From contig CAWCMR010000009.1 of assembly GCA_963796685.1 (NCBI GenBank), positions 352,001-416,000 on the forward strand: a stretch of DNA of 64,000 nt. The letters run 5' to 3'. The notes beneath the pieces are model-generated. The model did no database searches, was not told the origin of the DNA, and saw only the letters and a list, made by a program, of their open reading frames with translations. Positions 1 through 64,000 of the stretch are shown one piece after another (the first letter of the stretch is position 1; every line of letters begins with the position of its first letter). This DNA is from an uncultured delta proteobacterium. Lineage in GTDB: Bacteria; Myxococcota_A; Polyangia; Fen-1088. A program made the translations under genes and the position numbers.

Positions 1-5
1 TGAGG

Positions 6-875
6 CTAGAAACCGCCGGCAGGCGCGGTACAGCTCGTAGCCGGACTCCCCCACCAGCTGATGGCGGCGAAGGAGTACGTGCCGCCACTGATCTGGAGCA
101 CGTTGTAGCCGTTCTTCGGCGTGAGTGCCGCCTGGTTCTTGCCGTCGGTACAAGTCATCGTGGTGCCGTTGACCACCACCGTGCGCCCGGCAAAGTTGCT
201 GCAGTTCCAGCCAAGGATGGTGTCACAGGTATACACGCAGATCGCATCCACCGTGTTCAGCGAGAAATTGCCCTGGGTTTTACCTGATCCCATCGCGATC
301 AGCGTGGGGTTGGAACACGGCCCTGGAGGCCCATCCGGCCCTGGCTCCGGAGCCGGTTCCGGTCCCGGCTCAGGTCCTGGCTCGAGTCCAGCCTCGACGC
401 TAGGCTCTGGCCCTGGCTCCGGGCCCGATTTCGGTTCCGCGCCCGGCTCTGCTCTCGGCAGCTCGGGACCTGGCTCGGCACCGGGTTCCTTGTCGGCCTG
501 AGCATCGTAGGGAGTCGACGCGGTGTCGGTGCCATCCGCGCGAGTGTCCTTATTGACCTCGGCCACATCGGCCGTGTCGGGCGCGGTGGGTGGAACGTCT
601 AGGCCAGCGTCGGGCTTGACGATGGCGGTTTCTTCTCCCCAGGGCTGATCCGACGGCGAATCCTCAGCCGTGTCGTTCTTGGCATCGTCGCCAGGCGGGT
701 TGCTCTGATTCGGGTCGTCCGAGCAGGTGGGGGACGTGCTGGTGGGACATTTCTCACTGACGACTTTTGGCTTCGTCAGGCTCACGCAACCGACGGCAAG
801 CAGCCCAGGCAAGAGCATCGCCGATAAGAATCCGAGGATGCGTTTGTCAACCAAGACTCGGTCTGGAAACTTCAT
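6..875 (-). CDS. Lipoprotein with acidic/Pro-rich linker (PEPG repeats) and a C-terminal Trp/Cys-containing domain, possibly carbohydrate-binding
   Basis: Hydrophobic signal ending LAVG-C; low-complexity linker; globular C-terminus (GWNCSNFAGRTVVVNG...AISWW). Confidence 0.65.
   Translation of the reverse strand: MKFPDRVLVDKRILGFLSAMLLPGLLAVGCVSLTKPKVVSEKCPTSTSPTCSDDPNQSNPPGDDAKNDTAEDSPSDQPWGEETAIVKPDAGLDVPPTAPDTADVAEVNKDTRADGTDTASTPYDAQADKEPGAEPGPELPRAEPGAEPKSGPEPGPEPSVEAGLEPGPEPGPEPAPEPGPDGPPGPCSNPTLIAMGSGKTQGNFSLNTVDAICVYTCDTILGWNCSNFAGRTVVVNGTTMTCTDGKNQAALTPKNGYNVLQISGGTYSFAAISWWGSPATSCTAPAGGF
330..490 (-). repeat. Degenerate 12-nt coding tandem repeat (PEPG/AEPG)n
   Basis: Translation EPGAEPGPELPRAEPGAEPKSGPEPGPEPSVEAGLEPGPEPGPEPAPEPGP; boundaries approximate. 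Confidence 0.7.
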
Positions 876-1073
876 AGATCTCTATTGTCGGGCTTTGGCC
901 CGGTTTTGTGAAGCCTCTATGGCAACTTTGGGGGAACGCGGCACGCGTGCGCGTGGCAGATATCACACTTCCGTGGGTTGCCAGTGCCCTACGATCCTCC
1001 ACCCGTCTCCACGCGAACTTTGACGTGCGGTACCAAAGAATGTCTGATAGTCTCGAGATCTGCGGACTTTGAC

Positions 1074-2621
1074 GTGATTGGGAAACACATCAACAACTAC
1101 GAGGTCGTCTCGCTGCTGGGCGAGGGCGGAATGGGAACCGTCTATCTTGCCCTCCACCCGATCATGGGTCGGAAAGCGGCCATCAAGGTCCTGAAGCCCG
1201 AGCTGGCCCGAGACGAATCCCTGGTCATGCGTTTCTTCAACGAAGCGCGCGCGGCCAACGCCATTCGCCATCCCAACATCATCGACATCATCGACGTCGG
1301 CCTCCTCCCCGAGGACAACGTGCCCTACATGTTGATGGAGTTCCTGGAGGGCGAAAGCCTGGCCACGCGACTCGACCGCAGCCGGCCGCTGGACGTGAAC
1401 ACCGCGGTGGAGATCGCGTCCCAGACCGCCTCGGCCCTGGCGGCAGCCCACAGCAAGGGAATCGTCCACCGCGACCTCAAGCCCGACAACCTCTTCTTGG
1501 TGCCCGACGAGATGGTGGGCGGAGGCGAGCGGGTGAAGGTGCTGGATTTCGGCATCGCCAAGTTGCGCGATGACATGCGTGGCAGCTCGATGAAGACGCG
1601 CACCGGCGCCATCATGGGCACGGCCGCGTACATGTCGCCCGAGCAGTGTCAGGGCCTCATCGAAAAGCTCGACCACCGCACCGACGTCTACGCGCTTGGC
1701 ATCATCCTGTACGAGATGCTCTGTGGCGCCCCGCCCTTCCTCAGCGAGGGCTTCGGCGACATCATCATCATGCACGTCATGAAGGAGCCGGAAGACCCGC
1801 AGCACAAGAATCCGCGGGTGCCGAACGAGGTCAGCGCGGCCATCCTGCGTGCGCTGGCCAAGAGCCCGGACGATCGGTTCCAATCCATGCTGGAATTCCA
1901 GACGGCACTGCGCGGCCACGGTAATGCCCACAGCACGCCCGTGCACGGCATGCCATCGGTCGGCACCACGGCGATCCTGGATGAGCAGCCCTCCGGGCAC
2001 GCGCGGCGCTCGGGGGTTGCCTTCGACCAGACCATGGCCACCCCCGCGCCGGTTTCGCTGCGACCGGGGTCGGTTCCGCCCTCGCGCATTCCGACCCGGC
2101 CAGGCTCGGTTCCGCCTTCACACATTTCGACCGTGGTCGAGCCGGTCGCCAGCCCCAGGCAGAGCACCACCTTCCGCAATGCTACCGGCGAGATCTCCCA
2201 CACCGACCTCACCTCGCCCGGCAAGAGCCGGACCGTCATCGCGGTCGCTTCAATCGTCGGCCTGGCTGGCATCGGGCTCGCCATCACCCTGGTCGTGACG
2301 CGACCATCGAATCATCCCACCGCGCCGGTCCAACCAGCGGCCACCCTGCCCGCGCCGGCCGCTGCCCCAGCGGCGGAGCCCGAACGCCTTCCGGCTTTCG
2401 AGCCTCCCTCACCCCCGCCGACCGCCGCGGCCCCGACGGTCCGAACCGAGCCGCCCCCAACCCAAGAGGACCAGGAGGACAAAGAAGAGGGCAAACACCA
2501 CAAGAAAGGGCCTCCCGGAAGGCCGCACAGGGCCGTCGAGAGAGCTGTGGAAAGGGAAAGAAGGCCCACCGAACCCTCGACACCATCCTCGACGGAGGAC
2601 AAGAGCACCGAGCGCTGGTAG
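1074..2621 (+). CDS. Hanks-type Ser/Thr protein kinase with TM helix and Pro-rich extracytoplasmic tail
   Basis: GEGGMG, AIK, HRDLKPDN, DFG, YMSPE, DVYALG motifs; TM VIAVASIVGLAGIGLAITLVV; GTG start at 1074 inferred. Confidence 0.95.
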   Translation: MIGKHINNYEVVSLLGEGGMGTVYLALHPIMGRKAAIKVLKPELARDESLVMRFFNEARAANAIRHPNIIDIIDVGLLPEDNVPYMLMEFLEGESLATRLDRSRPLDVNTAVEIASQTASALAAAHSKGIVHRDLKPDNLFLVPDEMVGGGERVKVLDFGIAKLRDDMRGSSMKTRTGAIMGTAAYMSPEQCQGLIEKLDHRTDVYALGIILYEMLCGAPPFLSEGFGDIIIMHVMKEPEDPQHKNPRVPNEVSAAILRALAKSPDDRFQSMLEFQTALRGHGNAHSTPVHGMPSVGTTAILDEQPSGHARRSGVAFDQTMATPAPVSLRPGSVPPSRIPTRPGSVPPSHISTVVEPVASPRQSTTFRNATGEISHTDLTSPGKSRTVIAVASIVGLAGIGLAITLVVTRPSNHPTAPVQPAATLPAPAAAPAAEPERLPAFEPPSPPPTAAAPTVRTEPPPTQEDQEDKEEGKHHKKGPPGRPHRAVERAVERERRPTEPSTPSSTEDKSTERW

Positions 2622-2652
2622 TCGGGCGCCGGGACCATCGAGCGATCGCCGC

Positions 2653-4050
2653 TCAGGTCACGCCCTTGCTCTGCCAGGCACCGCTCCGCCAACGCCACCC
2701 ATTGACCACGGCGCGGGTCCATTCGTCGACGGCCATGCCGAGCCAGATGCCGATCACCCCCCACCCCACACCAAAAGCCAGGGCGAAGGCGGAGCCGATG
2801 CCCACGGTCCACATGAGCGTCGACCCGACGATGGCCGGAAAACGCGAATCGCCTGAGGCACGCAGGGAGAAGGTGATGGCGATGTTGGCCGCCTTCGCCG
2901 GTTGCACCAGGACATCGACCCAGAGGAGCAGCGCGCCCAGGGCCACGATGCTCGGATCGCGGGAGAAAAGTCCAAGCAGCCAGTGACCGCACCCCGCGAG
3001 CACGAGCGACGTGACGAAGGAAAGGCTCGCGCCCCAGGCCACCGCGGCCTTGAGCCGCCGGTTTGCGGTCGCATGGTCCCGCGCACCCACCAGATGGGAG
3101 ACCAAGATCTGGGCGCCGAATCCGAGCCCGTAGCTGAAGAGGACGGGCAGATTGGCCAGGTTGGCCGCGTACACGCGAGCCGTGAGCGCCAAGGTGCCGA
3201 GGCGAACGACCTGACTTGCCAGCGCCACCTGGAAAAGCTGGTAGGCGACGGGCTCGATCGCCGAGGGCACGCCGATGCGAACGAGGTGGTGCAGGACTCG
3301 CTTCCAGCCGAGCAACAGAAGCAACCACGAGGGATGAAAACCGAGGAGCCGAATCACCAAGGCCAATGTGCCGAGGCTGACCAATCCCCATGACAGGGTG
3401 GTGGCCATCGCCACCCCTTGCACGCCGAGACAGGGAAGCCCGAAGAGCCGGCCTACGAAAAGCAGGTTGAAGAGCACGTTCAGGCCGACGATGGCGATGG
3501 AAACGCCCAAGTTCCACAGGGTCAGGCCGCGCGCCGCGAGCAGATTGGTCAGCCCGGCGATGAGCGCGCGTCCCACGAACCCGGCGCCGATGATGCGCAG
3601 AAACTCGACCGAGTGTCGGGCAATGTTCCCGCGCAATCCCAGCACGTAGACGACCCACGGGGAAGACAAACTGAGCAGCGCCCCGAGCGCGAGCCCGCCG
3701 CAGGCAAGCAGCGAAACCATGAGCGTGAAGGTGGCGGCGGCAAGGCGTGGACGGCCTGACCCGAGGTACTGTCCCGCGACACCCGCCCCCGCTTGCCCCA
3801 GGGCATTGAGCATGGTTTGAAGCAGGACGAATACCGGCAAGGTCGCGCCCACGCCGGCGGCGGCATCATCGGAGACGCGCGAGAGGAACCACGAATCGAT
3901 GATGGGCCCGGAGATGCCCACGGCCAGCGTGATCATGACAGGCCAGGAGATGGCGAGCAGGGACTGCTCGTGAACCGCGGCCGGACGAGGCCTCGACGCT
4001 ACGGCCGATCGGTCGAAATGGAGGCCGGCGGCGCCGGGATCTTGGGGCAT
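2653..4050 (-). CDS. MATE family efflux transporter
   Basis: About 12 TM segments; AISWP, DSWFLSRVSDDAAAGVG, LRASGD, GIWLG patterns. Confidence 0.9.
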   Translation of the reverse strand: MPQDPGAAGLHFDRSAVASRPRPAAVHEQSLLAISWPVMITLAVGISGPIIDSWFLSRVSDDAAAGVGATLPVFVLLQTMLNALGQAGAGVAGQYLGSGRPRLAAATFTLMVSLLACGGLALGALLSLSSPWVVYVLGLRGNIARHSVEFLRIIGAGFVGRALIAGLTNLLAARGLTLWNLGVSIAIVGLNVLFNLLFVGRLFGLPCLGVQGVAMATTLSWGLVSLGTLALVIRLLGFHPSWLLLLLGWKRVLHHLVRIGVPSAIEPVAYQLFQVALASQVVRLGTLALTARVYAANLANLPVLFSYGLGFGAQILVSHLVGARDHATANRRLKAAVAWGASLSFVTSLVLAGCGHWLLGLFSRDPSIVALGALLLWVDVLVQPAKAANIAITFSLRASGDSRFPAIVGSTLMWTVGIGSAFALAFGVGWGVIGIWLGMAVDEWTRAVVNGWRWRSGAWQSKGVT

Positions 4051-4066
4051 CTACTTCCTAGGGGTA

Positions 4067-4984
4067 TTACTCTTGAGGAGCTCGGGGTGAGAAGGCAAAT
4101 CGCAGGCCTCGGTTGTAGCTTTCGGCCTTGGTGCTCGCGTGGCCCTCGCCTTCCACCACGCGGAAGTCGTAGGCAAGACCCGGATAGGCCCGCTCACGCA
4201 GGCGAGCATCGAAGCGCTTGACGCCATCGAGGATCAGGGCGGGATCTTTCTCGGCATAGGTCACGAACAGGCGCGCGCCGAGGGGCCTTCCGCCGCGATG
4301 GAACGCGTCTTCGAAGCCGAGCAACCAATCCTCGGCCCACTGAGCCGCCGGGCTGGGCGCGACGTAGGCGGCAAAAAGCCCTGGCTGCGCGAACATGGCG
4401 TACAGGGTGAACAAGCCCCCGAGCGAGCTGCCCGCGAGCACGCGGTAGGAGGGATCGCCGCGGTACTCGCGTTCGACGAGGGGAATGATCTCGTGCTCGA
4501 GGACGGATAGGAACTCCTCCGCGTGTCCGCTCGGCCCGTCGTAACTCGCGCCCTCGTACTTGGCCGGGACCGGCGTGAGATCCCAGCGGCGCAAGCGGCC
4601 ATAGTCGGGTCTGTCGCCCGGGTAGCCGAGGCCGACGACGATGATCTCCGGGATCGCCTTGTCGACCAGGAGATTGCCGGAGAGGGCCTTGACCAGGTTG
4701 AAGTCCCAGTAGCCGTCGCAAAGATAGAGCACAGGATAGCGCCGTTCCGGATCGTCCTCGAACGATTCGGGCAGCCCGACGTAGAGCTGGTACATCCGCC
4801 CGTTCGCGGCTCGCGGGAGCACGCGCACCTCGCTGCCCGCCACGATCTGGCGCGGGAAGGGTCCACGCGACGGGCTCTCGCAGTCGTGCGACGAACAACC
4901 ACCCGGAGAGCTCGCGCAACCGGCGACAACCGCCATGGCGGTCCACAGGGCACGCGGGCTGCGACTGGGCACGAGAGCGAGCAT
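4067..4984 (-). CDS. Alpha/beta-hydrolase esterase (IroE/BesA-like), probably a lipoprotein
   Basis: YPVLYLCDG, IIVVGLGY, R-WDLTP, GSSLGG nucleophile elbow, GEGH; VAGC lipobox; start inferred. Confidence 0.85.
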   Translation of the reverse strand: MLALVPSRSPRALWTAMAVVAGCASSPGGCSSHDCESPSRGPFPRQIVAGSEVRVLPRAANGRMYQLYVGLPESFEDDPERRYPVLYLCDGYWDFNLVKALSGNLLVDKAIPEIIVVGLGYPGDRPDYGRLRRWDLTPVPAKYEGASYDGPSGHAEEFLSVLEHEIIPLVEREYRGDPSYRVLAGSSLGGLFTLYAMFAQPGLFAAYVAPSPAAQWAEDWLLGFEDAFHRGGRPLGARLFVTYAEKDPALILDGVKRFDARLRERAYPGLAYDFRVVEGEGHASTKAESYNRGLRFAFSPRAPQE

Positions 4985-5073
4985 GACGAGGAAGATAGAC
5001 GAAAAACGTCGTTCCGTGATCCGCCGGGCTCGCTGCCATCGTCTTTTCCCGGCAGAAAGGGTATCCTCACGCC

Positions 5074-6537
5074 ATGGGCGACGGAGAGAAGAGCCGTCGA
5101 GCGCTCGACGCAACCATTCTGGTCAAGGGCTCGTCTACTGGCGACGCAGGCTCGATTGCCGACGGTCTTGCAGGTACCCGGCTGCAACACTTCGCGCTGG
5201 TGCGCCTGCTCGGGCGCGGCGGCATGGGCGCGGTGTATTACGGCACCGACCTATCCCTGGATCGCCCGGTGGCCATCAAGGTGCTGGCCCTCGATGTCGC
5301 GCAGGATCCGGAGATCGTCGACCGTTTCGTGCTGGAGGCACGCGCCCAGGCCCGCCTGCGCCATCCCAACGTCGCGCAGATCTTCTTCATCGGCCAGGAC
5401 CGCGGTTTTCACTTCTTCGTCATGGAGTACCTGGAGGGGCCGGGCCTCGATGCCTTGCTGGCCAAGGGCGCGCCCTTGCCGGTGGCCGATGCCTTGGACT
5501 ACACCCTGGCGGCGGCGCGCGGCCTGCGCGCGGCCTTGGCGCATGGCTTCGTCCACCGCGACGTCAAGCCCTCGAACCTGATGCTCGACCACGAAGCGGG
5601 GATCAAGATCCTCGATTTCGGGCTGGTCAAGAGCATGCACGGCGACTCTCAGCTCACTCGCGACGGCGCCATCATCGGCTCGCCGCTGTACATGTCGCCC
5701 GAGCAGGGACGCGGTCAGGTGGCCGATCACCGCTCCGACATTTACTCGCTCGGCTGCACCCTCTTCCACATGCTGTGCGGGCGGCCGCCCTTTGCCGGAC
5801 CTTCGCCGGTCGGCATCATCACCATGCACGTCACGGATCGCGCGCCCGCCGTGCGCGACCTCAATGCCAAGGTGCCACAGGCCGTGGCTCGCATCGTCGA
5901 GCGCATGATTGCCAAGAAACCCGACGATCGCTTCGCCGACTACGACGAGCTGATCGCCGCGCTGGAGGCCGCGCGCGCGCCTCGCCGGGAGCTCGGCGGC
6001 ATGGGAGCACGAGGGATCGCGCTCGGCATCGATAGCCTGTTGCTGCTGGCGGCCGCGTACTTCATCCGCCTTTGGGTGCTGCCGCTCGCCCTGGTCTACT
6101 TCGTCCTGTGTCATCGACTGCTCGGACAGACCCCGGGCAAGTGGCTGCTCGGCATTCGCGTCGAAGGCGCGACCGGCGGCCGCCTGACGTGGAAGGCTGC
6201 TCTCGTCCGATTCGCCGCATTTGCCTGGGGGCCCTTGGCCTGGACCCTGCTGGCGGGCTTCGTCTACACCGTACACGGCAACGAGCACGTGTCGTTCCAG
6301 CTCTCCAGCCTGACCTTGTCCGAGCTCGCGGTGCCCATCGTCTACATCGCGCTCGCCACCGCCATCCTGGTCGGCTACCTGGCAGGATTCCTGCTGGTGG
6401 CGTTTCACCCCAAGCGGCAGGCCCTGCACGATCTGCTGGCCAAGACCGTGGTCTACATCAAGTCGCGCGCTCCCGCTGGCGAGATGGTCGAAGTCGTCAA
6501 GAGCACCACCGGCATCAGTCTATCGAGACACCGGTAG
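5074..6537 (+). CDS. Ser/Thr protein kinase fused to a C-terminal RDD membrane domain
   Basis: GRGGMG, HRDVKPSN, DFG, YMSPE; RDD motifs RGIALGID, GQTPGKWLLGIRV, RQALHDLLAKTVV. Confidence 0.92.
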   Translation: MGDGEKSRRALDATILVKGSSTGDAGSIADGLAGTRLQHFALVRLLGRGGMGAVYYGTDLSLDRPVAIKVLALDVAQDPEIVDRFVLEARAQARLRHPNVAQIFFIGQDRGFHFFVMEYLEGPGLDALLAKGAPLPVADALDYTLAAARGLRAALAHGFVHRDVKPSNLMLDHEAGIKILDFGLVKSMHGDSQLTRDGAIIGSPLYMSPEQGRGQVADHRSDIYSLGCTLFHMLCGRPPFAGPSPVGIITMHVTDRAPAVRDLNAKVPQAVARIVERMIAKKPDDRFADYDELIAALEAARAPRRELGGMGARGIALGIDSLLLLAAAYFIRLWVLPLALVYFVLCHRLLGQTPGKWLLGIRVEGATGGRLTWKAALVRFAAFAWGPLAWTLLAGFVYTVHGNEHVSFQLSSLTLSELAVPIVYIALATAILVGYLAGFLLVAFHPKRQALHDLLAKTVVYIKSRAPAGEMVEVVKSTTGISLSRHR

Positions 6538-6559
6538 CCATCCTACTGCTCGGGGGCGA

Positions 6560-7372
6560 CTACTCGTTCCTGGCGTGCACCATGGGCACGAAGGCCACGC
6601 CCCGTTGCACGTGCCTTGCCACGGTGCCGTCGGCGCGCTTTTCCAGAATGACCAGCACATCGTGGGCCTCCTTCCCGACCGGCGCCACCAGGCGACCGCC
6701 GGGCTTGAGCTGGTCGATGAGCGCCTGGGGGACCTCGGGCGGCGCCGCGGTCAGGATGATACGGTCGAAGGGCGCCGCCTCCGGCCACCCGAGATAGCCG
6801 TCGCCGCAACGGGTCCTTATGCGACCGTGGCCGAGGCGATCGAGGTTGGCCCGCGCCTTCTGGCAGAGCGGCTCGACGATCTCGATCGAGTACACCTCTT
6901 TGGCCAGGTGGTCGAGGATGGCGGCCTGATATCCGGACCCGGTTCCAATCTCGAGCACACGACTGTCGGGCTCGGGAGCCAGGAGGCTGCTCATCAGGGC
7001 CACGATGAAGGGGCGCGAGATGGTCTGCTCCCAACCTATCTGCAGCGCGGTGTCCTCGTAGGCGAAGGAGCGCTTCTCCTCCGGCATGTACTCCTCGCGG
7101 GGCTCGGCACGCATGGCTTGCAGGACCCTGCGATCGCTGATACCGCGGGACACGATGGTCGTGCGAATCATCTCCTCGCGCGCCTTGGCGTAGGATGCGG
7201 GCGCCGGGGAAACAGGCGCTGGGGCCGGCTCGGCCGCCGGAGCGAGATCGGATTCAGGCTTGGGCTTGGCCCGAGAGACGTAGCGGGTCGAGGCGCAGCC
7301 GGCCGAGAGACACGCACTGCCGAGCAAGACGAACCACGCGATCGAAACGGAACGGGGAAAGATGCGCTTCAC
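6560..7372 (-). CDS. pcm: Protein-L-isoaspartate(D-aspartate) O-methyltransferase with N-terminal lipoprotein-like signal
   Basis: AYEDTALQIGWEQTISRP, VLEIGTGSGYQAA, GDGYLGWPEAAPFDRI, QLKPGGRLVAPVG, FVPM; GTG start inferred. Confidence 0.92.
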   Translation of the reverse strand: MKRIFPRSVSIAWFVLLGSACLSAGCASTRYVSRAKPKPESDLAPAAEPAPAPVSPAPASYAKAREEMIRTTIVSRGISDRRVLQAMRAEPREEYMPEEKRSFAYEDTALQIGWEQTISRPFIVALMSSLLAPEPDSRVLEIGTGSGYQAAILDHLAKEVYSIEIVEPLCQKARANLDRLGHGRIRTRCGDGYLGWPEAAPFDRIILTAAPPEVPQALIDQLKPGGRLVAPVGKEAHDVLVILEKRADGTVARHVQRGVAFVPMVHARNE

Positions 7373-7552
7373 TTCAATTTCCTCTAAGCGGTGGCGAAAA
7401 GGCGGGTGCGGGAAAAGTATGACCTCGCTCGCCATCCCCATCCAGGGCGATTGCGCTCGCCCCTCCCGCTTTTCGCGACTGCGGAACCTGCAGCTCTTGG
7501 GCCGGGACGGAAGCCGGCTCGACCAGCACTTCACGGACCCGTGGGCGGCTGA

Positions 7553-10251
7553 CTACGAGTACTGCGCCAGCCAGCGGCGGCTGTGGCTGTCGAGAGCCTC
7601 GGGCACGGGTACGAGGAAGCGCATGCCAAAGGAATCGGTGATGAGGTGACGGCCGTCGTCCAAACGGCGGATGTGATCTTCTTGTTCGACGACGAAGCTG
7701 CGTGGCCCCCGATCCGTGACCACGTGCCACTCGGACCGCGTCGCTTCGTGCACGACGCGCTCGATGCGCGTGACCTGGGGTAGGAACTCGCTTTGGGCCA
7801 GGCCGGTCAGCAGTGCCTGGCGCGAGTCCTCGGCAAGGGCATCGACGTGCTCGACAAGGGCCCGGTCATGCCCAAGCCCGTCGACGAGGCACACGAAGCC
7901 ATCGGGATGGGTGAGCGGGAAACAGCGACGTGGCACCACGAGGACGGGCGCGCCGCCCGCACCGTCTTTGGCCCAGAGATTACCCTCGCCGTCGCACTCG
8001 ATGGCCAGCCGGCCAGCTTCGATGGACGGCAGCATCAGGTATTCCGTTTCCTCCTCGTCTTGCGCCTGCGCAACCTCCGCATCGCGTCGGGCGGCGGATG
8101 AAACCTGGGCGCGATGCAGACGCGCGTATTCGCCGTCGAGGGCGAGCAGCTCGGCGTGCGTTCCACGCTCGGCCAACCGGCCGTCCTTGATCACGAGCAA
8201 CATGTCCGCCTTGCGCAGGGTGCTCAATCGATGGGCGATGGCGATGGTGGTGCGGCCCGCGACCACGTTGTCGAGCGCGCGCTGAATCTCGCGTTCGGTG
8301 TGCGTGTCCACCGCGGAGGTCGCCTCGTCGAGCACCAAAATCCGCGGGTCGACCAGGATGGCGCGCGCGATGGCGATGCGTTGGCGCTCGCCGCCCGACA
8401 ACGATTGGCCGCGCTCGCCGACCACCGAGTCGTAGCCTTCGGGCAGCTTCAAGATGAAGTTGTGCGCATGCGCGGCCCGGGCAGCCTCGATGATCTGGGC
8501 GAAACTGGCGTTCGGCTGGCCATACCCGACGTTGTCGGCGATGGTGCCGAAAAAGAGAAAGGGTTCCTGCAGGACGATACCGATGTGCTTGCGATAGGCC
8601 TCGATGGAGAGCCGCCTTATGTCGTTGCCGTCGACACGCACCGCGCCCCCCGAGACGTCGTAGAAGCGGCACAGAAGGTTGGCGACCGTGCTCTTGCCCG
8701 AGCCGGTGTGGCCCACGATGCCGATCATCTGACCGGGGGCCACTTTGAAGCTGACGTCGTCGAGCACCAGCCTGCTGCCGTACCGGAACGACACCCGATC
8801 GAACTGGATCTCGCCGCGCATACCGTCGATAGGGACGGGATCCTTGGGATCGAAAACCGTCGGCACGCGGTCGAGAATTTCGAACAGTCGTTGCGCGGCC
8901 GCCGACGCGCGCTGGGTGGCGGTGAGCATGCGGCTCATGCTCTCCACCCGGGTGTAGAAACGGCCGATGTACGCGATGAACGCGGTGAGCACGCCGACGG
9001 TGATCTGGTGGTGCAGGACCTCGCGCGCGCCGGCCGCCCAAACGACGAGCAACCCAATCTGATTGAGCAACGCGACCGACGGCCAGAAGAACGTCCACAT
9101 GGCGTTGTTGCGGTTGTTGATTTCGACGACGCGCTGGTTGGCTTGGGCGAAACGGGCGATCTCGCGCCGCTCTTGCGAGAAGGCTTTGACCACGCGAATG
9201 CCCGGGATGGTGTCGGCCAGGATGTTGGTCATGGCCGACCACATGCGCCCGCCGCGCAGATAGCCGTGCAACATCTTGCCGCGAATACGCATGATGAGCC
9301 ACGCGATGGGGGGAAGGAGATGATGGCCGCGACGGCGAGCGTGGTATCGAGCGAAAGCAGGACGACACAGGTGCTGACGATCATCAGCACATCGGTGGCG
9401 AAGTCGACCAGCGTGTCGGAGAGAAACGAGCACAGGTGCTCGGTGTCCGAGCTGATGCGCGCGATCAGATCGCCGGTGCGCTTGCCACCGAAGTACTCCA
9501 GGCTGAGCTTCTGCAAGTGCGAAAAGGCGCGGTTGCGCAGATCCGCCGCCACCTTCTCGGTCACGATGGCCAGCACCGCTCCTTGCGCCCAGACCAGCAG
9601 CCACGCGACGGCGGCCGCGCCGCCCAGGCTGCCGAGATAGAGCAGGACTTTGGGCAGGGCGGCCTGCATGGTGAGCTGCCCGGCCTGGCCCGGCACCAGC
9701 ACCTGGTCGACGAGCGGCATGGTCAAGTAGGGCGGGATCAGGCCCGCCGCCGTGCTCGCAAGGGTGAGCAGCAGGCCGAAGAGCACGGCGCCAAGGTGCG
9801 GCCGCGCAAAACCCAAGAGTCGCAAGAGCGGGTGCCTTCCGCTTACCGGCAACTCGGAGCTGTCCTGCTCGTCGGCGGGCGCCACGGGCCGCGCATGGGC
9901 CTGCCGCTTGCCCTGCTGCGCCTCGAAGGCGTCGGCGAACTCGGTTGCCTCCTTGGCCGCGGCCAAGGTGTGAAAGCGGCGGACCACGGTCCGCGTCCCC
10001 TCGATCACGCGCACCTCGCCGAGTCCCGCGTATTCGCGACGGTCGAGGCGAAGTCCCGGCGTGAGCGCGCACGCCGTCCACCCTCCGTCGGCGGCTTTCC
10101 AGCACACGCGCATGGAGGTCAAGGCAAGGGTGGAGGCGGTGTAGTGCAGATGCTCGTCCAGATCCGGCGCGAAGATCGCGCGCACGCTCTCGCCGTCGGC
10201 GAGCGTGAGTCCGAGGGGAGGGTCGAGGAGCGAAGAAGCAGCATCGGTCAT
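7553..10251 (-). CDS. ABC exporter (N-terminal extension + TMD + NBD) fused to a C-terminal DUF1854-like domain; one frameshift near 9310
   Basis: GHTGSGKST, LSGGERQR, VLDEATS, IAHRLST; C-terminal FPLTHPDG...WHVVTDRG...ITDSFGMRF; adding one G to the G6 run at 9308-9313 joins ISFP to PIAWLIMR. Confidence 0.85.
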
Positions 10252-10332
10252 GGGCGAGGATCCGGTAGCGCCCACTTTACCAGGATCGTCACCAGCGAGG
10301 GAAAGCACGTCGGGCGCCGACGCGAGCCCAGC

Positions 10333-11307
10333 TCACGTGAAAACTCGGCCCTGCCGCGCGGATACCAGGTAGCTTTCCCCACCCCGGCCTTGCCAGGCGC
10401 GCAGGTCAAACGCCGCATCGTGGTCGCCGGCACGGATACGGTAGGCGGAGATGTTCTCATAGGTCAGCGGCTGGCCGGGCAGGCAAGTTTGGGGCAGCCC
10501 CGGGGCGAGCAGGAAACACGCCGATCCGCGATTCGAGTCCGGACGTTTGTCGACCACGGTGCCAAGGCCATCGGCTTCGACCAGGACTGCCGTCATTTCG
10601 TCGACAGCGATCGCGCGCGGTGCTTTGGCCCATCCGTCTTGCGCCAAGCGAGCCAGGAAGGCGAGCAGCCTTCCCATGCGATCGCGATCGTGGAAGTGGC
10701 TGTCGGTGATCGCGTTGCGCAGGTACGCGTAGGGCGTCCCTAGGCTCGGTGAATAGACGAGCGCACGCTCGAGGGTCATGCACGCGTGGTAGGGATCGGC
10801 GAGCGCTTCGCTGGAATACACCGTATCGTTGCTGGCGGAGAACAGGAATTCGCCCAGTACCGCCAAGCCTGCGCTCGAGCCTCCCATGGGCACACCCCGG
10901 CGCAAGAGATCGCCGATGGCCTGCTGAACGGGCGTGTCCTTCCACATCCTGACGTAGTCCCACTGGTCGCCACCCTGGATGAAGAGCGCGTCGGCGCCGC
11001 GGATGGTCCGGAGTACCGCGGGGTCCGCGGTTGCGTCGCGCGACGAGAAGATCAGGGTCTCCACGGACGATGGATGCGGCGGCGGCAGGTCTTGATAGAT
11101 GTAGCGGCCGTATTCGTCGCTGCCGTCGGCGCCAATGACGACGAAGCGGCCCCAGCCCGATTTGGCGAAGAGCCAAGCAAAGGCGCTGTCGACTTCGGGC
11201 GGCGGGCCCTCCGGCGGTCCGCCGAGCAAGGCCATCCCGGGCGTGACCGGCCCGCGCGGCGTGGGGCGGCTCGAAGAATGGACGTAGGACGCGTATCCCG
11301 TGGGCAT
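10333..11307 (-). CDS. cphB: Cyanophycinase-like serine peptidase (peptidase S51)
   Basis: ALFIQGGDQ, GGSSAG (catalytic Ser), DSHFHDRDRMGRL, IAVDEMTA; 3 bp downstream of the cphA-like gene. Confidence 0.8.
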   Translation of the reverse strand: MPTGYASYVHSSSRPTPRGPVTPGMALLGGPPEGPPPEVDSAFAWLFAKSGWGRFVVIGADGSDEYGRYIYQDLPPPHPSSVETLIFSSRDATADPAVLRTIRGADALFIQGGDQWDYVRMWKDTPVQQAIGDLLRRGVPMGGSSAGLAVLGEFLFSASNDTVYSSEALADPYHACMTLERALVYSPSLGTPYAYLRNAITDSHFHDRDRMGRLLAFLARLAQDGWAKAPRAIAVDEMTAVLVEADGLGTVVDKRPDSNRGSACFLLAPGLPQTCLPGQPLTYENISAYRIRAGDHDAAFDLRAWQGRGGESYLVSARQGRVFT

Positions 11308-11310
11308 GGT

Positions 11311-13401
11311 CTAGACCTCGCGCAACAGCAATGGAAGGCGCGCCGCAATCGTTTCCGCCGGTACGCCCATGGCCCACGCCGCACCCGCTGCCTGGAGCCA
11401 GCCGCGCCACGCGCCTTCGGCAAGAGTCCGCTCCGCGCCAAGAGGCACCGCGTGCTCCTTCCCATCGCACGACAGAAATACCAGATGGCCATCGTGAAGG
11501 AAGACGGCGGCACATCCCCCGTGCCGGGCGCGAACCGACGCGTCGTCGCCCACGATCATCATCGTGCCGGCAATGGAGTCCACGGCTGCCAGCGCTGCAT
11601 CGTCGCGGTCATCGATCACCACGGTGCCGCGAGGCTGGGCGACCAAGACCAAGACGCCAGCGGCTCGGGCGCTCTCGGCATCGAGTACGGCCGCGACTTC
11701 GGGGTCGAACGTCAAAATCGCGGCATCGACGCAATCGAGACCCAAGCCCTCCTCGCGAATGCTCGCCGGATCGCGCTCCAGCACAGCCGAGTCGACCTCG
11801 GGACACAGCAGGACCGCAAGACTGCCGGAAACGCCGCTTTGATCGCCGCCTTTGATGGGCTCTCCATCGAGAAAGAGGCCGCGCGAGCTCGCCGTGCCGA
11901 TCCCGCGGCCAGGCGCGCGCAGGAGCTCGGCCAGAAGGCGGCCAGTGCGAGCCCGATCGCCGGTGCCGCTCACCAGGGCGAGCGGGATGCGACCGGTCTT
12001 GCCGTCGGGAAAGAGCGAATCGATGATGGCCTCGCAGACCGGACGGTGGCTGTCGCACAGGGGCGGAAAATGAAACGCGATGGTCGGTTCGGCGTTCACT
12101 TCGAGAATCGCGCCCCCCTGCTCTTCCAGTGGCCGCGCGATATCCTCGGCGACCACGTCCAACCCGGCCACATCCAGACCGATCACGCGTGCCGCGCGCA
12201 CGCATTGCGCGGCCACACGTGGGTGTACGAGATCGGTCACATCGCTAACACCCGCGCCCGCCCAAGAATGGGCGATACGACTCAAGACCACCTCGCGCCC
12301 GGCCGGCACCACGGCGGCGAGCGCGTAACCCTGCTCGGCCAACAGCTGGGGCGTGTCGTCGTCCGGGCAAACCCGGGTCAGGGGCAACCGCAGATCGTCG
12401 CCGCGCCTGGGATCCCGGTTGGCGATCTCCATGAGCTGCGCAACCGTGTGCTGGCCATCCCCGGTCAGACGAACCGGTTCGCGGCGCACCGCCGCGACCA
12501 ACCGATCGCCCACCACGGTCAGGCGGTATTGCGCCCCTGGCACGAAGCGCTCGACCAGCACCTCTTCGCGATACTCCCGAGCGGCGGCGTAGGCAGCCAC
12601 CACCTGCTCGCGGGTGTGCAGGTGAAGGCCAATCCCGTGGCCATAGTCGGCGCTCGCGGGCTTGACTACCACCGGCGTGCCCAGCTCGCACGCGATGGAC
12701 CATGCGTGCTCGGCGCTGTCGGCTTGACGACCGATGGGAACGGGAATCCCGACCTGCGCGAGCAGCTCTTTCGTCAGCTTCTTGTCGAGCGAGATCCACT
12801 CGGCGATCTTGCCCGTGCGTTCGGTCACCGAGGTTCGGATCCGTCGGCGCTGCGCTCCGTGACCAAGCTGCACCAGGCTCTCACCGTCGAGGCGGCGATA
12901 GGGAATGCCCCTGGCGCGCGCGGCGGCCACCAGTGGTCCGGTCGCCCGGCCCAGGCACACGTCTTCGGCAAGAGAGCGCAGCCGTGCCGTTTCTGCGGGC
13001 ACATCGAGAGCTTCGCCGGCCAGGGCCGCCAAGCACATGCGTCGAGCGGATTCGAGGCAAGCGCGCGCGAGGCGTTCCTCTTCATAGGCGAAGGCGATGT
13101 CCACGGTCGCGGACGACGCGCGCGGGGCGATGGCCGCGCAACCCGCGGGCGTGCTGGCCAGGGCTTGCAGATGCACGGCAACACCGCGCAAGGCATCGGC
13201 CACGCGCACTTGCGGAGGCCGCGACGGGTCCTCGCAGGCCGGGGACCAGCCCGGAAGCGAGGCGGACAGTCGCTGCTCGAGCTCCACCACGCCGTGGGCG
13301 GGTAGGCCTGGGTACGCCGCGACCGACACGCGCGCCTCGAGCGCGGAATCCGGCCCCCACACGTTGGGGCCCTGCAGCGCCCTCACCTTGAGCAATTCCA
13401 T
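11311..13401 (-). CDS. Cyanophycin synthetase-like ATP-grasp ligase (696 aa; CphA2/CphA'-like, degenerate Mur-ligase domain)
   Basis: RALQGPNVW N-terminus, RGIPYRRL..SLVQLGHG, DKKLTK, VVKP, GDGQHTV.QL..NRDPRRG, DVTD, GLDV, LEVNAEP, GRIP; Mur P-loop reads GTGDRAR instead of GTNGKTT. Confidence 0.88.
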   Translation of the reverse strand: MELLKVRALQGPNVWGPDSALEARVSVAAYPGLPAHGVVELEQRLSASLPGWSPACEDPSRPPQVRVADALRGVAVHLQALASTPAGCAAIAPRASSATVDIAFAYEEERLARACLESARRMCLAALAGEALDVPAETARLRSLAEDVCLGRATGPLVAAARARGIPYRRLDGESLVQLGHGAQRRRIRTSVTERTGKIAEWISLDKKLTKELLAQVGIPVPIGRQADSAEHAWSIACELGTPVVVKPASADYGHGIGLHLHTREQVVAAYAAAREYREEVLVERFVPGAQYRLTVVGDRLVAAVRREPVRLTGDGQHTVAQLMEIANRDPRRGDDLRLPLTRVCPDDDTPQLLAEQGYALAAVVPAGREVVLSRIAHSWAGAGVSDVTDLVHPRVAAQCVRAARVIGLDVAGLDVVAEDIARPLEEQGGAILEVNAEPTIAFHFPPLCDSHRPVCEAIIDSLFPDGKTGRIPLALVSGTGDRARTGRLLAELLRAPGRGIGTASSRGLFLDGEPIKGGDQSGVSGSLAVLLCPEVDSAVLERDPASIREEGLGLDCVDAAILTFDPEVAAVLDAESARAAGVLVLVAQPRGTVVIDDRDDAALAAVDSIAGTMMIVGDDASVRARHGGCAAVFLHDGHLVFLSCDGKEHAVPLGAERTLAEGAWRGWLQAAGAAWAMGVPAETIAARLPLLLREV

Positions 13402-13513
13402 CGGCGTATCTATTGCCGATCCATGTGTCCGAGTCCAGGCCTCCTGGCACACCCTCTGCTCGACCTGTCCGAGCAGCTCGCTGCCCTGACCGCGCGATTC
13501 AGGACCTGAGCCG

Positions 13514-14536
13514 CTACCGGCCTCCTGCGTGCCACGGCGTGAAGCCGCGCCCGCGCGCCGGCTGGGCATCGAGGTCGAGCCAACGCAGCATGATCGCGCG
13601 TGCGAGGTGCACGCCGGCGGACTTGCGCATCACATGCCGGACCGCTTCGGCAGCCGCGTGATCGCCGCCGGCCTCCAGACCCACGACCACCAGGTACAGA
13701 TCCTCCACGTCGTCGTCTTGCGCGGGATCCACGCGCTTGGCGGCAGCGAGCGCGTCCCCACGTCTGCCGTCGAGCGCGGCAAAGTAGGCCTCGAGCACGG
13801 CCACCGAATCGGGAAAGCCGACAGCGCGGTAGTCGTCGAGCGCGGATTCGGCATAGCCCACGAGCGCCTGCTTGACCGAGCCCGAGCGCGACTCGGCCAG
13901 CATGCGCGTAAGGTAGGCGCGGTGCCAGCGATCCTTCTGCAGGGCGAGGGTCGCGCGCCCCCGCGCATCCCACGTTCCACGCGCAGCGCACAGGGTCGCC
14001 TGATCGTTCTCGGCCAGGGCCGCGGCCGGATCGCCCTGCGCTTCCCGGACCATCATCATCATGTTGTGCGACCAGAACTCGTCGGCCAGCTCGGGGTGCT
14101 TGGCGAGGGCGGGGATAAGGGCCAGCAACGCCGCGCCCGCGCGTTCGAAGTCGCCCGCATACGCGAAGCGCATCGCGCGCACGCGTGCCGCAAGATACGC
14201 GAGGTGCACATCGTCGCCTGCATCCGCGGTCGCGAACGCGATCTGCTGGTCTGCTTTGGTCATGTCGTTCGCCGCGATGGCCTTCACCGCCGCATCGAGA
14301 GCCTGCTGGAGTGCCGGAGGCAAAGGCGATGGTCCGGGCGGGACGGGTGGGGCCGGAGCTGGTGCTGGAAGTGGAGGCGCAGGGGCCACCCCGGGAGCGG
14401 CCGAAGTGGGTGGACCGGGAGCGGGCGGAGGCGGTGCGGGCGCGAACGAGGTCGGGGCGACCGGAACCGAGGCGCACGCGCCAGGCAGGGCGGCCGCAAG
14501 AGTCAGACCGGCGATGGCGGGCAGTCGGTATCGCAT
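13514..14536 (-). CDS. Hypothetical lipoprotein, Pro-rich linker plus alpha-helical (TPR-like) domain
   Basis: Signal ending PGA-C; poly-Pro stretch; Ala-rich helical remainder; GC3-rich frame. Confidence 0.65.
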   Translation of the reverse strand: MRYRLPAIAGLTLAAALPGACASVPVAPTSFAPAPPPPAPGPPTSAAPGVAPAPPLPAPAPAPPVPPGPSPLPPALQQALDAAVKAIAANDMTKADQQIAFATADAGDDVHLAYLAARVRAMRFAYAGDFERAGAALLALIPALAKHPELADEFWSHNMMMMVREAQGDPAAALAENDQATLCAARGTWDARGRATLALQKDRWHRAYLTRMLAESRSGSVKQALVGYAESALDDYRAVGFPDSVAVLEAYFAALDGRRGDALAAAKRVDPAQDDDVEDLYLVVVGLEAGGDHAAAEAVRHVMRKSAGVHLARAIMLRWLDLDAQPARGRGFTPWHAGGR

Positions 14537-14774
14537 GGGGAAAGCTTACACGTCTTCGGGAGCACCGGCGACAGTGCCCTTTGCCTCGCAATCCCGCGGC
14601 AAGACGAAACTTTTCGCCCAGTCGGGCGGCCAAGGGCGGCGGTCGAACATTGCATTGCGCGCTCATCGCGCTAGTCTCCGGTGCGGTTACGCGTGGGTGG
14701 AGGATCGATCTCGTTGTTGTTTCAGGTATCAGTCCCTCCTGCCACAACTCGAATCAGCAAAGGAGGATCGGATC

Positions 14775-15620
14775 ATGGGGAAGTCAATGATGCGTGGAAA
14801 GCTGTTTGGGCTGTTCTTGGTCGCCGGTGGATTGCTCGTGCCGCGCGCGACTCTGGCGGATGACGACAGTAGATGCGCGGGGCTACCCTCGCAAAGTGCG
14901 CTGCAAAGTGCGCTGGTGGCCGCAGTCGCGGCGGAAACCAGCGGGCTCAACAATCACATGTGGGCCACCGTCGTCAATCGCGACGGAGTGGTCTGCGCCG
15001 TGGCTTTCTCGGGCAGCAATCGCGCCGCCCAATGGCCGGGCAGCCGCGTTGTCGCGGCACAGAAGGCCAACACCGCGAACGCCTTCAGCCTCGACAGCTC
15101 GTCCGCGAGCAACGGCTCGGGGCAGCCGGCCGGACTGGCGCTTTCTTCGGCCAACCTCTACGCCGGCTCCAATCCCGGTGGCAGCGCGTACGAGTTGCAG
15201 ATCAGCAATCCGGTGGACACCACCGTCGCCTACGCCGGCAACCCGGAAAAATACGGAACCAAGAACGATCCCATGGTGGGTCACCGCGTGGGTGGCGTGA
15301 ACATCTTCGGCGGTGGCCTGGCGCTCTATACCCCGGGGCACGTGCTCATCGGAGGCTTGGGCGTCAGCGGAGACACTTCCTGCGCGGACCACTTCATCGC
15401 ATGGCGCACGCGCAATCAGCTCAACCTGGACCACCTCGGTGCATCGGGCTCGACTCCGGCGGTCGGCGGAGTCTCGGGCGATCCGCAGCGTCCCGACAAC
15501 ATCGTCTTCGACATCACCCCCAACCCTCAAGGCGGTACGGGAGTGAGCGCCGGGGGCTTCGGTCACCCCATGTGCGTGAACACGGGAAACCAGCTCGCAC
15601 TTCCCGCCGTTCGACCGTAA
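14775..15620 (+). CDS. Secreted GlcG/HbpS-family heme-binding protein
   Basis: RBS AAGGAGG; signal peptide; WATVVNRDG, AAQKANTANAF, GGGLALY..GGLGVSGD..CADH. Confidence 0.8.
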   Translation: MGKSMMRGKLFGLFLVAGGLLVPRATLADDDSRCAGLPSQSALQSALVAAVAAETSGLNNHMWATVVNRDGVVCAVAFSGSNRAAQWPGSRVVAAQKANTANAFSLDSSSASNGSGQPAGLALSSANLYAGSNPGGSAYELQISNPVDTTVAYAGNPEKYGTKNDPMVGHRVGGVNIFGGGLALYTPGHVLIGGLGVSGDTSCADHFIAWRTRNQLNLDHLGASGSTPAVGGVSGDPQRPDNIVFDITPNPQGGTGVSAGGFGHPMCVNTGNQLALPAVRP

Positions 15621-15660
15621 ACCAAGGATCCAGCCAATTTGCGCCGGAGGCGCCGGGCGC

Positions 15661-16905
15661 TCAACCCGCCAGTCGCAACAAGGAGCTGCTCATGGCCTCG
15701 CACACCTGCTCCATCCGCATCGCGGACTGGTTGTTGATGCGCCCGCCGGCCTCGCCTTGCGCGTAGAGCAGCAGGGTGACGTGCCCGTCGACGATGACCG
15801 GCGACACGAGGACCTCGGTGGGGGCGTGGCAACGAAACGCGTTCCACAACGGGCCGTGTACGGCCATGCCGTCGGGCGGTGGCGTGCCTCGAAAGGTCGA
15901 CCGGCGGCTGCGGGCGATACGGAAACACGAAGGCAGGGAAAGCGAGAAGGTGAGGCCCTCGACCTCGGACCGCACGTGCCCGTCGGAGAAGCCGAAACGT
16001 CCCCGCGCGACCGCGCCTGCCACGGAAAACATGGCGCCGACCCCGAAGCAGGTGCGCATGAAGGCAAACAAGCTGTCCGAGAGGTCCTGCTGGTCGGCGG
16101 CGAAACGAATCTGATCGACGGCGAGCTGCGCGCCCGCGCCGGTGATGGGCACCACCAAGGGGGTCAGAGGATTGCGTGAGGCCACCCGAGTCGGCTTGGG
16201 CGGCGTACGAGCATCCATGGGTGGGATGTAGGCAAGCGGCGTGGGCGTGAAGCAAAGCGCGTCTTCCATGACCGCCACGGGTGCGGCAGGCTCGCTCGTG
16301 TGCGTGCCCGGCTTGAGCGGCGCGAGGCGAATGCCTTGGTGGTGGCCTTGGGGAGGCTTGCGATGGGTGCGCAAGGCCGGCCGGATATCATCGTCCTTGG
16401 CCACCGGCTTCCTGGACGCGGTCTGGTGCGGGCTTGGCAGTGCCAGCGCCGGTCGCGGGACGCCGGGCTTACCCTTCCTGCGCACCCCGTAGAGAAGCTC
16501 GAGGTGCCGGGCAATGGCCAGCTCCGTGGCCACCATGGGATCGACCGTCGCGCCCAGAATGAACGCCAGTCGGTCGAGAGCGCGTGGGTTGGCCGGGTTG
16601 GCCATGGCCACCGCGACCCGACGGCGGTTGGTGAGAAAGAGAGGAATGGCCTGTAGCTCGACCGCTTGGTGGACGACGACGCGCCGGCGCAACGCCAGCT
16701 CGGAGCGCGCGAAATCCGCCTCCAGCGCCGGCGGCACGCCGAACTGTTCGGCCAGCGCCAGCGCCACCTGATCGTTCGTGAGAGCCCCTGATTCGACGAA
16801 CCAGGTTCCGATGCGCACCCCCTGCGCATGTTGCTGGGCGAGCGCAGCCTGTAGAACGGCCTCCGTGATGAGGCCCTGTTTGACCAGAATTTCACCCAAC
16901 CTCAT
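15661..16905 (-). CDS. MshEN/T2SSE_N domain protein with Pro-rich linker and C-terminal GAF-like domain, no ATPase (paralog 1)
   Basis: Tandem RLGEILVKQGLIT..LQAALAQQ / RIGTWFVESGALT motifs; AIPL..VAVAMANP; no Walker A. Confidence 0.8.
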   Translation of the reverse strand: MRLGEILVKQGLITEAVLQAALAQQHAQGVRIGTWFVESGALTNDQVALALAEQFGVPPALEADFARSELALRRRVVVHQAVELQAIPLFLTNRRRVAVAMANPANPRALDRLAFILGATVDPMVATELAIARHLELLYGVRRKGKPGVPRPALALPSPHQTASRKPVAKDDDIRPALRTHRKPPQGHHQGIRLAPLKPGTHTSEPAAPVAVMEDALCFTPTPLAYIPPMDARTPPKPTRVASRNPLTPLVVPITGAGAQLAVDQIRFAADQQDLSDSLFAFMRTCFGVGAMFSVAGAVARGRFGFSDGHVRSEVEGLTFSLSLPSCFRIARSRRSTFRGTPPPDGMAVHGPLWNAFRCHAPTEVLVSPVIVDGHVTLLLYAQGEAGGRINNQSAMRMEQVCEAMSSSLLRLAG

Positions 16906-17106
16906 GCCTGCCTCGCCTTCTTCGCACGAGCTTTCGCCTGATGCGGCTAGGTCGATCACCTGTCATCTCGCGAATGCTATCGGCACCTGCAAAGAGGTTC
17001 TGTAGCCCCGGCGCAGCGCAGGTTCAACGCACTGTCCAACCTCGCGACCGCAAAGCCCTTGCGTCTCGAGACATGGTGCAAGAACATGCCCGTAGAAAGA
17101 ACTACC

Positions 17107-18447
17107 ATGAGCGACCCCGTCTTCTGGCACCGCCTGCAATTCGGTTTCACCGCCACCTACCACTATCTGTTCCCGCAGCTCACCATGGGGCTGGCGCTGT
17201 TCATCGTCATCCTGAAGATGCTGGCCCGCCGCTCCGGCAACCAACGCTACCAAGACGCGGCGCGGTTCTGGATCCGCATCTTCGGCATCAACTTCGCGAT
17301 CGGGGTGGTCACCGGCATTCCCATGGAATTCCAGTTCGGCACCAATTGGGCGCAGTTCACCCAGCGCACCGGCCCCGTCATCGGCCAGACCCTGGCCATG
17401 GAAGGCATGTTTGCCTTCTTTCTCGAATCGAGCTTCCTCGGCGTGCTCATCTGGGGCGAGGAAAAGTTCGGGCGCAAAATCCACGACCTTGCCGCGTGGG
17501 CGCTCTTCGCGGGCTCGTGGCTTTCCGGGTACTTCATCATCGCCACCAACGCCTTCATGCAAAACCCGGTCGGGCATCGGGTCGCCCTCGACGGCAGCTT
17601 CCAGATCGCCGATTTTCTCGCCTTCCTGCTCAATCCGTGGGCACTCGCGCAGTACGCGCACAACATGGTCGCCTCGGTGGTCACGGCCTCCTTCGTGGTG
17701 ACCGCGGTGGGGGCGTACTACTCCCTGCGCGAGGCCCATCTCGAACAGGCGAGGATCTTTCTCAAGCTCGGCGTGATCGTCGGGCTCGTGGCCAGCCTCC
17801 TGGTGGCGTTCCCGACCGGCGACCGACAGGGCAAGTTGGTGGCCAAGCACCAACCCATCGCCCTGGCGGCGATGGAGGGCCGATGGAACAGCGGGACCTG
17901 GGCCGAGATCAACTTCATCGGTCAGCCTGACGTCAAGAACCGGCGCCTCGACAACCCCATCCGCATGCCGGGCATCCTCAGCTTCATCGCCTACGGTTCC
18001 TTCGACAGCGACGTCAAGGGACTGAGCGAATTTCCCTCTTCCGAATGGCCGAAGAACATCGAGCTGCTCTACTACAGCTTCCACATCATGGTCGGTCTCG
18101 GAACCATCCTCATCGCGCTCATGGGCCTGTCGGCCTTTCTGCTTTGGCGCGGCCGACTCGAGCGCGCGCGCTGGCTGCACTGGATCCTCATGCTGGCCTT
18201 TCCCTTCCCCTACATCGCCACCACGGCGGGCTGGATGACCGCCGAGCTCGGCCGCCAGCCGTGGCTGGTGTACGGCCTTCTGCGCACGGGCGACGGCAGC
18301 AGCCAGCTGGTTCACAGCGGTCAGACCGTCTTCACCTTGCTGGGATTCGCCGGCCTCTTTGTCATCCTCGGCTTCCTGTTCGTGTACCTCATTCTGCGCG
18401 AAATCGAGCACGGTCCTGTGCCCCACGGCGCCCAGGCGGAGACATAG
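17107..18447 (+). CDS. cydA: Cytochrome bd ubiquinol oxidase subunit I
   Basis: RLQFGFTATYHYLFP, GIPMEFQFGTNW, EGMFAFFLES, QPIALAAMEG, GWMTAELGRQPW. Confidence 0.97.
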   Translation: MSDPVFWHRLQFGFTATYHYLFPQLTMGLALFIVILKMLARRSGNQRYQDAARFWIRIFGINFAIGVVTGIPMEFQFGTNWAQFTQRTGPVIGQTLAMEGMFAFFLESSFLGVLIWGEEKFGRKIHDLAAWALFAGSWLSGYFIIATNAFMQNPVGHRVALDGSFQIADFLAFLLNPWALAQYAHNMVASVVTASFVVTAVGAYYSLREAHLEQARIFLKLGVIVGLVASLLVAFPTGDRQGKLVAKHQPIALAAMEGRWNSGTWAEINFIGQPDVKNRRLDNPIRMPGILSFIAYGSFDSDVKGLSEFPSSEWPKNIELLYYSFHIMVGLGTILIALMGLSAFLLWRGRLERARWLHWILMLAFPFPYIATTAGWMTAELGRQPWLVYGLLRTGDGSSQLVHSGQTVFTLLGFAGLFVILGFLFVYLILREIEHGPVPHGAQAET

Positions 18448-18449
18448 CC

Positions 18450-19496
18450 ATGGAAATGCTCTGGTTCTGGCTCGTCAGTGTCATGGTGGCCATCTACTCC
18501 GTGATGGATGGTTTCGATTTCGGCGCCGGCATCCTGCACCACTTCGTGGCACGCACCGACGGCGAGCGCCGCCAGGTGCTGGGCGCCATCGGTCCGCTGT
18601 GGGACGGCAACGAGGTCTGGCTGCTCGCGGGTGGCGGCAGTCTCCTCCTCGCCTTCCCCGCCGTGCTCGCCGCGGGCTTCTCGGGCTTCTACCTGGCCAT
18701 GTTCATGGTGGTGTGGACGCTCATGCTGCGCGGGATTGCCATCGAGTTCCGCAGCCACGTGAAAAGCGGCATGTGGCGCGCGTTTTGGGACTTCGTCTTC
18801 AGCTTCGCCAGCACGCTGCTGCCCGTGCTGCTCGGCGCGGCCCTGGGCAATGTGGTGCGCGGGGTGCCGCTCGACAACACCGGCTACTTCAACATTCCGC
18901 TCTTCACTCACTTCGCCACCCACAATCCCGTGGGCATCCTCGACTGGTACACCGTGCTCATGGGCGTGTTCGTGCTGGTGACCCTGGCCAACCACGGCGC
19001 CCTGTTCTTGGCCTGGAAGACCGACGGTCCCGTGCACGAGCGCGCGCGCAGGCTGGCCCTGCCCCTGTCGGTGCTGACCGCGGTGCTGGGCGGCCTCGCC
19101 ACCCTTTCTACCGCGCAGGTCAACCCCGACATCTACGCCAACCTGCCGCACGCGCCTTTGGCCTGGATCGGACTCTTCCTCTTCGTGCTTGGACTGGCCA
19201 CCGCATTCACGGGCCAGTTGCGCGGGCGATTCCTCGTCGCCTTCCTGGGTAGCGCCGCCTTCGTCGTCGGCCTGCTCGTGGCCACCGCGGCGTGCGTGTT
19301 CCCGGTCATGCTCAAGTCCACCCTCGATCCTGCCTGGAGCCTCACCGCCTACAACGCCTCTGCCGGCCACCACGGCCTGGTCACGGGAACCAAGTGGTGG
19401 TTCCTCGGCTTCCCCATCGTCGTCGCCTACTTCGTCTTCCTGTTCCGCCTCCACCGCGGCAAGGTCAAGGCGCAGGCGGACGGTCAGGGCTACTGA
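18450..19496 (+). CDS. cydB: Cytochrome bd ubiquinol oxidase subunit II
   Basis: DGFDFGAG, IGPLWDGNEVWL, LRGIAIEFR, LTAYNASA; 2 bp after cydA. Confidence 0.97.
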   Translation: MEMLWFWLVSVMVAIYSVMDGFDFGAGILHHFVARTDGERRQVLGAIGPLWDGNEVWLLAGGGSLLLAFPAVLAAGFSGFYLAMFMVVWTLMLRGIAIEFRSHVKSGMWRAFWDFVFSFASTLLPVLLGAALGNVVRGVPLDNTGYFNIPLFTHFATHNPVGILDWYTVLMGVFVLVTLANHGALFLAWKTDGPVHERARRLALPLSVLTAVLGGLATLSTAQVNPDIYANLPHAPLAWIGLFLFVLGLATAFTGQLRGRFLVAFLGSAAFVVGLLVATAACVFPVMLKSTLDPAWSLTAYNASAGHHGLVTGTKWWFLGFPIVVAYFVFLFRLHRGKVKAQADGQGY

Positions 19497-19844
19497 GGTC
19501 CCCTATGTGCCGCAAAGACTCGGTACGAAGTACGTCCTATCTTCCAACCCCGCGCCGCACTCCTCGGCGAAGCCACCTGGGGCAGGTTTGGGCGGGCAAG
19601 CTCTAGCTAGTGCGCTTGTGCGCGGAGCCGGCGAACGATGCTCCAGCGGTGGCGGCGGCCAACAAGCGGTCCAGGAGCGGCTCTCTCTCTCTCTCCGATG
19701 GTCTCGTCGGTGGCGACGGTGAGCTCACCGTCGCCGAGCGCGGTGACGAGGGTGATGCCCCCGCGCAGTGCTCGCATTTCGCCGAACACACACAGCAGCC
19801 GGGACTATTGCAGCCGGTTCCGAGGCACTTCATGGTTTATGGGC

Positions 19845-19885
19845 AAGTTACCAAAGTTAGTAAGTTTTGATAACTTGGATAACCT
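19845..19885. promoter_or_regulatory. AT-rich imperfect palindrome (AAGTTA x2 / TAACTT, TAACCT), candidate operator/promoter of the ATPase gene
   Basis: AAGTTA at 19845 and 19854 mirrored by TAACTT at 19871 and TAACCT at 19880, directly before ATG 19901. Confidence 0.5.
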
Positions 19886-19900
19886 TGATATAAAGCGAGC

Positions 19901-21091
19901 ATGGATGCAGTTCAGAACCCGTATTCACCAGGCGCGGGAACTCAACCGCCCGCCCTGGTGGGCCGCGATGATTTGCTCGAAAATGCGCGTGTCGCGCTCG
20001 AGAGAATCCGCGATGGCAGACCGGCGAAAAGCATCCTCATGGTCGGGTTGCGAGGAGTCGGCAAGACGGTCCTACTCGACCGAATGAGGGATAACGCAGA
20101 AGCATCCGGTATCGTGACCCTGCGAATGGAAGCTCCGGAAAGCCGGTCGTTGCCGGCCATACTTGCTCCTGAGTTGCGCGCGGCCCTTCTGCGGCTTTCG
20201 CGAATTGGCCGGGCCAAGTCGCTTGCCCAGCGAGCCCTCAAGGGACTGGCCGGTTTCGCGAAGGCCCTCAAGGTGAAATACGCCGACATCGAAGTGGGCC
20301 TCGACTTGGCCCCTGAGCCCGGATTGGCCGACAACGGGGATCTCGAACATGACCTGATGGCGCTCCTTGAAGCCACCGGACAGGCCGCGAAGAAGGCCGG
20401 CACCGCTGTGGCGGTATTCCTCGACGAATTGCAGTACGTCAAGGAGGATGAGCTCGCCGCGCTCATCACGGCGTTGCATCGGGTGGCGCAGCGCCAAATT
20501 CCGGTATCACTGGTCGGCGCTGGGCTTCCCCAGCTACGCGGCAGGATGGGGAGCGCCAAGTCCTACGCCGAGCGCATGTTTGATTTTCCGGAGGTCGGTC
20601 CCCTCACCAGCGCTGCTGCCAAGGATGCGATTTCAAGGCCCGCGGAAGAGCAGGGTGTTCTCTTCCAGGCAAATGCCCTGGAAAGGATTGTGGAAGTGAC
20701 CCAAGGGTATCCCTACTTTCTACAAGAGTGGGGCAAGCACACCTGGGAGATTGCGCGGAAGTCACCCATTACAATTCACGACGTCGACAGCTCCTCGGAG
20801 ATCGCCATTGCCGCGCTGGATGCGAGCTTCTTCCGGGTTCGGTTCGATCGCCTGACTCCGCTCGAAAAACGCTACGTCCGCGCGATGGCGGATCTTGGCG
20901 CGGGCCCCCACCGTTCGGGTGAAATCGCCGCGAAGCTGCAACGCAAGGTGACGGCCTTGGCGCCTACTCGAAGCCAACTCATCCTCAAAGGGATGATCTG
21001 GAGCCCGAATCACGGCGACACCGCGTTTACCGTCCCCATGTTCGACGAATTCATGCGCAGGATCATGCCGGGCAAGGACTGGCTGGAGTAG
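19901..21091 (+). CDS. P-loop ATPase (AAA_16-like) with probable C-terminal winged helix
   Basis: NPYSPGAG..PP.LVGR, Walker A GLRGVGKT, Walker B VFLDELQ, TQGYPYFLQ, C-terminal RSQLILKGMIW..FTVPMF. Confidence 0.88.
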   Translation: MDAVQNPYSPGAGTQPPALVGRDDLLENARVALERIRDGRPAKSILMVGLRGVGKTVLLDRMRDNAEASGIVTLRMEAPESRSLPAILAPELRAALLRLSRIGRAKSLAQRALKGLAGFAKALKVKYADIEVGLDLAPEPGLADNGDLEHDLMALLEATGQAAKKAGTAVAVFLDELQYVKEDELAALITALHRVAQRQIPVSLVGAGLPQLRGRMGSAKSYAERMFDFPEVGPLTSAAAKDAISRPAEEQGVLFQANALERIVEVTQGYPYFLQEWGKHTWEIARKSPITIHDVDSSSEIAIAALDASFFRVRFDRLTPLEKRYVRAMADLGAGPHRSGEIAAKLQRKVTALAPTRSQLILKGMIWSPNHGDTAFTVPMFDEFMRRIMPGKDWLE

Positions 21092-21174
21092 AGCCAAGCA
21101 AGTCGCCTCGCGGGGGCAGGTGTATCCAGGTTGGCAGGCTGGATCCTTGTCCTGCTCTTCCTGCTTGGGCCAGA

Positions 21175-21350
21175 ACGTCCACCTGGTGCAACGCCTCGAT
21201 GGCAATCGGCAGCTTGAACACGCTCTGTATGGGAAACGGCTGGTTCCGGTTCAGACCAAGGGTCCGCCCCGTCGCCAGCTCCACCGCCGCGAACCCGACC
21301 GTCCCGCGAGCAGCATGGCGAGGAAGAACGTCATGGCAGGAGGCTAGCAC
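21175..21350 (-). pseudogene. Fragment of a class A beta-lactamase
   Basis: GTVGFAAVELATGRTLGLNRNQPFPIQSVFKLPIAIEALHQVD includes the SxxK motif (QSVFK); no SDN or KTG region; no signal peptide. Confidence 0.7.
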
Positions 21351-21510
21351 TGAAGGCGTTTTGCGGCGCGTACGAAGCCGCCCCTGGGCGGCACGATCGA
21401 ATGCACGCGAAAGACCCTTTCCAATCGCAACGGTCTGTAGACCGTGAGCCGGATCGCACTACTGAGGTCGTCTCCTCACGGTCCGCGATTCCGGCTATCA
21501 TCGCTTGCCC

Positions 21511-24500
21511 ATGCAATCGGTCGATCTCCACCTGGCCTCCTTCCCGGAGCACAATCCGAATCCGGTCGTCGAAGTCGACGCGGCAGGCGGCGGCGTGTGC
21601 TACGCCAATCCCGCCGCTTTGGCGCTGTTTCCCGACCTCATGGCAAAAGGCCCCGCACACCCCTGGCTCGCGGACTGGCCGACGGCCGTTCTCTCGATCG
21701 AGAAGGCCCCAAGCGGGAACACCATCCACCGCGCCATCGTCGTAGGCAAGCGCACCTATCACCAAACCCTGCACCTGATGCCCAGGGAGAGGGTCGTTCG
21801 CATCTACGGCCTCGACATCACCGAGCAGGTGCAGACCGAGGCGGCGGTGCGCGAAGCACACGCCAGAACGTCCACCATCCTGGAGAGCATCGCCGACGCC
21901 TTCTATTCGCTCGACAACGAGTGGCGCTTCATGGCGGTGAATCCCGCGGCAGAGCGCGCCCCCTTCGGGCGTCCCGCAAGCGAGCTTCTGGGCAAGGTGA
22001 TTTGGGATGTGTTCCCCGGGCTGCCGGGAACGCGCATCCACCAGCACTACCTGGACGCCGTCGCCAAGCGTAGCCGGGAGCACTACGAGGCGCCCTCGCC
22101 GCTCGATGGCCGCTGGTACGAGGTGTTCATGTTTCCGCGCACCGGGGGCCTGGACGTGTATCTGCGCGACATCGACGACCGCAAGAAGGCGGAGGCCGCG
22201 CTCAAGGCGAGCGAGGAGAGCTTGCGACTCTTTATCGACCATGCCCCGGCCTCGCTGGCCATGTTCGACCGCGACATGCGCTACCTGAGCGTCAGCCGCC
22301 GTTGGCTGGCCGACTACCGACTGGGCGACCGGGATGTGCGGGGCTTGTCGCACTACGAGGTCTTTCCCGAGATCGGCGAGGCCTGGAGGAAGGTCCACCG
22401 CCGCGCCCTGGCCGGTGAGGTGGTGCGATCCGGGTGCGAGCGCTTCCCACGCGCCGATGGCAGCGTGCAGTGGGTACGCTGGGAAGCCCGTCCCTGGCAC
22501 GAGCCCTCGGGCGGCATCGGCGGCATCGTCATTTTCACCGAGGACATCACCGAGGCCACGCTGGCCGCCGAGGCGCTACGGCGCTACGAGCTCTTGGCGA
22601 GGCAAAGCCGCGACATCGTGCTCTTCGTGCGACGCACGGACGGCCGCATTCTCGAGGCCAACGCTGCGGCCGTGGACGCCTACGGCTACAGCCGCGAGGA
22701 GCTCCTTTCGCTCTCCGTCCACAAGCTACGCGCCCTCAACACCACCCCCCTGACCGAGGGGCAGATGGCCATCGCCGACGAGCGCGGGATCCTCTTCGAG
22801 ACCGCCCACCAAAACAAAGACGGCCGGACCTTCCCCGTCGAAGTCAGCTCGCGAGGCGCACTGGTCGACGGTGAGCACACGCTGGTGAGCGTGGTGCGCG
22901 ACGTCAGCGAGCGCAAACGGCTGGAACGGCTCTACGCGGTCTTGAGCCGGGTCAACGAGGCCATCGTGCGAACGCGCGACGAAAAGACTTTGTACGGCGA
23001 GATCTGCCGGATCGCGACCGAGACCGGTGATTTTCCCCTGGCCTGGATTGGGCTCGTCGAGGGGCACGCCGTCATCCCCGTGGCTTCGGCCGGCACGGAG
23101 ATCGCCTATCTGCGCGAGATCCGCGTCGAGCTCGAGGGTGACTTGGGCGCGGGGCCGACCGGGACCTGCGTGCGTGAAGATCGGCCGGTGGTGAACGACG
23201 ACTTCTCCACCAACCCCAGCACGTCGCCCTGGCGCGCCCCCGCGCTTGGCCACGGGTTCCGCGCCTCCGCCGCTTTTCCCTTGCATAGGCACGCACAGGT
23301 CATCGGCGCGCTCACGCTCTATGCGGGGCGACCCGGCGTCTTCGATTCGGCGGAGAGGGGGCTCATCGAAGCACTGTGCGCGGATATTTCCTACGCCATC
23401 GCCGCGCAGGAGCACGAGCGGGAGCGGACGCAAGCCGAGGAAGCCCTGCGGACCGCCAACGCGCGCCTGCTTGCGGCCGACCAGCACAAGAACGAGTTTC
23501 TCGCCGTGTTGTCGCACGAGTTGCGCAACCCGCTCGCGCCCATCCGCAACAGTCTTTTCCTGCTCGATCGGGCTGCTCCGGACAGCGAACAGGCGAGGCG
23601 CGCCCGCGAAATCATCGGGCGACAGGTCGATCAGATGTCGCGACTGGTGGACGACCTGCTCGACGTCACGCGCATCTCGCATCGCAAGATCCAGCTCCAG
23701 CGTGCTCCGCTCGATCTGAATGACGTTGTCCGCAGCACGGTGGAGGACCACCGCTCCTTGCTCGACGGCAAGGGAATCGCCCTCGAGACAAGCCTTGCGC
23801 CCGAGGAGCTGCCCATCGAGGGAGACCGGGCTCGCCTTGCCCAAATCGTGGGGAACCTTCTTCACAATGCGGCCAAGTACACACCGGCGGGCCAACTTGT
23901 CCGAGTCGAGACCAAGGCCATCCCCGCGCGGAGCCGGGTCGGTATCCGGATCGTGGATACCGGCGTGGGCATCGAGCCCACCGTGCTAGCTCGGTTGTTT
24001 GAACCCTTCATGCAGGCCGGCGCGACCTTGGATCGCAGCCAGGGCGGCCTGGGACTTGGGCTGGCACTGGTGAAGGGCCTGGTCGAGTTGCACGGCGGGG
24101 AAGTCTGCGCCCACAGCGATGGTTTCGGAAAGGGGGCGGAGCTCATCGTCGAGCTACCGCTCGGCCAAGCCAAGAATGACAAGATCAGCGTCAAAACCGG
24201 GGCCCTGGCAGGCCGCCGACGACGAGTTCTAATTATCGAGGACAACCTCGATGCAGCCCAAAGCCTGTGCGAAGTGCTCGAATTCGGCGACCACCTCGTC
24301 GAGGTCGCCCACGACGGCGGCGAGGGCCTGGCCAAAGCCCGTCAGTTCAGGCCGGAGGTCGTGTTTTGCGATATCGGGTTGCCTGGCATGGACGGCTACG
24401 GCGTCGCGCGAGCGTTTCGCAACGACGACGCGCTGAAGCGCGCCTTTCTCGTGGCCCTGAGCGGCTACGCCCTGCCCGAAGACCTGAAGCGCGCGTGGGA

Positions 24501-24585
24501 GGCCGGTTTCGATAGACACGTCGCCAAGCCCCCGAGTCTGGAGATGATCGAGGAGCTTCTCCAAGTGGGCGGCGTTACCAAATAG
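21511..24585 (+). CDS. Cytoplasmic hybrid sensor histidine kinase (multiple PAS, GAF, HisKA, HATPase, REC)
   Basis: Several PAS/PAC units (DITE, DIDDRK, DVSERK); GAF (FRASAAFPL); SHELRNPL; NLLHNAAKY; DTGVG; GLGLGL; CDIGLPGMDG. Confidence 0.95.
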   Translation: MQSVDLHLASFPEHNPNPVVEVDAAGGGVCYANPAALALFPDLMAKGPAHPWLADWPTAVLSIEKAPSGNTIHRAIVVGKRTYHQTLHLMPRERVVRIYGLDITEQVQTEAAVREAHARTSTILESIADAFYSLDNEWRFMAVNPAAERAPFGRPASELLGKVIWDVFPGLPGTRIHQHYLDAVAKRSREHYEAPSPLDGRWYEVFMFPRTGGLDVYLRDIDDRKKAEAALKASEESLRLFIDHAPASLAMFDRDMRYLSVSRRWLADYRLGDRDVRGLSHYEVFPEIGEAWRKVHRRALAGEVVRSGCERFPRADGSVQWVRWEARPWHEPSGGIGGIVIFTEDITEATLAAEALRRYELLARQSRDIVLFVRRTDGRILEANAAAVDAYGYSREELLSLSVHKLRALNTTPLTEGQMAIADERGILFETAHQNKDGRTFPVEVSSRGALVDGEHTLVSVVRDVSERKRLERLYAVLSRVNEAIVRTRDEKTLYGEICRIATETGDFPLAWIGLVEGHAVIPVASAGTEIAYLREIRVELEGDLGAGPTGTCVREDRPVVNDDFSTNPSTSPWRAPALGHGFRASAAFPLHRHAQVIGALTLYAGRPGVFDSAERGLIEALCADISYAIAAQEHERERTQAEEALRTANARLLAADQHKNEFLAVLSHELRNPLAPIRNSLFLLDRAAPDSEQARRAREIIGRQVDQMSRLVDDLLDVTRISHRKIQLQRAPLDLNDVVRSTVEDHRSLLDGKGIALETSLAPEELPIEGDRARLAQIVGNLLHNAAKYTPAGQLVRVETKAIPARSRVGIRIVDTGVGIEPTVLARLFEPFMQAGATLDRSQGGLGLGLALVKGLVELHGGEVCAHSDGFGKGAELIVELPLGQAKNDKISVKTGALAGRRRRVLIIEDNLDAAQSLCEVLEFGDHLVEVAHDGGEGLAKARQFRPEVVFCDIGLPGMDGYGVARAFRNDDALKRAFLVALSGYALPEDLKRAWEAGFDRHVAKPPSLEMIEELLQVGGVTK

Positions 24586-24671
24586 GGCTGGGAGTTCCGA
24601 AATGGTAACCTGAAACCGCGACTTGCTACGGCGCCTGTCGAGCCTGGGCGAAAGCGCGCGCGGTGCGATGC

Positions 24672-24688
24672 TTGGCCCGCGTCCTGCA
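24672..24688 (+). promoter_or_regulatory. Candidate sigma-54 (-24/-12) promoter
   Basis: TTGGCCCGCGTCCTGCA with exact GG-N10-GC spacing, 55 bp upstream of ATG 24744; sigma-54 activator gene nearby. Confidence 0.55.
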
Positions 24689-24743
24689 ACCGAGATGCCC
24701 TGTAGGGAATCATAAGTCCATTGACTACGATAGGAGCAGGACC

Positions 24744-24932
24744 ATGAACCACATCATTCAAGGGCGAACGTACAGTGTCGCAGAGCTCGTAGCCGCGGCC
24801 TACAAGGCGGCCACGCAGGTCACACGCAATCGCATGCTCGCTGCGATGATCGTCAGCAAGATCCTCGAAAGCTGGCTGATGCAATCAGACCGTCAAGATC
24901 TCGTGCGGAAGCTCCAATCCGTTTCCACCTAG
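24744..24932 (+). CDS. Small hypothetical protein (62 aa)
   Basis: RBS AGGAGCAGG before ATG; fills the gap between convergent kinase genes; helical-looking sequence. Confidence 0.6.
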   Translation: MNHIIQGRTYSVAELVAAAYKAATQVTRNRMLAAMIVSKILESWLMQSDRQDLVRKLQSVST

Positions 24933-24961
24933 AGTCGCGCTCTCGCCTCGTGATCTCCACT

Positions 24962-26080
24962 TCAAATCGTCGGAAGCCCGGCCCGAGCCAAGATCTCTTC
25001 CAGTTGCTCCATGCTCGGCGGCTTGGGCATATGGTCGTGAAAGCCGGCCGCCACGGCACGACGCCGTTCATCGGGCTGGGCGTAGCCGGTCATGGCCACC
25101 AGCACGACGTTGCGCAACTGTGCGTCTCCGCGTAGGGCGCGCGCCACGGCGTATCCATCCATCACCGGCAAGCCGATGTCGCAGAAGACGATTTCGGGTT
25201 GAAACTCGCGCGCGAGAGCCAAACCGGCGTGGCCGTCCTTGGCCGTCTGGACCACGTGGCCAAATGACACCAATGCCGCTTGAAGGCTCTCCGCTGCGTC
25301 CAAGTTGTCCTCGATGACCAGCACGCGTCGACGCGCACGCGGTGGCGGCACGGGCCGAGCGGCGCTCTCGCCATCCACGTTGCCAAGCGGAAGGTCGACG
25401 GTAAACGTGGCCCCGCGCCCTGGGCCGTCGCTCTCGACCTGAGCGCTTCCCCCGTGCAGCTCCACCAGTCCCCTGACAACGGCAAGCCCTAGCCCCAGGC
25501 CACCCTGGGTACGGGCCAGTGACGCATTGCCCTGAACAAAGGGCTCGAATACGTGCGGCAGCAGGTCGGGCTCGATGCCGATCCCGGTGTCGCGGACGCT
25601 GATGCGACAGCAACCCGCGTTCGGACCTCGCTGCACGGCCACGGTCACGCCACCGCCAGCCGGAGTGAATTTGGCCGCGTTGTGCAAAAGATTGCCCAGG
25701 GTCTGAGCCACGCGCGTCGGATCGGCAAGGCCCAGGATTGGCTCCTCCGGCGCTTCGACCGTGAGATGGAGGGCATTGCCGTCGAAGAGCGCCCGGTTGT
25801 CCTCGACCGAGGTGCGTACCAATGTGCATAAATCGGTGATCGAGCGATGCAGCACCAGCTTGTCGCGGACGATGCGGGCCGCGTCGAGCAGGTCGTTGGC
25901 CAGGGACGTGAGCTGGTCGATCTGTCTGTCCATGATGGCCATCATGCGCATGGCCTGCACACCGCCCGGCTCGGCCCGTTGCAGGACGAACAGACTCGAG
26001 CGAAGGGACGCAAGCGGGTTGCGCAGCTCGTGCGAGAGAGTGGCTAGTAACTCCTCGATGCGAGGATTGCCGCGATCCAT
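24962..26080 (-). CDS. Sensor-less hybrid histidine kinase (HisKA-HATPase-REC)
   Basis: SHELRNPL about 15 aa from the start; NLLHNAAKF; DTGIG; GLGLGL; CDIGLPVMDG. Confidence 0.9.
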   Translation of the reverse strand: MDRGNPRIEELLATLSHELRNPLASLRSSLFVLQRAEPGGVQAMRMMAIMDRQIDQLTSLANDLLDAARIVRDKLVLHRSITDLCTLVRTSVEDNRALFDGNALHLTVEAPEEPILGLADPTRVAQTLGNLLHNAAKFTPAGGGVTVAVQRGPNAGCCRISVRDTGIGIEPDLLPHVFEPFVQGNASLARTQGGLGLGLAVVRGLVELHGGSAQVESDGPGRGATFTVDLPLGNVDGESAARPVPPPRARRRVLVIEDNLDAAESLQAALVSFGHVVQTAKDGHAGLALAREFQPEIVFCDIGLPVMDGYAVARALRGDAQLRNVVLVAMTGYAQPDERRRAVAAGFHDHMPKPPSMEQLEEILARAGLPTI

Positions 26081-26230
26081 GGATACCCGGGGAACTGAAC
26101 ATTGCAAAGTCGGCGCCAAGTACGGAACACGGCACCCACACCTGGTGAATATCCTTGATTTCCCCCTAACGCGCCCCCAACATCGGCGTCGTTCGTTCGG
26201 CACGAGCCGTTAGACGAGGACCATCGCGGA

Positions 26231-27577
26231 ATGCTCGACATACTCCTGGTTGACGACGAGCCCGAGATTCGCCTGCCTCTCGGCGAGGCGCTACGCGAGA
26301 TCGGGCATCGCGTGGCCTTGGCCGCGGACGGGGACGAGGCCATGCGCTGCCTGGAGCGCCAAACCTTCAACTTGGTTGTCAGTGATGTCCGCCTGCCCAA
26401 GGGCGACGGCTTCACCATCCTGCGCAAGGTGCGCGACCAGCAACCCAACACCGACGTCATCTTGATGACCGCCTACGGAACCATCCAGGAGGCGGTCACC
26501 GCGGTCAGGGAAACCGCCATCGAATACCTGACCAAGCCCTTCGAGCTGCCGGAAGTCCTGGCCATGGTCGGGCGCATCGACGAACGCTGGCGCCTCATGC
26601 GCGACCTGGCCGCCGCACGCGCCGAGTTGGCCTCTCGCCAAACCGGCCGCATGATCGAAGGCAGCTCGCCCGCCATCGTGCAACTGCGGGAGCGCATCGC
26701 CGCCATCGCGACCAGCTCCGCCGCCGTGCTGCTGACCGGGGAGAGCGGCACGGGCAAGGAGCTTGCCGCGCGCATGATCCACGCGGCGAGCGATCGGCGG
26801 GATGCCGCCTTCGTCGCGGTGAACTGCGCCGCCGTTCCCGCGGCCCTGATGGAAGCCGAGCTCTTCGGCCACGAGCGCGGGGCCTTCACCGGAGCGGTCA
26901 AGCGGCGCGACGGGCGCTTCAAGGCGGCCGATGGCGGCACCTTGTTCCTCGACGAAATCGGCGAAATGCCGCTCGACGTGCAGGCCAAGCTTTTGCGCGT
27001 GCTGCAAGAAGGATCCTTCGAGCCCATCGGCTCCAACACCTCGGTCAAGGTGGATGTGCGCCTCGTCTCCGCCAGCAATCGTGAGCTCAAGGGTCTGGCC
27101 GGCGAAGGCGCCTTTCGTCAAGATCTCTACTACCGAATCAAGGTCTTCGATCTGCATCTGCCGCCCCTGCGCGAGCGACTTTCCGACCTGCCCATCCTGG
27201 TCGAGCAATTCCTGCGCGAGTTCACCGCCGCGGGCGAGACGCCACCCAGCCTGGCCCCCGCGGCCTGGGCGGCGCTACAGGGCTACAACTATCCCGGCAA
27301 CGTGCGAGAGCTCCGCCACGCCATTCAGCACGCCACCATCCTGGCGCGCGGCCAGGAGATCAGGGTCCATCATCTGCCGTCCGAGTTTCGCGGTGGCACC
27401 AGCGTCCTTGCGAGCGAGCGGGTCGAGCCGCTCGCCGCGGTCATGGCCCAGTTCGAGCGCGACTATATCGCGCGAACCTTGGACTTGGCCGGCGGCGAGC
27501 GCCGCAAGGCTGCCGAGATGCTGGGGATCTCCCGAAAGAATCTCTGGGAGAAGATGAGCAAGCACGGCCTGGGCTAG
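26231..27577 (+). CDS. Sigma-54-dependent response regulator (NtrC family: REC-AAA-Fis HTH)
   Basis: ILLVDDE, GESGTGKE, ELFGHERGAFTGA, FLDEIGEM, PGNVREL, AAEMLGISR. Confidence 0.97.
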   Translation: MLDILLVDDEPEIRLPLGEALREIGHRVALAADGDEAMRCLERQTFNLVVSDVRLPKGDGFTILRKVRDQQPNTDVILMTAYGTIQEAVTAVRETAIEYLTKPFELPEVLAMVGRIDERWRLMRDLAAARAELASRQTGRMIEGSSPAIVQLRERIAAIATSSAAVLLTGESGTGKELAARMIHAASDRRDAAFVAVNCAAVPAALMEAELFGHERGAFTGAVKRRDGRFKAADGGTLFLDEIGEMPLDVQAKLLRVLQEGSFEPIGSNTSVKVDVRLVSASNRELKGLAGEGAFRQDLYYRIKVFDLHLPPLRERLSDLPILVEQFLREFTAAGETPPSLAPAAWAALQGYNYPGNVRELRHAIQHATILARGQEIRVHHLPSEFRGGTSVLASERVEPLAAVMAQFERDYIARTLDLAGGERRKAAEMLGISRKNLWEKMSKHGLG

Positions 27578-28272
27578 CCCTGGGCCGGGGCCCTGGGAAG
27601 CCAGAAGCACAGGACCAGAGCGCATGTCGCGTCTTGGGTGACTTCGAGCCTGCCGCCGTGGAGCTCGACCAGGAGGCGGGCGACGAGCAGTCCCAAACCG
27701 ATTGCGTCTTCTCCGGGCACCTCGGTTTCGCAGGGCGCGGTGAGCGTAAAGCGAACCTTGTCCTCGGCCACGCTCACCAGCAGGTCGATTCCCGATCGCC
27801 CCGTGTCCTGATTCAAGGAGACGGAGAGCAGGTTGGCCAGGATTCGGTCCAGACGAGCCGCGTCCACCGAAATCGCCAGGGGTCCGGCCGGCGCTGCGAG
27901 CCGAATGCGGGTTGTGTCCATGTCCCCTGCATGGCGCGAAAGAAACTCCGGTAGCCATCGCGAGAGGTCGTGCGTGTGAATATCGAGGTCCGCCTTGCCC
28001 GAGCGTAGCCGCGCCACGTCCCCCAGCTCCTCGGTCAAGGCGTTCAGCTTACGCGCCGAAGACACGATCATCGCGGCCAGACGACACTCCTTCTCGAGCC
28101 CCAATTTCGTCAGCGACCGCTCGAGCAACTGAGCGCTGAGTTGGACCGATGTCAGCGGCGTGCGTATCTCGTGCAGGGCGAGGCGAAGCATCCGGTAGTC
28201 CTCCGACGGCGCGGGACTCTCCGCACCACCCTCGAGCGGTAGAGCAACATCTTTGCCGAAAACCGAAGTCAT
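27574..28272 (-). CDS. Degenerate histidine kinase (intact H-box, eroded ATP-binding boxes)
   Basis: LHEIRTPLTS; N-box reads ANLLSVSLNQ; no DxGxG; retains GLGLLVARLLVELHGG. Confidence 0.75.
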   Translation of the reverse strand: MTSVFGKDVALPLEGGAESPAPSEDYRMLRLALHEIRTPLTSVQLSAQLLERSLTKLGLEKECRLAAMIVSSARKLNALTEELGDVARLRSGKADLDIHTHDLSRWLPEFLSRHAGDMDTTRIRLAAPAGPLAISVDAARLDRILANLLSVSLNQDTGRSGIDLLVSVAEDKVRFTLTAPCETEVPGEDAIGLGLLVARLLVELHGGRLEVTQDATCALVLCFWLPRAPAQG

Positions 28273-28435
28273 TCGCCTGGAATGATAGCGGCAATCACCC
28301 GGGAATGACACCATGGCCAACGCCCCCGCTCAACCCGGCAGTCGGGCGCGGTCCCATTCAGCGACCTTGGCAACCGACCACGCCTGTGACAGAAGAACAG
28401 GCGTCGCCCATCATCGGGCGCCACGGAAACAGGCG

Positions 28436-28792
28436 ATGAACAACAGCGATGAATTCACGTTTCAGGGTCAGGGCACGCTCAAACGCATCGACACCTTCGT
28501 GTCCAAGGCGGGAAAGTCGATCCTCACGCTGATCTTCGAGATCCAGGGGCAATACCCGCAGCTCATCCCCATCAAGGTCTTTGGCCGGCTGGCCGAACAA
28601 GCCTCGGCCTGGAAGCCGGGCGCGATTCTATCCGTCACCGGGCGGCTGGGTGGTCGCGACTGGAACGGCAAGGTGTATGGCGACAACGTCGCCACCAGCA
28701 TCGAAATCATCAGCGCCGACGACGACAAGGATCCGGGAACGCCGCCCGGTCACGACCCACCGCCGCCCAGCGACGACGACGTTCCCTTCTAG
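28436..28792 (+). CDS. SSB-like OB-fold protein (DUF3127-like) with acidic C-terminal tail
   Basis: GQYPQLIPIKVFG, VTGRLGGRDWNGKVY, C-terminus DDDVPF. Confidence 0.75.
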   Translation: MNNSDEFTFQGQGTLKRIDTFVSKAGKSILTLIFEIQGQYPQLIPIKVFGRLAEQASAWKPGAILSVTGRLGGRDWNGKVYGDNVATSIEIISADDDKDPGTPPGHDPPPPSDDDVPF

Positions 28793-28987
28793 CTCGCTCA
28801 CACCCTCACAGCGACGCGCCTGCGCCTTCGAGGTGTCATGTATTGCCGCGTCATCACTGTCCGGTCGAGGCCAGATCCCTCGCCTCAAGCGATGATCGCT
28901 GCGCTAGGTTATCAAGTTGAGCGGCGCCAAAGCCGTGGAAGGTCCTGCGACCGCAGGCCTCTCGCCGCTCTCCGTGCGTAGGCGAGG

Positions 28988-29233
28988 CTAGACCGGCAGC
29001 CCGCTGACGATGATCTTGCGCAGGCCAGAAACCGGGAGCGGCTGTCCCCGCTTCGTCTCTTCGAAGATGATCTGGGCCATGGTGGCAGCGGTCAAATCCT
29101 TACCGGAATCGCGATTCGTGACCCGGATTTCCTCGCCACTGCGGATCAGATCGGCGATCTGCTGGAGGTTCACGTAGTGGCTTTCCTGCGTGTCGTACAA
29201 CTTCCTGTTCGAATAGCGGCGGATGGTTCTCAT
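28988..29233 (-). CDS. PhaR-type polyhydroxyalkanoate regulator DNA-binding domain protein (standalone)
   Basis: IRRYSNRKLYDTQESHYVNL...V..SGKDLT..MAQIIFE. Confidence 0.88.
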   Translation of the reverse strand: MRTIRRYSNRKLYDTQESHYVNLQQIADLIRSGEEIRVTNRDSGKDLTAATMAQIIFEETKRGQPLPVSGLRKIIVSGLPV

Positions 29234-29320
29234 GGGCAGAGAATGGCATAGAGATTGGGCGACGGGAAGATACAGTTTCCGTCCGGCTTCTGACCTCCCT
29301 GGGCGCGGCGACCACGTCGC

Positions 29321-29935
29321 TCACGCGACGAAGAACAACACGGCGAGGTAGTGACAGGCGCTGCCCCCCAGGACGAAGAGGTGCCAAACACCATGTCCAT
29401 AGCGCACCCCCTTCTTGCCCGCGACGTAGAAGAAGATTCCCCCGGTGTACAGCAGCCCCCCAGCGAGCAACCAGGCAAAGCCCTTCAGGGTCAGAAGGGA
29501 AATCAAGGGCACGACGGCCAACACTGCCAGCCATCCCATGAGCAAGTAGATCGAAAGCGACAGAATTCGACTTCGTTGGGCGCGCCACAGCTCCTGGACA
29601 ACACCGAGAGCCGCGAGCGTCCATATGGCGCCGAACAAGGGCCAACCCCCATGGCCACGAAGGGTGACCAACGTGAAAGGAGAATAGGTGCCCGCAATCA
29701 AGAGGTAGATCGCGCAGTGGTCGAGATTGCGCAGCATGGGCTTCGAAGGCCCGTGCGCGGAATGGTACAGGAACGAGGTGACATATTGACCGACGAGGGC
29801 CAGGCCGTAGAGGCTGAAGCTGGCGATCCGCCAGGGATCACCCAGGTGCGCGGCCGACAGAACAAGCGCGAGGGTCCCCCCCAACGCTAGAGCGGCGCCG
29901 ATGAGGTGACTGAGCGAATTGAATCTTTCTTCCAC
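29321..29935 (-). CDS. Hemolysin III (PAQR/TrhA) family membrane protein
   Basis: EERFNSLSH, SFLYH, LDHCAIYLLIAGTYSP, YLLMGW, HGVWHLFVLGGS.CHY. Confidence 0.93.
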   Translation of the reverse strand: MEERFNSLSHLIGAALALGGTLALVLSAAHLGDPWRIASFSLYGLALVGQYVTSFLYHSAHGPSKPMLRNLDHCAIYLLIAGTYSPFTLVTLRGHGGWPLFGAIWTLAALGVVQELWRAQRSRILSLSIYLLMGWLAVLAVVPLISLLTLKGFAWLLAGGLLYTGGIFFYVAGKKGVRYGHGVWHLFVLGGSACHYLAVLFFVA

Positions 29936-29993
29936 GTGAAGGCTCTCGCCCGAGGGACTCTTGGGGTGGCGGATTATGGTACACCAACCACCG

Positions 29994-30479
29994 ATGGACA
30001 GTCGAAGCGGGGCCGGCCCATACGAAGTGCCGAAGGCGGATCTCAACCAGCCTGGCTCGGCCGAGCGCCCGCCTCGACCATCCGTGGGCGATGTCTTGCT
30101 GGTGATGCTCCTGCAACTCGCCGCGGTCGCCATCCTCGGCCGCGCCCTTCCACCCCTCCTCGGTCGGTCCTGGCCAGGCTATCCGTTCGCCGGGCGTATG
30201 ATCGGGGCCGCGACGTTTGCCATGCTCGAAAAGCGACATCGCCCCGGGTCGCGCCCGCTTGGCTTCATCGCCTTGCTTGCCCTGTGGGCGACCTTGGCGT
30301 GGCTGCTCTTCACCGTGCTCTCGATGGGGGTATTCCTGGGCTTGCCGAACCATTGGCCAACCCCTGGCATCGAATGGCTCGCGACTGCCAACAGGCTTCT
30401 CGTCAGCGGCGCAAGCACCTTTGTCGCAACGGTGGCGGGATTGTGGCTGGGCTCGCGCGCAAGCGCCCGACGATTCTAG
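29994..30479 (+). CDS. Hypothetical membrane protein (about 4 TM)
   Basis: Hydrophobic segments; PYEVPKADL N-terminal motif; fills the gap between genes. Confidence 0.55.
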   Translation: MDSRSGAGPYEVPKADLNQPGSAERPPRPSVGDVLLVMLLQLAAVAILGRALPPLLGRSWPGYPFAGRMIGAATFAMLEKRHRPGSRPLGFIALLALWATLAWLLFTVLSMGVFLGLPNHWPTPGIEWLATANRLLVSGASTFVATVAGLWLGSRASARRF

Positions 30480-32039
30480 CCAGGGGGCAAGCAGTCCGTG
30501 GGCCGGGCGATTGCGACGAGAGCCTGGGCCGCGGCTTGCAGATCCGCGGATTCGTAGGGTTTGGACAGGAGTCGGGTGACGCCACGCTCCTTGAGCGCCT
30601 CCGCGGACATCGATTCGCCGATACCCGACACCATCAGGATGGGAAGGTCCGGGCGGGTCGCAAGCACATTGGCAACGAGCTCCAGGCCGGTCATGTGAGG
30701 CATCGTGTTGTCGGTGACGAGCAAGTCGAACCGACAGGGATCGGATCGAAATTCCTCGAGGGCCTGCAAACTGGACGTGTGCGCGGTAACGTCGAAGCCG
30801 ACGGCTTCGAGCACGCGCCGCCCGAGAGCGGCCAGCCGCTCTTCGTCCTCGACGAAGAGGATCCGGTGCCGCTGCGGGCGGACCCCATCGGCGCCATCCA
30901 TCACCTGCGCGTTCAACGGGGCCGCGGGAAGGTATACGTCGAAACAGGTTCCCTCGCCCACGCGGCTCGCGACTTCGATGCCTCCGCCCAGGGAAAGAAC
31001 GATTTGTCTGATGACCGACAGTCCGAGCCCGGTGCCTTCGCCTTGGGGTTTGGTGGTGAAGAAGGGCTCGAAAATGCTTCCAAGCATCTTGTCAGGAATG
31101 CCGGTCCCCGTGTCCGACACACGCAGCCGCACGTGAAGCCCCGGACGCATGCCCGTGTGCGCGGCCACGAACGTCTCATCCACGGTCACGGGCCCCACGC
31201 GAATCTCCAGCACCCCCCCATGGTTCTTCATGGCGTGAGCCGCGTTGGTGGCCAGGTTCATGGCGATCTGGTGCAACTCGTTTCCGTCGGCGACAACCTG
31301 GGGCGTGGTCGCATCGAACCCCTCGCGAATCTCGATGTTGAGCGGCAGCGTGGCACGCAACAGATGGATGGCCTCGCGAACCGGTGCTTCGATGCTGGTG
31401 GGCGCGCGCGTCGGCTGCGACTTTCGCGTGAAGAACAGGATGCGGTTCACGAGATCGCGCCCGCGCCGGGCGGTGTCGATGACGACGTCGAGATCCTCTT
31501 TCACCAAGGGAAGACCCTTGACGGCTTCACGCGCCAGCTCGGTGTAGCCGATGATGCCGAGCAAGATGTTGTTGAAGTCGTGCGCGATGCCGCTGGCCAG
31601 GTTGCCGATGGCCTCCAGCTTGTGCGTCTGGCGCAAGCGTTCTTCCAGGCCGCGTCGTTCGCTGACGTCCACGATGGTGCCAAGGATGAAGACGCCCTCG
31701 GGGGTCGCGATGGGGGAAAGACCGATCTCGACGGGGATCTCGCGCCCGTCCTTGTGGCGGGCGAAGAGCTCGCGTCCGGCACCCATGCGCCGGGCGGTGG
31801 GCTCGTGCGTGTACTGGCCGCGCAGCTTTGCGTGCCCCCGGACAAAATGATCGGGCACCAGCAGCTCCACCGACTGCCCGAGGAGCTGCGTCGCGGGAGT
31901 AGCCGCACAACCGCTCGACCTCCTGGTTGACCGCCGTGATGACGCCACCCCCGTCGACGACGATCAACCCCGACGGGCACCGTTCGAAAGCGGTTCTGAT
32001 GAACTCGTCGCTGACTTCCCTCGGGATCTGTCGCGCCAT
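30476..32039 (-). CDS. PAS hybrid histidine kinase (PAS-HisKA-HATPase-REC); one frameshift near 31888
   Basis: PAS split across frames (GYSRD / LLGQSVELLVP), repaired by removing one base; AHDFNNIL; EPFFTTK; GTGLGL; ILFVEDE. Confidence 0.88.
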
Positions 32040-32216
32040 GGCTCTCCCCTCGGAGGGATGCACGCTAGCATGGCAAACTCCTCGTGCCAGGACCACGGCG
32101 ATGTGGCCACGCACGTCCGCTTGCCTCACCGGTACGTATCGCGACGCCGATCGGCGGCATCAATCCCGGACGCTGGGAAGCTGCTCAAGCGACGGGAGCC
32201 GTTCGACACCAGCCGC

Positions 32217-33398
32217 CTAGAACTCCGGCTGATGAAAGGCCGGCGTGGGACGAGCGAAGAGGAAACCCTGGAAGAAGTCGCATCCAAGGTCGCAAAGGAT
32301 GTCCCGTTCGGCAGGCGTTTCCACGCCCTCGGCGACGAGCATCATCTCCATTTCGCGACACAGGGACGCAACCGAGGCCACGAGCTTGCGTTTGACGGGG
32401 TTGGCCTCGATCCCGCGAATGAGATTCATGTCGACCTTCACGATGTCTGGATCCAGCACGGCAAAGCTGGTCAGACCTGCATAACCGGCGCCCAGGTCGT
32501 CGACGGCGATGCGAAAACCAAGCCTGCGCAATTCGGCCACGCGTTCGCGAACCTCTTCCAATCTGGTCAACGGCGAGCGTTCGGTGATTTCCAGCACCAC
32601 TCGGGAAGCCATGCCCACGAGAGGAGAGGACGGTTCGACGAGTTGCGGATCGAGCAGGTCGTCGGGGTGCAAGTTGATGAACAGCAGCCAATCCCGGCTC
32701 ATCAGCGAGCGACGACCGGCGGCGAAGGCCCGCGTGGCGCGACCCAGCCTTTGCGTGGCCCCCAGCCGCTCGGCAGCGCTGAGCATGTCTTCGGGCCCGG
32801 GCAGCGAGGGCTCGCGGCTGCGCAAGAGAGCCTCGTAACCGAGGATGCTCTTGGTGGAGAGCGACACGATCGGCTGGAAGGCCATGCCGAAGGAGGCCAT
32901 CGCCCGCTCGAAGCTGGCCTCGAGGCCCGCGCAATCCGACGGCCCGGCTATCCCCGCCAGCCCCAAGGCCTCGCGCTTGAGGCACGCCAGGCGATAGAGC
33001 TGCGTGGCTTGCACGACGGTGCGGCGCAGGTGCTCGAGGTCGAAGGGTTTGGGCAGGTAGCGAAAGGCGCCGTATTCGACGGCCTGGGCCGCGCCCTCCC
33101 AGGAAGGGTGTCCCGTGACCAAGACCACGGGCAGATCCGGATCCTGCTCGCGAACCGCGCGCAGGAGATCGAGGCCGGTCATGCCGGGCAAGTTGATGTC
33201 GCTGACGGCCGCGGCGAGGCCGCCCTGCTTGATGCGCGCCAGGGCATCCGTCGCGCACTCGCAAGTGACGACCTCGAAGGTTTCCTCCAAGGCTCGGGCC
33301 AGCATGCGCAACACGAACGATTCGTCGTCCACGACGAGGACGGTCTCGCGCGATCCCGGACATCTCGCATAGTCTTGTCCCGTTTCCCTGGAGTGCAT
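32217..33398 (-). CDS. REC-EAL c-di-GMP phosphodiesterase response regulator
   Basis: VLVVDDE, SDINLPG; GYEALLR, LFINL, LEITE, DDLGAGY, VKVD, AEGVET, QGFL. Confidence 0.93.
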   Translation of the reverse strand: MHSRETGQDYARCPGSRETVLVVDDESFVLRMLARALEETFEVVTCECATDALARIKQGGLAAAVSDINLPGMTGLDLLRAVREQDPDLPVVLVTGHPSWEGAAQAVEYGAFRYLPKPFDLEHLRRTVVQATQLYRLACLKREALGLAGIAGPSDCAGLEASFERAMASFGMAFQPIVSLSTKSILGYEALLRSREPSLPGPEDMLSAAERLGATQRLGRATRAFAAGRRSLMSRDWLLFINLHPDDLLDPQLVEPSSPLVGMASRVVLEITERSPLTRLEEVRERVAELRRLGFRIAVDDLGAGYAGLTSFAVLDPDIVKVDMNLIRGIEANPVKRKLVASVASLCREMEMMLVAEGVETPAERDILCDLGCDFFQGFLFARPTPAFHQPEF

Positions 33399-33593
33399 GA
33401 ACCCACCTTCTGACCTCGGACCGGCCTCCCCGCCCGACGGGGCTGCCCGACACAGGAGCCTTCTTGATTCGCCGCGGGCAGAAGTCATCGGGCCTCCTTC
33501 CCAAGAACTTTAGATACCGACGGGGCCGGAATGATTCAAGTGATGGAACGGTACGGCCAGCCCGTGGTCTGATAAGGTTCTGCCCGCCCCGTC

Positions 33594-34592
33594 GTGATCC
33601 ACGTCAGCAGTCTGAGCAAAACCTATCGTGTCCATCGCAGGCCTCCGGGCCTGTGGGCGTCGGTACGGTCATTGGTCCATCGCAACTACGAAAACGTGCA
33701 CGCGCTTGCCGAAGTCAGCTTCGCCATCGCGCCCGGGGAGCGTGTCGGCTTTCTCGGCCCCAACGGCGCGGGCAAGACCACGGCGCTCAAGATCCTGTCC
33801 GGCCTGCTCTACCCGACCAGCGGCAAGGTGACCGTCGGAGGGTTCATCCCGCACGAGCGGCGCGCGGAGTTTCTGGGCACCATCACCCTCATCATGGGGC
33901 AGAAGCAACAGCTCATGTGGGATCTGCCGCCGTCCGAAACCTTCGCCATGAACCGCGCCCTCTTCGACCTGCCGAGGCGCGAAGCCGATGCCGTCCAGAG
34001 CGAGCTGGTCGAGCTGCTGCAAGTCGGGCCGCTGCTGGGCAAGCCCTGCCGCCAGCTATCGCTCGGCGAGCGCATGAAGTGCGAGCTCGTGGCCGCCCTG
34101 CTGCACCGGCCGAAGGTGCTGTTCCTCGACGAGCCCACCATCGGCCTCGACGTTTCGATGCAGGCCCAGCTGCGCGACTTCATCCGCCGCCACAACGAGG
34201 CCACCGGCGCGACCATCCTGCTCACCAGTCATTACATGGCCGACGTGGCCGCGCTGTGCCCGCGGGTCATCGTCATCGACAAGGGCCACTTGGTCTACGA
34301 CGGCGATCTCAAGGCCTTGGCCCGTCGCATTCGTCCCGAGAAGCGTATCACTCTGCACTTCGCCTCGGTGCCCACACCGGGCAGCCTGGACCGACTGGGC
34401 CATTGCGTGGCACGTTCGGATTCACAAGCCACCCTGTCGGTTCCCGCGGCGCAGGTGACCGAGGCAGTTCGCGCCGCGCTGGAACAACTACCCATCGCCG
34501 ATATTTCGGTCGAGGATCCGCCGCTGGAGGAAATCATGCGCGAGTTCCTGGGTGGCCAGCGCCACGGCGGCGAAGCCGGGACGCCGGTATGA
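33594..34592 (+). CDS. ABC transporter ATP-binding protein (ABC-2 type)
   Basis: GPNGAGKTT, LSLGERMK, FLDEPTIGLD, TSHYM. Confidence 0.95.
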   Translation: MIHVSSLSKTYRVHRRPPGLWASVRSLVHRNYENVHALAEVSFAIAPGERVGFLGPNGAGKTTALKILSGLLYPTSGKVTVGGFIPHERRAEFLGTITLIMGQKQQLMWDLPPSETFAMNRALFDLPRREADAVQSELVELLQVGPLLGKPCRQLSLGERMKCELVAALLHRPKVLFLDEPTIGLDVSMQAQLRDFIRRHNEATGATILLTSHYMADVAALCPRVIVIDKGHLVYDGDLKALARRIRPEKRITLHFASVPTPGSLDRLGHCVARSDSQATLSVPAAQVTEAVRAALEQLPIADISVEDPPLEEIMREFLGGQRHGGEAGTPV

Positions 34593-35422
34593 AGCACCTG
34601 TGGGCCAGCCGAACGCTCGCCGCGGCACGACGATGGCTACGCGCCTACCCGAGCCTTTTGCGCGTGGGCCTGGCGGACATGTTGGCCTATCGTGCCGAGT
34701 TCCTGGTGTGGATCCTGTCCATGAACATGCCGCTGGTCATGATGGCGCTGTGGACCGCGGTGGCCGCCGACGGGCCGGTCGGCCGATTCGGCAAGCAGGA
34801 GTTCGTCGCCTACTACCTCGGCATGCTGATCGTCCGTATCCTGACCGGTTCGTGGCTGGTGTGGGAGCTGACCATGGAGATCAGGCGCGGCACGCTGGCC
34901 ATCCGCCTTCTGCGCCCTATCCATCCCTTGTGGGCGTTCAGCGCCATGCAGCTCGCGGCGGTTCCCCTGCGCGCGCTCGTCATCTCGCCCCTGGTTGTCG
35001 TCTTGTACTGGGTCGCGGGAGCGAGCCTGCCCATGCACGATCCCGAGCGCCTCGCCATCGTGTTCGCATCCATCGCCGGCGCATGGCTGTTGCTCTTTCT
35101 GGTCATGGCCATCATCGGCATGCTGGCGGCCTACGTCGAGAGCGCCTTGTCGGTCTTCGATCTGTGGCTGGGCGCCCAGGCCATCCTGTCGGGCTTCCTG
35201 GTTCCGCTCGAGCTCATGCCGCCGTGGGTGGCGCGGCTGGCGCGCGTGCTGCCCTTCCGCTACATCCTGGGTTTCCCGGTGGAGACCTTGATTGGCCTCG
35301 AAAGCGACGCCGTCGCCCTGCGCGAGCTGGGCGTGCAGTGGCTGTTCGTGGCCGGCGCATTTGTCATGATGGTGCTCCTGTGGCGCAAAGCCCTGCAGCG
35401 GTTCGCGGCCTTCGGAGGATGA
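34589..35422 (+). CDS. ABC-2 family permease
   Basis: LAYRAEF, EIRRGTLAIRLLRP, SGFLVPLELMP, LPFRY; 4-bp overlap with the ATPase gene. Confidence 0.9.
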   Translation: MKHLWASRTLAAARRWLRAYPSLLRVGLADMLAYRAEFLVWILSMNMPLVMMALWTAVAADGPVGRFGKQEFVAYYLGMLIVRILTGSWLVWELTMEIRRGTLAIRLLRPIHPLWAFSAMQLAAVPLRALVISPLVVVLYWVAGASLPMHDPERLAIVFASIAGAWLLLFLVMAIIGMLAAYVESALSVFDLWLGAQAILSGFLVPLELMPPWVARLARVLPFRYILGFPVETLIGLESDAVALRELGVQWLFVAGAFVMMVLLWRKALQRFAAFGG

Positions 35423-36237
35423 CGGTGAAACGCGACTACCCGCGCAGCCTGCGCCGCTACGCCCGCCTGTTCTCCGTGCAGTTGCGCACCTCGTTCACCC
35501 TTGCGGTGCAGTACCGCTTCGACTTCTTCATCGAGGGTCTGCTCGCGCTCCTCTGGCTGGGCATCACGCTGGTGCCCTTGATGGTGGTATTCGCGCGGCG
35601 GGCAACGGTCGCGGGCTGGAGCTACCCCGAGGCCCTGGTCGTGGTAGGGCTGTTCTCGGTGCTCAAGGCCGTGCTCGACGGCGCCATCACGCCCAGCCTC
35701 AACCACGTGGTCGACGGCATCCGCAAGGGCACCCTGGACTTCATCTTGCTCAAACCCGCGGATGCGCAATTCCTGGTGTCGACGGCGCGCTTCGACCCGT
35801 GGCGCATCCTGGACCTGCTCGGCAGCATCGCCATCGTCTTGTACGCACTTCGACGTCTGCACCACATTCCCTCGCTGTCGGAGACGCTCGCCGGCGCCGC
35901 CCTCTTTTCGGTCGCCATCTTGCTCATCTATTCGCTGTGGATTTTGGTGGTCAGCCTGTCCTTCCGCGTGGTCAAGGTCGACAACCTGTCCTATCTCTTC
36001 ATGTCCATCTTCGATGCCGGCCGCTGGCCCATCAGCGTCTTCAAGGGCGCCCTGCGCGTGCTCTTCACCGTGGTCTTCCCGCTCGCGCTCATGACCACCT
36101 ACCCCGCGCAAGCCCTGCTCGGCCACCTGTCCATCGAGCACACCATGCTGGCGGGCGCAGGCGGACTTCTCTTCGCAGGCTGCGCGCGTTGGATCTGGAT
36201 GCGCTCGCTGCAAGCGTATACGTCGGCGAGCTGGTAG
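35419..36237 (+). CDS. ABC-2 family permease
   Basis: QYRFDF, VAGWS, IRKGTLDFILLKP, RWPISVF, YTSAS; 4-bp overlap. Confidence 0.9.
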   Translation: MTVKRDYPRSLRRYARLFSVQLRTSFTLAVQYRFDFFIEGLLALLWLGITLVPLMVVFARRATVAGWSYPEALVVVGLFSVLKAVLDGAITPSLNHVVDGIRKGTLDFILLKPADAQFLVSTARFDPWRILDLLGSIAIVLYALRRLHHIPSLSETLAGAALFSVAILLIYSLWILVVSLSFRVVKVDNLSYLFMSIFDAGRWPISVFKGALRVLFTVVFPLALMTTYPAQALLGHLSIEHTMLAGAGGLLFAGCARWIWMRSLQAYTSASW

Positions 36238-36277
36238 CCAGACCGGCCCGCACCTGCTACCTTACGCTGCCCAATCC

Positions 36278-37900
<1,623 letters not shown>

Positions 37901-38022
37901 CGCGCCGGTTTGCTCCCAATTCAGCAAATCCATTCCTGATTTCTGGTAGGGTGAAGGTCGCTTTCGCGGACGCCGTCCCCAACGCGGCAGTCACGTTTGT
38001 CATCCGTCGAGTAGGTTCTGAA

Positions 38023-39291
38023 ATGAAGAGAACAACGTCGTTCTTTTTCGCGCTGATTCTGGTCGCCTCGCCGAGCTGCAAAGTCGACGATGATGGCTTG
38101 ACCTCGGTTGCCGATCCCGGGATGGGAAGCGGCGGCGCATCGGGCGCGGTCGAAGCGCACGACTCGGGAGCGGTCCCGGCCGGGACAGGCGGTCTGGGGA
38201 CGGGCGGCGTGACCGGAGCCGGTGGCGCGAAAGCCTCGGGCGGAACGACGGGAGTGGGTGGAACCAAGGCGACGGACGGCGCGCTTGGATTTGGCGGCTT
38301 GGGCGGTGGTCTCGGCTCGGAAGCGATCGATGCCTCCGGCACCGGCGGCATGGGTGGAGATGCCGCTTCCGGCGATGCGCCAGGAACCGGCGGTGGTGGC
38401 GGTGCTGGTGGAATCCCGAGCCGCGATGGCGCGGTCGACAGACCCGCCGGACCTGGCGGTGACGGCCCTCCGGCACCAAAGGCGGACGCCCGCCCGGACC
38501 GCCCCATCGATTTGCGCGTTGTCGACGCCCCCGCACCCTCCGACGACACCAACGACCTCGCAACCGTGGACGCCGGCTCCCCCATGACCCTGGTATGGTC
38601 CGACGAATTCGACGGCGACGCCAACACCGGCGTCGAGGCCACCAAGTGGAGCTACATCACCTGGGATCCCGGCCACGTGAACGACGAGCTCCAGAAATAC
38701 ACCAGCCGACTGGAGAACGTCTTCCAGGACGGGGCCGGCCACCTGGTCATCCGCGGGCTCGATAAGCCGGGCGCCGGTAACGAGTACACCTCGGGGCGAG
38801 TCCAGACGAACGGTCACTTCACCTTCCAATCCGGCCGCGTCGAGGTCCGCGCCAAGCTGCCCGCCGGGATCGGATCCTTCCCCGGCATCGTCGCCATGGG
38901 AAGCACCAGCAGCTGGCCGCAATGTGGAGAGCTGGCCATCATGGAACAGTATGGTCAGGACAAGAGCTGGTTCTACGTCAGCGCCACCGCCGGCGGGGCG
39001 AGCGGCTCGGGGGACACCGGCAACGTGAAGTACACCTTCCCCGACGCCACCACCGCTAGCCTCGATTTTCACGTCTACTCGCTCGATTGGTACGACGACC
39101 ACATCCTCTTCCAGGTGGATGGAATCGAAATCACGCGCACCACCTTCGCGACCTCGTCGCCTTTCCACACCATCCCGGAATACCTCATTCTCGACCTCGC
39201 GATCGGCGGAACCATGGGCGGCACCATCGATCCCGACGCCTTCCCCATGGAGATGATCGTGGACTACGTGCGCGTCTATGCGTTTGACTGA
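38023..39291 (+). CDS. GH16 glycoside hydrolase lipoprotein with Gly-rich linker
   Basis: LVWSDEFDG, NDELQKY, YTSGR, GRVEVRAKLP, GELAIME, FHVYSLDW, VDYVRVY. Confidence 0.88.
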   Translation: MKRTTSFFFALILVASPSCKVDDDGLTSVADPGMGSGGASGAVEAHDSGAVPAGTGGLGTGGVTGAGGAKASGGTTGVGGTKATDGALGFGGLGGGLGSEAIDASGTGGMGGDAASGDAPGTGGGGGAGGIPSRDGAVDRPAGPGGDGPPAPKADARPDRPIDLRVVDAPAPSDDTNDLATVDAGSPMTLVWSDEFDGDANTGVEATKWSYITWDPGHVNDELQKYTSRLENVFQDGAGHLVIRGLDKPGAGNEYTSGRVQTNGHFTFQSGRVEVRAKLPAGIGSFPGIVAMGSTSSWPQCGELAIMEQYGQDKSWFYVSATAGGASGSGDTGNVKYTFPDATTASLDFHVYSLDWYDDHILFQVDGIEITRTTFATSSPFHTIPEYLILDLAIGGTMGGTIDPDAFPMEMIVDYVRVYAFD

Positions 39292-39380
39292 CGAGTAACG
39301 CCCCATGGAATTCGGGACCTGGACCGTGCCGGCCACGGATGGCCAGCTCCACGACGTGAGCTGGCCCACCTGCCTTGCGC

Positions 39381-39543
39381 CTAGAGTACCGAACGGGTTG
39401 AGGGACCGAGTGAAATTGCGCAGTTGCGAGCGGCCCAAGGCGCGAGGAGGGAGAATACTCGACGTATTTGACCGACGAGCAACGCAGGGACGCGACGCAA
39501 ATGCGCGATTTCACGACGGGAGTCAACCCGTTCGGTGCTCTAG
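39381..39543. mobile_element. MITE-like 163-bp hairpin element with CTAG ends
   Basis: 21-bp terminal IR (CTAGAGTACCGAACGGGTTGA vs TCAACCCGTTCGGTGCTCTAG, 20/21) and internal 19-bp IR (39410-39428 vs 39496-39514, 17/19); no transposase. Confidence 0.7.
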
Positions 39544-41087
39544 CTGCCGCCGGCTTCGTCCATGTGGTAGCCGGCCTCGCCGTGGTCGAGGATGTCGAGG
39601 CCCTGCTCTTCGTTATCGGCGTCCGGGCGCAACCCCAGCACTGCCTTGAGGGCGTAGGCCAGGATGCCGGTTCCGATCAGGGCCATGGCGATGGTCACGC
39701 CCATGGCCTTGAGTTGCTCGATCCACAGGGTCTTGCCCACGAGCTGACCCAGGTTGGTGGCGAGATTGCCGTTGGCCTCGGTGGTGGCGAGGAAGCCGGT
39801 CACGAGAGCGCCCAGCGTGCCGCCCACGCCGTGCACGCCAAACGTATCGAGAGCGTCGTCGTACTTGAGAAGCGCCTTCAACTTGGTGCAGGCGAAATAC
39901 GGGACCACGCCTGCCAGCAGGCCGATGAGCACGGCGCCGGAGGGGGTGACGAATCCAGCCGCGGGCGTGATCACGACCAGACCGGCGACGACGCCCGAGC
40001 AGAAACCGAGCACCGTGGGCTTGCCACGCGTAGTCCATTCGATGAGCGGCCACACCGAGCCGGCAACCGCGGCGGCCAAGGTGGTGGCCACGAAGGCGCC
40101 GGCTGCGATGCCGTCGGCCGCGACCGCACTGCCCGCGTTGAAGCCATACCAGCCGACCCACAGCATCCCGGTGCCCACGGCGGTCAGCACCATGCTATGG
40201 GGCATGAAGGGCCGCCGGCCGAAGCCCTTGCGCGGCCCGAGGATGAGCGCGAGGAAGAGCGCCGACCATCCCGAGGACATGTGCACGACCGTGCCCCCCG
40301 CGAAGTCGATGGCCTTGATGCCGGCCCTGGGGTTGGCCAGGCCGTTCATCATGCCGTCCGCCCCCCACACCATGTGCGCGAGCGGGAAGTAGACGAGCAA
40401 CATCCAGCCCAGGATGAAGGCCATGACAGCCGAGTACTTCATGCGCTCGGCGATGGCGCCCACGATGAGGGCGGGCGTGATGATGGCGAACATCATCTGG
40501 TACATGGCGAACACGGACTGCGACACCCAGGGCCCGTAGTCCTGGTTGGGCGTCGAGGTCACGCCCTTGAGAAAGGCGAACTTCATCGAGCCCAGGATCG
40601 ACGCCCCGCTGGCCGAGCCGCTGCTGGCGAACACGGCGCTGTAGCCGAACGCCCACCACAGGATAGTCACCAGGCCCGCACACCCGAAGCACTGGGCGAT
40701 GACGGACAGGATGTTCTTGCGGCGGACCAGCCCGCCGTAGAAGAGCGCCAGGCCGGGCAAGGTCATGAAGAGCACGAGCGCGGACGAGGTCATCATCCAG
40801 CTGTTGTGACCCGGCCCGGGAGCGGTCAGGGTCTTGGGCGGGGTGTTGTTGATGTAGGCCTCGAAATCCGCGACCCGCGCGCTCAGGTCGGCCACGCTGG
40901 GCCCAGCCGCGGCGGGCGCGGGTGGGGCAGCACCTATGGCCGCGGCGGGCGCCAAAATCGGCTTGCCCGAATCTTCAGCGGAAGCCATTCTGGCGCCCAG
41001 AAGTCCGAGCACGAGCACCGGAACGAGCACGGTAACCAGAGCGATTTGCCTTGCCTGCATGAGCGACGGTCCTTTCTCTTCTGCCAT
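39540..41087 (-). CDS. amtB: Ammonium transporter (Amt)
   Basis: LVLFMTLPGLALFYGGLVR.KN, YQMMFAIITPAL..GAIAER, DFAGGTVVH, WVGWYGFNAGS, DDALDTFGVHG. Confidence 0.96.
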   Translation of the reverse strand: MAEEKGPSLMQARQIALVTVLVPVLVLGLLGARMASAEDSGKPILAPAAAIGAAPPAPAAAGPSVADLSARVADFEAYINNTPPKTLTAPGPGHNSWMMTSSALVLFMTLPGLALFYGGLVRRKNILSVIAQCFGCAGLVTILWWAFGYSAVFASSGSASGASILGSMKFAFLKGVTSTPNQDYGPWVSQSVFAMYQMMFAIITPALIVGAIAERMKYSAVMAFILGWMLLVYFPLAHMVWGADGMMNGLANPRAGIKAIDFAGGTVVHMSSGWSALFLALILGPRKGFGRRPFMPHSMVLTAVGTGMLWVGWYGFNAGSAVAADGIAAGAFVATTLAAAVAGSVWPLIEWTTRGKPTVLGFCSGVVAGLVVITPAAGFVTPSGAVLIGLLAGVVPYFACTKLKALLKYDDALDTFGVHGVGGTLGALVTGFLATTEANGNLATNLGQLVGKTLWIEQLKAMGVTIAMALIGTGILAYALKAVLGLRPDADNEEQGLDILDHGEAGYHMDEAGGS

Positions 41088-41276
41088 GAGTCCTAGTCGA
41101 GAGTCCCATTGGCAAAGTAAAGATCCGCGCCGGATGTAGCAAGGTGTTCCCCGGCCCTTTGTCGAGATTTTGCCCGCTTGAAACTGGCACTCCTTGCGAA
41201 AGCAACTGGAAAGAAACCTGATGGAAACAGAATCTCTGGAAGGGCAGTCCGGCCCTGCAATGCTAGAAACAACCCC

Positions 41277-42323
41277 ATGACGGTTCGCGAGCAACTCGAA
41301 GCGGATGAAGAGAAGATCTTTTCGCCATACGCGCAGAAGAGCAGCACCAGCCTGGGGCGCAAGCGCCCCGAGCCGCTCGACGAGGTCCGGCCGATCTTCC
41401 AACACGACCGCGACCGCATCCTGCACTCCAAGGCGTTTCGCCGCCTGGCGGGCAAGACCCAGGTCTTCCTGGCGCCCCACGGCGACCACTACCGCACCCG
41501 GCTGACGCACACGCTGGAGGTGTCGCAGATCGCGCGCACCATCGCGCGGGCGCTGCGCCTCAACGAATCGCTGGTCGAGGCCATCGTGATGGGACACGAC
41601 CTTGGACACACGCCCTTCGGCCACGCCGGCGAGCGCATCCTGTCCAAGCTCATGCCCGGAGGTTTCCACCACGGGCGGCAATCCGTCCGCGTGGTCGACG
41701 TGCTGGAGCGCGACGGACAAGGTCTCAACCTGACGGCCGAGGTGCGCGACGGAATCTTGCGCCACTCGAAAGGCAAGGGAAAGGTCCTGGCCAGCGACAT
41801 CGATCATGAAGCCTCCACGCTGGAGGGGCAGATCGCGCGCGTGGCCGACATCGCGGCCTACGTCAACCACGACCTCGACGACGCCATTCGCGGCCAGGTC
41901 ATCACCGCGGCGGAGGTCCCGTCGGACATCCTCGAGGTGCTGGGCAAAACCCACAGCGAGCGCATCAGCCGCCTGGTCACCGACGCGGTCTCCGCCTCGC
42001 GCCTCGACGAGAAGCGCCACATCGAGATGAGCACCGAGGTGCTCGACGCCCTGATGGCCTTGCGCGATTTCCTCTACGTCAACGTCTACGAGCGGCCGGA
42101 GATCCACGCCGAGTTCGAGCGCGCCCAGCGCGTGGTGCGCGAGCTATGGGAGTACTTCAACGCCCACGGCGACGAGTTCCGTGCCAAGCACTGGCCGAAG
42201 GGTCTGCCCGAAAGCGAAGAGCTGCCGCGCGCGGTGGCCGACTTCATCACCGGCATGACCGACCGCTACGCCATGCGGACGTACGAGGAGTGCTTCCTGC
42301 CCAGGCGATGGATCGTGCTTTAG
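41277..42323 (+). CDS. dgt: Deoxyguanosinetriphosphate triphosphohydrolase-like HD protein
   Basis: FQHDRDRILHSKAFRRL..KTQV, RTRLTHTLEV, HDLGHTPFGHAGE, DFITGMTDRYA. Confidence 0.95.
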   Translation: MTVREQLEADEEKIFSPYAQKSSTSLGRKRPEPLDEVRPIFQHDRDRILHSKAFRRLAGKTQVFLAPHGDHYRTRLTHTLEVSQIARTIARALRLNESLVEAIVMGHDLGHTPFGHAGERILSKLMPGGFHHGRQSVRVVDVLERDGQGLNLTAEVRDGILRHSKGKGKVLASDIDHEASTLEGQIARVADIAAYVNHDLDDAIRGQVITAAEVPSDILEVLGKTHSERISRLVTDAVSASRLDEKRHIEMSTEVLDALMALRDFLYVNVYERPEIHAEFERAQRVVRELWEYFNAHGDEFRAKHWPKGLPESEELPRAVADFITGMTDRYAMRTYEECFLPRRWIVL

Positions 42324-42336
42324 CGACTAAATCGGA

Positions 42337-43403
42337 CTACTGCAGGCCCAGATCCTTGCGGATGGCCATCACCATCGCGCAGTGGCCGAGGAGATCGGCT
42401 TCGCTCTTGTAATCACTTGCGAGGTTGAGGCCGTAAGGCCAGAAGTGCTGCGTGTCCGCGGTCAGGACTTCCTGCCCTTGCTGCTGCCAAACGTCCGGGA
42501 GCAGGGCCTGCCGTTGCGCGATCCCGTTCGCGCCTGTCCAAGGCCCCGAGCTTCCCCCGTCCGGTATGGCGACGAACGAATGCCAATTGCTTGCCGTTCC
42601 GACGCCCACGGTATGGGAGATCTCGTGCATGGCGACGCGCAAGACCATGTACGACTTGTCGCTGCCGAATCGAATCGTCCCGTTGCTGTTGCCGTCGGCG
42701 GTGGCCACCGACGAGTCGTATACGACTTTGTCGGCCTTGGTGATGTTGGTGTAGCAGTTGTAGTAGGCGACGGCCTGGTCCATGGCCGCCGTGATCAGAT
42801 CGTCCACGGCCGAGTCGCCTGACTTGGTGAACGTGTACGTGACATGGCCCGTGTAGGGGCAAGTGCCGCCGTCGGGAACGGCGACGGGTTTGGTGTACGC
42901 CCCGGTATCCGCGCCGGCGCTCCCGGTCCCGTCCCGGGTAGATCGACCTTCGCGTCACCGCCGCTGTCCCGGCCGGCGTCGGCCAAGGCGTCGCCGGCCC
43001 CGCCAGTCCCGTTGGCCCCGCCGGTTCCAGCGCCGCTACCGCCGGCCGTGCCGCCGGTCCCTGGCCCGCCGCCCGAGCCGCCCGCGAGATCGGAACGACT
43101 GTCGGCCGCAGCATCGCCGTGCGTCCCGCCCGCGCCCGTGGCCCCGCCCGTTCCAACCTTGCCGCCAGCGCCAAATGAACCACCAGCGCTCGTTGTGCCA
43201 CCACTGCCGGTTGCGCCGCCCGAGCCCGCTGTACTGGACGCGCTTGACGAGCCACCGCTCCCGGAAACACCGCCCGTGCGTCCCGGACCCTTGCCACCGC
43301 TTCCCACGACAGCGGCGTCCGATCCCGGCGAGGGCTTCGACGTGGAAGCCGAGTTGCACCCGCCCGCGATCACCGCAAGAACAAGCAAGCTTCGCTTTGT
43401 CAT
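42337..43403 (-). CDS. Lipoprotein with Gly-rich linker and C-terminal zincin-like domain; one frameshift near 42936
   Basis: IAGG-C lipobox; HEISHTVGVG and HFWPYGLN; adding one C in the C3 run joins VDLP to RDGTGSAGADTGAYTKP. Confidence 0.72.
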
Positions 43404-43457
43404 CGTGCGCCTCCCGACCGGGTTTGGTTGCGCGGATTGTACCACCAATCCCGGCCC

Positions 43458-44321
43458 CTACCCTTTGACCAGCCCACGCACCACGCTGAGCAGATTGGCG
43501 CTGCCGGGCTGCACGGAGACCGAGGGAGCCAGTCGGCGCAGAAACCAACGCACGGTCCAGGTCAAGCTCGCCCCGGGGACCACGCCGACGCAAGCGCCCT
43601 GGTTCTCGACCTCGATGTAGGAATGGCCGGCGTCGGTGTAGATCTCAATCTCGGCTTCGCCGGGTGCGGCCCTAGCAGCGGGCATGTCGGGGAAGGCTTT
43701 GACCAGCAGCAGGTCTCCGTCGACGTGCGCGATCCAACCTTCGCGGCCGTCGGCGAAGACCTTCTGGTCGTTGACGATCGACGACGCCGAGTAGGCGAAC
43801 CAGGCCACGCCGTCCACGATCCGCAGGTCGAGCAGATCCTGCGCTCCCTTGGCCGGAGCACCGTCGCCCAGGGGAAAGAACGTGAGGCCGCCGGCCGCGA
43901 CGCGCGTGATTTCCCACGGCGCAACCGAGCGCGCATGAGGACCCAGGTTCACGAGCCCGTACTCGATGGCGACCATGCCCCGGTCGACGTCGACGGAGAA
44001 CTGCTTGGTCACGGCGAGCCCGAGCGCGGCCGAGGTCCGGCTGACCAGGGACAGCGTAGCGCCGCTCAGCGATGGCGTGTACGCGCCCGGATCGAGCTCG
44101 GCGGGTGGCGGCCAGCCCCAGTCACTCTGCGGGCTGGGCCAGAAGGTCGAGCCCCAGTTGTTGTCCTGGATGTCCTTCGCCGCGGTCAGGATGTTCTTGC
44201 CGGCCAGCGAGAAGGTGACGATACGACCCGCCTTGGCCACGTCCACCGCGAAAACCGTGTCGCCGAAGGCGAAGGTATAGACGGTGCCGTTCACGGTGGG
44301 CGAGGATTTGCCGGTGGTCAT
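43458..44321 (-). CDS. DUF4380-like (aldose epimerase-type fold) protein
   Basis: RBS GGAGG before ATG 44321; NWGSTFWPSPQSDWGWPPP, APWEITRV, EAEIEIY..YIEVENQG. Confidence 0.72.
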   Translation of the reverse strand: MTTGKSSPTVNGTVYTFAFGDTVFAVDVAKAGRIVTFSLAGKNILTAAKDIQDNNWGSTFWPSPQSDWGWPPPAELDPGAYTPSLSGATLSLVSRTSAALGLAVTKQFSVDVDRGMVAIEYGLVNLGPHARSVAPWEITRVAAGGLTFFPLGDGAPAKGAQDLLDLRIVDGVAWFAYSASSIVNDQKVFADGREGWIAHVDGDLLLVKAFPDMPAARAAPGEAEIEIYTDAGHSYIEVENQGACVGVVPGASLTWTVRWFLRRLAPSVSVQPGSANLLSVVRGLVKG

Positions 44322-44404
44322 CGTTCCTCCTGTTGCAGCGCTGGGCACAGCCATTTCCATCCATTGCGCCAAGAACGTCAACCGCGGAATCGACCGCTCG
44401 GTCT

Positions 44405-45635
44405 TCAGGCCAGACGCAGCAGGGTCTGCGCCAGGGCCGCGCACACATAACCCAGCCGAGTCACGGCGAAGCTCTCGATGCGTGCGCCGTTGCGTCCCTG
44501 ACCGTAGAGAAGGATGGCGGTTTGCCCGGCGACGATCACCGGCGCGACCACGACCTCGCGCGGAGGCTGGCAACCGAGCGCCGCCCACAGGGATCGGTGG
44601 ATGGCGTCGCCCTCGGGCATGGGCGTGCCGTGGAACATGGTGCCCTGACGATAGGCCTCGTGAAAGCACGAGGGCAGGGAGAGCGAGAAGACCAGGCTCT
44701 CGACTGCCGGGCGCGGCTCGCCTTGGTTGTAGCCGAAGCGGCCCTCGGCCAGCACGCCCGCCATCGCGAACATCGCCCCCGCGCCGAAGCAGGAGCGCAT
44801 GAACGCAAAGAGATGATCCGCGGCGGCTTGCCGATCGCCGGCCGACGCGATCTTCTCCACTGCCGCGTCCGGCCCGGTCCTCGACACCATGGGCGGGATC
44901 GGCGTTTGCGACACCATCTCTCCCGTGGCCTCGACCGGCGCCCGCGGATCGGCGGGCACGAACAAGGGAACGTCGCTGACGGCGGCGAGGTAGGATTGGG
45001 TCGGCGCGCGCGGACGCCTGGGCAAGGTGGGCCGCCCGGTCGAACGAGGCGGCGGCGTCGGCGCCTCGAACTGGGAGCCCGCGTTGACCGCCAGGGGCAT
45101 GAGGGGGCGGCTGTCTTCGACGGACATGGGTGCCATCACCGGCGCCATCACGGGACCGTCGACGATCGCCGGCTGGGCCACGGGATGGTAACCGGTCGTC
45201 CAACGTCGGGGCATGCTGTAAAGGAGACTCCAACTGCCGGGCGAGCACGGGCTCGGACGTCACCATGGGCTCGATGGCGGCACCCAAGGCGAAGGCCAGC
45301 TCGTCGATGGCTTTCAAATCGTGGGGCTCGATCATGGCGACGGCCACACGCCGATTTGCCGTCGTGTAGAGCGGGAGCGCCTTGAGCTGGTCGGCCTGGC
45401 GCGCGCGCAAACGCTTGAGAAGACCGGGATCCACGCGGGCAAAGTCCTGGTCGAGCGCCGGGGGAACGCCGAACAGCAGCCCCAAGGCCGTCGCGACCTG
45501 GTCCGCGCTGAGCAGCCCCTCTTCGAGCAGACCCGTCGCGAGCTGGGCGTCTTGCACGGCCTGATAGCCGGGCATGGAACGCAAGCTGGCCGGCGAGATC
45601 CAACCACGTTCGAGAAGTATCTCTACCAAGCTCAT
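44405..45635 (-). CDS. MshEN/T2SSE_N-like plus GAF-like protein (paralog 2 of 15661..16905); one frameshift near 45227
   Basis: Shares FGVPPAL..DFAR, RRVAVAM, LFAFMR.CFG.GAMF, FSLSLPSCF; removing one base restores QLELLYSM (cf. HLELLYGV). Confidence 0.8.
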
Positions 45636-45815
45636 CGCGACACCTCCGCGCCCGTGACGCCACGAATACACATGATTGTACCAGAGGAATCAGTCATTCC
45701 CGATCGGCCGATCCTTCGGCAGGCCAGGCGAATTTCTGGAGTCCGCGCGCCGATTTGCGTTAACTCAGAACGTCAACCGATTCCAGATGCGCAACAGTCT
45801 GAAATCACGCGGGAA

Positions 45816-46883
45816 TCAGTTGCACGCGTTGAACTCGGAGATGGTCGTTTCGACGACAAAATCCGAGCCGGTCATGTGACGCTCGGCGAAAAAGATGTGC
45901 ATGGAATAGATTCCACCCTTGGAGATTCCGAGCTCCTTGGCGCGCGCATCGAGATCCACGGTCTCGGACAGGCTGGAGTGGATGCCTCCAAGATCGATGA
46001 CCAGGATGCGGTTGATGAACACGAACACGTCGTCGTCGCCCGCGAAGGTGAAGGTCTCGCCGCCGCTGTAGCGAAACTTGGCGGCGATCTCGGCGGTAAA
46101 GGCATAGTTGTGCGGCTGCCCCTCGTCGCCGAAAAGCTGGTCGTCGATGGGAAAGAACGAGGTGTTGTTGTAGGTGTACACGCCCTTGCTGACATCCGAC
46201 GGCGTCAGGGGAATGTCGATGGTGGTCGAGATATTCACGCCAGGGACGTCGCGGTACCACTGGTTAAAGGTGTCCGGACCCACCACGGTGGCCGTGGAGC
46301 CGCTGTGTGCGTACACCGGCTTGTCGTCGTTCCCCAAGGTCGTCTCCACGATCCCCGTCTCGGCGATGCCGTCGTGGTTCATGTCGGGAAAGGTGATGTG
46401 AAAATCGCGAATGGTCGCCGTCAGCTTGGGCTCCTTGGGCTGTGTGGCCGTGCACGCCTGCCACTTGTTGTCAGCGCAAGTCAGGGTGCCAGGGCCGCAG
46501 ATGGTCGAACAATCCTTCACCACCGGATCGACCTCGCACACGCCCTTGAGCTGGTTGTCCTCGCACAACTGGGTTCCGTCGCCGCAGGTGTTGCTGCACG
46601 GCAGGCGGACAGGATCGACCTCGCACACGCTCGACATCTGGTCGTTCTGGCACAGGCGTGTTCCGGTGCCGCAGGTGTTGGTGCAGGCAAAGCGGACCGG
46701 CGGCACATCACAGCCGGTCCACGAGCTGCCCTTGCAGGTCTGCACGCCGTCCCCGCAGGTGGTGGTGCAGGCACGCGTGGCGCCCTCGCTGCTGCAGGGG
46801 GAGATGCGCATCGCGGTCCGACCTTCGCAGGCAAGAACGACCGTCGTCATGGAAAAGAGAAGGGCCAAACGAGACTGCGTCAT
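45816..46883 (-). CDS. Fibro-slime (PA14-like) domain lipoprotein with Cys-rich repeats
   Basis: VLA-C lipobox; four C-x3-CG-x-G-x3-C repeats; ATIRDF, FNQWYRD, FFPID, HNYAFT, GDDDVFVFIN..DLGGIH, FFAERH. Confidence 0.88.
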   Translation of the reverse strand: MTQSRLALLFSMTTVVLACEGRTAMRISPCSSEGATRACTTTCGDGVQTCKGSSWTGCDVPPVRFACTNTCGTGTRLCQNDQMSSVCEVDPVRLPCSNTCGDGTQLCEDNQLKGVCEVDPVVKDCSTICGPGTLTCADNKWQACTATQPKEPKLTATIRDFHITFPDMNHDGIAETGIVETTLGNDDKPVYAHSGSTATVVGPDTFNQWYRDVPGVNISTTIDIPLTPSDVSKGVYTYNNTSFFPIDDQLFGDEGQPHNYAFTAEIAAKFRYSGGETFTFAGDDDVFVFINRILVIDLGGIHSSLSETVDLDARAKELGISKGGIYSMHIFFAERHMTGSDFVVETTISEFNACN

Positions 46884-46957
46884 GGAGGGCGACATCGACG
46901 AAAAGGTTACGCCTACTGGGCGACCGCCACAACCGGTTGCTGACACGCGGCTATGAT

Positions 46958-47518
46958 CTAGCCCACAAACCAGCGCACGAAGAACACGATGGCAGAGATG
47001 CCACCAGCGACAAGCGAGGCAAACCAGACTTTGCGGCTTTCGACGAGGGCGCCAATGGCCGAAAGTCCGATTGCCACCTGAAGAAAGGTCACGATGCTGG
47101 CGAACCATTCGTGCCGCGTGAGCTCCTCCTTGGACTCCGTCTCGAGGCTCCGGGCCTCGGCGCGGATCTCTTCCTGCTCGTGTATGTACTTGTCCACATC
47201 GGCGCGGACGGCGGCCACGCGAGCCGCATCGGCATGGAGCTCGGCCAGAACATCTGCCTCGGCCGAGCGCGTGGCGGCCTTGTTGCCCTTGGCCTGGTAG
47301 TAGGCCCATTGATCCGTGGCCCGGGACTGCTTGAGCAGAGCCTCGTTCGCGCTGTGCCCCGATTTCAGCGAGGCGATGGCCGCGATGACCGCAAAGCACG
47401 CCGAAGATACGGCCAGGCCGCGCAACCAGGGCGCACGGTGCTTTTCTTCCTGCGCCTTTTCGTGTGCGGCCTCTGCCGGCTTATCGATACCGACTTCTCC
47501 GATTTCTGCTTCTTCCAT
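46958..47518 (-). CDS. DUF4337-like membrane protein
   Basis: FAVIAAIASL, ATDQWAYYQAK, coiled segment, LQVAIGLSAI. Confidence 0.75.
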   Translation of the reverse strand: MEEAEIGEVGIDKPAEAAHEKAQEEKHRAPWLRGLAVSSACFAVIAAIASLKSGHSANEALLKQSRATDQWAYYQAKGNKAATRSAEADVLAELHADAARVAAVRADVDKYIHEQEEIRAEARSLETESKEELTRHEWFASIVTFLQVAIGLSAIGALVESRKVWFASLVAGGISAIVFFVRWFVG

Positions 47519-47604
47519 GTTCCAACATCCTTCAAAAATCCAGGACAGCTCTATCGCGGCTCCAGGGCAGAGGCTACATTCACCCAACCAGGCAGCACCC
47601 GCGC

Positions 47605-48966
47605 ATGATTGTAGAAGAGAAAAGGGCGATGGCCACACGAGACGAGCTCGTCATTCTGGTGCGGCTGTCGCTGCCGCTCATGGCGTCCCAGGTGGGCATG
47701 ATGTTCCTCGGCGTGGTGGAGACGCTGCTCATGGGCCGGGCGGGAAACACGGCCCTGGCAGCGGTTTCCCTGGGGAATGCGTGGACGCACGGAACCCTCT
47801 TCATCGCCACCGGCGTGGTCATGGGGGCCGATCCGCTCCTCAGCCAGGCCTACGGCGCGGGCGACAACCGGACGGTGGCCCTGACCTTCCAGCGTGGTCT
47901 GGTGCTGGCCGTCTTGCTCGGGGTGCCGGTTTCGCTCTTGTGGCTGTGCACCCGGCCCGTGCTCGGCGCCTTCGGCCAAGATGCGGGCTTGTCCGCGCTG
48001 GCCAGCACCTTCGTGGCGCTGCAGGCGCCGGCCGCCTTCGGATTCCTGGTCTTCACCGTGGGTCGTCAGTACCTGGCCGGCCGAGGCATCGTCGCGCCAT
48101 CGCTGTGGGTGGTGCTGGTCGTGAACGTGGTGAACGCGGGCCTGACCTGGTGGCTGGTGTTCGGCGGGGGTGGGCTGCCGCCGGTGGTCGCGGCGGGCGT
48201 CGCGGGATTGACCGTCCGCCTGCTCCTCCCGGCCCTCATGCTCGGCGTGATCTTCTGGGCAGGCCTGCACAAACCGGCGTGGACGGCGTGGGGACGGGCG
48301 GCGTTCGACTGGCGCCGCATCGGACGCATCGCCTGGCTGGGACTGCCGATCGGGTTGCACTTCGGCCTGGAGGTCTGGGCCTTTCAACTGGCCACCCTGA
48401 TGGCGGGAAAGCTCGGTCCGGTGCCCCTCGGCGCCCACGCCATCGTGCTCAACCTCGCCTCGCTGAGCTTCATGTTTCCCCTTGGCATCTCCACCGCGGC
48501 CGGGGTGCGCGTGGGAAACCTCATCGGGGCCGGCGACGAGGCCGGGGCAAGGCGGGCGGCGCTGCTTTCCTTGGTGCTCGGCGCGGGCGTGATGTCGCTG
48601 TTCGGTGCCGCGTTCTTTCTGCTGCGCTGGCAACTGCCCCGCGTCTACGGCGCCGAGCCCGCGGTGCGAGCGCTGTGCGCCCGTGTGCTGCCCGTGACAG
48701 CCGCGTTCCAGATGCTGGATGGCACCCAGGTCGTGGCGAGCGGCATCCTGCGCGGCCTCGCTCGCACCAAGCCCGCCGCCATCTTCAATTTCCTCGGTTA
48801 CTACTTCCTGGCCCTGCCCATCGCGTACGGCCTGGGCGTCGGCCGCGGCTGGGGCCTGCGCGGCGTGTGGTGCGGGCTGGCCGCGGGCCTGCTCTTCGTC
48901 GCCACCGGATTGCTGATCATGGTGCTGCCCAGGTCGGCGTACCGCATGCGGCGGACGCGGGCTTGA
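47605..48966 (+). CDS. MATE family efflux transporter (NorM-like)
   Basis: LSLP, LAAVSLG, SQAYGA, LGLPIG..LEV, RVGNLIGA, FQMLDGTQ..GILRG; start could be 47629. Confidence 0.92.
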   Translation: MIVEEKRAMATRDELVILVRLSLPLMASQVGMMFLGVVETLLMGRAGNTALAAVSLGNAWTHGTLFIATGVVMGADPLLSQAYGAGDNRTVALTFQRGLVLAVLLGVPVSLLWLCTRPVLGAFGQDAGLSALASTFVALQAPAAFGFLVFTVGRQYLAGRGIVAPSLWVVLVVNVVNAGLTWWLVFGGGGLPPVVAAGVAGLTVRLLLPALMLGVIFWAGLHKPAWTAWGRAAFDWRRIGRIAWLGLPIGLHFGLEVWAFQLATLMAGKLGPVPLGAHAIVLNLASLSFMFPLGISTAAGVRVGNLIGAGDEAGARRAALLSLVLGAGVMSLFGAAFFLLRWQLPRVYGAEPAVRALCARVLPVTAAFQMLDGTQVVASGILRGLARTKPAAIFNFLGYYFLALPIAYGLGVGRGWGLRGVWCGLAAGLLFVATGLLIMVLPRSAYRMRRTRA

Positions 48967-49028
48967 AGCGGACCGATGAACATCCGGTAACCGGCTAGTA
49001 AACTAAGGTTGCCATGGGTAGCGTGCGA

Positions 49029-49057
49029 TTGACACCGAGGCTGGGATTGGCGATGCT
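49029..49057 (+). promoter_or_regulatory. Candidate sigma-70 promoter of the mod operon (possibly leaderless)
   Basis: TTGACA (49029-34), 17 nt, GATGCT (49052-57), 6 nt, ATG 49064; no Shine-Dalgarno upstream. Confidence 0.5.
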
Positions 49058-49063
49058 CCGGAT

Positions 49064-50200
49064 ATGGAGGCGCGCGTTCGCACTGCGGTCAAGGCCACAC
49101 GGCTGCGCCTGGGCATGCAACAGCAGGATCTCGCCGAGGCCGTCGGGGTCAGCCGGCAAACGCTCAGCCTGATCGAGGCCGGCGAGACCGTTCCATCCAC
49201 ACAGATCGCCCTCGCCTTGGCGCGCGAGCTGTGTTGCCGGGTGGAGGATCTCTTCAGCCTGCGCAGCGACGGACAGACCATCGATGCCGAGCTCGCGGGC
49301 GAGGCAGAGCACGGGACCGGGGAGGCGCGCAAGAAACGGGTGTCGCTGGGGTGGGTCGCCGATCGGTGGGTGGCCCGGGTGCTCGAGACCGACGAAGCCC
49401 TGGCGCTCGGCACGCCGGCCGACGGCATCGCGACCTTCTCGCATGCCAAGGGCAAGAGCCGGGCGAAGGTTCGGCCCCTGCGCGACCTGGACTCGCTCCA
49501 GCGCAATCTTCTCGTCGCCGGGTGCGATCCCGCCCTGGGCGTGCTCGGACGTCATCTAGAAGAGCGTTTCCATGGTCCCCGCCTGCACTGGATCGAGAAG
49601 GCCAGCCGGCCCGCGCTGGAAGAGCTTGCGCAGAAGCGCGTGCACATCGCCGGGATGCACCTGCTCGGGAAGGGCAGTGGCGGCGACAACGCCGCGGCCG
49701 TCCGCGAGAGGTTCGGCTCGCAGGCCATGGTGCTGGTCACCTTGGCGTCCTGGGAACAGGGCTTCGTGAGCAGGCCCGAGCGAAGGTACCGAAGCCTTAC
49801 CGACCTGGAACGCAAAGGCACGCGCATCGTCGCACGCGAGGCGGGAGCAGGCGCACAAGAGCTCCTGGAAAGCGTGTACCGCAGGGCCGGCCGCCCATGG
49901 AAGCACGACACCGCGGTGGCCATCGCGCGCGGCCATCGCGCCGTGGCGCACATGGTGGCCATGGGACTCGGCGACGTCGGGGTGGCCACGCGCTCGGCCG
50001 CAGCGAGCTTCGGCCTGCACTTCGAGCCGCTGGCGGAAGCCCGTTTCGATTTGGTCTTTCCGGCAACCATGGCCGCGCAGCCGCAGGTACAGGTGCTGCT
50101 CGATTGTCTGGCGAGCGCGCGCTTTCGCCAGGACATCGCGGGCATGACCGGCTACCAGACCGCACGCACGGGCATGGCCTCCACCGAGGCCCAGCCTTGA
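49064..50200 (+). CDS. XRE-HTH plus PBP-like domain molybdate-responsive transcriptional regulator
   Basis: QQDLAEAVGVSRQTLSLIE.G..PS...VEDLF; LLVAGCDPAL, HIAGMHL, WEQG, REAGAGAQ, GHRAVA, ARFDLV; directly before modA. Confidence 0.85.
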   Translation: MEARVRTAVKATRLRLGMQQQDLAEAVGVSRQTLSLIEAGETVPSTQIALALARELCCRVEDLFSLRSDGQTIDAELAGEAEHGTGEARKKRVSLGWVADRWVARVLETDEALALGTPADGIATFSHAKGKSRAKVRPLRDLDSLQRNLLVAGCDPALGVLGRHLEERFHGPRLHWIEKASRPALEELAQKRVHIAGMHLLGKGSGGDNAAAVRERFGSQAMVLVTLASWEQGFVSRPERRYRSLTDLERKGTRIVAREAGAGAQELLESVYRRAGRPWKHDTAVAIARGHRAVAHMVAMGLGDVGVATRSAAASFGLHFEPLAEARFDLVFPATMAAQPQVQVLLDCLASARFRQDIAGMTGYQTARTGMASTEAQP

Positions 50201-50997
50201 ATCGTGCATTTGTCCGGGCCCTGCTGGGCGCCGCGTGCCTCACGGCGCAGGCTTGCGCGCCGGCGGCGCAGGCGACCGAGAGACAAGAGCTGGTCGTGTT
50301 CGCCGCGGCCTCGCTGCGCGAGGTTTGCCAAGGCCTTGCCCTTGCCTTCGAAAAGCAGCACCCGAACCTCGAGGTTCGCTTCAACTTCGCCGGCAGTCAG
50401 GAGCTGCGCGTGCAGATCGAGCACGGCGCAAGGCCGGATGTCTTCGCCTCCGCCGACTGGAAGAACATGAAACCGCTGGTCGCGCAGGGGCTGGTGACCG
50501 AGCCCGCGGTCTTCGCGCGCAATCTCCCGGTGGTCGTCGTGCCCAAGAGCAATCCGGCCAAGGTACGAAGCTTTGCCGAGCTTCCGAGGGCGACGCACCT
50601 GCTGCTGGGCGCGGCCGAGGCGCCCATCGGCGCTTACACCGATGCCATCTTGGCGGCAGCCGAAAAGCGGTACGGCAAGGCCTTCGGCGAAGCGGTCCGA
50701 GCCAATGTGCGCTCGCGCGAGCTGAACGTCCGCCAGGTGTTGACGAAGGTGGCCATGGGCGAAGCCGACGCGGGCATCGTCTACCAGACCGACGCCCTGA
50801 CCATGCCCGACCGGGTGCAGGTCGTGGAGATCCCGAGCACGATCAATGTGGTCGCCGAATACCCCGTCGCCGCCCTCGATGCAGCGCCTACGGGCGCTCT
50901 GGCACGCGACTTCGTGAAGCTGGTCATGTCCAAGGAAGGCGAGAAGGTATTGACCGCCGCGGGCTTTGGCACGGATGGAAAGCAGGCAAGGAAGTGA
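50197..50997 (+). CDS. modA: Molybdate ABC transporter substrate-binding lipoprotein
   Basis: VFAAASL, FNFAGS, DVFASA, PIGAY, NVRQVL, DAGIVYQTD, EYPVA; TTG start inferred, 4-bp overlap. Confidence 0.93.
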   Translation: MNRAFVRALLGAACLTAQACAPAAQATERQELVVFAAASLREVCQGLALAFEKQHPNLEVRFNFAGSQELRVQIEHGARPDVFASADWKNMKPLVAQGLVTEPAVFARNLPVVVVPKSNPAKVRSFAELPRATHLLLGAAEAPIGAYTDAILAAAEKRYGKAFGEAVRANVRSRELNVRQVLTKVAMGEADAGIVYQTDALTMPDRVQVVEIPSTINVVAEYPVAALDAAPTGALARDFVKLVMSKEGEKVLTAAGFGTDGKQARK

Positions 50998-51823
50998 CCA
51001 GCAAGCTCCTCACCCGCCCCCGAGCCCGATGGCTCTACGGCACAGCCATGGTCGGTCTGGGCGGCCTGCTGCTGCTCTTCCTCGTGCTTCCCTTCCTGGC
51101 CCTGGTTCTCGACGGCGGGCCCGACTCCATTCTGCGTGGGCTCGGGTGCGCGCTGACTTGGCCTGCGCTGCGCCTGAGCGTGGGCACCAGCCTCATCTCG
51201 GTGGCGCTGGTGGTCGTGGGCGGCACACCGCTGGCATGGTGGCTGGCGCGCTCGCGCTGGCGTTCGGCGCGCTGGCTGGAGATCCTGCTACAACTCCCGG
51301 TGGTCATTCCGCCCGCGGTGGGCGGCATCGCCTTGCTGCTCGCCTTTGGCCGAAGAGGGTTGTTCGGCGGCGTCCTCGACCGCCTGGGCTGGTCGCCCGC
51401 CTTCAGCTCCGTGGCGGTCGTCATGGCCCAGGTCTTCGTCTCGGCGCCGTTCTACATGCAGGCCGCGGTGCAAGCCTTCGGCCGCCTGGATCGCAACCTG
51501 CTGGCCGTGGGACGCAGCTTGGGTGCCTCACCGCCGCGGCTGTTCTTTCGCGTCGCCCTGCCGCTCGCGCGCCCGTGGCTGATTGGCGGCGCGGCCATGA
51601 CCTGGGCGCGCGCGCTGGGGGAGTTCGGCGCCACCTTGATGTTCGCCGGCAACATGACGGGAAGGACGCAGACCCTGCCCCTGGCCATCTACACCGCCTT
51701 GGAGCTCGACATTCACACCGCGCAGGCTCTTTCGCTCTTGCTGGTCGCGTTCGCCTTCGCCCTCCTGCTCCTTCTCCGACGCTTCAATCGCACGCTCGAA
51801 GCCGCGCGAAGGCCGGTGTCGCC

Positions 51824-51827
<4 letters not shown>
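50994..51827 (+). CDS. modB: Molybdate ABC transporter permease
   Basis: LPVVIPPAVGGIALL.AFGRRG, AQVFVSAPF, WARALGEFGATLMFAGN..G.TQTLPLAIY. Confidence 0.95.
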
Positions 51828-52624
<797 letters not shown>

Positions 52625-52641
52625 AGTAGGAGGTTCTTGCC

Positions 52642-54186
52642 ATGTCATCGCGTATCGCTCGCAAGCTCAGCCCTGCCCTCGCCGCCCTGGTGACCGTCTG
52701 GCTCTCGCTCTCGGGATGTGGCAGCGATTCGGGGCCCCAAGCCATCGATGCCGGATGGGACCTGACCGGCCCGAGCCTGGATGCAGGCGTGGGCGATGCC
52801 TTCGCACAAGACGACGTCTCGGTCGCGCCCTTCGATGCCGCGCAGATCGACGCCGCGCCAAACGATACCGGACCGGTCGTCGACACCGGCTCCGCCTTGG
52901 ACAGCGCGGGCATCGATGGGGCGCCCATGCCCGCATGCGCGTCCTTGGTGAATCCACTCTACATCATGAGCGGCGATACCCAGGTTCCGGTGGTGAAGAC
53001 GCTCGGCAAGGCCTTGCGCCAGGGTCCGAATCCCGTGACCCTGGTCTGGTACGCGACCGGCTCCTGCACCATCGTCGACGCCCTCTACAACGGCACCCCG
53101 CTGAAACAGGTGCCGTCCTACATCCCCGACGATCCCACGTGGGATCCCAGCGCCGGTGCGGTCCCGAGCTGCGCCTTGGAGAGCGCGGGCCACAGCCTGG
53201 ACATCGGCATCCCCATCGTCTTCCCCGAATCGTGCACCAGCACCACCCCACCCGCGGACCTGGCTGCATTCAAGGGTCCGGTGCAATCGATGATCTTCGT
53301 CGTTCCGCACAGCGCTTCGCCCGAGGTGATCAGCTCGGCCCAGGCAAAGCTGGTCTTCGGCCAAGGCGCCGCGGGCAACGTCGCGCCGTGGACCGACCCA
53401 ACCTTCTATTTCATCCGCCCGCCGACCAAGGGCACGCAGGTCAGCCTGGGCGCCCTCATCGGTCTGCCGGCGGCGCAATGGCTCGGCCAACAGATCAACC
53501 TTTCTCCCGACGTGGCGACCAAAGTGGCAACGTCGACGTCTCCCGAGAAGACCATCGGCATCCTGGGCAGTGAAATCCTCGACAGCGGCAGCAACCGAAC
53601 CAGCCTGAAGGCGCTGGCCTTCCAGGCCACCGGACAAACGAACGGCTTCCTGCCCGATTCCACGGCCACGACGTTCGACAAGCGCAGCGTTCGCGAAGGC
53701 CACTACCCGGCATGGTCCCACGTGATCTATCTGACCAAGGTCGCGGCCATCGATGGTGGCGCCGCCCAACCGGTCAATGCCAACGCCAAGCTGTTCATCG
53801 ACATCCTGACCGATGCGGCGAATCCCGGCGTCCCGGCCGGCCTCGATCCGGTTGCGCTGGTGGCCAACAAGGGCCTTGTCCCCCTGTGCGCCATGACCGT
53901 GACCCGCTCCGCCGAGGGTGGCAACCTTTCGCCCTTTGCCCCGCCCGATCCGTGCGGCTGCTCCTACGAGAGCAAGGTCGGCACGGCGCCTGCCTCGTGC
54001 GTGACCTGCGCGGCGACGACCCCCTGTGCTGCTGGCACCACGTGCCGCCACGGCTTCTGCGAGACCGACGACGGGCGAACCTCCCTCGCTGATTGCAGCG
54101 CGCTTCCCACAAACGCCACCCACGCGCAGATCATCAACAACGCCTGCACGGCCGGCGCGCGCTTCGAGAGCGATCCCATCCCGTGA
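52642..54186 (+). CDS. Large Cys-rich lipoprotein, probable periplasmic-binding-protein (PBP2/PstS-like) fold
   Basis: RBS AGGAGGT; LSG-C lipobox; Asp/Ala linker; ATGSC, MIFVVP...ISSAQAKLVFG, RPPTKGTQ, SVREGHYPAW resemble oxyanion PBP patterns; fold call is inference. Confidence 0.6.
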   Translation: MSSRIARKLSPALAALVTVWLSLSGCGSDSGPQAIDAGWDLTGPSLDAGVGDAFAQDDVSVAPFDAAQIDAAPNDTGPVVDTGSALDSAGIDGAPMPACASLVNPLYIMSGDTQVPVVKTLGKALRQGPNPVTLVWYATGSCTIVDALYNGTPLKQVPSYIPDDPTWDPSAGAVPSCALESAGHSLDIGIPIVFPESCTSTTPPADLAAFKGPVQSMIFVVPHSASPEVISSAQAKLVFGQGAAGNVAPWTDPTFYFIRPPTKGTQVSLGALIGLPAAQWLGQQINLSPDVATKVATSTSPEKTIGILGSEILDSGSNRTSLKALAFQATGQTNGFLPDSTATTFDKRSVREGHYPAWSHVIYLTKVAAIDGGAAQPVNANAKLFIDILTDAANPGVPAGLDPVALVANKGLVPLCAMTVTRSAEGGNLSPFAPPDPCGCSYESKVGTAPASCVTCAATTPCAAGTTCRHGFCETDDGRTSLADCSALPTNATHAQIINNACTAGARFESDPIP

Positions 54187-55482
54187 AGGCCCGAATCCTC
54201 GTTTCCATTCTGAGCGGAGTCGCTCTATTCGGCGGATCGCGTCTCGCCTCGACGGCGGACGTGGTCGCGCCGACCGATGCGACCCTGACCAATCGGTCCC
54301 CGGGATCGTCTGAAGGAGAGGATTGGAATCTCGCGCTCAGTGGCTTCCTGCAAGCCGATGCCGTGGTGATGGACCAGTCTTCCCAGGATCAACTTTCTCC
54401 CTCTGGGGGAACGCCTCTCAACACCGAGCGATTCTTCGTTCGACGGGCGCACGTGACCGTTGAAGCCCACCGTCGCGCCCTCGGCGCCGTGCTCGAGCTC
54501 GAGGGAAGCACGGTGAGCGGCATGGCCCTCGGGTTGGCGCGGGCCGAGATCGAGATGGGCTGGCAGCGTCCCGCGTGGAACCTGGAGCTGGGGCTTGGCC
54601 TGGTTCGTATCCCATTCGGTCTGGAAGTTCAGGAATGGTATCCAGACCGTTTCTTTCTGGAACGAAGCAATGTCAGTCGGGCGCTCTTCCCTGGTGTCTT
54701 CGACTTGGGGGCGCGTGCCCAGGCATCGTGGCGCTTCTTCCACGCCCAGGCCGCGGTGATGAACGGTAACCCGCTCGGGGACGCATCCTTCCCCGCGCGG
54801 GATCCGAACGCGGCCAAGGACATCGTCGGCAGGCTTGGCCTGGATACCACCCTCGCGGCCAAGGTCCATATCAGCGCCGGTGTCTCTTCGCTCAAAGGCA
54901 CGGGGTTCCATCCCGGCACGCCCGCAACCAAGGATGTCCTGTTCTGGCGCGACCAGAACGAGGACGGCATCGTCCAGCTCGAGCGAGATCCAGGTGATTC
55001 CCGGGCGCGCGGCCACGCCCTCGCAGAACTTCTCGCGCTTCGCCGTGGGCGCCGACGGTCGCCTCGGCGTGGCGGTGCCCCGCCTCGGAAATTCCGTCGT
55101 CTTCGGTGAAATGGTGTGGGCCGCCAATCTGGATCGGGGGTTGATCCCGGCCGATCCCATTGCTTCCGGACGCGACCTGCGTGAATTCGGCTGGGTGGTG
55201 GGCGTCAGCCAGGAGGTCACCTCGCGCGCTGCCCTCGGCATCCGCTACGACTTCTACAATCCCGACCTCGACGGCTTTCGCCAGACCCCCACCGCCATCG
55301 CGCCCAAGGACATGGCGTTCCGCACCTGGACCTTCGCGCTGTCGTGGGGAGGGCTCGGTCGCAACCGATTGGTCCTCGAATATCAACACAATCGCAATGC
55401 CCTGGCCGTGGCCGCGGATGGATCGCCCACCAGCTTGGCCGCCGACACCCTGACCCTGCGCGGGCAAATGGTGTTCCAATGA
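54183..55482 (+). CDS. Outer-membrane beta-barrel (OprO/P-like porin); one frameshift near 54981
   Basis: Signal peptide; LSGFLQAD, FFVRRA, IPFGLE, FLERS, DLGA, KDIVGRL, RYDFY; C-terminal TLRGQMVFQ; removing one base joins the two ORFs. Confidence 0.75.
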
Positions 55483-56375
55483 GATGCTGGTCGCTTGCCC
55501 TCGTCTTGGCCACGGCGGCCTGTGGAGGCGTGGCCAGCGACACCGGCCTGGAGGCGCTCGTGCGCGTGCAAGGCGGCCAGTTCTACCGTGGCGCCATCGA
55601 CCAGGTACCTGCCGCGTCCGCCCCGATTGTCGTGGATGTGCTCAACAGTCAGACCGTGGTCACGCCCGGCCTGCAGAACAAACGAATCTCCGGCCGCCTG
55701 GATCCGGGCGCGACCGCGGTGGCCATCGGCTTCGCCGGCGACACCGGTTACTGGATTCTTCCGGCGGACGTTCCCGACGCGGACAGTCCCACCCAACCGA
55801 CCTTCCACGCCAATCTGTCCTTTTCCCCCACGCTGCCCGCGAAATCCTACGATCTGATCGTGCGCGCCTCGGCGCCCCCCGGCGGGTTGGGACCACCGGC
55901 ACATGTGGCCCTGGATGTCGAGCAGACCCTGCCTCCCACCGGAGCCCTGGTGGTTTCGCTGTGGTGGGACACGGAGTCCGATCTCGACCTGCACGTCGTC
56001 GATGCTTACGGCGTCGAGATTTGGACCGGCAACATCAATTCCTACGATCCCTACGCCGCCACCCCGACCACCGATGCCGGCGCCTGGAACGAGGGTGGCA
56101 TCCTCGACTTCGATTCCAATGCCGGGTGTGTCGTCGACGGACGCTGCAATGAAAACGTGGTCTGGTCGGCGGGCCCGCCAGCCGGAAACTACGTGGCTCG
56201 CGTCGATGCCTTTTCCCTTTGCGGAAACTCCGCCGCGCGCTGGACCTTGGAGGCGTTCCTAAATGGGCTCTCCCTGGGCCGGGCCGAGGGAGAGGCAGTT
56301 CCGTCGAGTCAGCGTTTCACCAAGAGCAAGGGCGGCGGGCTCGCGGCCTTGTCGTTCACCATCCCGCCGCCATGA
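55479..56375 (+). CDS. Lipoprotein with C-terminal YfaP/DUF2135-like domain
   Basis: TAA-C lipobox; VSLWWDTESDLDLHVVD, LDFDSN, ENVVW..PPAGNY; 4-bp overlap. Confidence 0.7.
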   Translation: MRCWSLALVLATAACGGVASDTGLEALVRVQGGQFYRGAIDQVPAASAPIVVDVLNSQTVVTPGLQNKRISGRLDPGATAVAIGFAGDTGYWILPADVPDADSPTQPTFHANLSFSPTLPAKSYDLIVRASAPPGGLGPPAHVALDVEQTLPPTGALVVSLWWDTESDLDLHVVDAYGVEIWTGNINSYDPYAATPTTDAGAWNEGGILDFDSNAGCVVDGRCNENVVWSAGPPAGNYVARVDAFSLCGNSAARWTLEAFLNGLSLGRAEGEAVPSSQRFTKSKGGGLAALSFTIPPP

Positions 56376-58420
56376 GACTGCGCGCGGGCATCTTCGTCCT
56401 GGCAACGTTCACGACTGCATCCACGCGAGCGGCGAGCTCTCCCGAGAGCTACGAAACCGTCGTGATCGCGCCATCCGCAAAAGAGGCCGGCGAGGCCGGG
56501 CTGCCTCCCGAAGAGCTGCGCGAGGCGCCCGGGGCCCAGGGCGATGCGGGCAAGGCGCTGGAAAACCTCCCGGGCGTGGGGCGGCCCGCGCTCGGCGGCG
56601 GCGAATTGGTGGTGTGGGGCGCGACGCCCGACGAGACGCGGGTGGTGATCGACGGCATGGAGATCCCCGCGCTCTACCATCTGGGCGGGCTGCGCTCGAC
56701 CGTGCACACCGGGTTCGTGCGCAGCCTTGCACTCGTCCCGGGCGGCTACGGCGCCGAGTACGGTCGCGGCCTCGGCGGCCTGGTCCGCATGGCCAGTCGC
56801 GAGCCGCCAGGCGAGAGCTATCAAGGTGAGGTGGACGCGGATGCCCTTGATGCCTCGTTCGCGGCCGGCGCCGCGGTCGGGAACGGTGGAGGCGTTCTGG
56901 CCGCAGGCCGCTTCGGCTATCTCAATCGCATCCTCGGCGGCACACTGTCATCGAACACGCGCCGGCTCTTTCCACTCCCGCGCTATCGCGACTTTCAGGG
57001 CAAGGTGCTGGTGCCTCTGCGCGACGATGAAAGGGCGGAGCTCATCTTCCTCGCATCCTCCGACTCCAGTGCCATCACAGGCAACAGCGCAACCCCATCC
57101 TCCGCGGCCTCCCAAGAGCAGGATCGATCCTTTTCGCGTCTCGGGCTCCGCTATGCGCGCGCCCTGGCGGACGGCTCTGGCGCGTCCCTGACCCCCTTCG
57201 TGGGTTGGGAGCACAACGGCCAAGCTCGAAGCGCGGGGCTAGCCCTGGCAAGCGAATCCATCGACTCGACCGTCCTCGGCTTGCGTGGGGACTATGTCGT
57301 TCCATTTTCCCCGTGGTCGCTCTTGACGCTTGGCTTCGACGGAATGACGACCTGGTCGAGCGTGCGGCGGGTCGGGTCTGCCACCCTGCCCGCGCGCGAA
57401 GGTGACATCGTCGCTTTCGGCCAACCCATGTCGGGGGGTGCCAGCGCCGACGCGTGGTCCACGGCGATCGGCAATCTCGCGCCGTATGCATCGCTGGAGC
57501 TCGTGCGCGGGCGCTGGCGCGTGCTGCCGTCGTTTCGCTTCGACGGCTACGCTCTCTCCACCAATCGCGCCTCGCCACCGACCGGCATCACACCCCAAGT
57601 TGGAACCTCGCGCCTGTCGTGGTCGCCATCTCCGCGACTTGCCGTCGCCCACCAGACTCGCTCTTGGTTGCGCGAGGACATTGCGCTCGGCCTGTATCAC
57701 CAGGCCCCATCGCCGGACGACCTGAGCGCCGTCTTCGGCTCGCCCAACCTGGGCATCGAGCACGCCCTGCACGCGGTGGTGGGGATGGATATGGATCTCG
57801 GCCACAAGCTCGGCGTGCAGCCCACGCTTTTCTACCGGCGCATGTGGGGGCTGGTGATGCGCAATCCCGCTCCAAGTCCGCCGCTCGCGCAGGCGCTGGT
57901 GCAGGATGGACAGGGCCGCGTCCTCGGTGCCCAGATCCTGCTGCGGTTCACGCCCCATCCCGCCCTCTCGGGCTGGGTGGCCTACACCCTCAGCCGCAGC
58001 GAGCGCCGGCACGAAGGCGACGCTTCCTACCGGCTGCTCGACCAGGACCAGACCCATCTTCTGACCGCGGTCGGGAACGCGACCTTGCATGGTTTCGTCG
58101 TCGGCTTTCGTTTCCGCCTGGCCACCGGCATGCCGCGAACGCCGGTCATCGGCAGTTACCTCGATACGACGACAGGACAGTACCAGCCCATCTTCGGCGC
58201 GCAAAACTCCGTTCGCCTGCCGGTCTTCTATGCCCTCGATGCGCGCCTGGAAAGGCGCTTTTACCGTCGCGCGGTGGACCTCGTTCCCTACTTGGAGGTC
58301 CTCAACCTCACGAACCACGCGAACGTCGAGGAGTGGGCCTACGACGAGCAATTCGCCTCGCGATCGAACATCACCGGCCTGCCCATTCTGGCCGTGGCCG
58401 GACTTTCGGTGAGGTTCTGA
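56372..58420 (+). CDS. TonB-dependent outer-membrane receptor
   Basis: TonB-box-like ETVVIA; plug LENLPGV..VVIDG.EIP.LYH..PGGYGAEYG; barrel GWVAYTLSRS, DQTH, LDARLE, VLNLTN; C-terminal Phe. Confidence 0.9.
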   Translation: MRLRAGIFVLATFTTASTRAASSPESYETVVIAPSAKEAGEAGLPPEELREAPGAQGDAGKALENLPGVGRPALGGGELVVWGATPDETRVVIDGMEIPALYHLGGLRSTVHTGFVRSLALVPGGYGAEYGRGLGGLVRMASREPPGESYQGEVDADALDASFAAGAAVGNGGGVLAAGRFGYLNRILGGTLSSNTRRLFPLPRYRDFQGKVLVPLRDDERAELIFLASSDSSAITGNSATPSSAASQEQDRSFSRLGLRYARALADGSGASLTPFVGWEHNGQARSAGLALASESIDSTVLGLRGDYVVPFSPWSLLTLGFDGMTTWSSVRRVGSATLPAREGDIVAFGQPMSGGASADAWSTAIGNLAPYASLELVRGRWRVLPSFRFDGYALSTNRASPPTGITPQVGTSRLSWSPSPRLAVAHQTRSWLREDIALGLYHQAPSPDDLSAVFGSPNLGIEHALHAVVGMDMDLGHKLGVQPTLFYRRMWGLVMRNPAPSPPLAQALVQDGQGRVLGAQILLRFTPHPALSGWVAYTLSRSERRHEGDASYRLLDQDQTHLLTAVGNATLHGFVVGFRFRLATGMPRTPVIGSYLDTTTGQYQPIFGAQNSVRLPVFYALDARLERRFYRRAVDLVPYLEVLNLTNHANVEEWAYDEQFASRSNITGLPILAVAGLSVRF

Positions 58421-59319
58421 TGCGCCCGTCCCCCCTGCTCGCGTTCCTGTTGCTCGTCGGCTGCACGCCGAAGATGGAAATTTCTGCATCGTCGATCCTG
58501 GACGAGAGGATCGTCGGCGTGCGCGGTGAGCCCGCCGAAGCGGGTCCAAGCGACACCGTGGCATACACGAGCCTGGTGGTTTCTCCGTCGGGGACCGTGG
58601 ACGAAGAGGGCTTGCTGTGGAGGCTGTGCAAATTGCGCAAGCCGGTGGCGGAGAACACGCCCGTCAGTCAAGACTGCCTTACCCAGGACTTGCCGCAATC
58701 GGCGCAGGGGGCGCAGGTTTCGATCCCGATGCCCGGCACGGCCTGCGTGAATTTCGGACCGCTCGCCCCACCGTCGAGCAGCGGGACCCTCCGCCCCACC
58801 GATCCGGACGCGACAGGCGGCTACTACCAGCCCATCCGGCTGGCTCTGGGCGCGCAGCAGGCGATCTTCCGCGAACGCGTACACTGCGATCTGGCCGGCG
58901 CCTCGCTGCTCCTGTCGCAAGAATTCCGCGCCAGCTACACCTTGAACCAGAATCCCACCCTCGTATCCCTGTCGGCCTTCGTCGGCGACCAGCCGGTCTC
59001 ACTCGACGCGCTTCCAGCCGGCCAGCGCATCCGCCTGGTCGCCGAATGGTCGCCCGATTCGGCCGAGACCTTTCCCGTCTTCGATCCGGTGTCGCAAACC
59101 CTCGCCGAGCAGCGCGAAGCGCTTTGGCTCTCGTGGTACGTCACCGCCGGAGCCTTCGACGACTCCACGACGGGACGCGCGACCGACGATCCCACCACCT
59201 GGTCTGACAACGCATGGCAGTCGCCGAGCGCGCCGGGAACCGTCTTCCTGTGGCTCGTCCTTCACGACAGCCGCGGCGGAACCGATTTCGCCGCGTACGT
59301 GCTGACGGTGGTGCTGTAG
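58420..59319 (+). CDS. Receptor-associated lipoprotein
   Basis: LVG-C lipobox; RIVGVRGEPAE, NQNP, LSWYVTAG, WLVLHDSRGG; TGATG overlap with the receptor gene. Confidence 0.75.
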   Translation: MRPSPLLAFLLLVGCTPKMEISASSILDERIVGVRGEPAEAGPSDTVAYTSLVVSPSGTVDEEGLLWRLCKLRKPVAENTPVSQDCLTQDLPQSAQGAQVSIPMPGTACVNFGPLAPPSSSGTLRPTDPDATGGYYQPIRLALGAQQAIFRERVHCDLAGASLLLSQEFRASYTLNQNPTLVSLSAFVGDQPVSLDALPAGQRIRLVAEWSPDSAETFPVFDPVSQTLAEQREALWLSWYVTAGAFDDSTTGRATDDPTTWSDNAWQSPSAPGTVFLWLVLHDSRGGTDFAAYVLTVVL

Positions 59320-59537
59320 AAGGGGGCATCCGTGCCATTCCCTGGTGGTGGGTGTAGTGGCGCGAGCGCTTCGAGGTGATGTGCGTCCGGCGATGGCGCG
59401 AGCGCGCTTGGCGCTCCAGAGCATCGCGGCGACACGGCAGGACATCGTTGTGGCGTGATTCGCTAGCCCGGCGATGTCCAGGAAGTTAGCCTTGAGCAAT
59501 ATGATGCTGACTCATGGCGCTCGGGTGATAGATTTCT

Positions 59538-60173
59538 GTGGATCGTCGGTCAAGGCCGGTCCTCCCTGGTCCTCCCTCCATAGCAATCCTTTCCCCATCC
59601 AGCGGGGTTTTCCATGCCGATTTCCCGGAGTTGCCAAAGAGCATGCCTCCAGCGGCAACGAGCATCGCCGATCCTCTTTGCGTTAGGGCCGGGAGCTGTC
59701 GCATCGCGCGGACTTGGAACGTCCCGAAGTGCGCAGGAATGAAAGTCGTGGACACTCGATCGACTCTCGGACCCACCAAACCCGACGATGCTGCTGAGTG
59801 CGTGCGGCGATCCTATTGGCTAGTTCGAGGAGCCGATACCGTGCCGGTTCTCCTGGCCAAGGACTGCGAAGTCCAAACCGCGGCGGCGACCACGGGAACC
59901 TCGACCGTCGAAATCCACAAGCGCGACATCTTCTTCAAATACGTGGAGATCGAATATGACAGTGACTGTCTCTCTCGACAAATCGGCATCCACCTGGATA
60001 CGCTCAGGGTGTTCCAAGAAGGCGAGCGCCAGGGGACGTATCGGAACGGGCGATGCGAAAGCCCGGCCTCGTCACGGCGAATTCGTCTTCCCCGCGGCAA
60101 GGGAACTATCGGTTCTCCGTTGATAGAGCTCGATGGAGCCGATCAAACAAATACAGGGCCACGATCGCGATAA
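59538..60173 (+). CDS. Hypothetical Cys-containing protein upstream of vgrG (start uncertain)
   Basis: Longest ORF in the lower-GC gap; six Cys; no recognisable motif. Confidence 0.4.
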   Translation: MDRRSRPVLPGPPSIAILSPSSGVFHADFPELPKSMPPAATSIADPLCVRAGSCRIARTWNVPKCAGMKVVDTRSTLGPTKPDDAAECVRRSYWLVRGADTVPVLLAKDCEVQTAAATTGTSTVEIHKRDIFFKYVEIEYDSDCLSRQIGIHLDTLRVFQEGERQGTYRNGRCESPASSRRIRLPRGKGTIGSPLIELDGADQTNTGPRSR

Positions 60174-60208
60174 CGACCACAAACTTGGACTAGAAGCCAG
60201 GAGAAGAC

Positions 60209-61150
60209 ATGCCAGTTCAATCCAAGACGCACGTTCGCTTCACACTGCCAGACGACAAGAGTTTGTTGTTCCACCACATGCACGGCAGCGAAGAACTGGG
60301 CAAACCCTTTCTTTACGAAATAGCCTTCTTCAGTGAGGAAGCCGACCTTACGCCCAAGGACCTGTTAGGTCAGACCGTCACCATCGAGTTGGATCTTCCC
60401 GACAATCCGGTGCTGCCCAACGAGGGCCATCGGTACTTCAACGGCTACATCACACGCATGGCTCGAATGGGACGCTATCGGAGGTACCACACCTATACCG
60501 CGACCGTGCGGCCCTGGATTTGGCTACTCTACTTGGTCGGGCGCGTGACTGTCGCATCTTCCAGGACAAGACCATTCCGGAAATCATCAAGGCCGTGTTT
60601 CAAAGGCACGGGTTGACCGACTTCGAGGAGTCGTTGACGGGCACGTACGGCCCACGTGACTACGTGGTCCAATATCGCGAGACAGATCTCGACTTCGTCA
60701 CACGCTTGATGGCCCAGGAGGGAATCTACTACTTCTTCAGACACGAACCCACGAAGCATGTCCTTGTGTTGGCAGACTCCTACAGCGCACACGCGCACGT
60801 CAAAGGGTACGAGGACGTACTCCTTTACGCGTCACAAGACCGAGGTATGACGATCGGCGAACGTATTGATATCTGGCACTCTGAGCAGGAGATCAGGTCA
60901 GGCACGGTCGTGTTGAACGGTTTCAATTTTGAAATGCCAAAAGTGGACTTGTTAGCCAAAGTATCGTCGCCAGATGAGCACGACAAGGCCGACCTCGAAA
61001 TCTACGATCAGCCTGGCAAGTATCTCAAGAATTCCGAGGGGGAGGCCTACGCGCATTTACGCTTTGAGGAAGTAAATGCCCAATTTGATCGCAGAACAGG
61101 AGGAGGCGACGTGCGCGGCATTGCTGCGGGTAGCCTTTTTACTCTCACGC
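60209..61150 (+). pseudogene. vgrG: Type VI secretion spike protein VgrG, frameshifted and 3'-truncated
   Basis: GSEELGKPFLYE, RYFNGY, RPWIW, RIFQDKT, VQYRETDLDFVTRLMAQEGIYYFF, LVLADS; 5-bp duplication at 60524-60533; sequence ends after GSLFTLT. Confidence 0.9.
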
Positions 61151-61165
61151 CCCTGTGGAAATTTC

Positions 61166-62489
61166 GGCTCCTCGCTATTTGGAATGGATTGAATTGGGAA
61201 ATGCACAGGGAAGTCTGAAGTCCAGTTTTGACAGCAGCAGATAAATCACAGTCTTCATTTTGCGCGCGGAGCGAAAGCCACGCGCCCGCGCCTTGGCCGC
61301 CTGGATGAGGCTGTTGAGTCCTTCCAAGAGACCATTCGTCAGGCCTGACATGAACCATCTCATCACGCCTGCCTGGTGCGCCTTGAGGGTCTTGGCGGCC
61401 CTGATGACGGGTTCCAATCGGCTATGGGTGGCCCAGAAATACCAGCGCTGAAACCACGCCTCCGCTTCATCCGCACTCAGGCTATACAACTCCTGTAGCA
61501 TGAGCTTGATGTGGTAGGCCCGCGCAGTGGCCAATTTGGAGGAGCGCAAGACCGCGAAGTGCTCCCTGTTCTCGGATTTGATGTTGGCCTCGTTCCTCAG
61601 CCAGTCGTGGCGCGTGCCCTTCAACTCCGGAGAGGACTTCTGCTCCTGCCTTCGCACCTCATCGATTGCGTCGTTCATGAGTTGGATGACATGGAACCTG
61701 TCGAAGGTTAGGTGCGCCGCCGGAAACGTCTCCAAGATGCCCTTGATGAATGCCTGCGACATGTCGAGACTGAAGTCCGTCACCTTCTTCACGTCTCCAC
61801 CGTGAGCGAGCAGATCGTCCTTGAAACAAGCCACCGTGCCGTGATCTTTCCCCTCCGTGACGAACAAGACTTTCGCCGCAACCATGTCGGCAAAGACCGT
61901 GACATAGACGTGGTTCTTCTGCCGCGAAGTCTCGTCGACGCCAACCTCGGCGACCTGGCTGTAGTCGGCTCGCTCACGGGCCTCGTCCACGTAGTGTTCC
62001 AGGATGCGCCACAGGAGCGTGTCATGCTCGCCGACGATGCGACCGACCGCCGCCACCGTGAGGCCGTTGCGTGCCAGTTCCACCACCATCGCCTCGAAGA
62101 GAAGGGTGAAGTTCGACCCGCCACGAGCCCATGGCACATCGACCGTCAAGACGCCGTGCTTGTCACACTTGGTTCGAGGTTGTCTTGCCTCGACATAGGT
62201 GAGGTACTGGAAGAAGTTCAGGTGTCGCCATGTCTGCGGCGAGGCATCGTGTACCTTGCAAGCATCGCCACACGTAGGGCAAGGGAAGGTGCTCCCCGGC
62301 TTGAAGTCGACTTTGATGTCGAGGCGCTTCTTCTCGGCGTCAAGGTTCAGCTCTACGACCTCCCATGGATTGACCATGCCGAGAGCCACTGTAAAAAGCG
62401 CATTGACGTCAAGACCAGAACTTGGATTTTGCACCACGGAAGATTAGCGGAACAACCAACCTCGCGTCCATTTTAGACAGCGAGGAGCC
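61166..62489 (-). mobile_element. ISL3-family insertion sequence (1324 bp)
   Basis: Terminal IRs GGCTCCTCGCTATTTGGAATGGA / GGCTCCTCGCTGTCTAAAATGGA (19/23); flanks GAAATTTC and AAAATTTC (7/8). Confidence 0.93.
61175..62437 (-). CDS. ISL3-family transposase
   Basis: Zinc finger CPTCG..HD..WRHL, VPWAR, VGVDETS, LDMS, FDRFHV, TNGLLEGLNS, ARGFRS. Confidence 0.96.
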   Translation of the reverse strand: MVQNPSSGLDVNALFTVALGMVNPWEVVELNLDAEKKRLDIKVDFKPGSTFPCPTCGDACKVHDASPQTWRHLNFFQYLTYVEARQPRTKCDKHGVLTVDVPWARGGSNFTLLFEAMVVELARNGLTVAAVGRIVGEHDTLLWRILEHYVDEARERADYSQVAEVGVDETSRQKNHVYVTVFADMVAAKVLFVTEGKDHGTVACFKDDLLAHGGDVKKVTDFSLDMSQAFIKGILETFPAAHLTFDRFHVIQLMNDAIDEVRRQEQKSSPELKGTRHDWLRNEANIKSENREHFAVLRSSKLATARAYHIKLMLQELYSLSADEAEAWFQRWYFWATHSRLEPVIRAAKTLKAHQAGVMRWFMSGLTNGLLEGLNSLIQAAKARARGFRSARKMKTVIYLLLSKLDFRLPCAFPNSIHSK

Positions 62490-62727
62490 AAAATTTCCCG
62501 GCGTCGCGGAAACCACGAGAGCCAGACCGGTACGCTCGGGGGCGCCCACCGCGTCGGGCATACCAGATGCTCAACCGGGGAATTTGTCGCTGCGCATCAC
62601 CACTCCCCCTTTCATTCCAACCACGCGCATCTTTGGCGTTGGCCGTGGTGGGTGCGGCAGTATAAGTTTGACTCATCTTACGACCTGACAAACCCGCGGA
62701 CGGGCAGCCACCTAGAGTTGAGACGAC

Positions 62728-63207
62728 ATGGCACACGTTCCAGCACCTCCCACCAAGCCAAACCACGCGAGGATCCAGTTCGTGCTGACCTCTCTCGCCA
62801 TGTGCGCCCTAGTTGTCACGGTGGGCTGGCTGTCCGATCTGCGAGGCGTGTTTCACGGGACGATCATTGTCCTGTCGGTCGCCGCGTTCCTGCACGTGCT
62901 CCTCGCTCTGGCGTTCGTACTGATCTTCCTTGGCATGAGCGCCATCGCCATCCTTTCCTGCGACCCCGACGCAGCTCCGTTGGTCCGATTCCTACGCGGC
63001 CAGCGAAGGGCCGGCAGCGTCCTTCCGCCGCTTCTTCGTCCTGCATTATCGATTCTTGTTCACCCGGCGGCACCCGGCGCTGCTGGGTGCCGCATGCGGG
63101 TTCTTGCTAGGAACACTCTCCGTGGTGGTTCTCCAATCTGTCCCGGTCTTGCTTGGCGAGGTGTGCACCCAGCTAGAGCAACATCTTCGGGACGCTCGGG
63201 GGTATAG
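62728..63207 (+). CDS. Hypothetical membrane protein (two N-terminal TM helices); 3' part may be decayed
   Basis: Hydrophobic segments in the first 80 aa; ends 4 bp before the next gene. Confidence 0.35.
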   Translation: MAHVPAPPTKPNHARIQFVLTSLAMCALVVTVGWLSDLRGVFHGTIIVLSVAAFLHVLLALAFVLIFLGMSAIAILSCDPDAAPLVRFLRGQRRAGSVLPPLLRPALSILVHPAAPGAAGCRMRVLARNTLRGGSPICPGLAWRGVHPARATSSGRSGV

Positions 63208-63211
63208 TTAG

Positions 63212-63988
63212 ATGGCAGATCCGACCACCGCTGCGGGAACTGCTCAGGCGCGCGCCAAAAGGGAAGAGGTGCATTTCTACCCAGGATCCAAGCTCCTCGT
63301 CTACTTGGTGGGCAACAAGGTGAAGGCAATAGCCGAAGCCTGGGGCGGACCGGCCACCAAGCAGCCGCGCGGGCCAACCGAGCGGATGGCGGCTGGGCCA
63401 ACCACCGCCGGTGAGTTCGTCATTGATGGTTTGGAGACGTACAGGACCGACTCCTGGAATATGTCCAAGATCGCGTGGGGCACGCCTATCCGGGCGAGCC
63501 GAACCGATACGAGGAAGCTCGAGTACTTGTCACCATCGGGCAAATGGCGACCTTCGACAAGCACGTACACGGAGGAAGTGCACGAGATAAATCGCAGGCC
63601 CCGGAAAATTACGAGGCTACTGAGTGTCAATGACGTCATGCGCTTGAATAGGTTCCTCCGGGACTCACACGACTTCCCGGAAACCTGGCTCTTCAGCGAC
63701 TTTGGTCCAGTCGCAGTGCGCTACTACCGCGACAAGAATAGGAATCGCAGGCGCGATGCCAATGAGCCCCTTTCGGGAGAGATGATTCACACCACGCAAG
63801 TCAACGAGGGCGAGTCGTACCAGGCTCGAGGGGACTCCAGCAAAGTCTTCCTATTCGACTCCCACGGGTGCATCCATATCAAACCTGCCGATCGAGACAC
63901 TCTCATCAAGGCAGGCGCCTTCAAAAAGGGCATGACCCTGGTCATCCATCCCTATAGTGAGATCTTCGACTTCGACAAATACGAGTGA
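63212..63988 (+). CDS. L,D-transpeptidase-fold protein, Tlde1-like candidate T6SS effector
   Basis: GPTTAGEF, MIHTT...SHGCIHI catalytic motif; no signal peptide; near vgrG. Confidence 0.7.
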   Translation: MADPTTAAGTAQARAKREEVHFYPGSKLLVYLVGNKVKAIAEAWGGPATKQPRGPTERMAAGPTTAGEFVIDGLETYRTDSWNMSKIAWGTPIRASRTDTRKLEYLSPSGKWRPSTSTYTEEVHEINRRPRKITRLLSVNDVMRLNRFLRDSHDFPETWLFSDFGPVAVRYYRDKNRNRRRDANEPLSGEMIHTTQVNEGESYQARGDSSKVFLFDSHGCIHIKPADRDTLIKAGAFKKGMTLVIHPYSEIFDFDKYE

Positions 63989-64000
63989 ATGCGATGATCT

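Follow-up and report, generated by a model that had tools for sequence, protein, structure and literature searches.

Cyanophycin synthetases have been studied as unusual non-ribosomal polymerases and as a route to green polymers. To our knowledge, two types of the enzyme have been characterised, CphA1 and CphA2, and the function of a further paralogue, CphA', is unsolved; in cyanobacteria, CphA2 is paired with a second cyanophycinase gene, cphB2. CphA2 is described as having neither the P-loop of the M domain nor the M-lid and as polymerising beta-Asp-Arg (PMC9427784, PMC10273328), and Cx19HxxEH is given as the motif of the N-domain metallopeptidase (PMC9262961). The link between CphA genes and an ABC exporter has also been published, in a study that noted ABC-DUF1854 fusions and proposed, from cofitness data, the export of an amino-acid polymer by the CphA/CphA'/ABC/DUF1854 genes (Price et al., bioRxiv 10.1101/072470); the NCBIfam families NF052233 and NF052234 already record the exporter and DUF1854 as associated with cyanophycin metabolism. 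A limited literature search returned no description of a third CphA type, the matches to 'cphA3' being Aeromonas beta-lactamases.

A shortened third cyanophycin-synthetase paralogue

The window, a stretch of 64,000 nucleotides from the genome of a soil bacterium, contains the gene cphAx, a third, shortened cyanophycin-synthetase paralogue beside the usual two genes (Table 1). Its open reading frame spans 13569..11311 on the minus strand, and the start was set at M57 (13401) because the homologues and position 1 of the NF010623 profile begin there. The protein consists of an N domain, a G domain and a remnant of the M-core, with no M-lid. Its predicted fold (pLDDT 87) superimposes on CphA1 (7wac, 7lgq) across the whole query with TM values of 0.86-0.88, compared with 0.64-0.72 for CphA2 structures, and the bit scores are 287-305 for CphA1 PDB chains and 158 and 154 for CphA2 PDB chains. 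Membership of CphA1 is defined by a curated cut-off score over the full 860-870 profile positions of NF010623 or TIGR02068; cphAx reaches 590 bits against NF010623 (cut-off 877), covering positions 1-712 of 871, and 451 bits against TIGR02068 (cut-off 850), and a Pfam profile search returned no Mur-ligase match in it. Residue-level alignment to PDB 7wac and 7txv places GTGDRAR where CphA1 has the M-domain P-loop GTNGKTT, and AHSWAGAG where CphA1 has ANLSTGG in the large loop of the G domain, which also reads EVNAEPTIAFH; the N-domain motif Cx19HxxEH is absent. A preliminary description of this DNA had reported a 696-aa CphA-like ligase with these two altered loops and without the N-domain motif, and on all these points it was correct. 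Scoring below both cut-offs, with neither M-lid nor P-loop lysine and with the Asp-site residues replaced, cphAx was rejected as a CphA1.

Table 1. Features of the cphAx locus, with positions in the window
Feature	Position	Strand	Evidence or remark
cphAx, 696-aa CphA-like ATP-grasp ligase	11311..13401	minus	profile match, residue alignments, predicted fold
S51, cyanophycinase-like serine peptidase, 324 aa	10333..11307	minus	TIGR02069 profile, 3EN0 alignment
ABC exporter (NF052233) with C-terminal DUF1854 (PF08909 / NF052234)	7553..10308	minus	profiles, split over two frames
Exporter frameshift site	9305..9316	minus	window TTCCCCCCATC, orthologue TTCCCGCCCATC
Protein-L-isoaspartate O-methyltransferase (PCMT)	6560..7534	minus	just downstream of exporter

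The preliminary description had also called the ligase a lone one in a window without CphA1. The absence is borne out, as a profile search of the genome found no CphA gene within the window beside cphAx, but the ligase is lone in the window only: a full CphA1 (1111.8 bits) is located at C12:51489-54083 of the same genome, in tandem with an adjoining classical CphA' (903.5 bits). Within the order, cphAx is present in 7 of 89 genomes, all seven of which carry the CphA1 and CphA' pair as well. Of the obligate pair with a full cphA1 elsewhere, which the preliminary description had named as speaking against its proposal, this establishes the presence of the cphA1.

Retained and replaced residues in the truncated clade

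The clade to which cphAx belongs comprises 56 truncated proteins and is distinct from both CphA' and CphA1. In a tree of CphA1, CphA' and truncated sequences, the truncated clade (n=24) has an SH-like support of 100 and the CphA' clade (n=33) a support of 97, which contradicts a grouping of the ligase with CphA'. Decay of the ligase, another outcome that the preliminary description had named as speaking against its proposal, is contradicted by dN/dS values below 1 in every domain. These amount to 0.26-0.51 for N and M and to 0.07-0.12 for the G domain (6/6 pairs), on which purifying selection is strong and which is the most constrained part of the protein.

Residues K261, R309, E450 and N452 of the ATP-grasp core are kept in all 56 members of the clade, and R323 in 52, whereas the P-loop lysine of the M domain is present in none, the residue at this position being variable. 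The Asp site of the TeCphA1 G domain is described as comprising N394, S396 and R458, the last of which binds the alpha-carboxylate (PMC9427784); none of the three (TeCphA1 numbering) is kept in any of the 56 proteins. In cphAx they are replaced by His, Trp and Ala, respectively, and G456 by Thr. His and Trp occupy positions 394 and 396 in 38/38 members of the core clade, and the four replacements (H, W, T, A) are fixed in these proteins at an overall identity of 59-85%, which suggests that a new binding site has been selected for. With R458 replaced by Ala and G456 by Thr, the pocket looks smaller and less polar, and its fit to a charged dipeptide would not be obvious. In SuCphA1, the substitution S396W is reported to abolish activity, with the Asp site filled by Trp (PMC9427784), and in StCphA2, N393 and S395 are presented as essential large-loop residues, N393A and S395A being inactive (PMC10273328). 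In addition, H267 and R269 of the G-domain P-loop are Tyr and His in the cphAx clade. Like the local canonical CphAs, cphAx retains the IAE-motif Glu, a residue that in TeCphA1 is in contact with the primer's terminal Arg.

One explanation for this pattern is that the nucleophile of cphAx is neither Asp nor beta-Asp-Arg, but for example an anchor amine, another monomer, or a group that caps or cross-links the chain; the enzyme would thereby produce a chemically modified or new poly-amino-acid that is handled by the exporter and trimmed by S51. The loss of all three Asp-binding residues next to an invariant ATP-grasp core, together with the fixation of their replacements, is consistent with such a role, but the sequence names no candidate nucleophile, and we regard this explanation as rather doubtful. 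That the 56 members represent a new class of cyanophycin-synthetase-derived ligases, adding a non-Asp group to the end of a poly-amino-acid chain, likewise appears unlikely. Were it true, these ligases would make a polymer of new chemistry, which S51 would edit and which, where the genes are linked, ABC-DUF1854 would export.

Alternatively, cphAx may not ligate, but rather act as an ATP-binding scaffold or regulator on chain ends that controls or targets S51 or joins CphA1/CphA' oligomers. The natural S396W-type change, which blocks the Asp site in SuCphA1, and the Tyr and His of the G-domain P-loop would be in line with this, and CphA' provides a precedent for a non-canonical CphA paralogue that persists beside CphA1. 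However, the ATP and Mg ligands as well as R309 are invariant, the dN/dS of the G domain is about 0.1, and the pocket residues are invariant too, a fixation that is not expected of a disused site, such that we consider a non-ligating cphAx improbable.

The adjoining peptidase and exporter genes

The preliminary description had placed a cyanophycinase next to the ligase, and indeed the start codon of the S51 gene lies 3 nt past the cphAx stop. No signal peptide was found in the 324-aa peptidase. It scores 71.8 bits against TIGR02069, below the cut-off of 126.6, and when aligned to 3EN0 and 7UQW conserves the GGDQ, GSSAG, DSHF..RDRMGR and DE motifs. The Ser-His-Glu triad and the arginine-rich RxRxxR motif match those of the cyanophycinase 3EN0, the motif positions are invariant in 8/8 orthologues, and we take the roles of the aligned residues to be those in the CphB structure. 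The retention of the arginine-rich motif suggests an ordinary beta-Asp-Arg substrate, which argues against a different nucleophile for cphAx.

A survey of synteny, as envisaged in the preliminary description, finds S51 immediately downstream of cphAx in 9/9 loci with downstream sequence. S51 homologues occur in exactly six of the 89 genomes of the order, namely those with a complete cphAx locus, and among 155 CphA loci the S51 profile exceeds 600 bits at the five cphAx loci only. In the source genome, S51 is the sole cyanophycinase-like gene. Among the 17 CphA/CphA' genomes without cphAx, a cyanophycinase-like match above 70 bits is seen in G433 only, and the remaining such matches (G401, G427) stem from genera without a CphA match. 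By sequence, S51 is a distinct subfamily that, among the 155 CphA loci, is found only beside cphAx.

As for the ABC-DUF1854 fusion of the preliminary description, the family and domains are present, but not as a single intact reading frame. The match to NF052233 changes frame: positions 23-341 fall in that of 10308..9229 and positions 340-760, together with DUF1854, in that of 10105..7553, with 700 and 258 bits over the two frames against a cut-off of 880 that applies to a single protein. PF08909 (DUF1854) scores 130.6 bits, above its cut-off of 26.8, and NF052234 scores 131 bits, under its cut-off of 150. The orthologue in G436 (L068:7092-9854, 920 aa) is intact and reaches 975.5 bits against the NF052233 cut-off of 880; a DNA alignment with it shows that the exporter of the window is short of one base at about 9310-9311, within a run of C, and the extra base is also present in two related metagenome contigs. 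Given the homopolymer run, and an assembly of 26 contigs with 88.6% completeness, misassembly and genuine mutation are equally likely causes. The deletion in this assembly and the degenerate M P-loop could be taken to indicate that the whole cluster is decaying, in which case both the exporter with its frameshift and the 'dead' ligase would be pseudogenes. This is very improbable, since the frames of cphAx and S51 are open in all loci examined, selection is purifying in every cphAx domain, and the exporter, the only DUF1854 copy in the source genome, has an unbroken frame in its counterparts from the closest relative and the two contigs.

Each genome has a single copy of the exporter, which in most cases lies next to CphA'-CphA1; of 77 genome loci, 42 show this cluster type adjoining CphA genes, and it is also found in Ralstonia. 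In the source genome and G436, the exporter is instead adjacent to cphAx-S51. Overall, cphAx is linked to the exporter in four of the nine loci, in two different gene orders. This physical linkage, as well as the export proposed by Price et al., would favour a new, exported polymer, but it is the peptidase rather than the exporter that is strictly conserved, with no adjacent exporter in five of the nine loci, and the single exporter usually accompanies CphA'-CphA1. PCMT follows the exporter in G000 and G436 only, and not in G435, G434, G437, G441, G433 or G431, and is a neighbour rather than a conserved member of the module.

Proposed role and comparison with known systems

The rebuilt substrate pocket and the constant cyanophycinase-type neighbour point to a role for cphAx in remodelling or recycling, and the third paralogue probably remodels or recycles nitrogen-rich cyanophycin in an undescribed way. 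We suggest that cphAx and S51 constitute an accessory two-gene module, added to the four-part system of CphA1, CphA', ABC exporter and DUF1854 and, in this genus, operon-linked to the single-copy exporter gene. To a turnover or remodelling module of this kind, following a CphA2/CphB2-like logic with different pocket chemistry, we assign a probability of roughly 40%. We consider it fairly likely that cphAx is catalytically active as a ligase, uses a nucleophile other than Asp and takes part in turning over or remodelling the polymer that CphA1 makes.

As a working ATP-grasp ligase, cphAx would most likely phosphorylate a cyanophycin-type chain at its C-terminal carboxylate, like CphA1 and CphA2, but would not accept free L-aspartate as incoming nucleophile and, owing to its vestigial M domain, would be unable to add arginine. 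S51 would cut the CphA1/CphA' polymer into beta-Asp-Arg units or short fragments, which cphAx would re-ligate onto chain ends at the cost of one ATP, so that the cyanobacterial CphA2/CphB2 logic would have been reached independently with a different binding pocket. We propose this specific sequence of cleavage and re-ligation tentatively. The strict pairing of cphAx with S51 speaks for a salvage of cyanophycinase products, whereas the His and Trp at the equivalents of CphA2 N393 and S395 speak against it. Re-ligation is further weakened by Trp at position 396, the change that abolishes SuCphA1 activity, and by three more distant truncated relatives (L082, L113, L096), which have no S51 within 8 kb.

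The cphAx clade would add one more lineage in which truncation took place independently. Its nucleophile pocket is rebuilt and conserved, with the Ser-to-Trp change that kills CphA1, and it is accompanied by a dedicated peptidase subfamily. It may offer a handle on how the large loop of the G domain sets substrate choice, and on the true product, and its turnover, of the widespread CphA/CphA'/ABC/DUF1854 system.

Compared with CphA1 (PDB 7WAC, 7LG5), cphAx shares the N, G and M-core fold together with K261, R309, R323, E450 and N452, but not the M-lid, the M P-loop Lys, the N-domain Zn site or N394, S396 and R458. The CphA' pattern, as seen in the copy on C12 and in betaproteobacterial copies, consists of a short G-domain large loop (5-residue gap), PGL[LV]MH and Cx19HxxEH, whereas cphAx has the full-length loop AHSWAGAG, PTIAFH rather than PGLLMH, and no HxxEH; with this different pattern, a separate clade and no adjacent CphA, cphAx was rejected as a CphA'. 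The clusters of CphA/CphA', ABC exporter and DUF1854 in Betaproteobacteria and others employ the same exporter and DUF1854 families as the locus described here, but the classical cluster is without a cyanophycinase, whereas the cphAx locus has S51. S51 itself shares with CphB (PDB 3EN0; TIGR02069) the fold family, GGDQ, GxSAG, D-x-H-F, RxRxxR and the DE acid, and differs from it by ~20 inserted residues, located after the Ser motif and before the His motif, and by its score below the TIGR02069 cut-off.

Like cphAx, CphA2 (PDB 7TA5, 8FXH) is a three-domain protein whose M domain is truncated, inactive and devoid of P-loop and M-lid, is missing the N-domain active site, occurs in hosts that carry CphA1 too, and is adjacent to a cyanophycinase-type gene. 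However, the CphA2-essential N393 and S395 are His and Trp in cphAx, R458 and G456 are replaced as well, and the CphA2 lineage is cyanobacterial, in contrast to that of cphAx, the relatives of which are labelled as Myxococcales MAGs. cphAx is also nearer to CphA1 than to CphA2, and it is from these comparisons (305 versus 158 bits; TM 0.87 versus 0.64-0.72), and not from the tree, that its origin appears to be independent of CphA2.

A truncated CphA-like ligase and its S51 partner

The reading frame of the CphA-like ligase gene (cphAx) is open back to position 13569, with homologues and position 1 of profile NF010623 starting at M57. Residue-level alignment with the structures 7wac and 7txv places GTGDRAR at the P-loop of the M domain, versus GTNGKTT in CphA1, and AHSWAGAG at the large loop of the G domain, versus ANLSTGG in CphA1. 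cphAx matches the profile up to position 712 of 871 and gives no hit to a Mur-ligase domain of Pfam, thus the M-lid is missing. The metallopeptidase motif given for the N domain in the accessible text of PMC9262961, Cx19HxxEH, was not found in the N domain of cphAx. The alterations of the M P-loop and G loop and the loss of the N-domain motif, as claimed in the preliminary description, therefore hold. The AlphaFold model (pLDDT 87.2, pTM 0.85) superposes over its full length on CphA1 chains, with TM-scores of 0.86–0.88, and this predicted model fits CphA2 less well (0.64–0.72).

Features of the cphAx region and of the CphA tandem in the same genome
Feature	Position	Strand	Remarks
cphAx, 696-aa CphA-like ligase	13401..11311	minus	first of three tightly packed genes
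S51 peptidase, 324 aa	11307..10333	minus	ATG 3 nt past ligase stop
ABC exporter with C-terminal DUF1854 domain	10308..7553	minus	split over two frames
Exporter frame break	9305-9316		one base missing at ~9310-9311, C run
PCMT (protein-L-isoaspartate O-methyltransferase) gene	7534..6560	minus	follows exporter
Full CphA1	C12:51489-54083		1111.8 bits; ANLSTGG and GTNGKTT present
CphA', 720 aa	directly upstream of C12 CphA1		903.5 bits

Across six locus pairs (Nei-Gojobori), dN/dS of cphAx is 0.07–0.12 in the G domain, 0.19–0.51 in the N domain and 0.26–0.39 in the M remnant. The gene is maintained by selection, with the G domain as its most constrained part. Because of this selection pattern, decay of the cluster is highly improbable, and a non-catalytic role for cphAx, given the low values of the G domain, is quite unlikely. 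A promoter scan returned 0 promoter-like sites, and terminator-like sites occur at chance level.

Aligned to the cyanophycinase 3EN0, the S51 peptidase conserves GGDQ, GSSAG, DSHF-x2-RDRMGR and DE, positions that are invariant in 8/8 orthologues; it has no signal peptide and scores 71.8 bits on TIGR02069, under the cut-off of 126.6. The S51 gene lies directly downstream of cphAx in all nine loci with downstream sequence (the window, G436, G446, G443, G447, G448, L151, L152 and L153), several of which are not independent because they come from close kin. Few cphAx loci are among those listed by the metagenome scan (at least 3 of 78) and the genome scan (at least 2 of 77), so that clade-wide synteny rests on these nine. 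Within the order, an S51 homologue is present in exactly the six genomes with a complete cphAx locus, and a profile built from S51 exceeds 600 bits only in five cphAx loci among the 155 CphA loci listed, where three other loci match weakly (22–40 bits). A cyanophycinase-like match above 70 bits was found in one (G433) of 17 genomes that have CphA/CphA' and no cphAx. This more canonical gene (G433:C13:129144-129920; 112 bits on TIGR02069) lies ~11 kb from the CphA tandem of that genome. Matches above 70 bits are also present in G401 and G427, from genera without a CphA match.

A lineage separate from CphA1 and CphA'

Two trees were built with FastTree and midpoint rooting, with no CphA2 sequence among their rows; a plasmid search for CphA2 found none among 90 records, all of CphA1/CphA' types or N-acetylglutaminylglutamine synthetase (Ngg). 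The first tree, of 114 rows, combined the window protein with both C12 proteins and with 111 of 120 listed matches, the nine omitted being shorter than 600 aa. In this tree the truncated proteins, 56 in number, fall into a single clade (SH-like support 100), and those with AHSWAGAG, 38 in all, make up a sub-clade of it (support 95). About 45 members of the truncated clade are represented solely by metagenome proteins (P0006-P0065). The second tree comprised 133 rows, 40 of them earlier proteins and 93 drawn from 100 CphA ORFs of named genome loci, seven ORFs above 1000 aa being left out. It resolves a canonical CphA group (n=71, support 98), a CphA' group (n=33, support 97) that includes betaproteobacterial proteins of 721–730 aa as well as the C12 copy, and the truncated clade (n=24). 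The possibility that the protein simply groups with CphA', raised at the outset, was not borne out in the second tree, where the two fall into separate clades with support of 100 versus 97. None of the CphA' signature features, a large loop shorter by five residues, a PGL[LV]MH motif and Cx19HxxEH (retained in 28/32 members), is found in cphAx. Judged by its sequence, cphAx is neither a CphA' nor a CphA1. In the literature searched, subscription papers and supplements aside, we came across no account of a third CphA lineage that is truncated and has a rebuilt pocket, or of an S51 partner dedicated to it.

A candidate planctomycete locus with PCMT, S51 and truncated ligase genes (L083) was rejected, as the supposed truncated ligase proved to be a full-length CphA1, complete with Mur-ligase domains, that carries a frameshift, and the S51 there is a weak one of the ordinary type.

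The CphA1/CphA' tandem and the exporter

The ligase had initially been described as lone, which is incorrect at the genome level: the genome of the window (G000) carries a full CphA1 and a CphA' in tandem on contig C12. The only DUF1854 gene of this genome lies within the window, as does its only cyanophycinase-like gene. In an order-level survey of 89 genomes from one family, CphA homologues are confined to two genera, g1 (13/13, including G000) and g265 (11/11; relatives in this genus are 'Myxococcales bacterium' MAGs by record label), and each of the 24 CphA-bearing genomes has a tandem of two CphA paralogues and a single DUF1854 gene. cphAx is present in seven of the 89 (G000, G436, G443, G444, G446, G447 and G448), with the G444 locus ending at a contig end, and all seven have the tandem pair. 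No match above 43% identity to cphAx was found in 400 sampled further genomes of the phylum.

We note that among 25 tandem pairs of canonical CphA and CphA' listed in loci L074-L150, the primer-making motif Cx19HxxEH occurs only in CphA' in 23 and in the canonical partner in none. Only the canonical partner has the canonical G loop, R458 and an M P-loop. The same split is seen in the C12 pair (C12:51414-56771; locus L235 7418-12457). By these motifs, CphA and CphA' look complementary. In genus g256, both genomes have DUF1854 genes (G401:C428:679-1062 and G402:C2:1515496-1515876), and cphAx as query gave no CphA match there at E<=1e-50; DUF1854 would thus lack a recognisable synthetase in this genus, or be paired with one that has diverged much further.

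The exporter gene is interrupted in G000, with one frame covering positions 23-341 of NF052233 (258 bits) and the other positions 340-760 plus DUF1854 (700 bits). The break site reads TTCCCCCCATC in the window versus TTCCCGCCCATC in the closest relative, G436, where the exporter is an intact ORF of 920 aa (975.5 bits versus a cut-off of 880), and the extra base is also present in two contigs of related organisms, ~95% and ~89% alike. A sequencing-run search gave no run with more than 0.16 of the sampled words, and the G000 assembly comprises 26 contigs at 88.6% completeness. The deletion, which affects the sole exporter/DUF1854 gene of G000, is either an assembly (homopolymer) error or a very recent loss.

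The placement of ABC and DUF1854 genes next to CphA is a widespread and already catalogued arrangement. It is found in 42 of the 77 genome loci listed, from Planctomycetota, Betaproteobacteria, Chromatiaceae and others, and Ralstonia has it with deposited annotation; NCBIfam labels both families 'cyanophycin metabolism-associated', and the accessible text of Price et al. (bioRxiv 10.1101/072470) reports that DUF1854, the ABC transporter, cphA and cphA' show cofitness. In most cases the exporter is a divergent neighbour of CphA'-CphA1 (for example in G435, G434, G437 and G441), and it adjoins cphAx-S51 in four of the nine loci, in the order cphAx-S51-ABC::DUF1854 (G000, G436) or ABC-DUF1854-cphAx-S51 (G448, L153). 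The exporter of G000 and of G436 no longer accompanies the CphA'-CphA1 tandem and now stands with cphAx-S51.

Upstream of cphAx, window positions 13402-15660 hold ORFs without family matches, bar a weak HbpS-like match in 14061-15620. This segment has no counterpart in G436, although the MshEN-domain gene that flanks it (15661-16959) shows 92% identity there, and it may mark the junction at which a rearrangement brought cphAx-S51 and the exporter together. The PCMT gene, tempting as a functional member on account of isoaspartyl chemistry, was rejected because it stands behind the exporter in G000 and G436 only, and in 0/6 other genus genomes checked. Two Ser/Thr protein kinase genes, one with an RDD domain, and the nearby cytochrome bd oxidase pair cydAB (978-2621, 5074-6537 and 17059-19496) show no link to the cphAx module within the window.

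The rebuilt active site and a proposed role

Residues of TeCphA1, with the roles assigned in the accessible text of PMC9427784, were transferred through the 7wac alignment and counted over the 56 rows of the truncated clade. The ATP-grasp core (K261, R309, E450 and N452) is present in 56/56, and R323, which lies near the γ-phosphate and binds the Asp β-carboxylate, in 52/56. Position 394, where Asn binds the Asp β-carboxylate, is Asn in 0/56 and His in 50/56, and position 396, where Ser lines the Asp pocket, is Ser in 0/56 and Trp in 44/56. The Arg at 458 that binds the Asp α-carboxylate is present in 0/56, and the Gly at 456 that stabilises the oxyanion in 1/56. The P-loop Lys for ATP binding in the M domain is likewise found in 0/56, with varying replacements. 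The 38 rows of the core sub-clade share an invariant pocket (H, W, T and A) and the G P-loop sequence ADYGHG, with H267 changed to Y in 38/38.

His at 394 and Trp at 396 also occur in some full-length, Isosphaeraceae-labelled planctomycete CphA proteins (P0068, P0073-P0076, P0081 and L076 7980-10697), whose M P-loop is intact and whose G motifs are variants (KPRDADYG and N[TS]HLWDGG), yet which retain Arg or Lys at 458. In L076, this variant lies beside a second CphA and an ABC-DUF1854 pair.

What is conserved is the pair of cphAx and S51, an accessory to the system of CphA1, CphA' and exporter. The most likely reading is that cphAx is an active ATP-grasp ligase and still engages the end of a cyanophycin-type chain, the latter predicted because both R309 and the glutamate of IAE are retained; the enzyme is predicted not to take free Asp as nucleophile and to have no Arg-adding activity. 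We favour, at a probability of roughly 0.6, an active ligase that uses a non-Asp nucleophile and serves polymer turnover. In the main rival reading, which appears rather doubtful, the nucleophile accepted by the rebuilt pocket is a different one and the product is a modified polymer that may be exported. For the favoured turnover role, we tentatively suggest, by analogy with the turnover logic of CphA2/CphB2, that S51 would release β-Asp-Arg or short fragments, which cphAx would re-ligate. According to the accessible text of PMC9427784, an engineered S396W substitution fills the Asp site of SuCphA1 and thereby abolishes its activity, and the text of PMC10273328 reports that CphA2 retains N393 and S395, replacement of either by Ala giving an inactive enzyme. 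The cphAx pocket differs from that of CphA1 and from that of CphA2, and therefore matches neither characterised enzyme.
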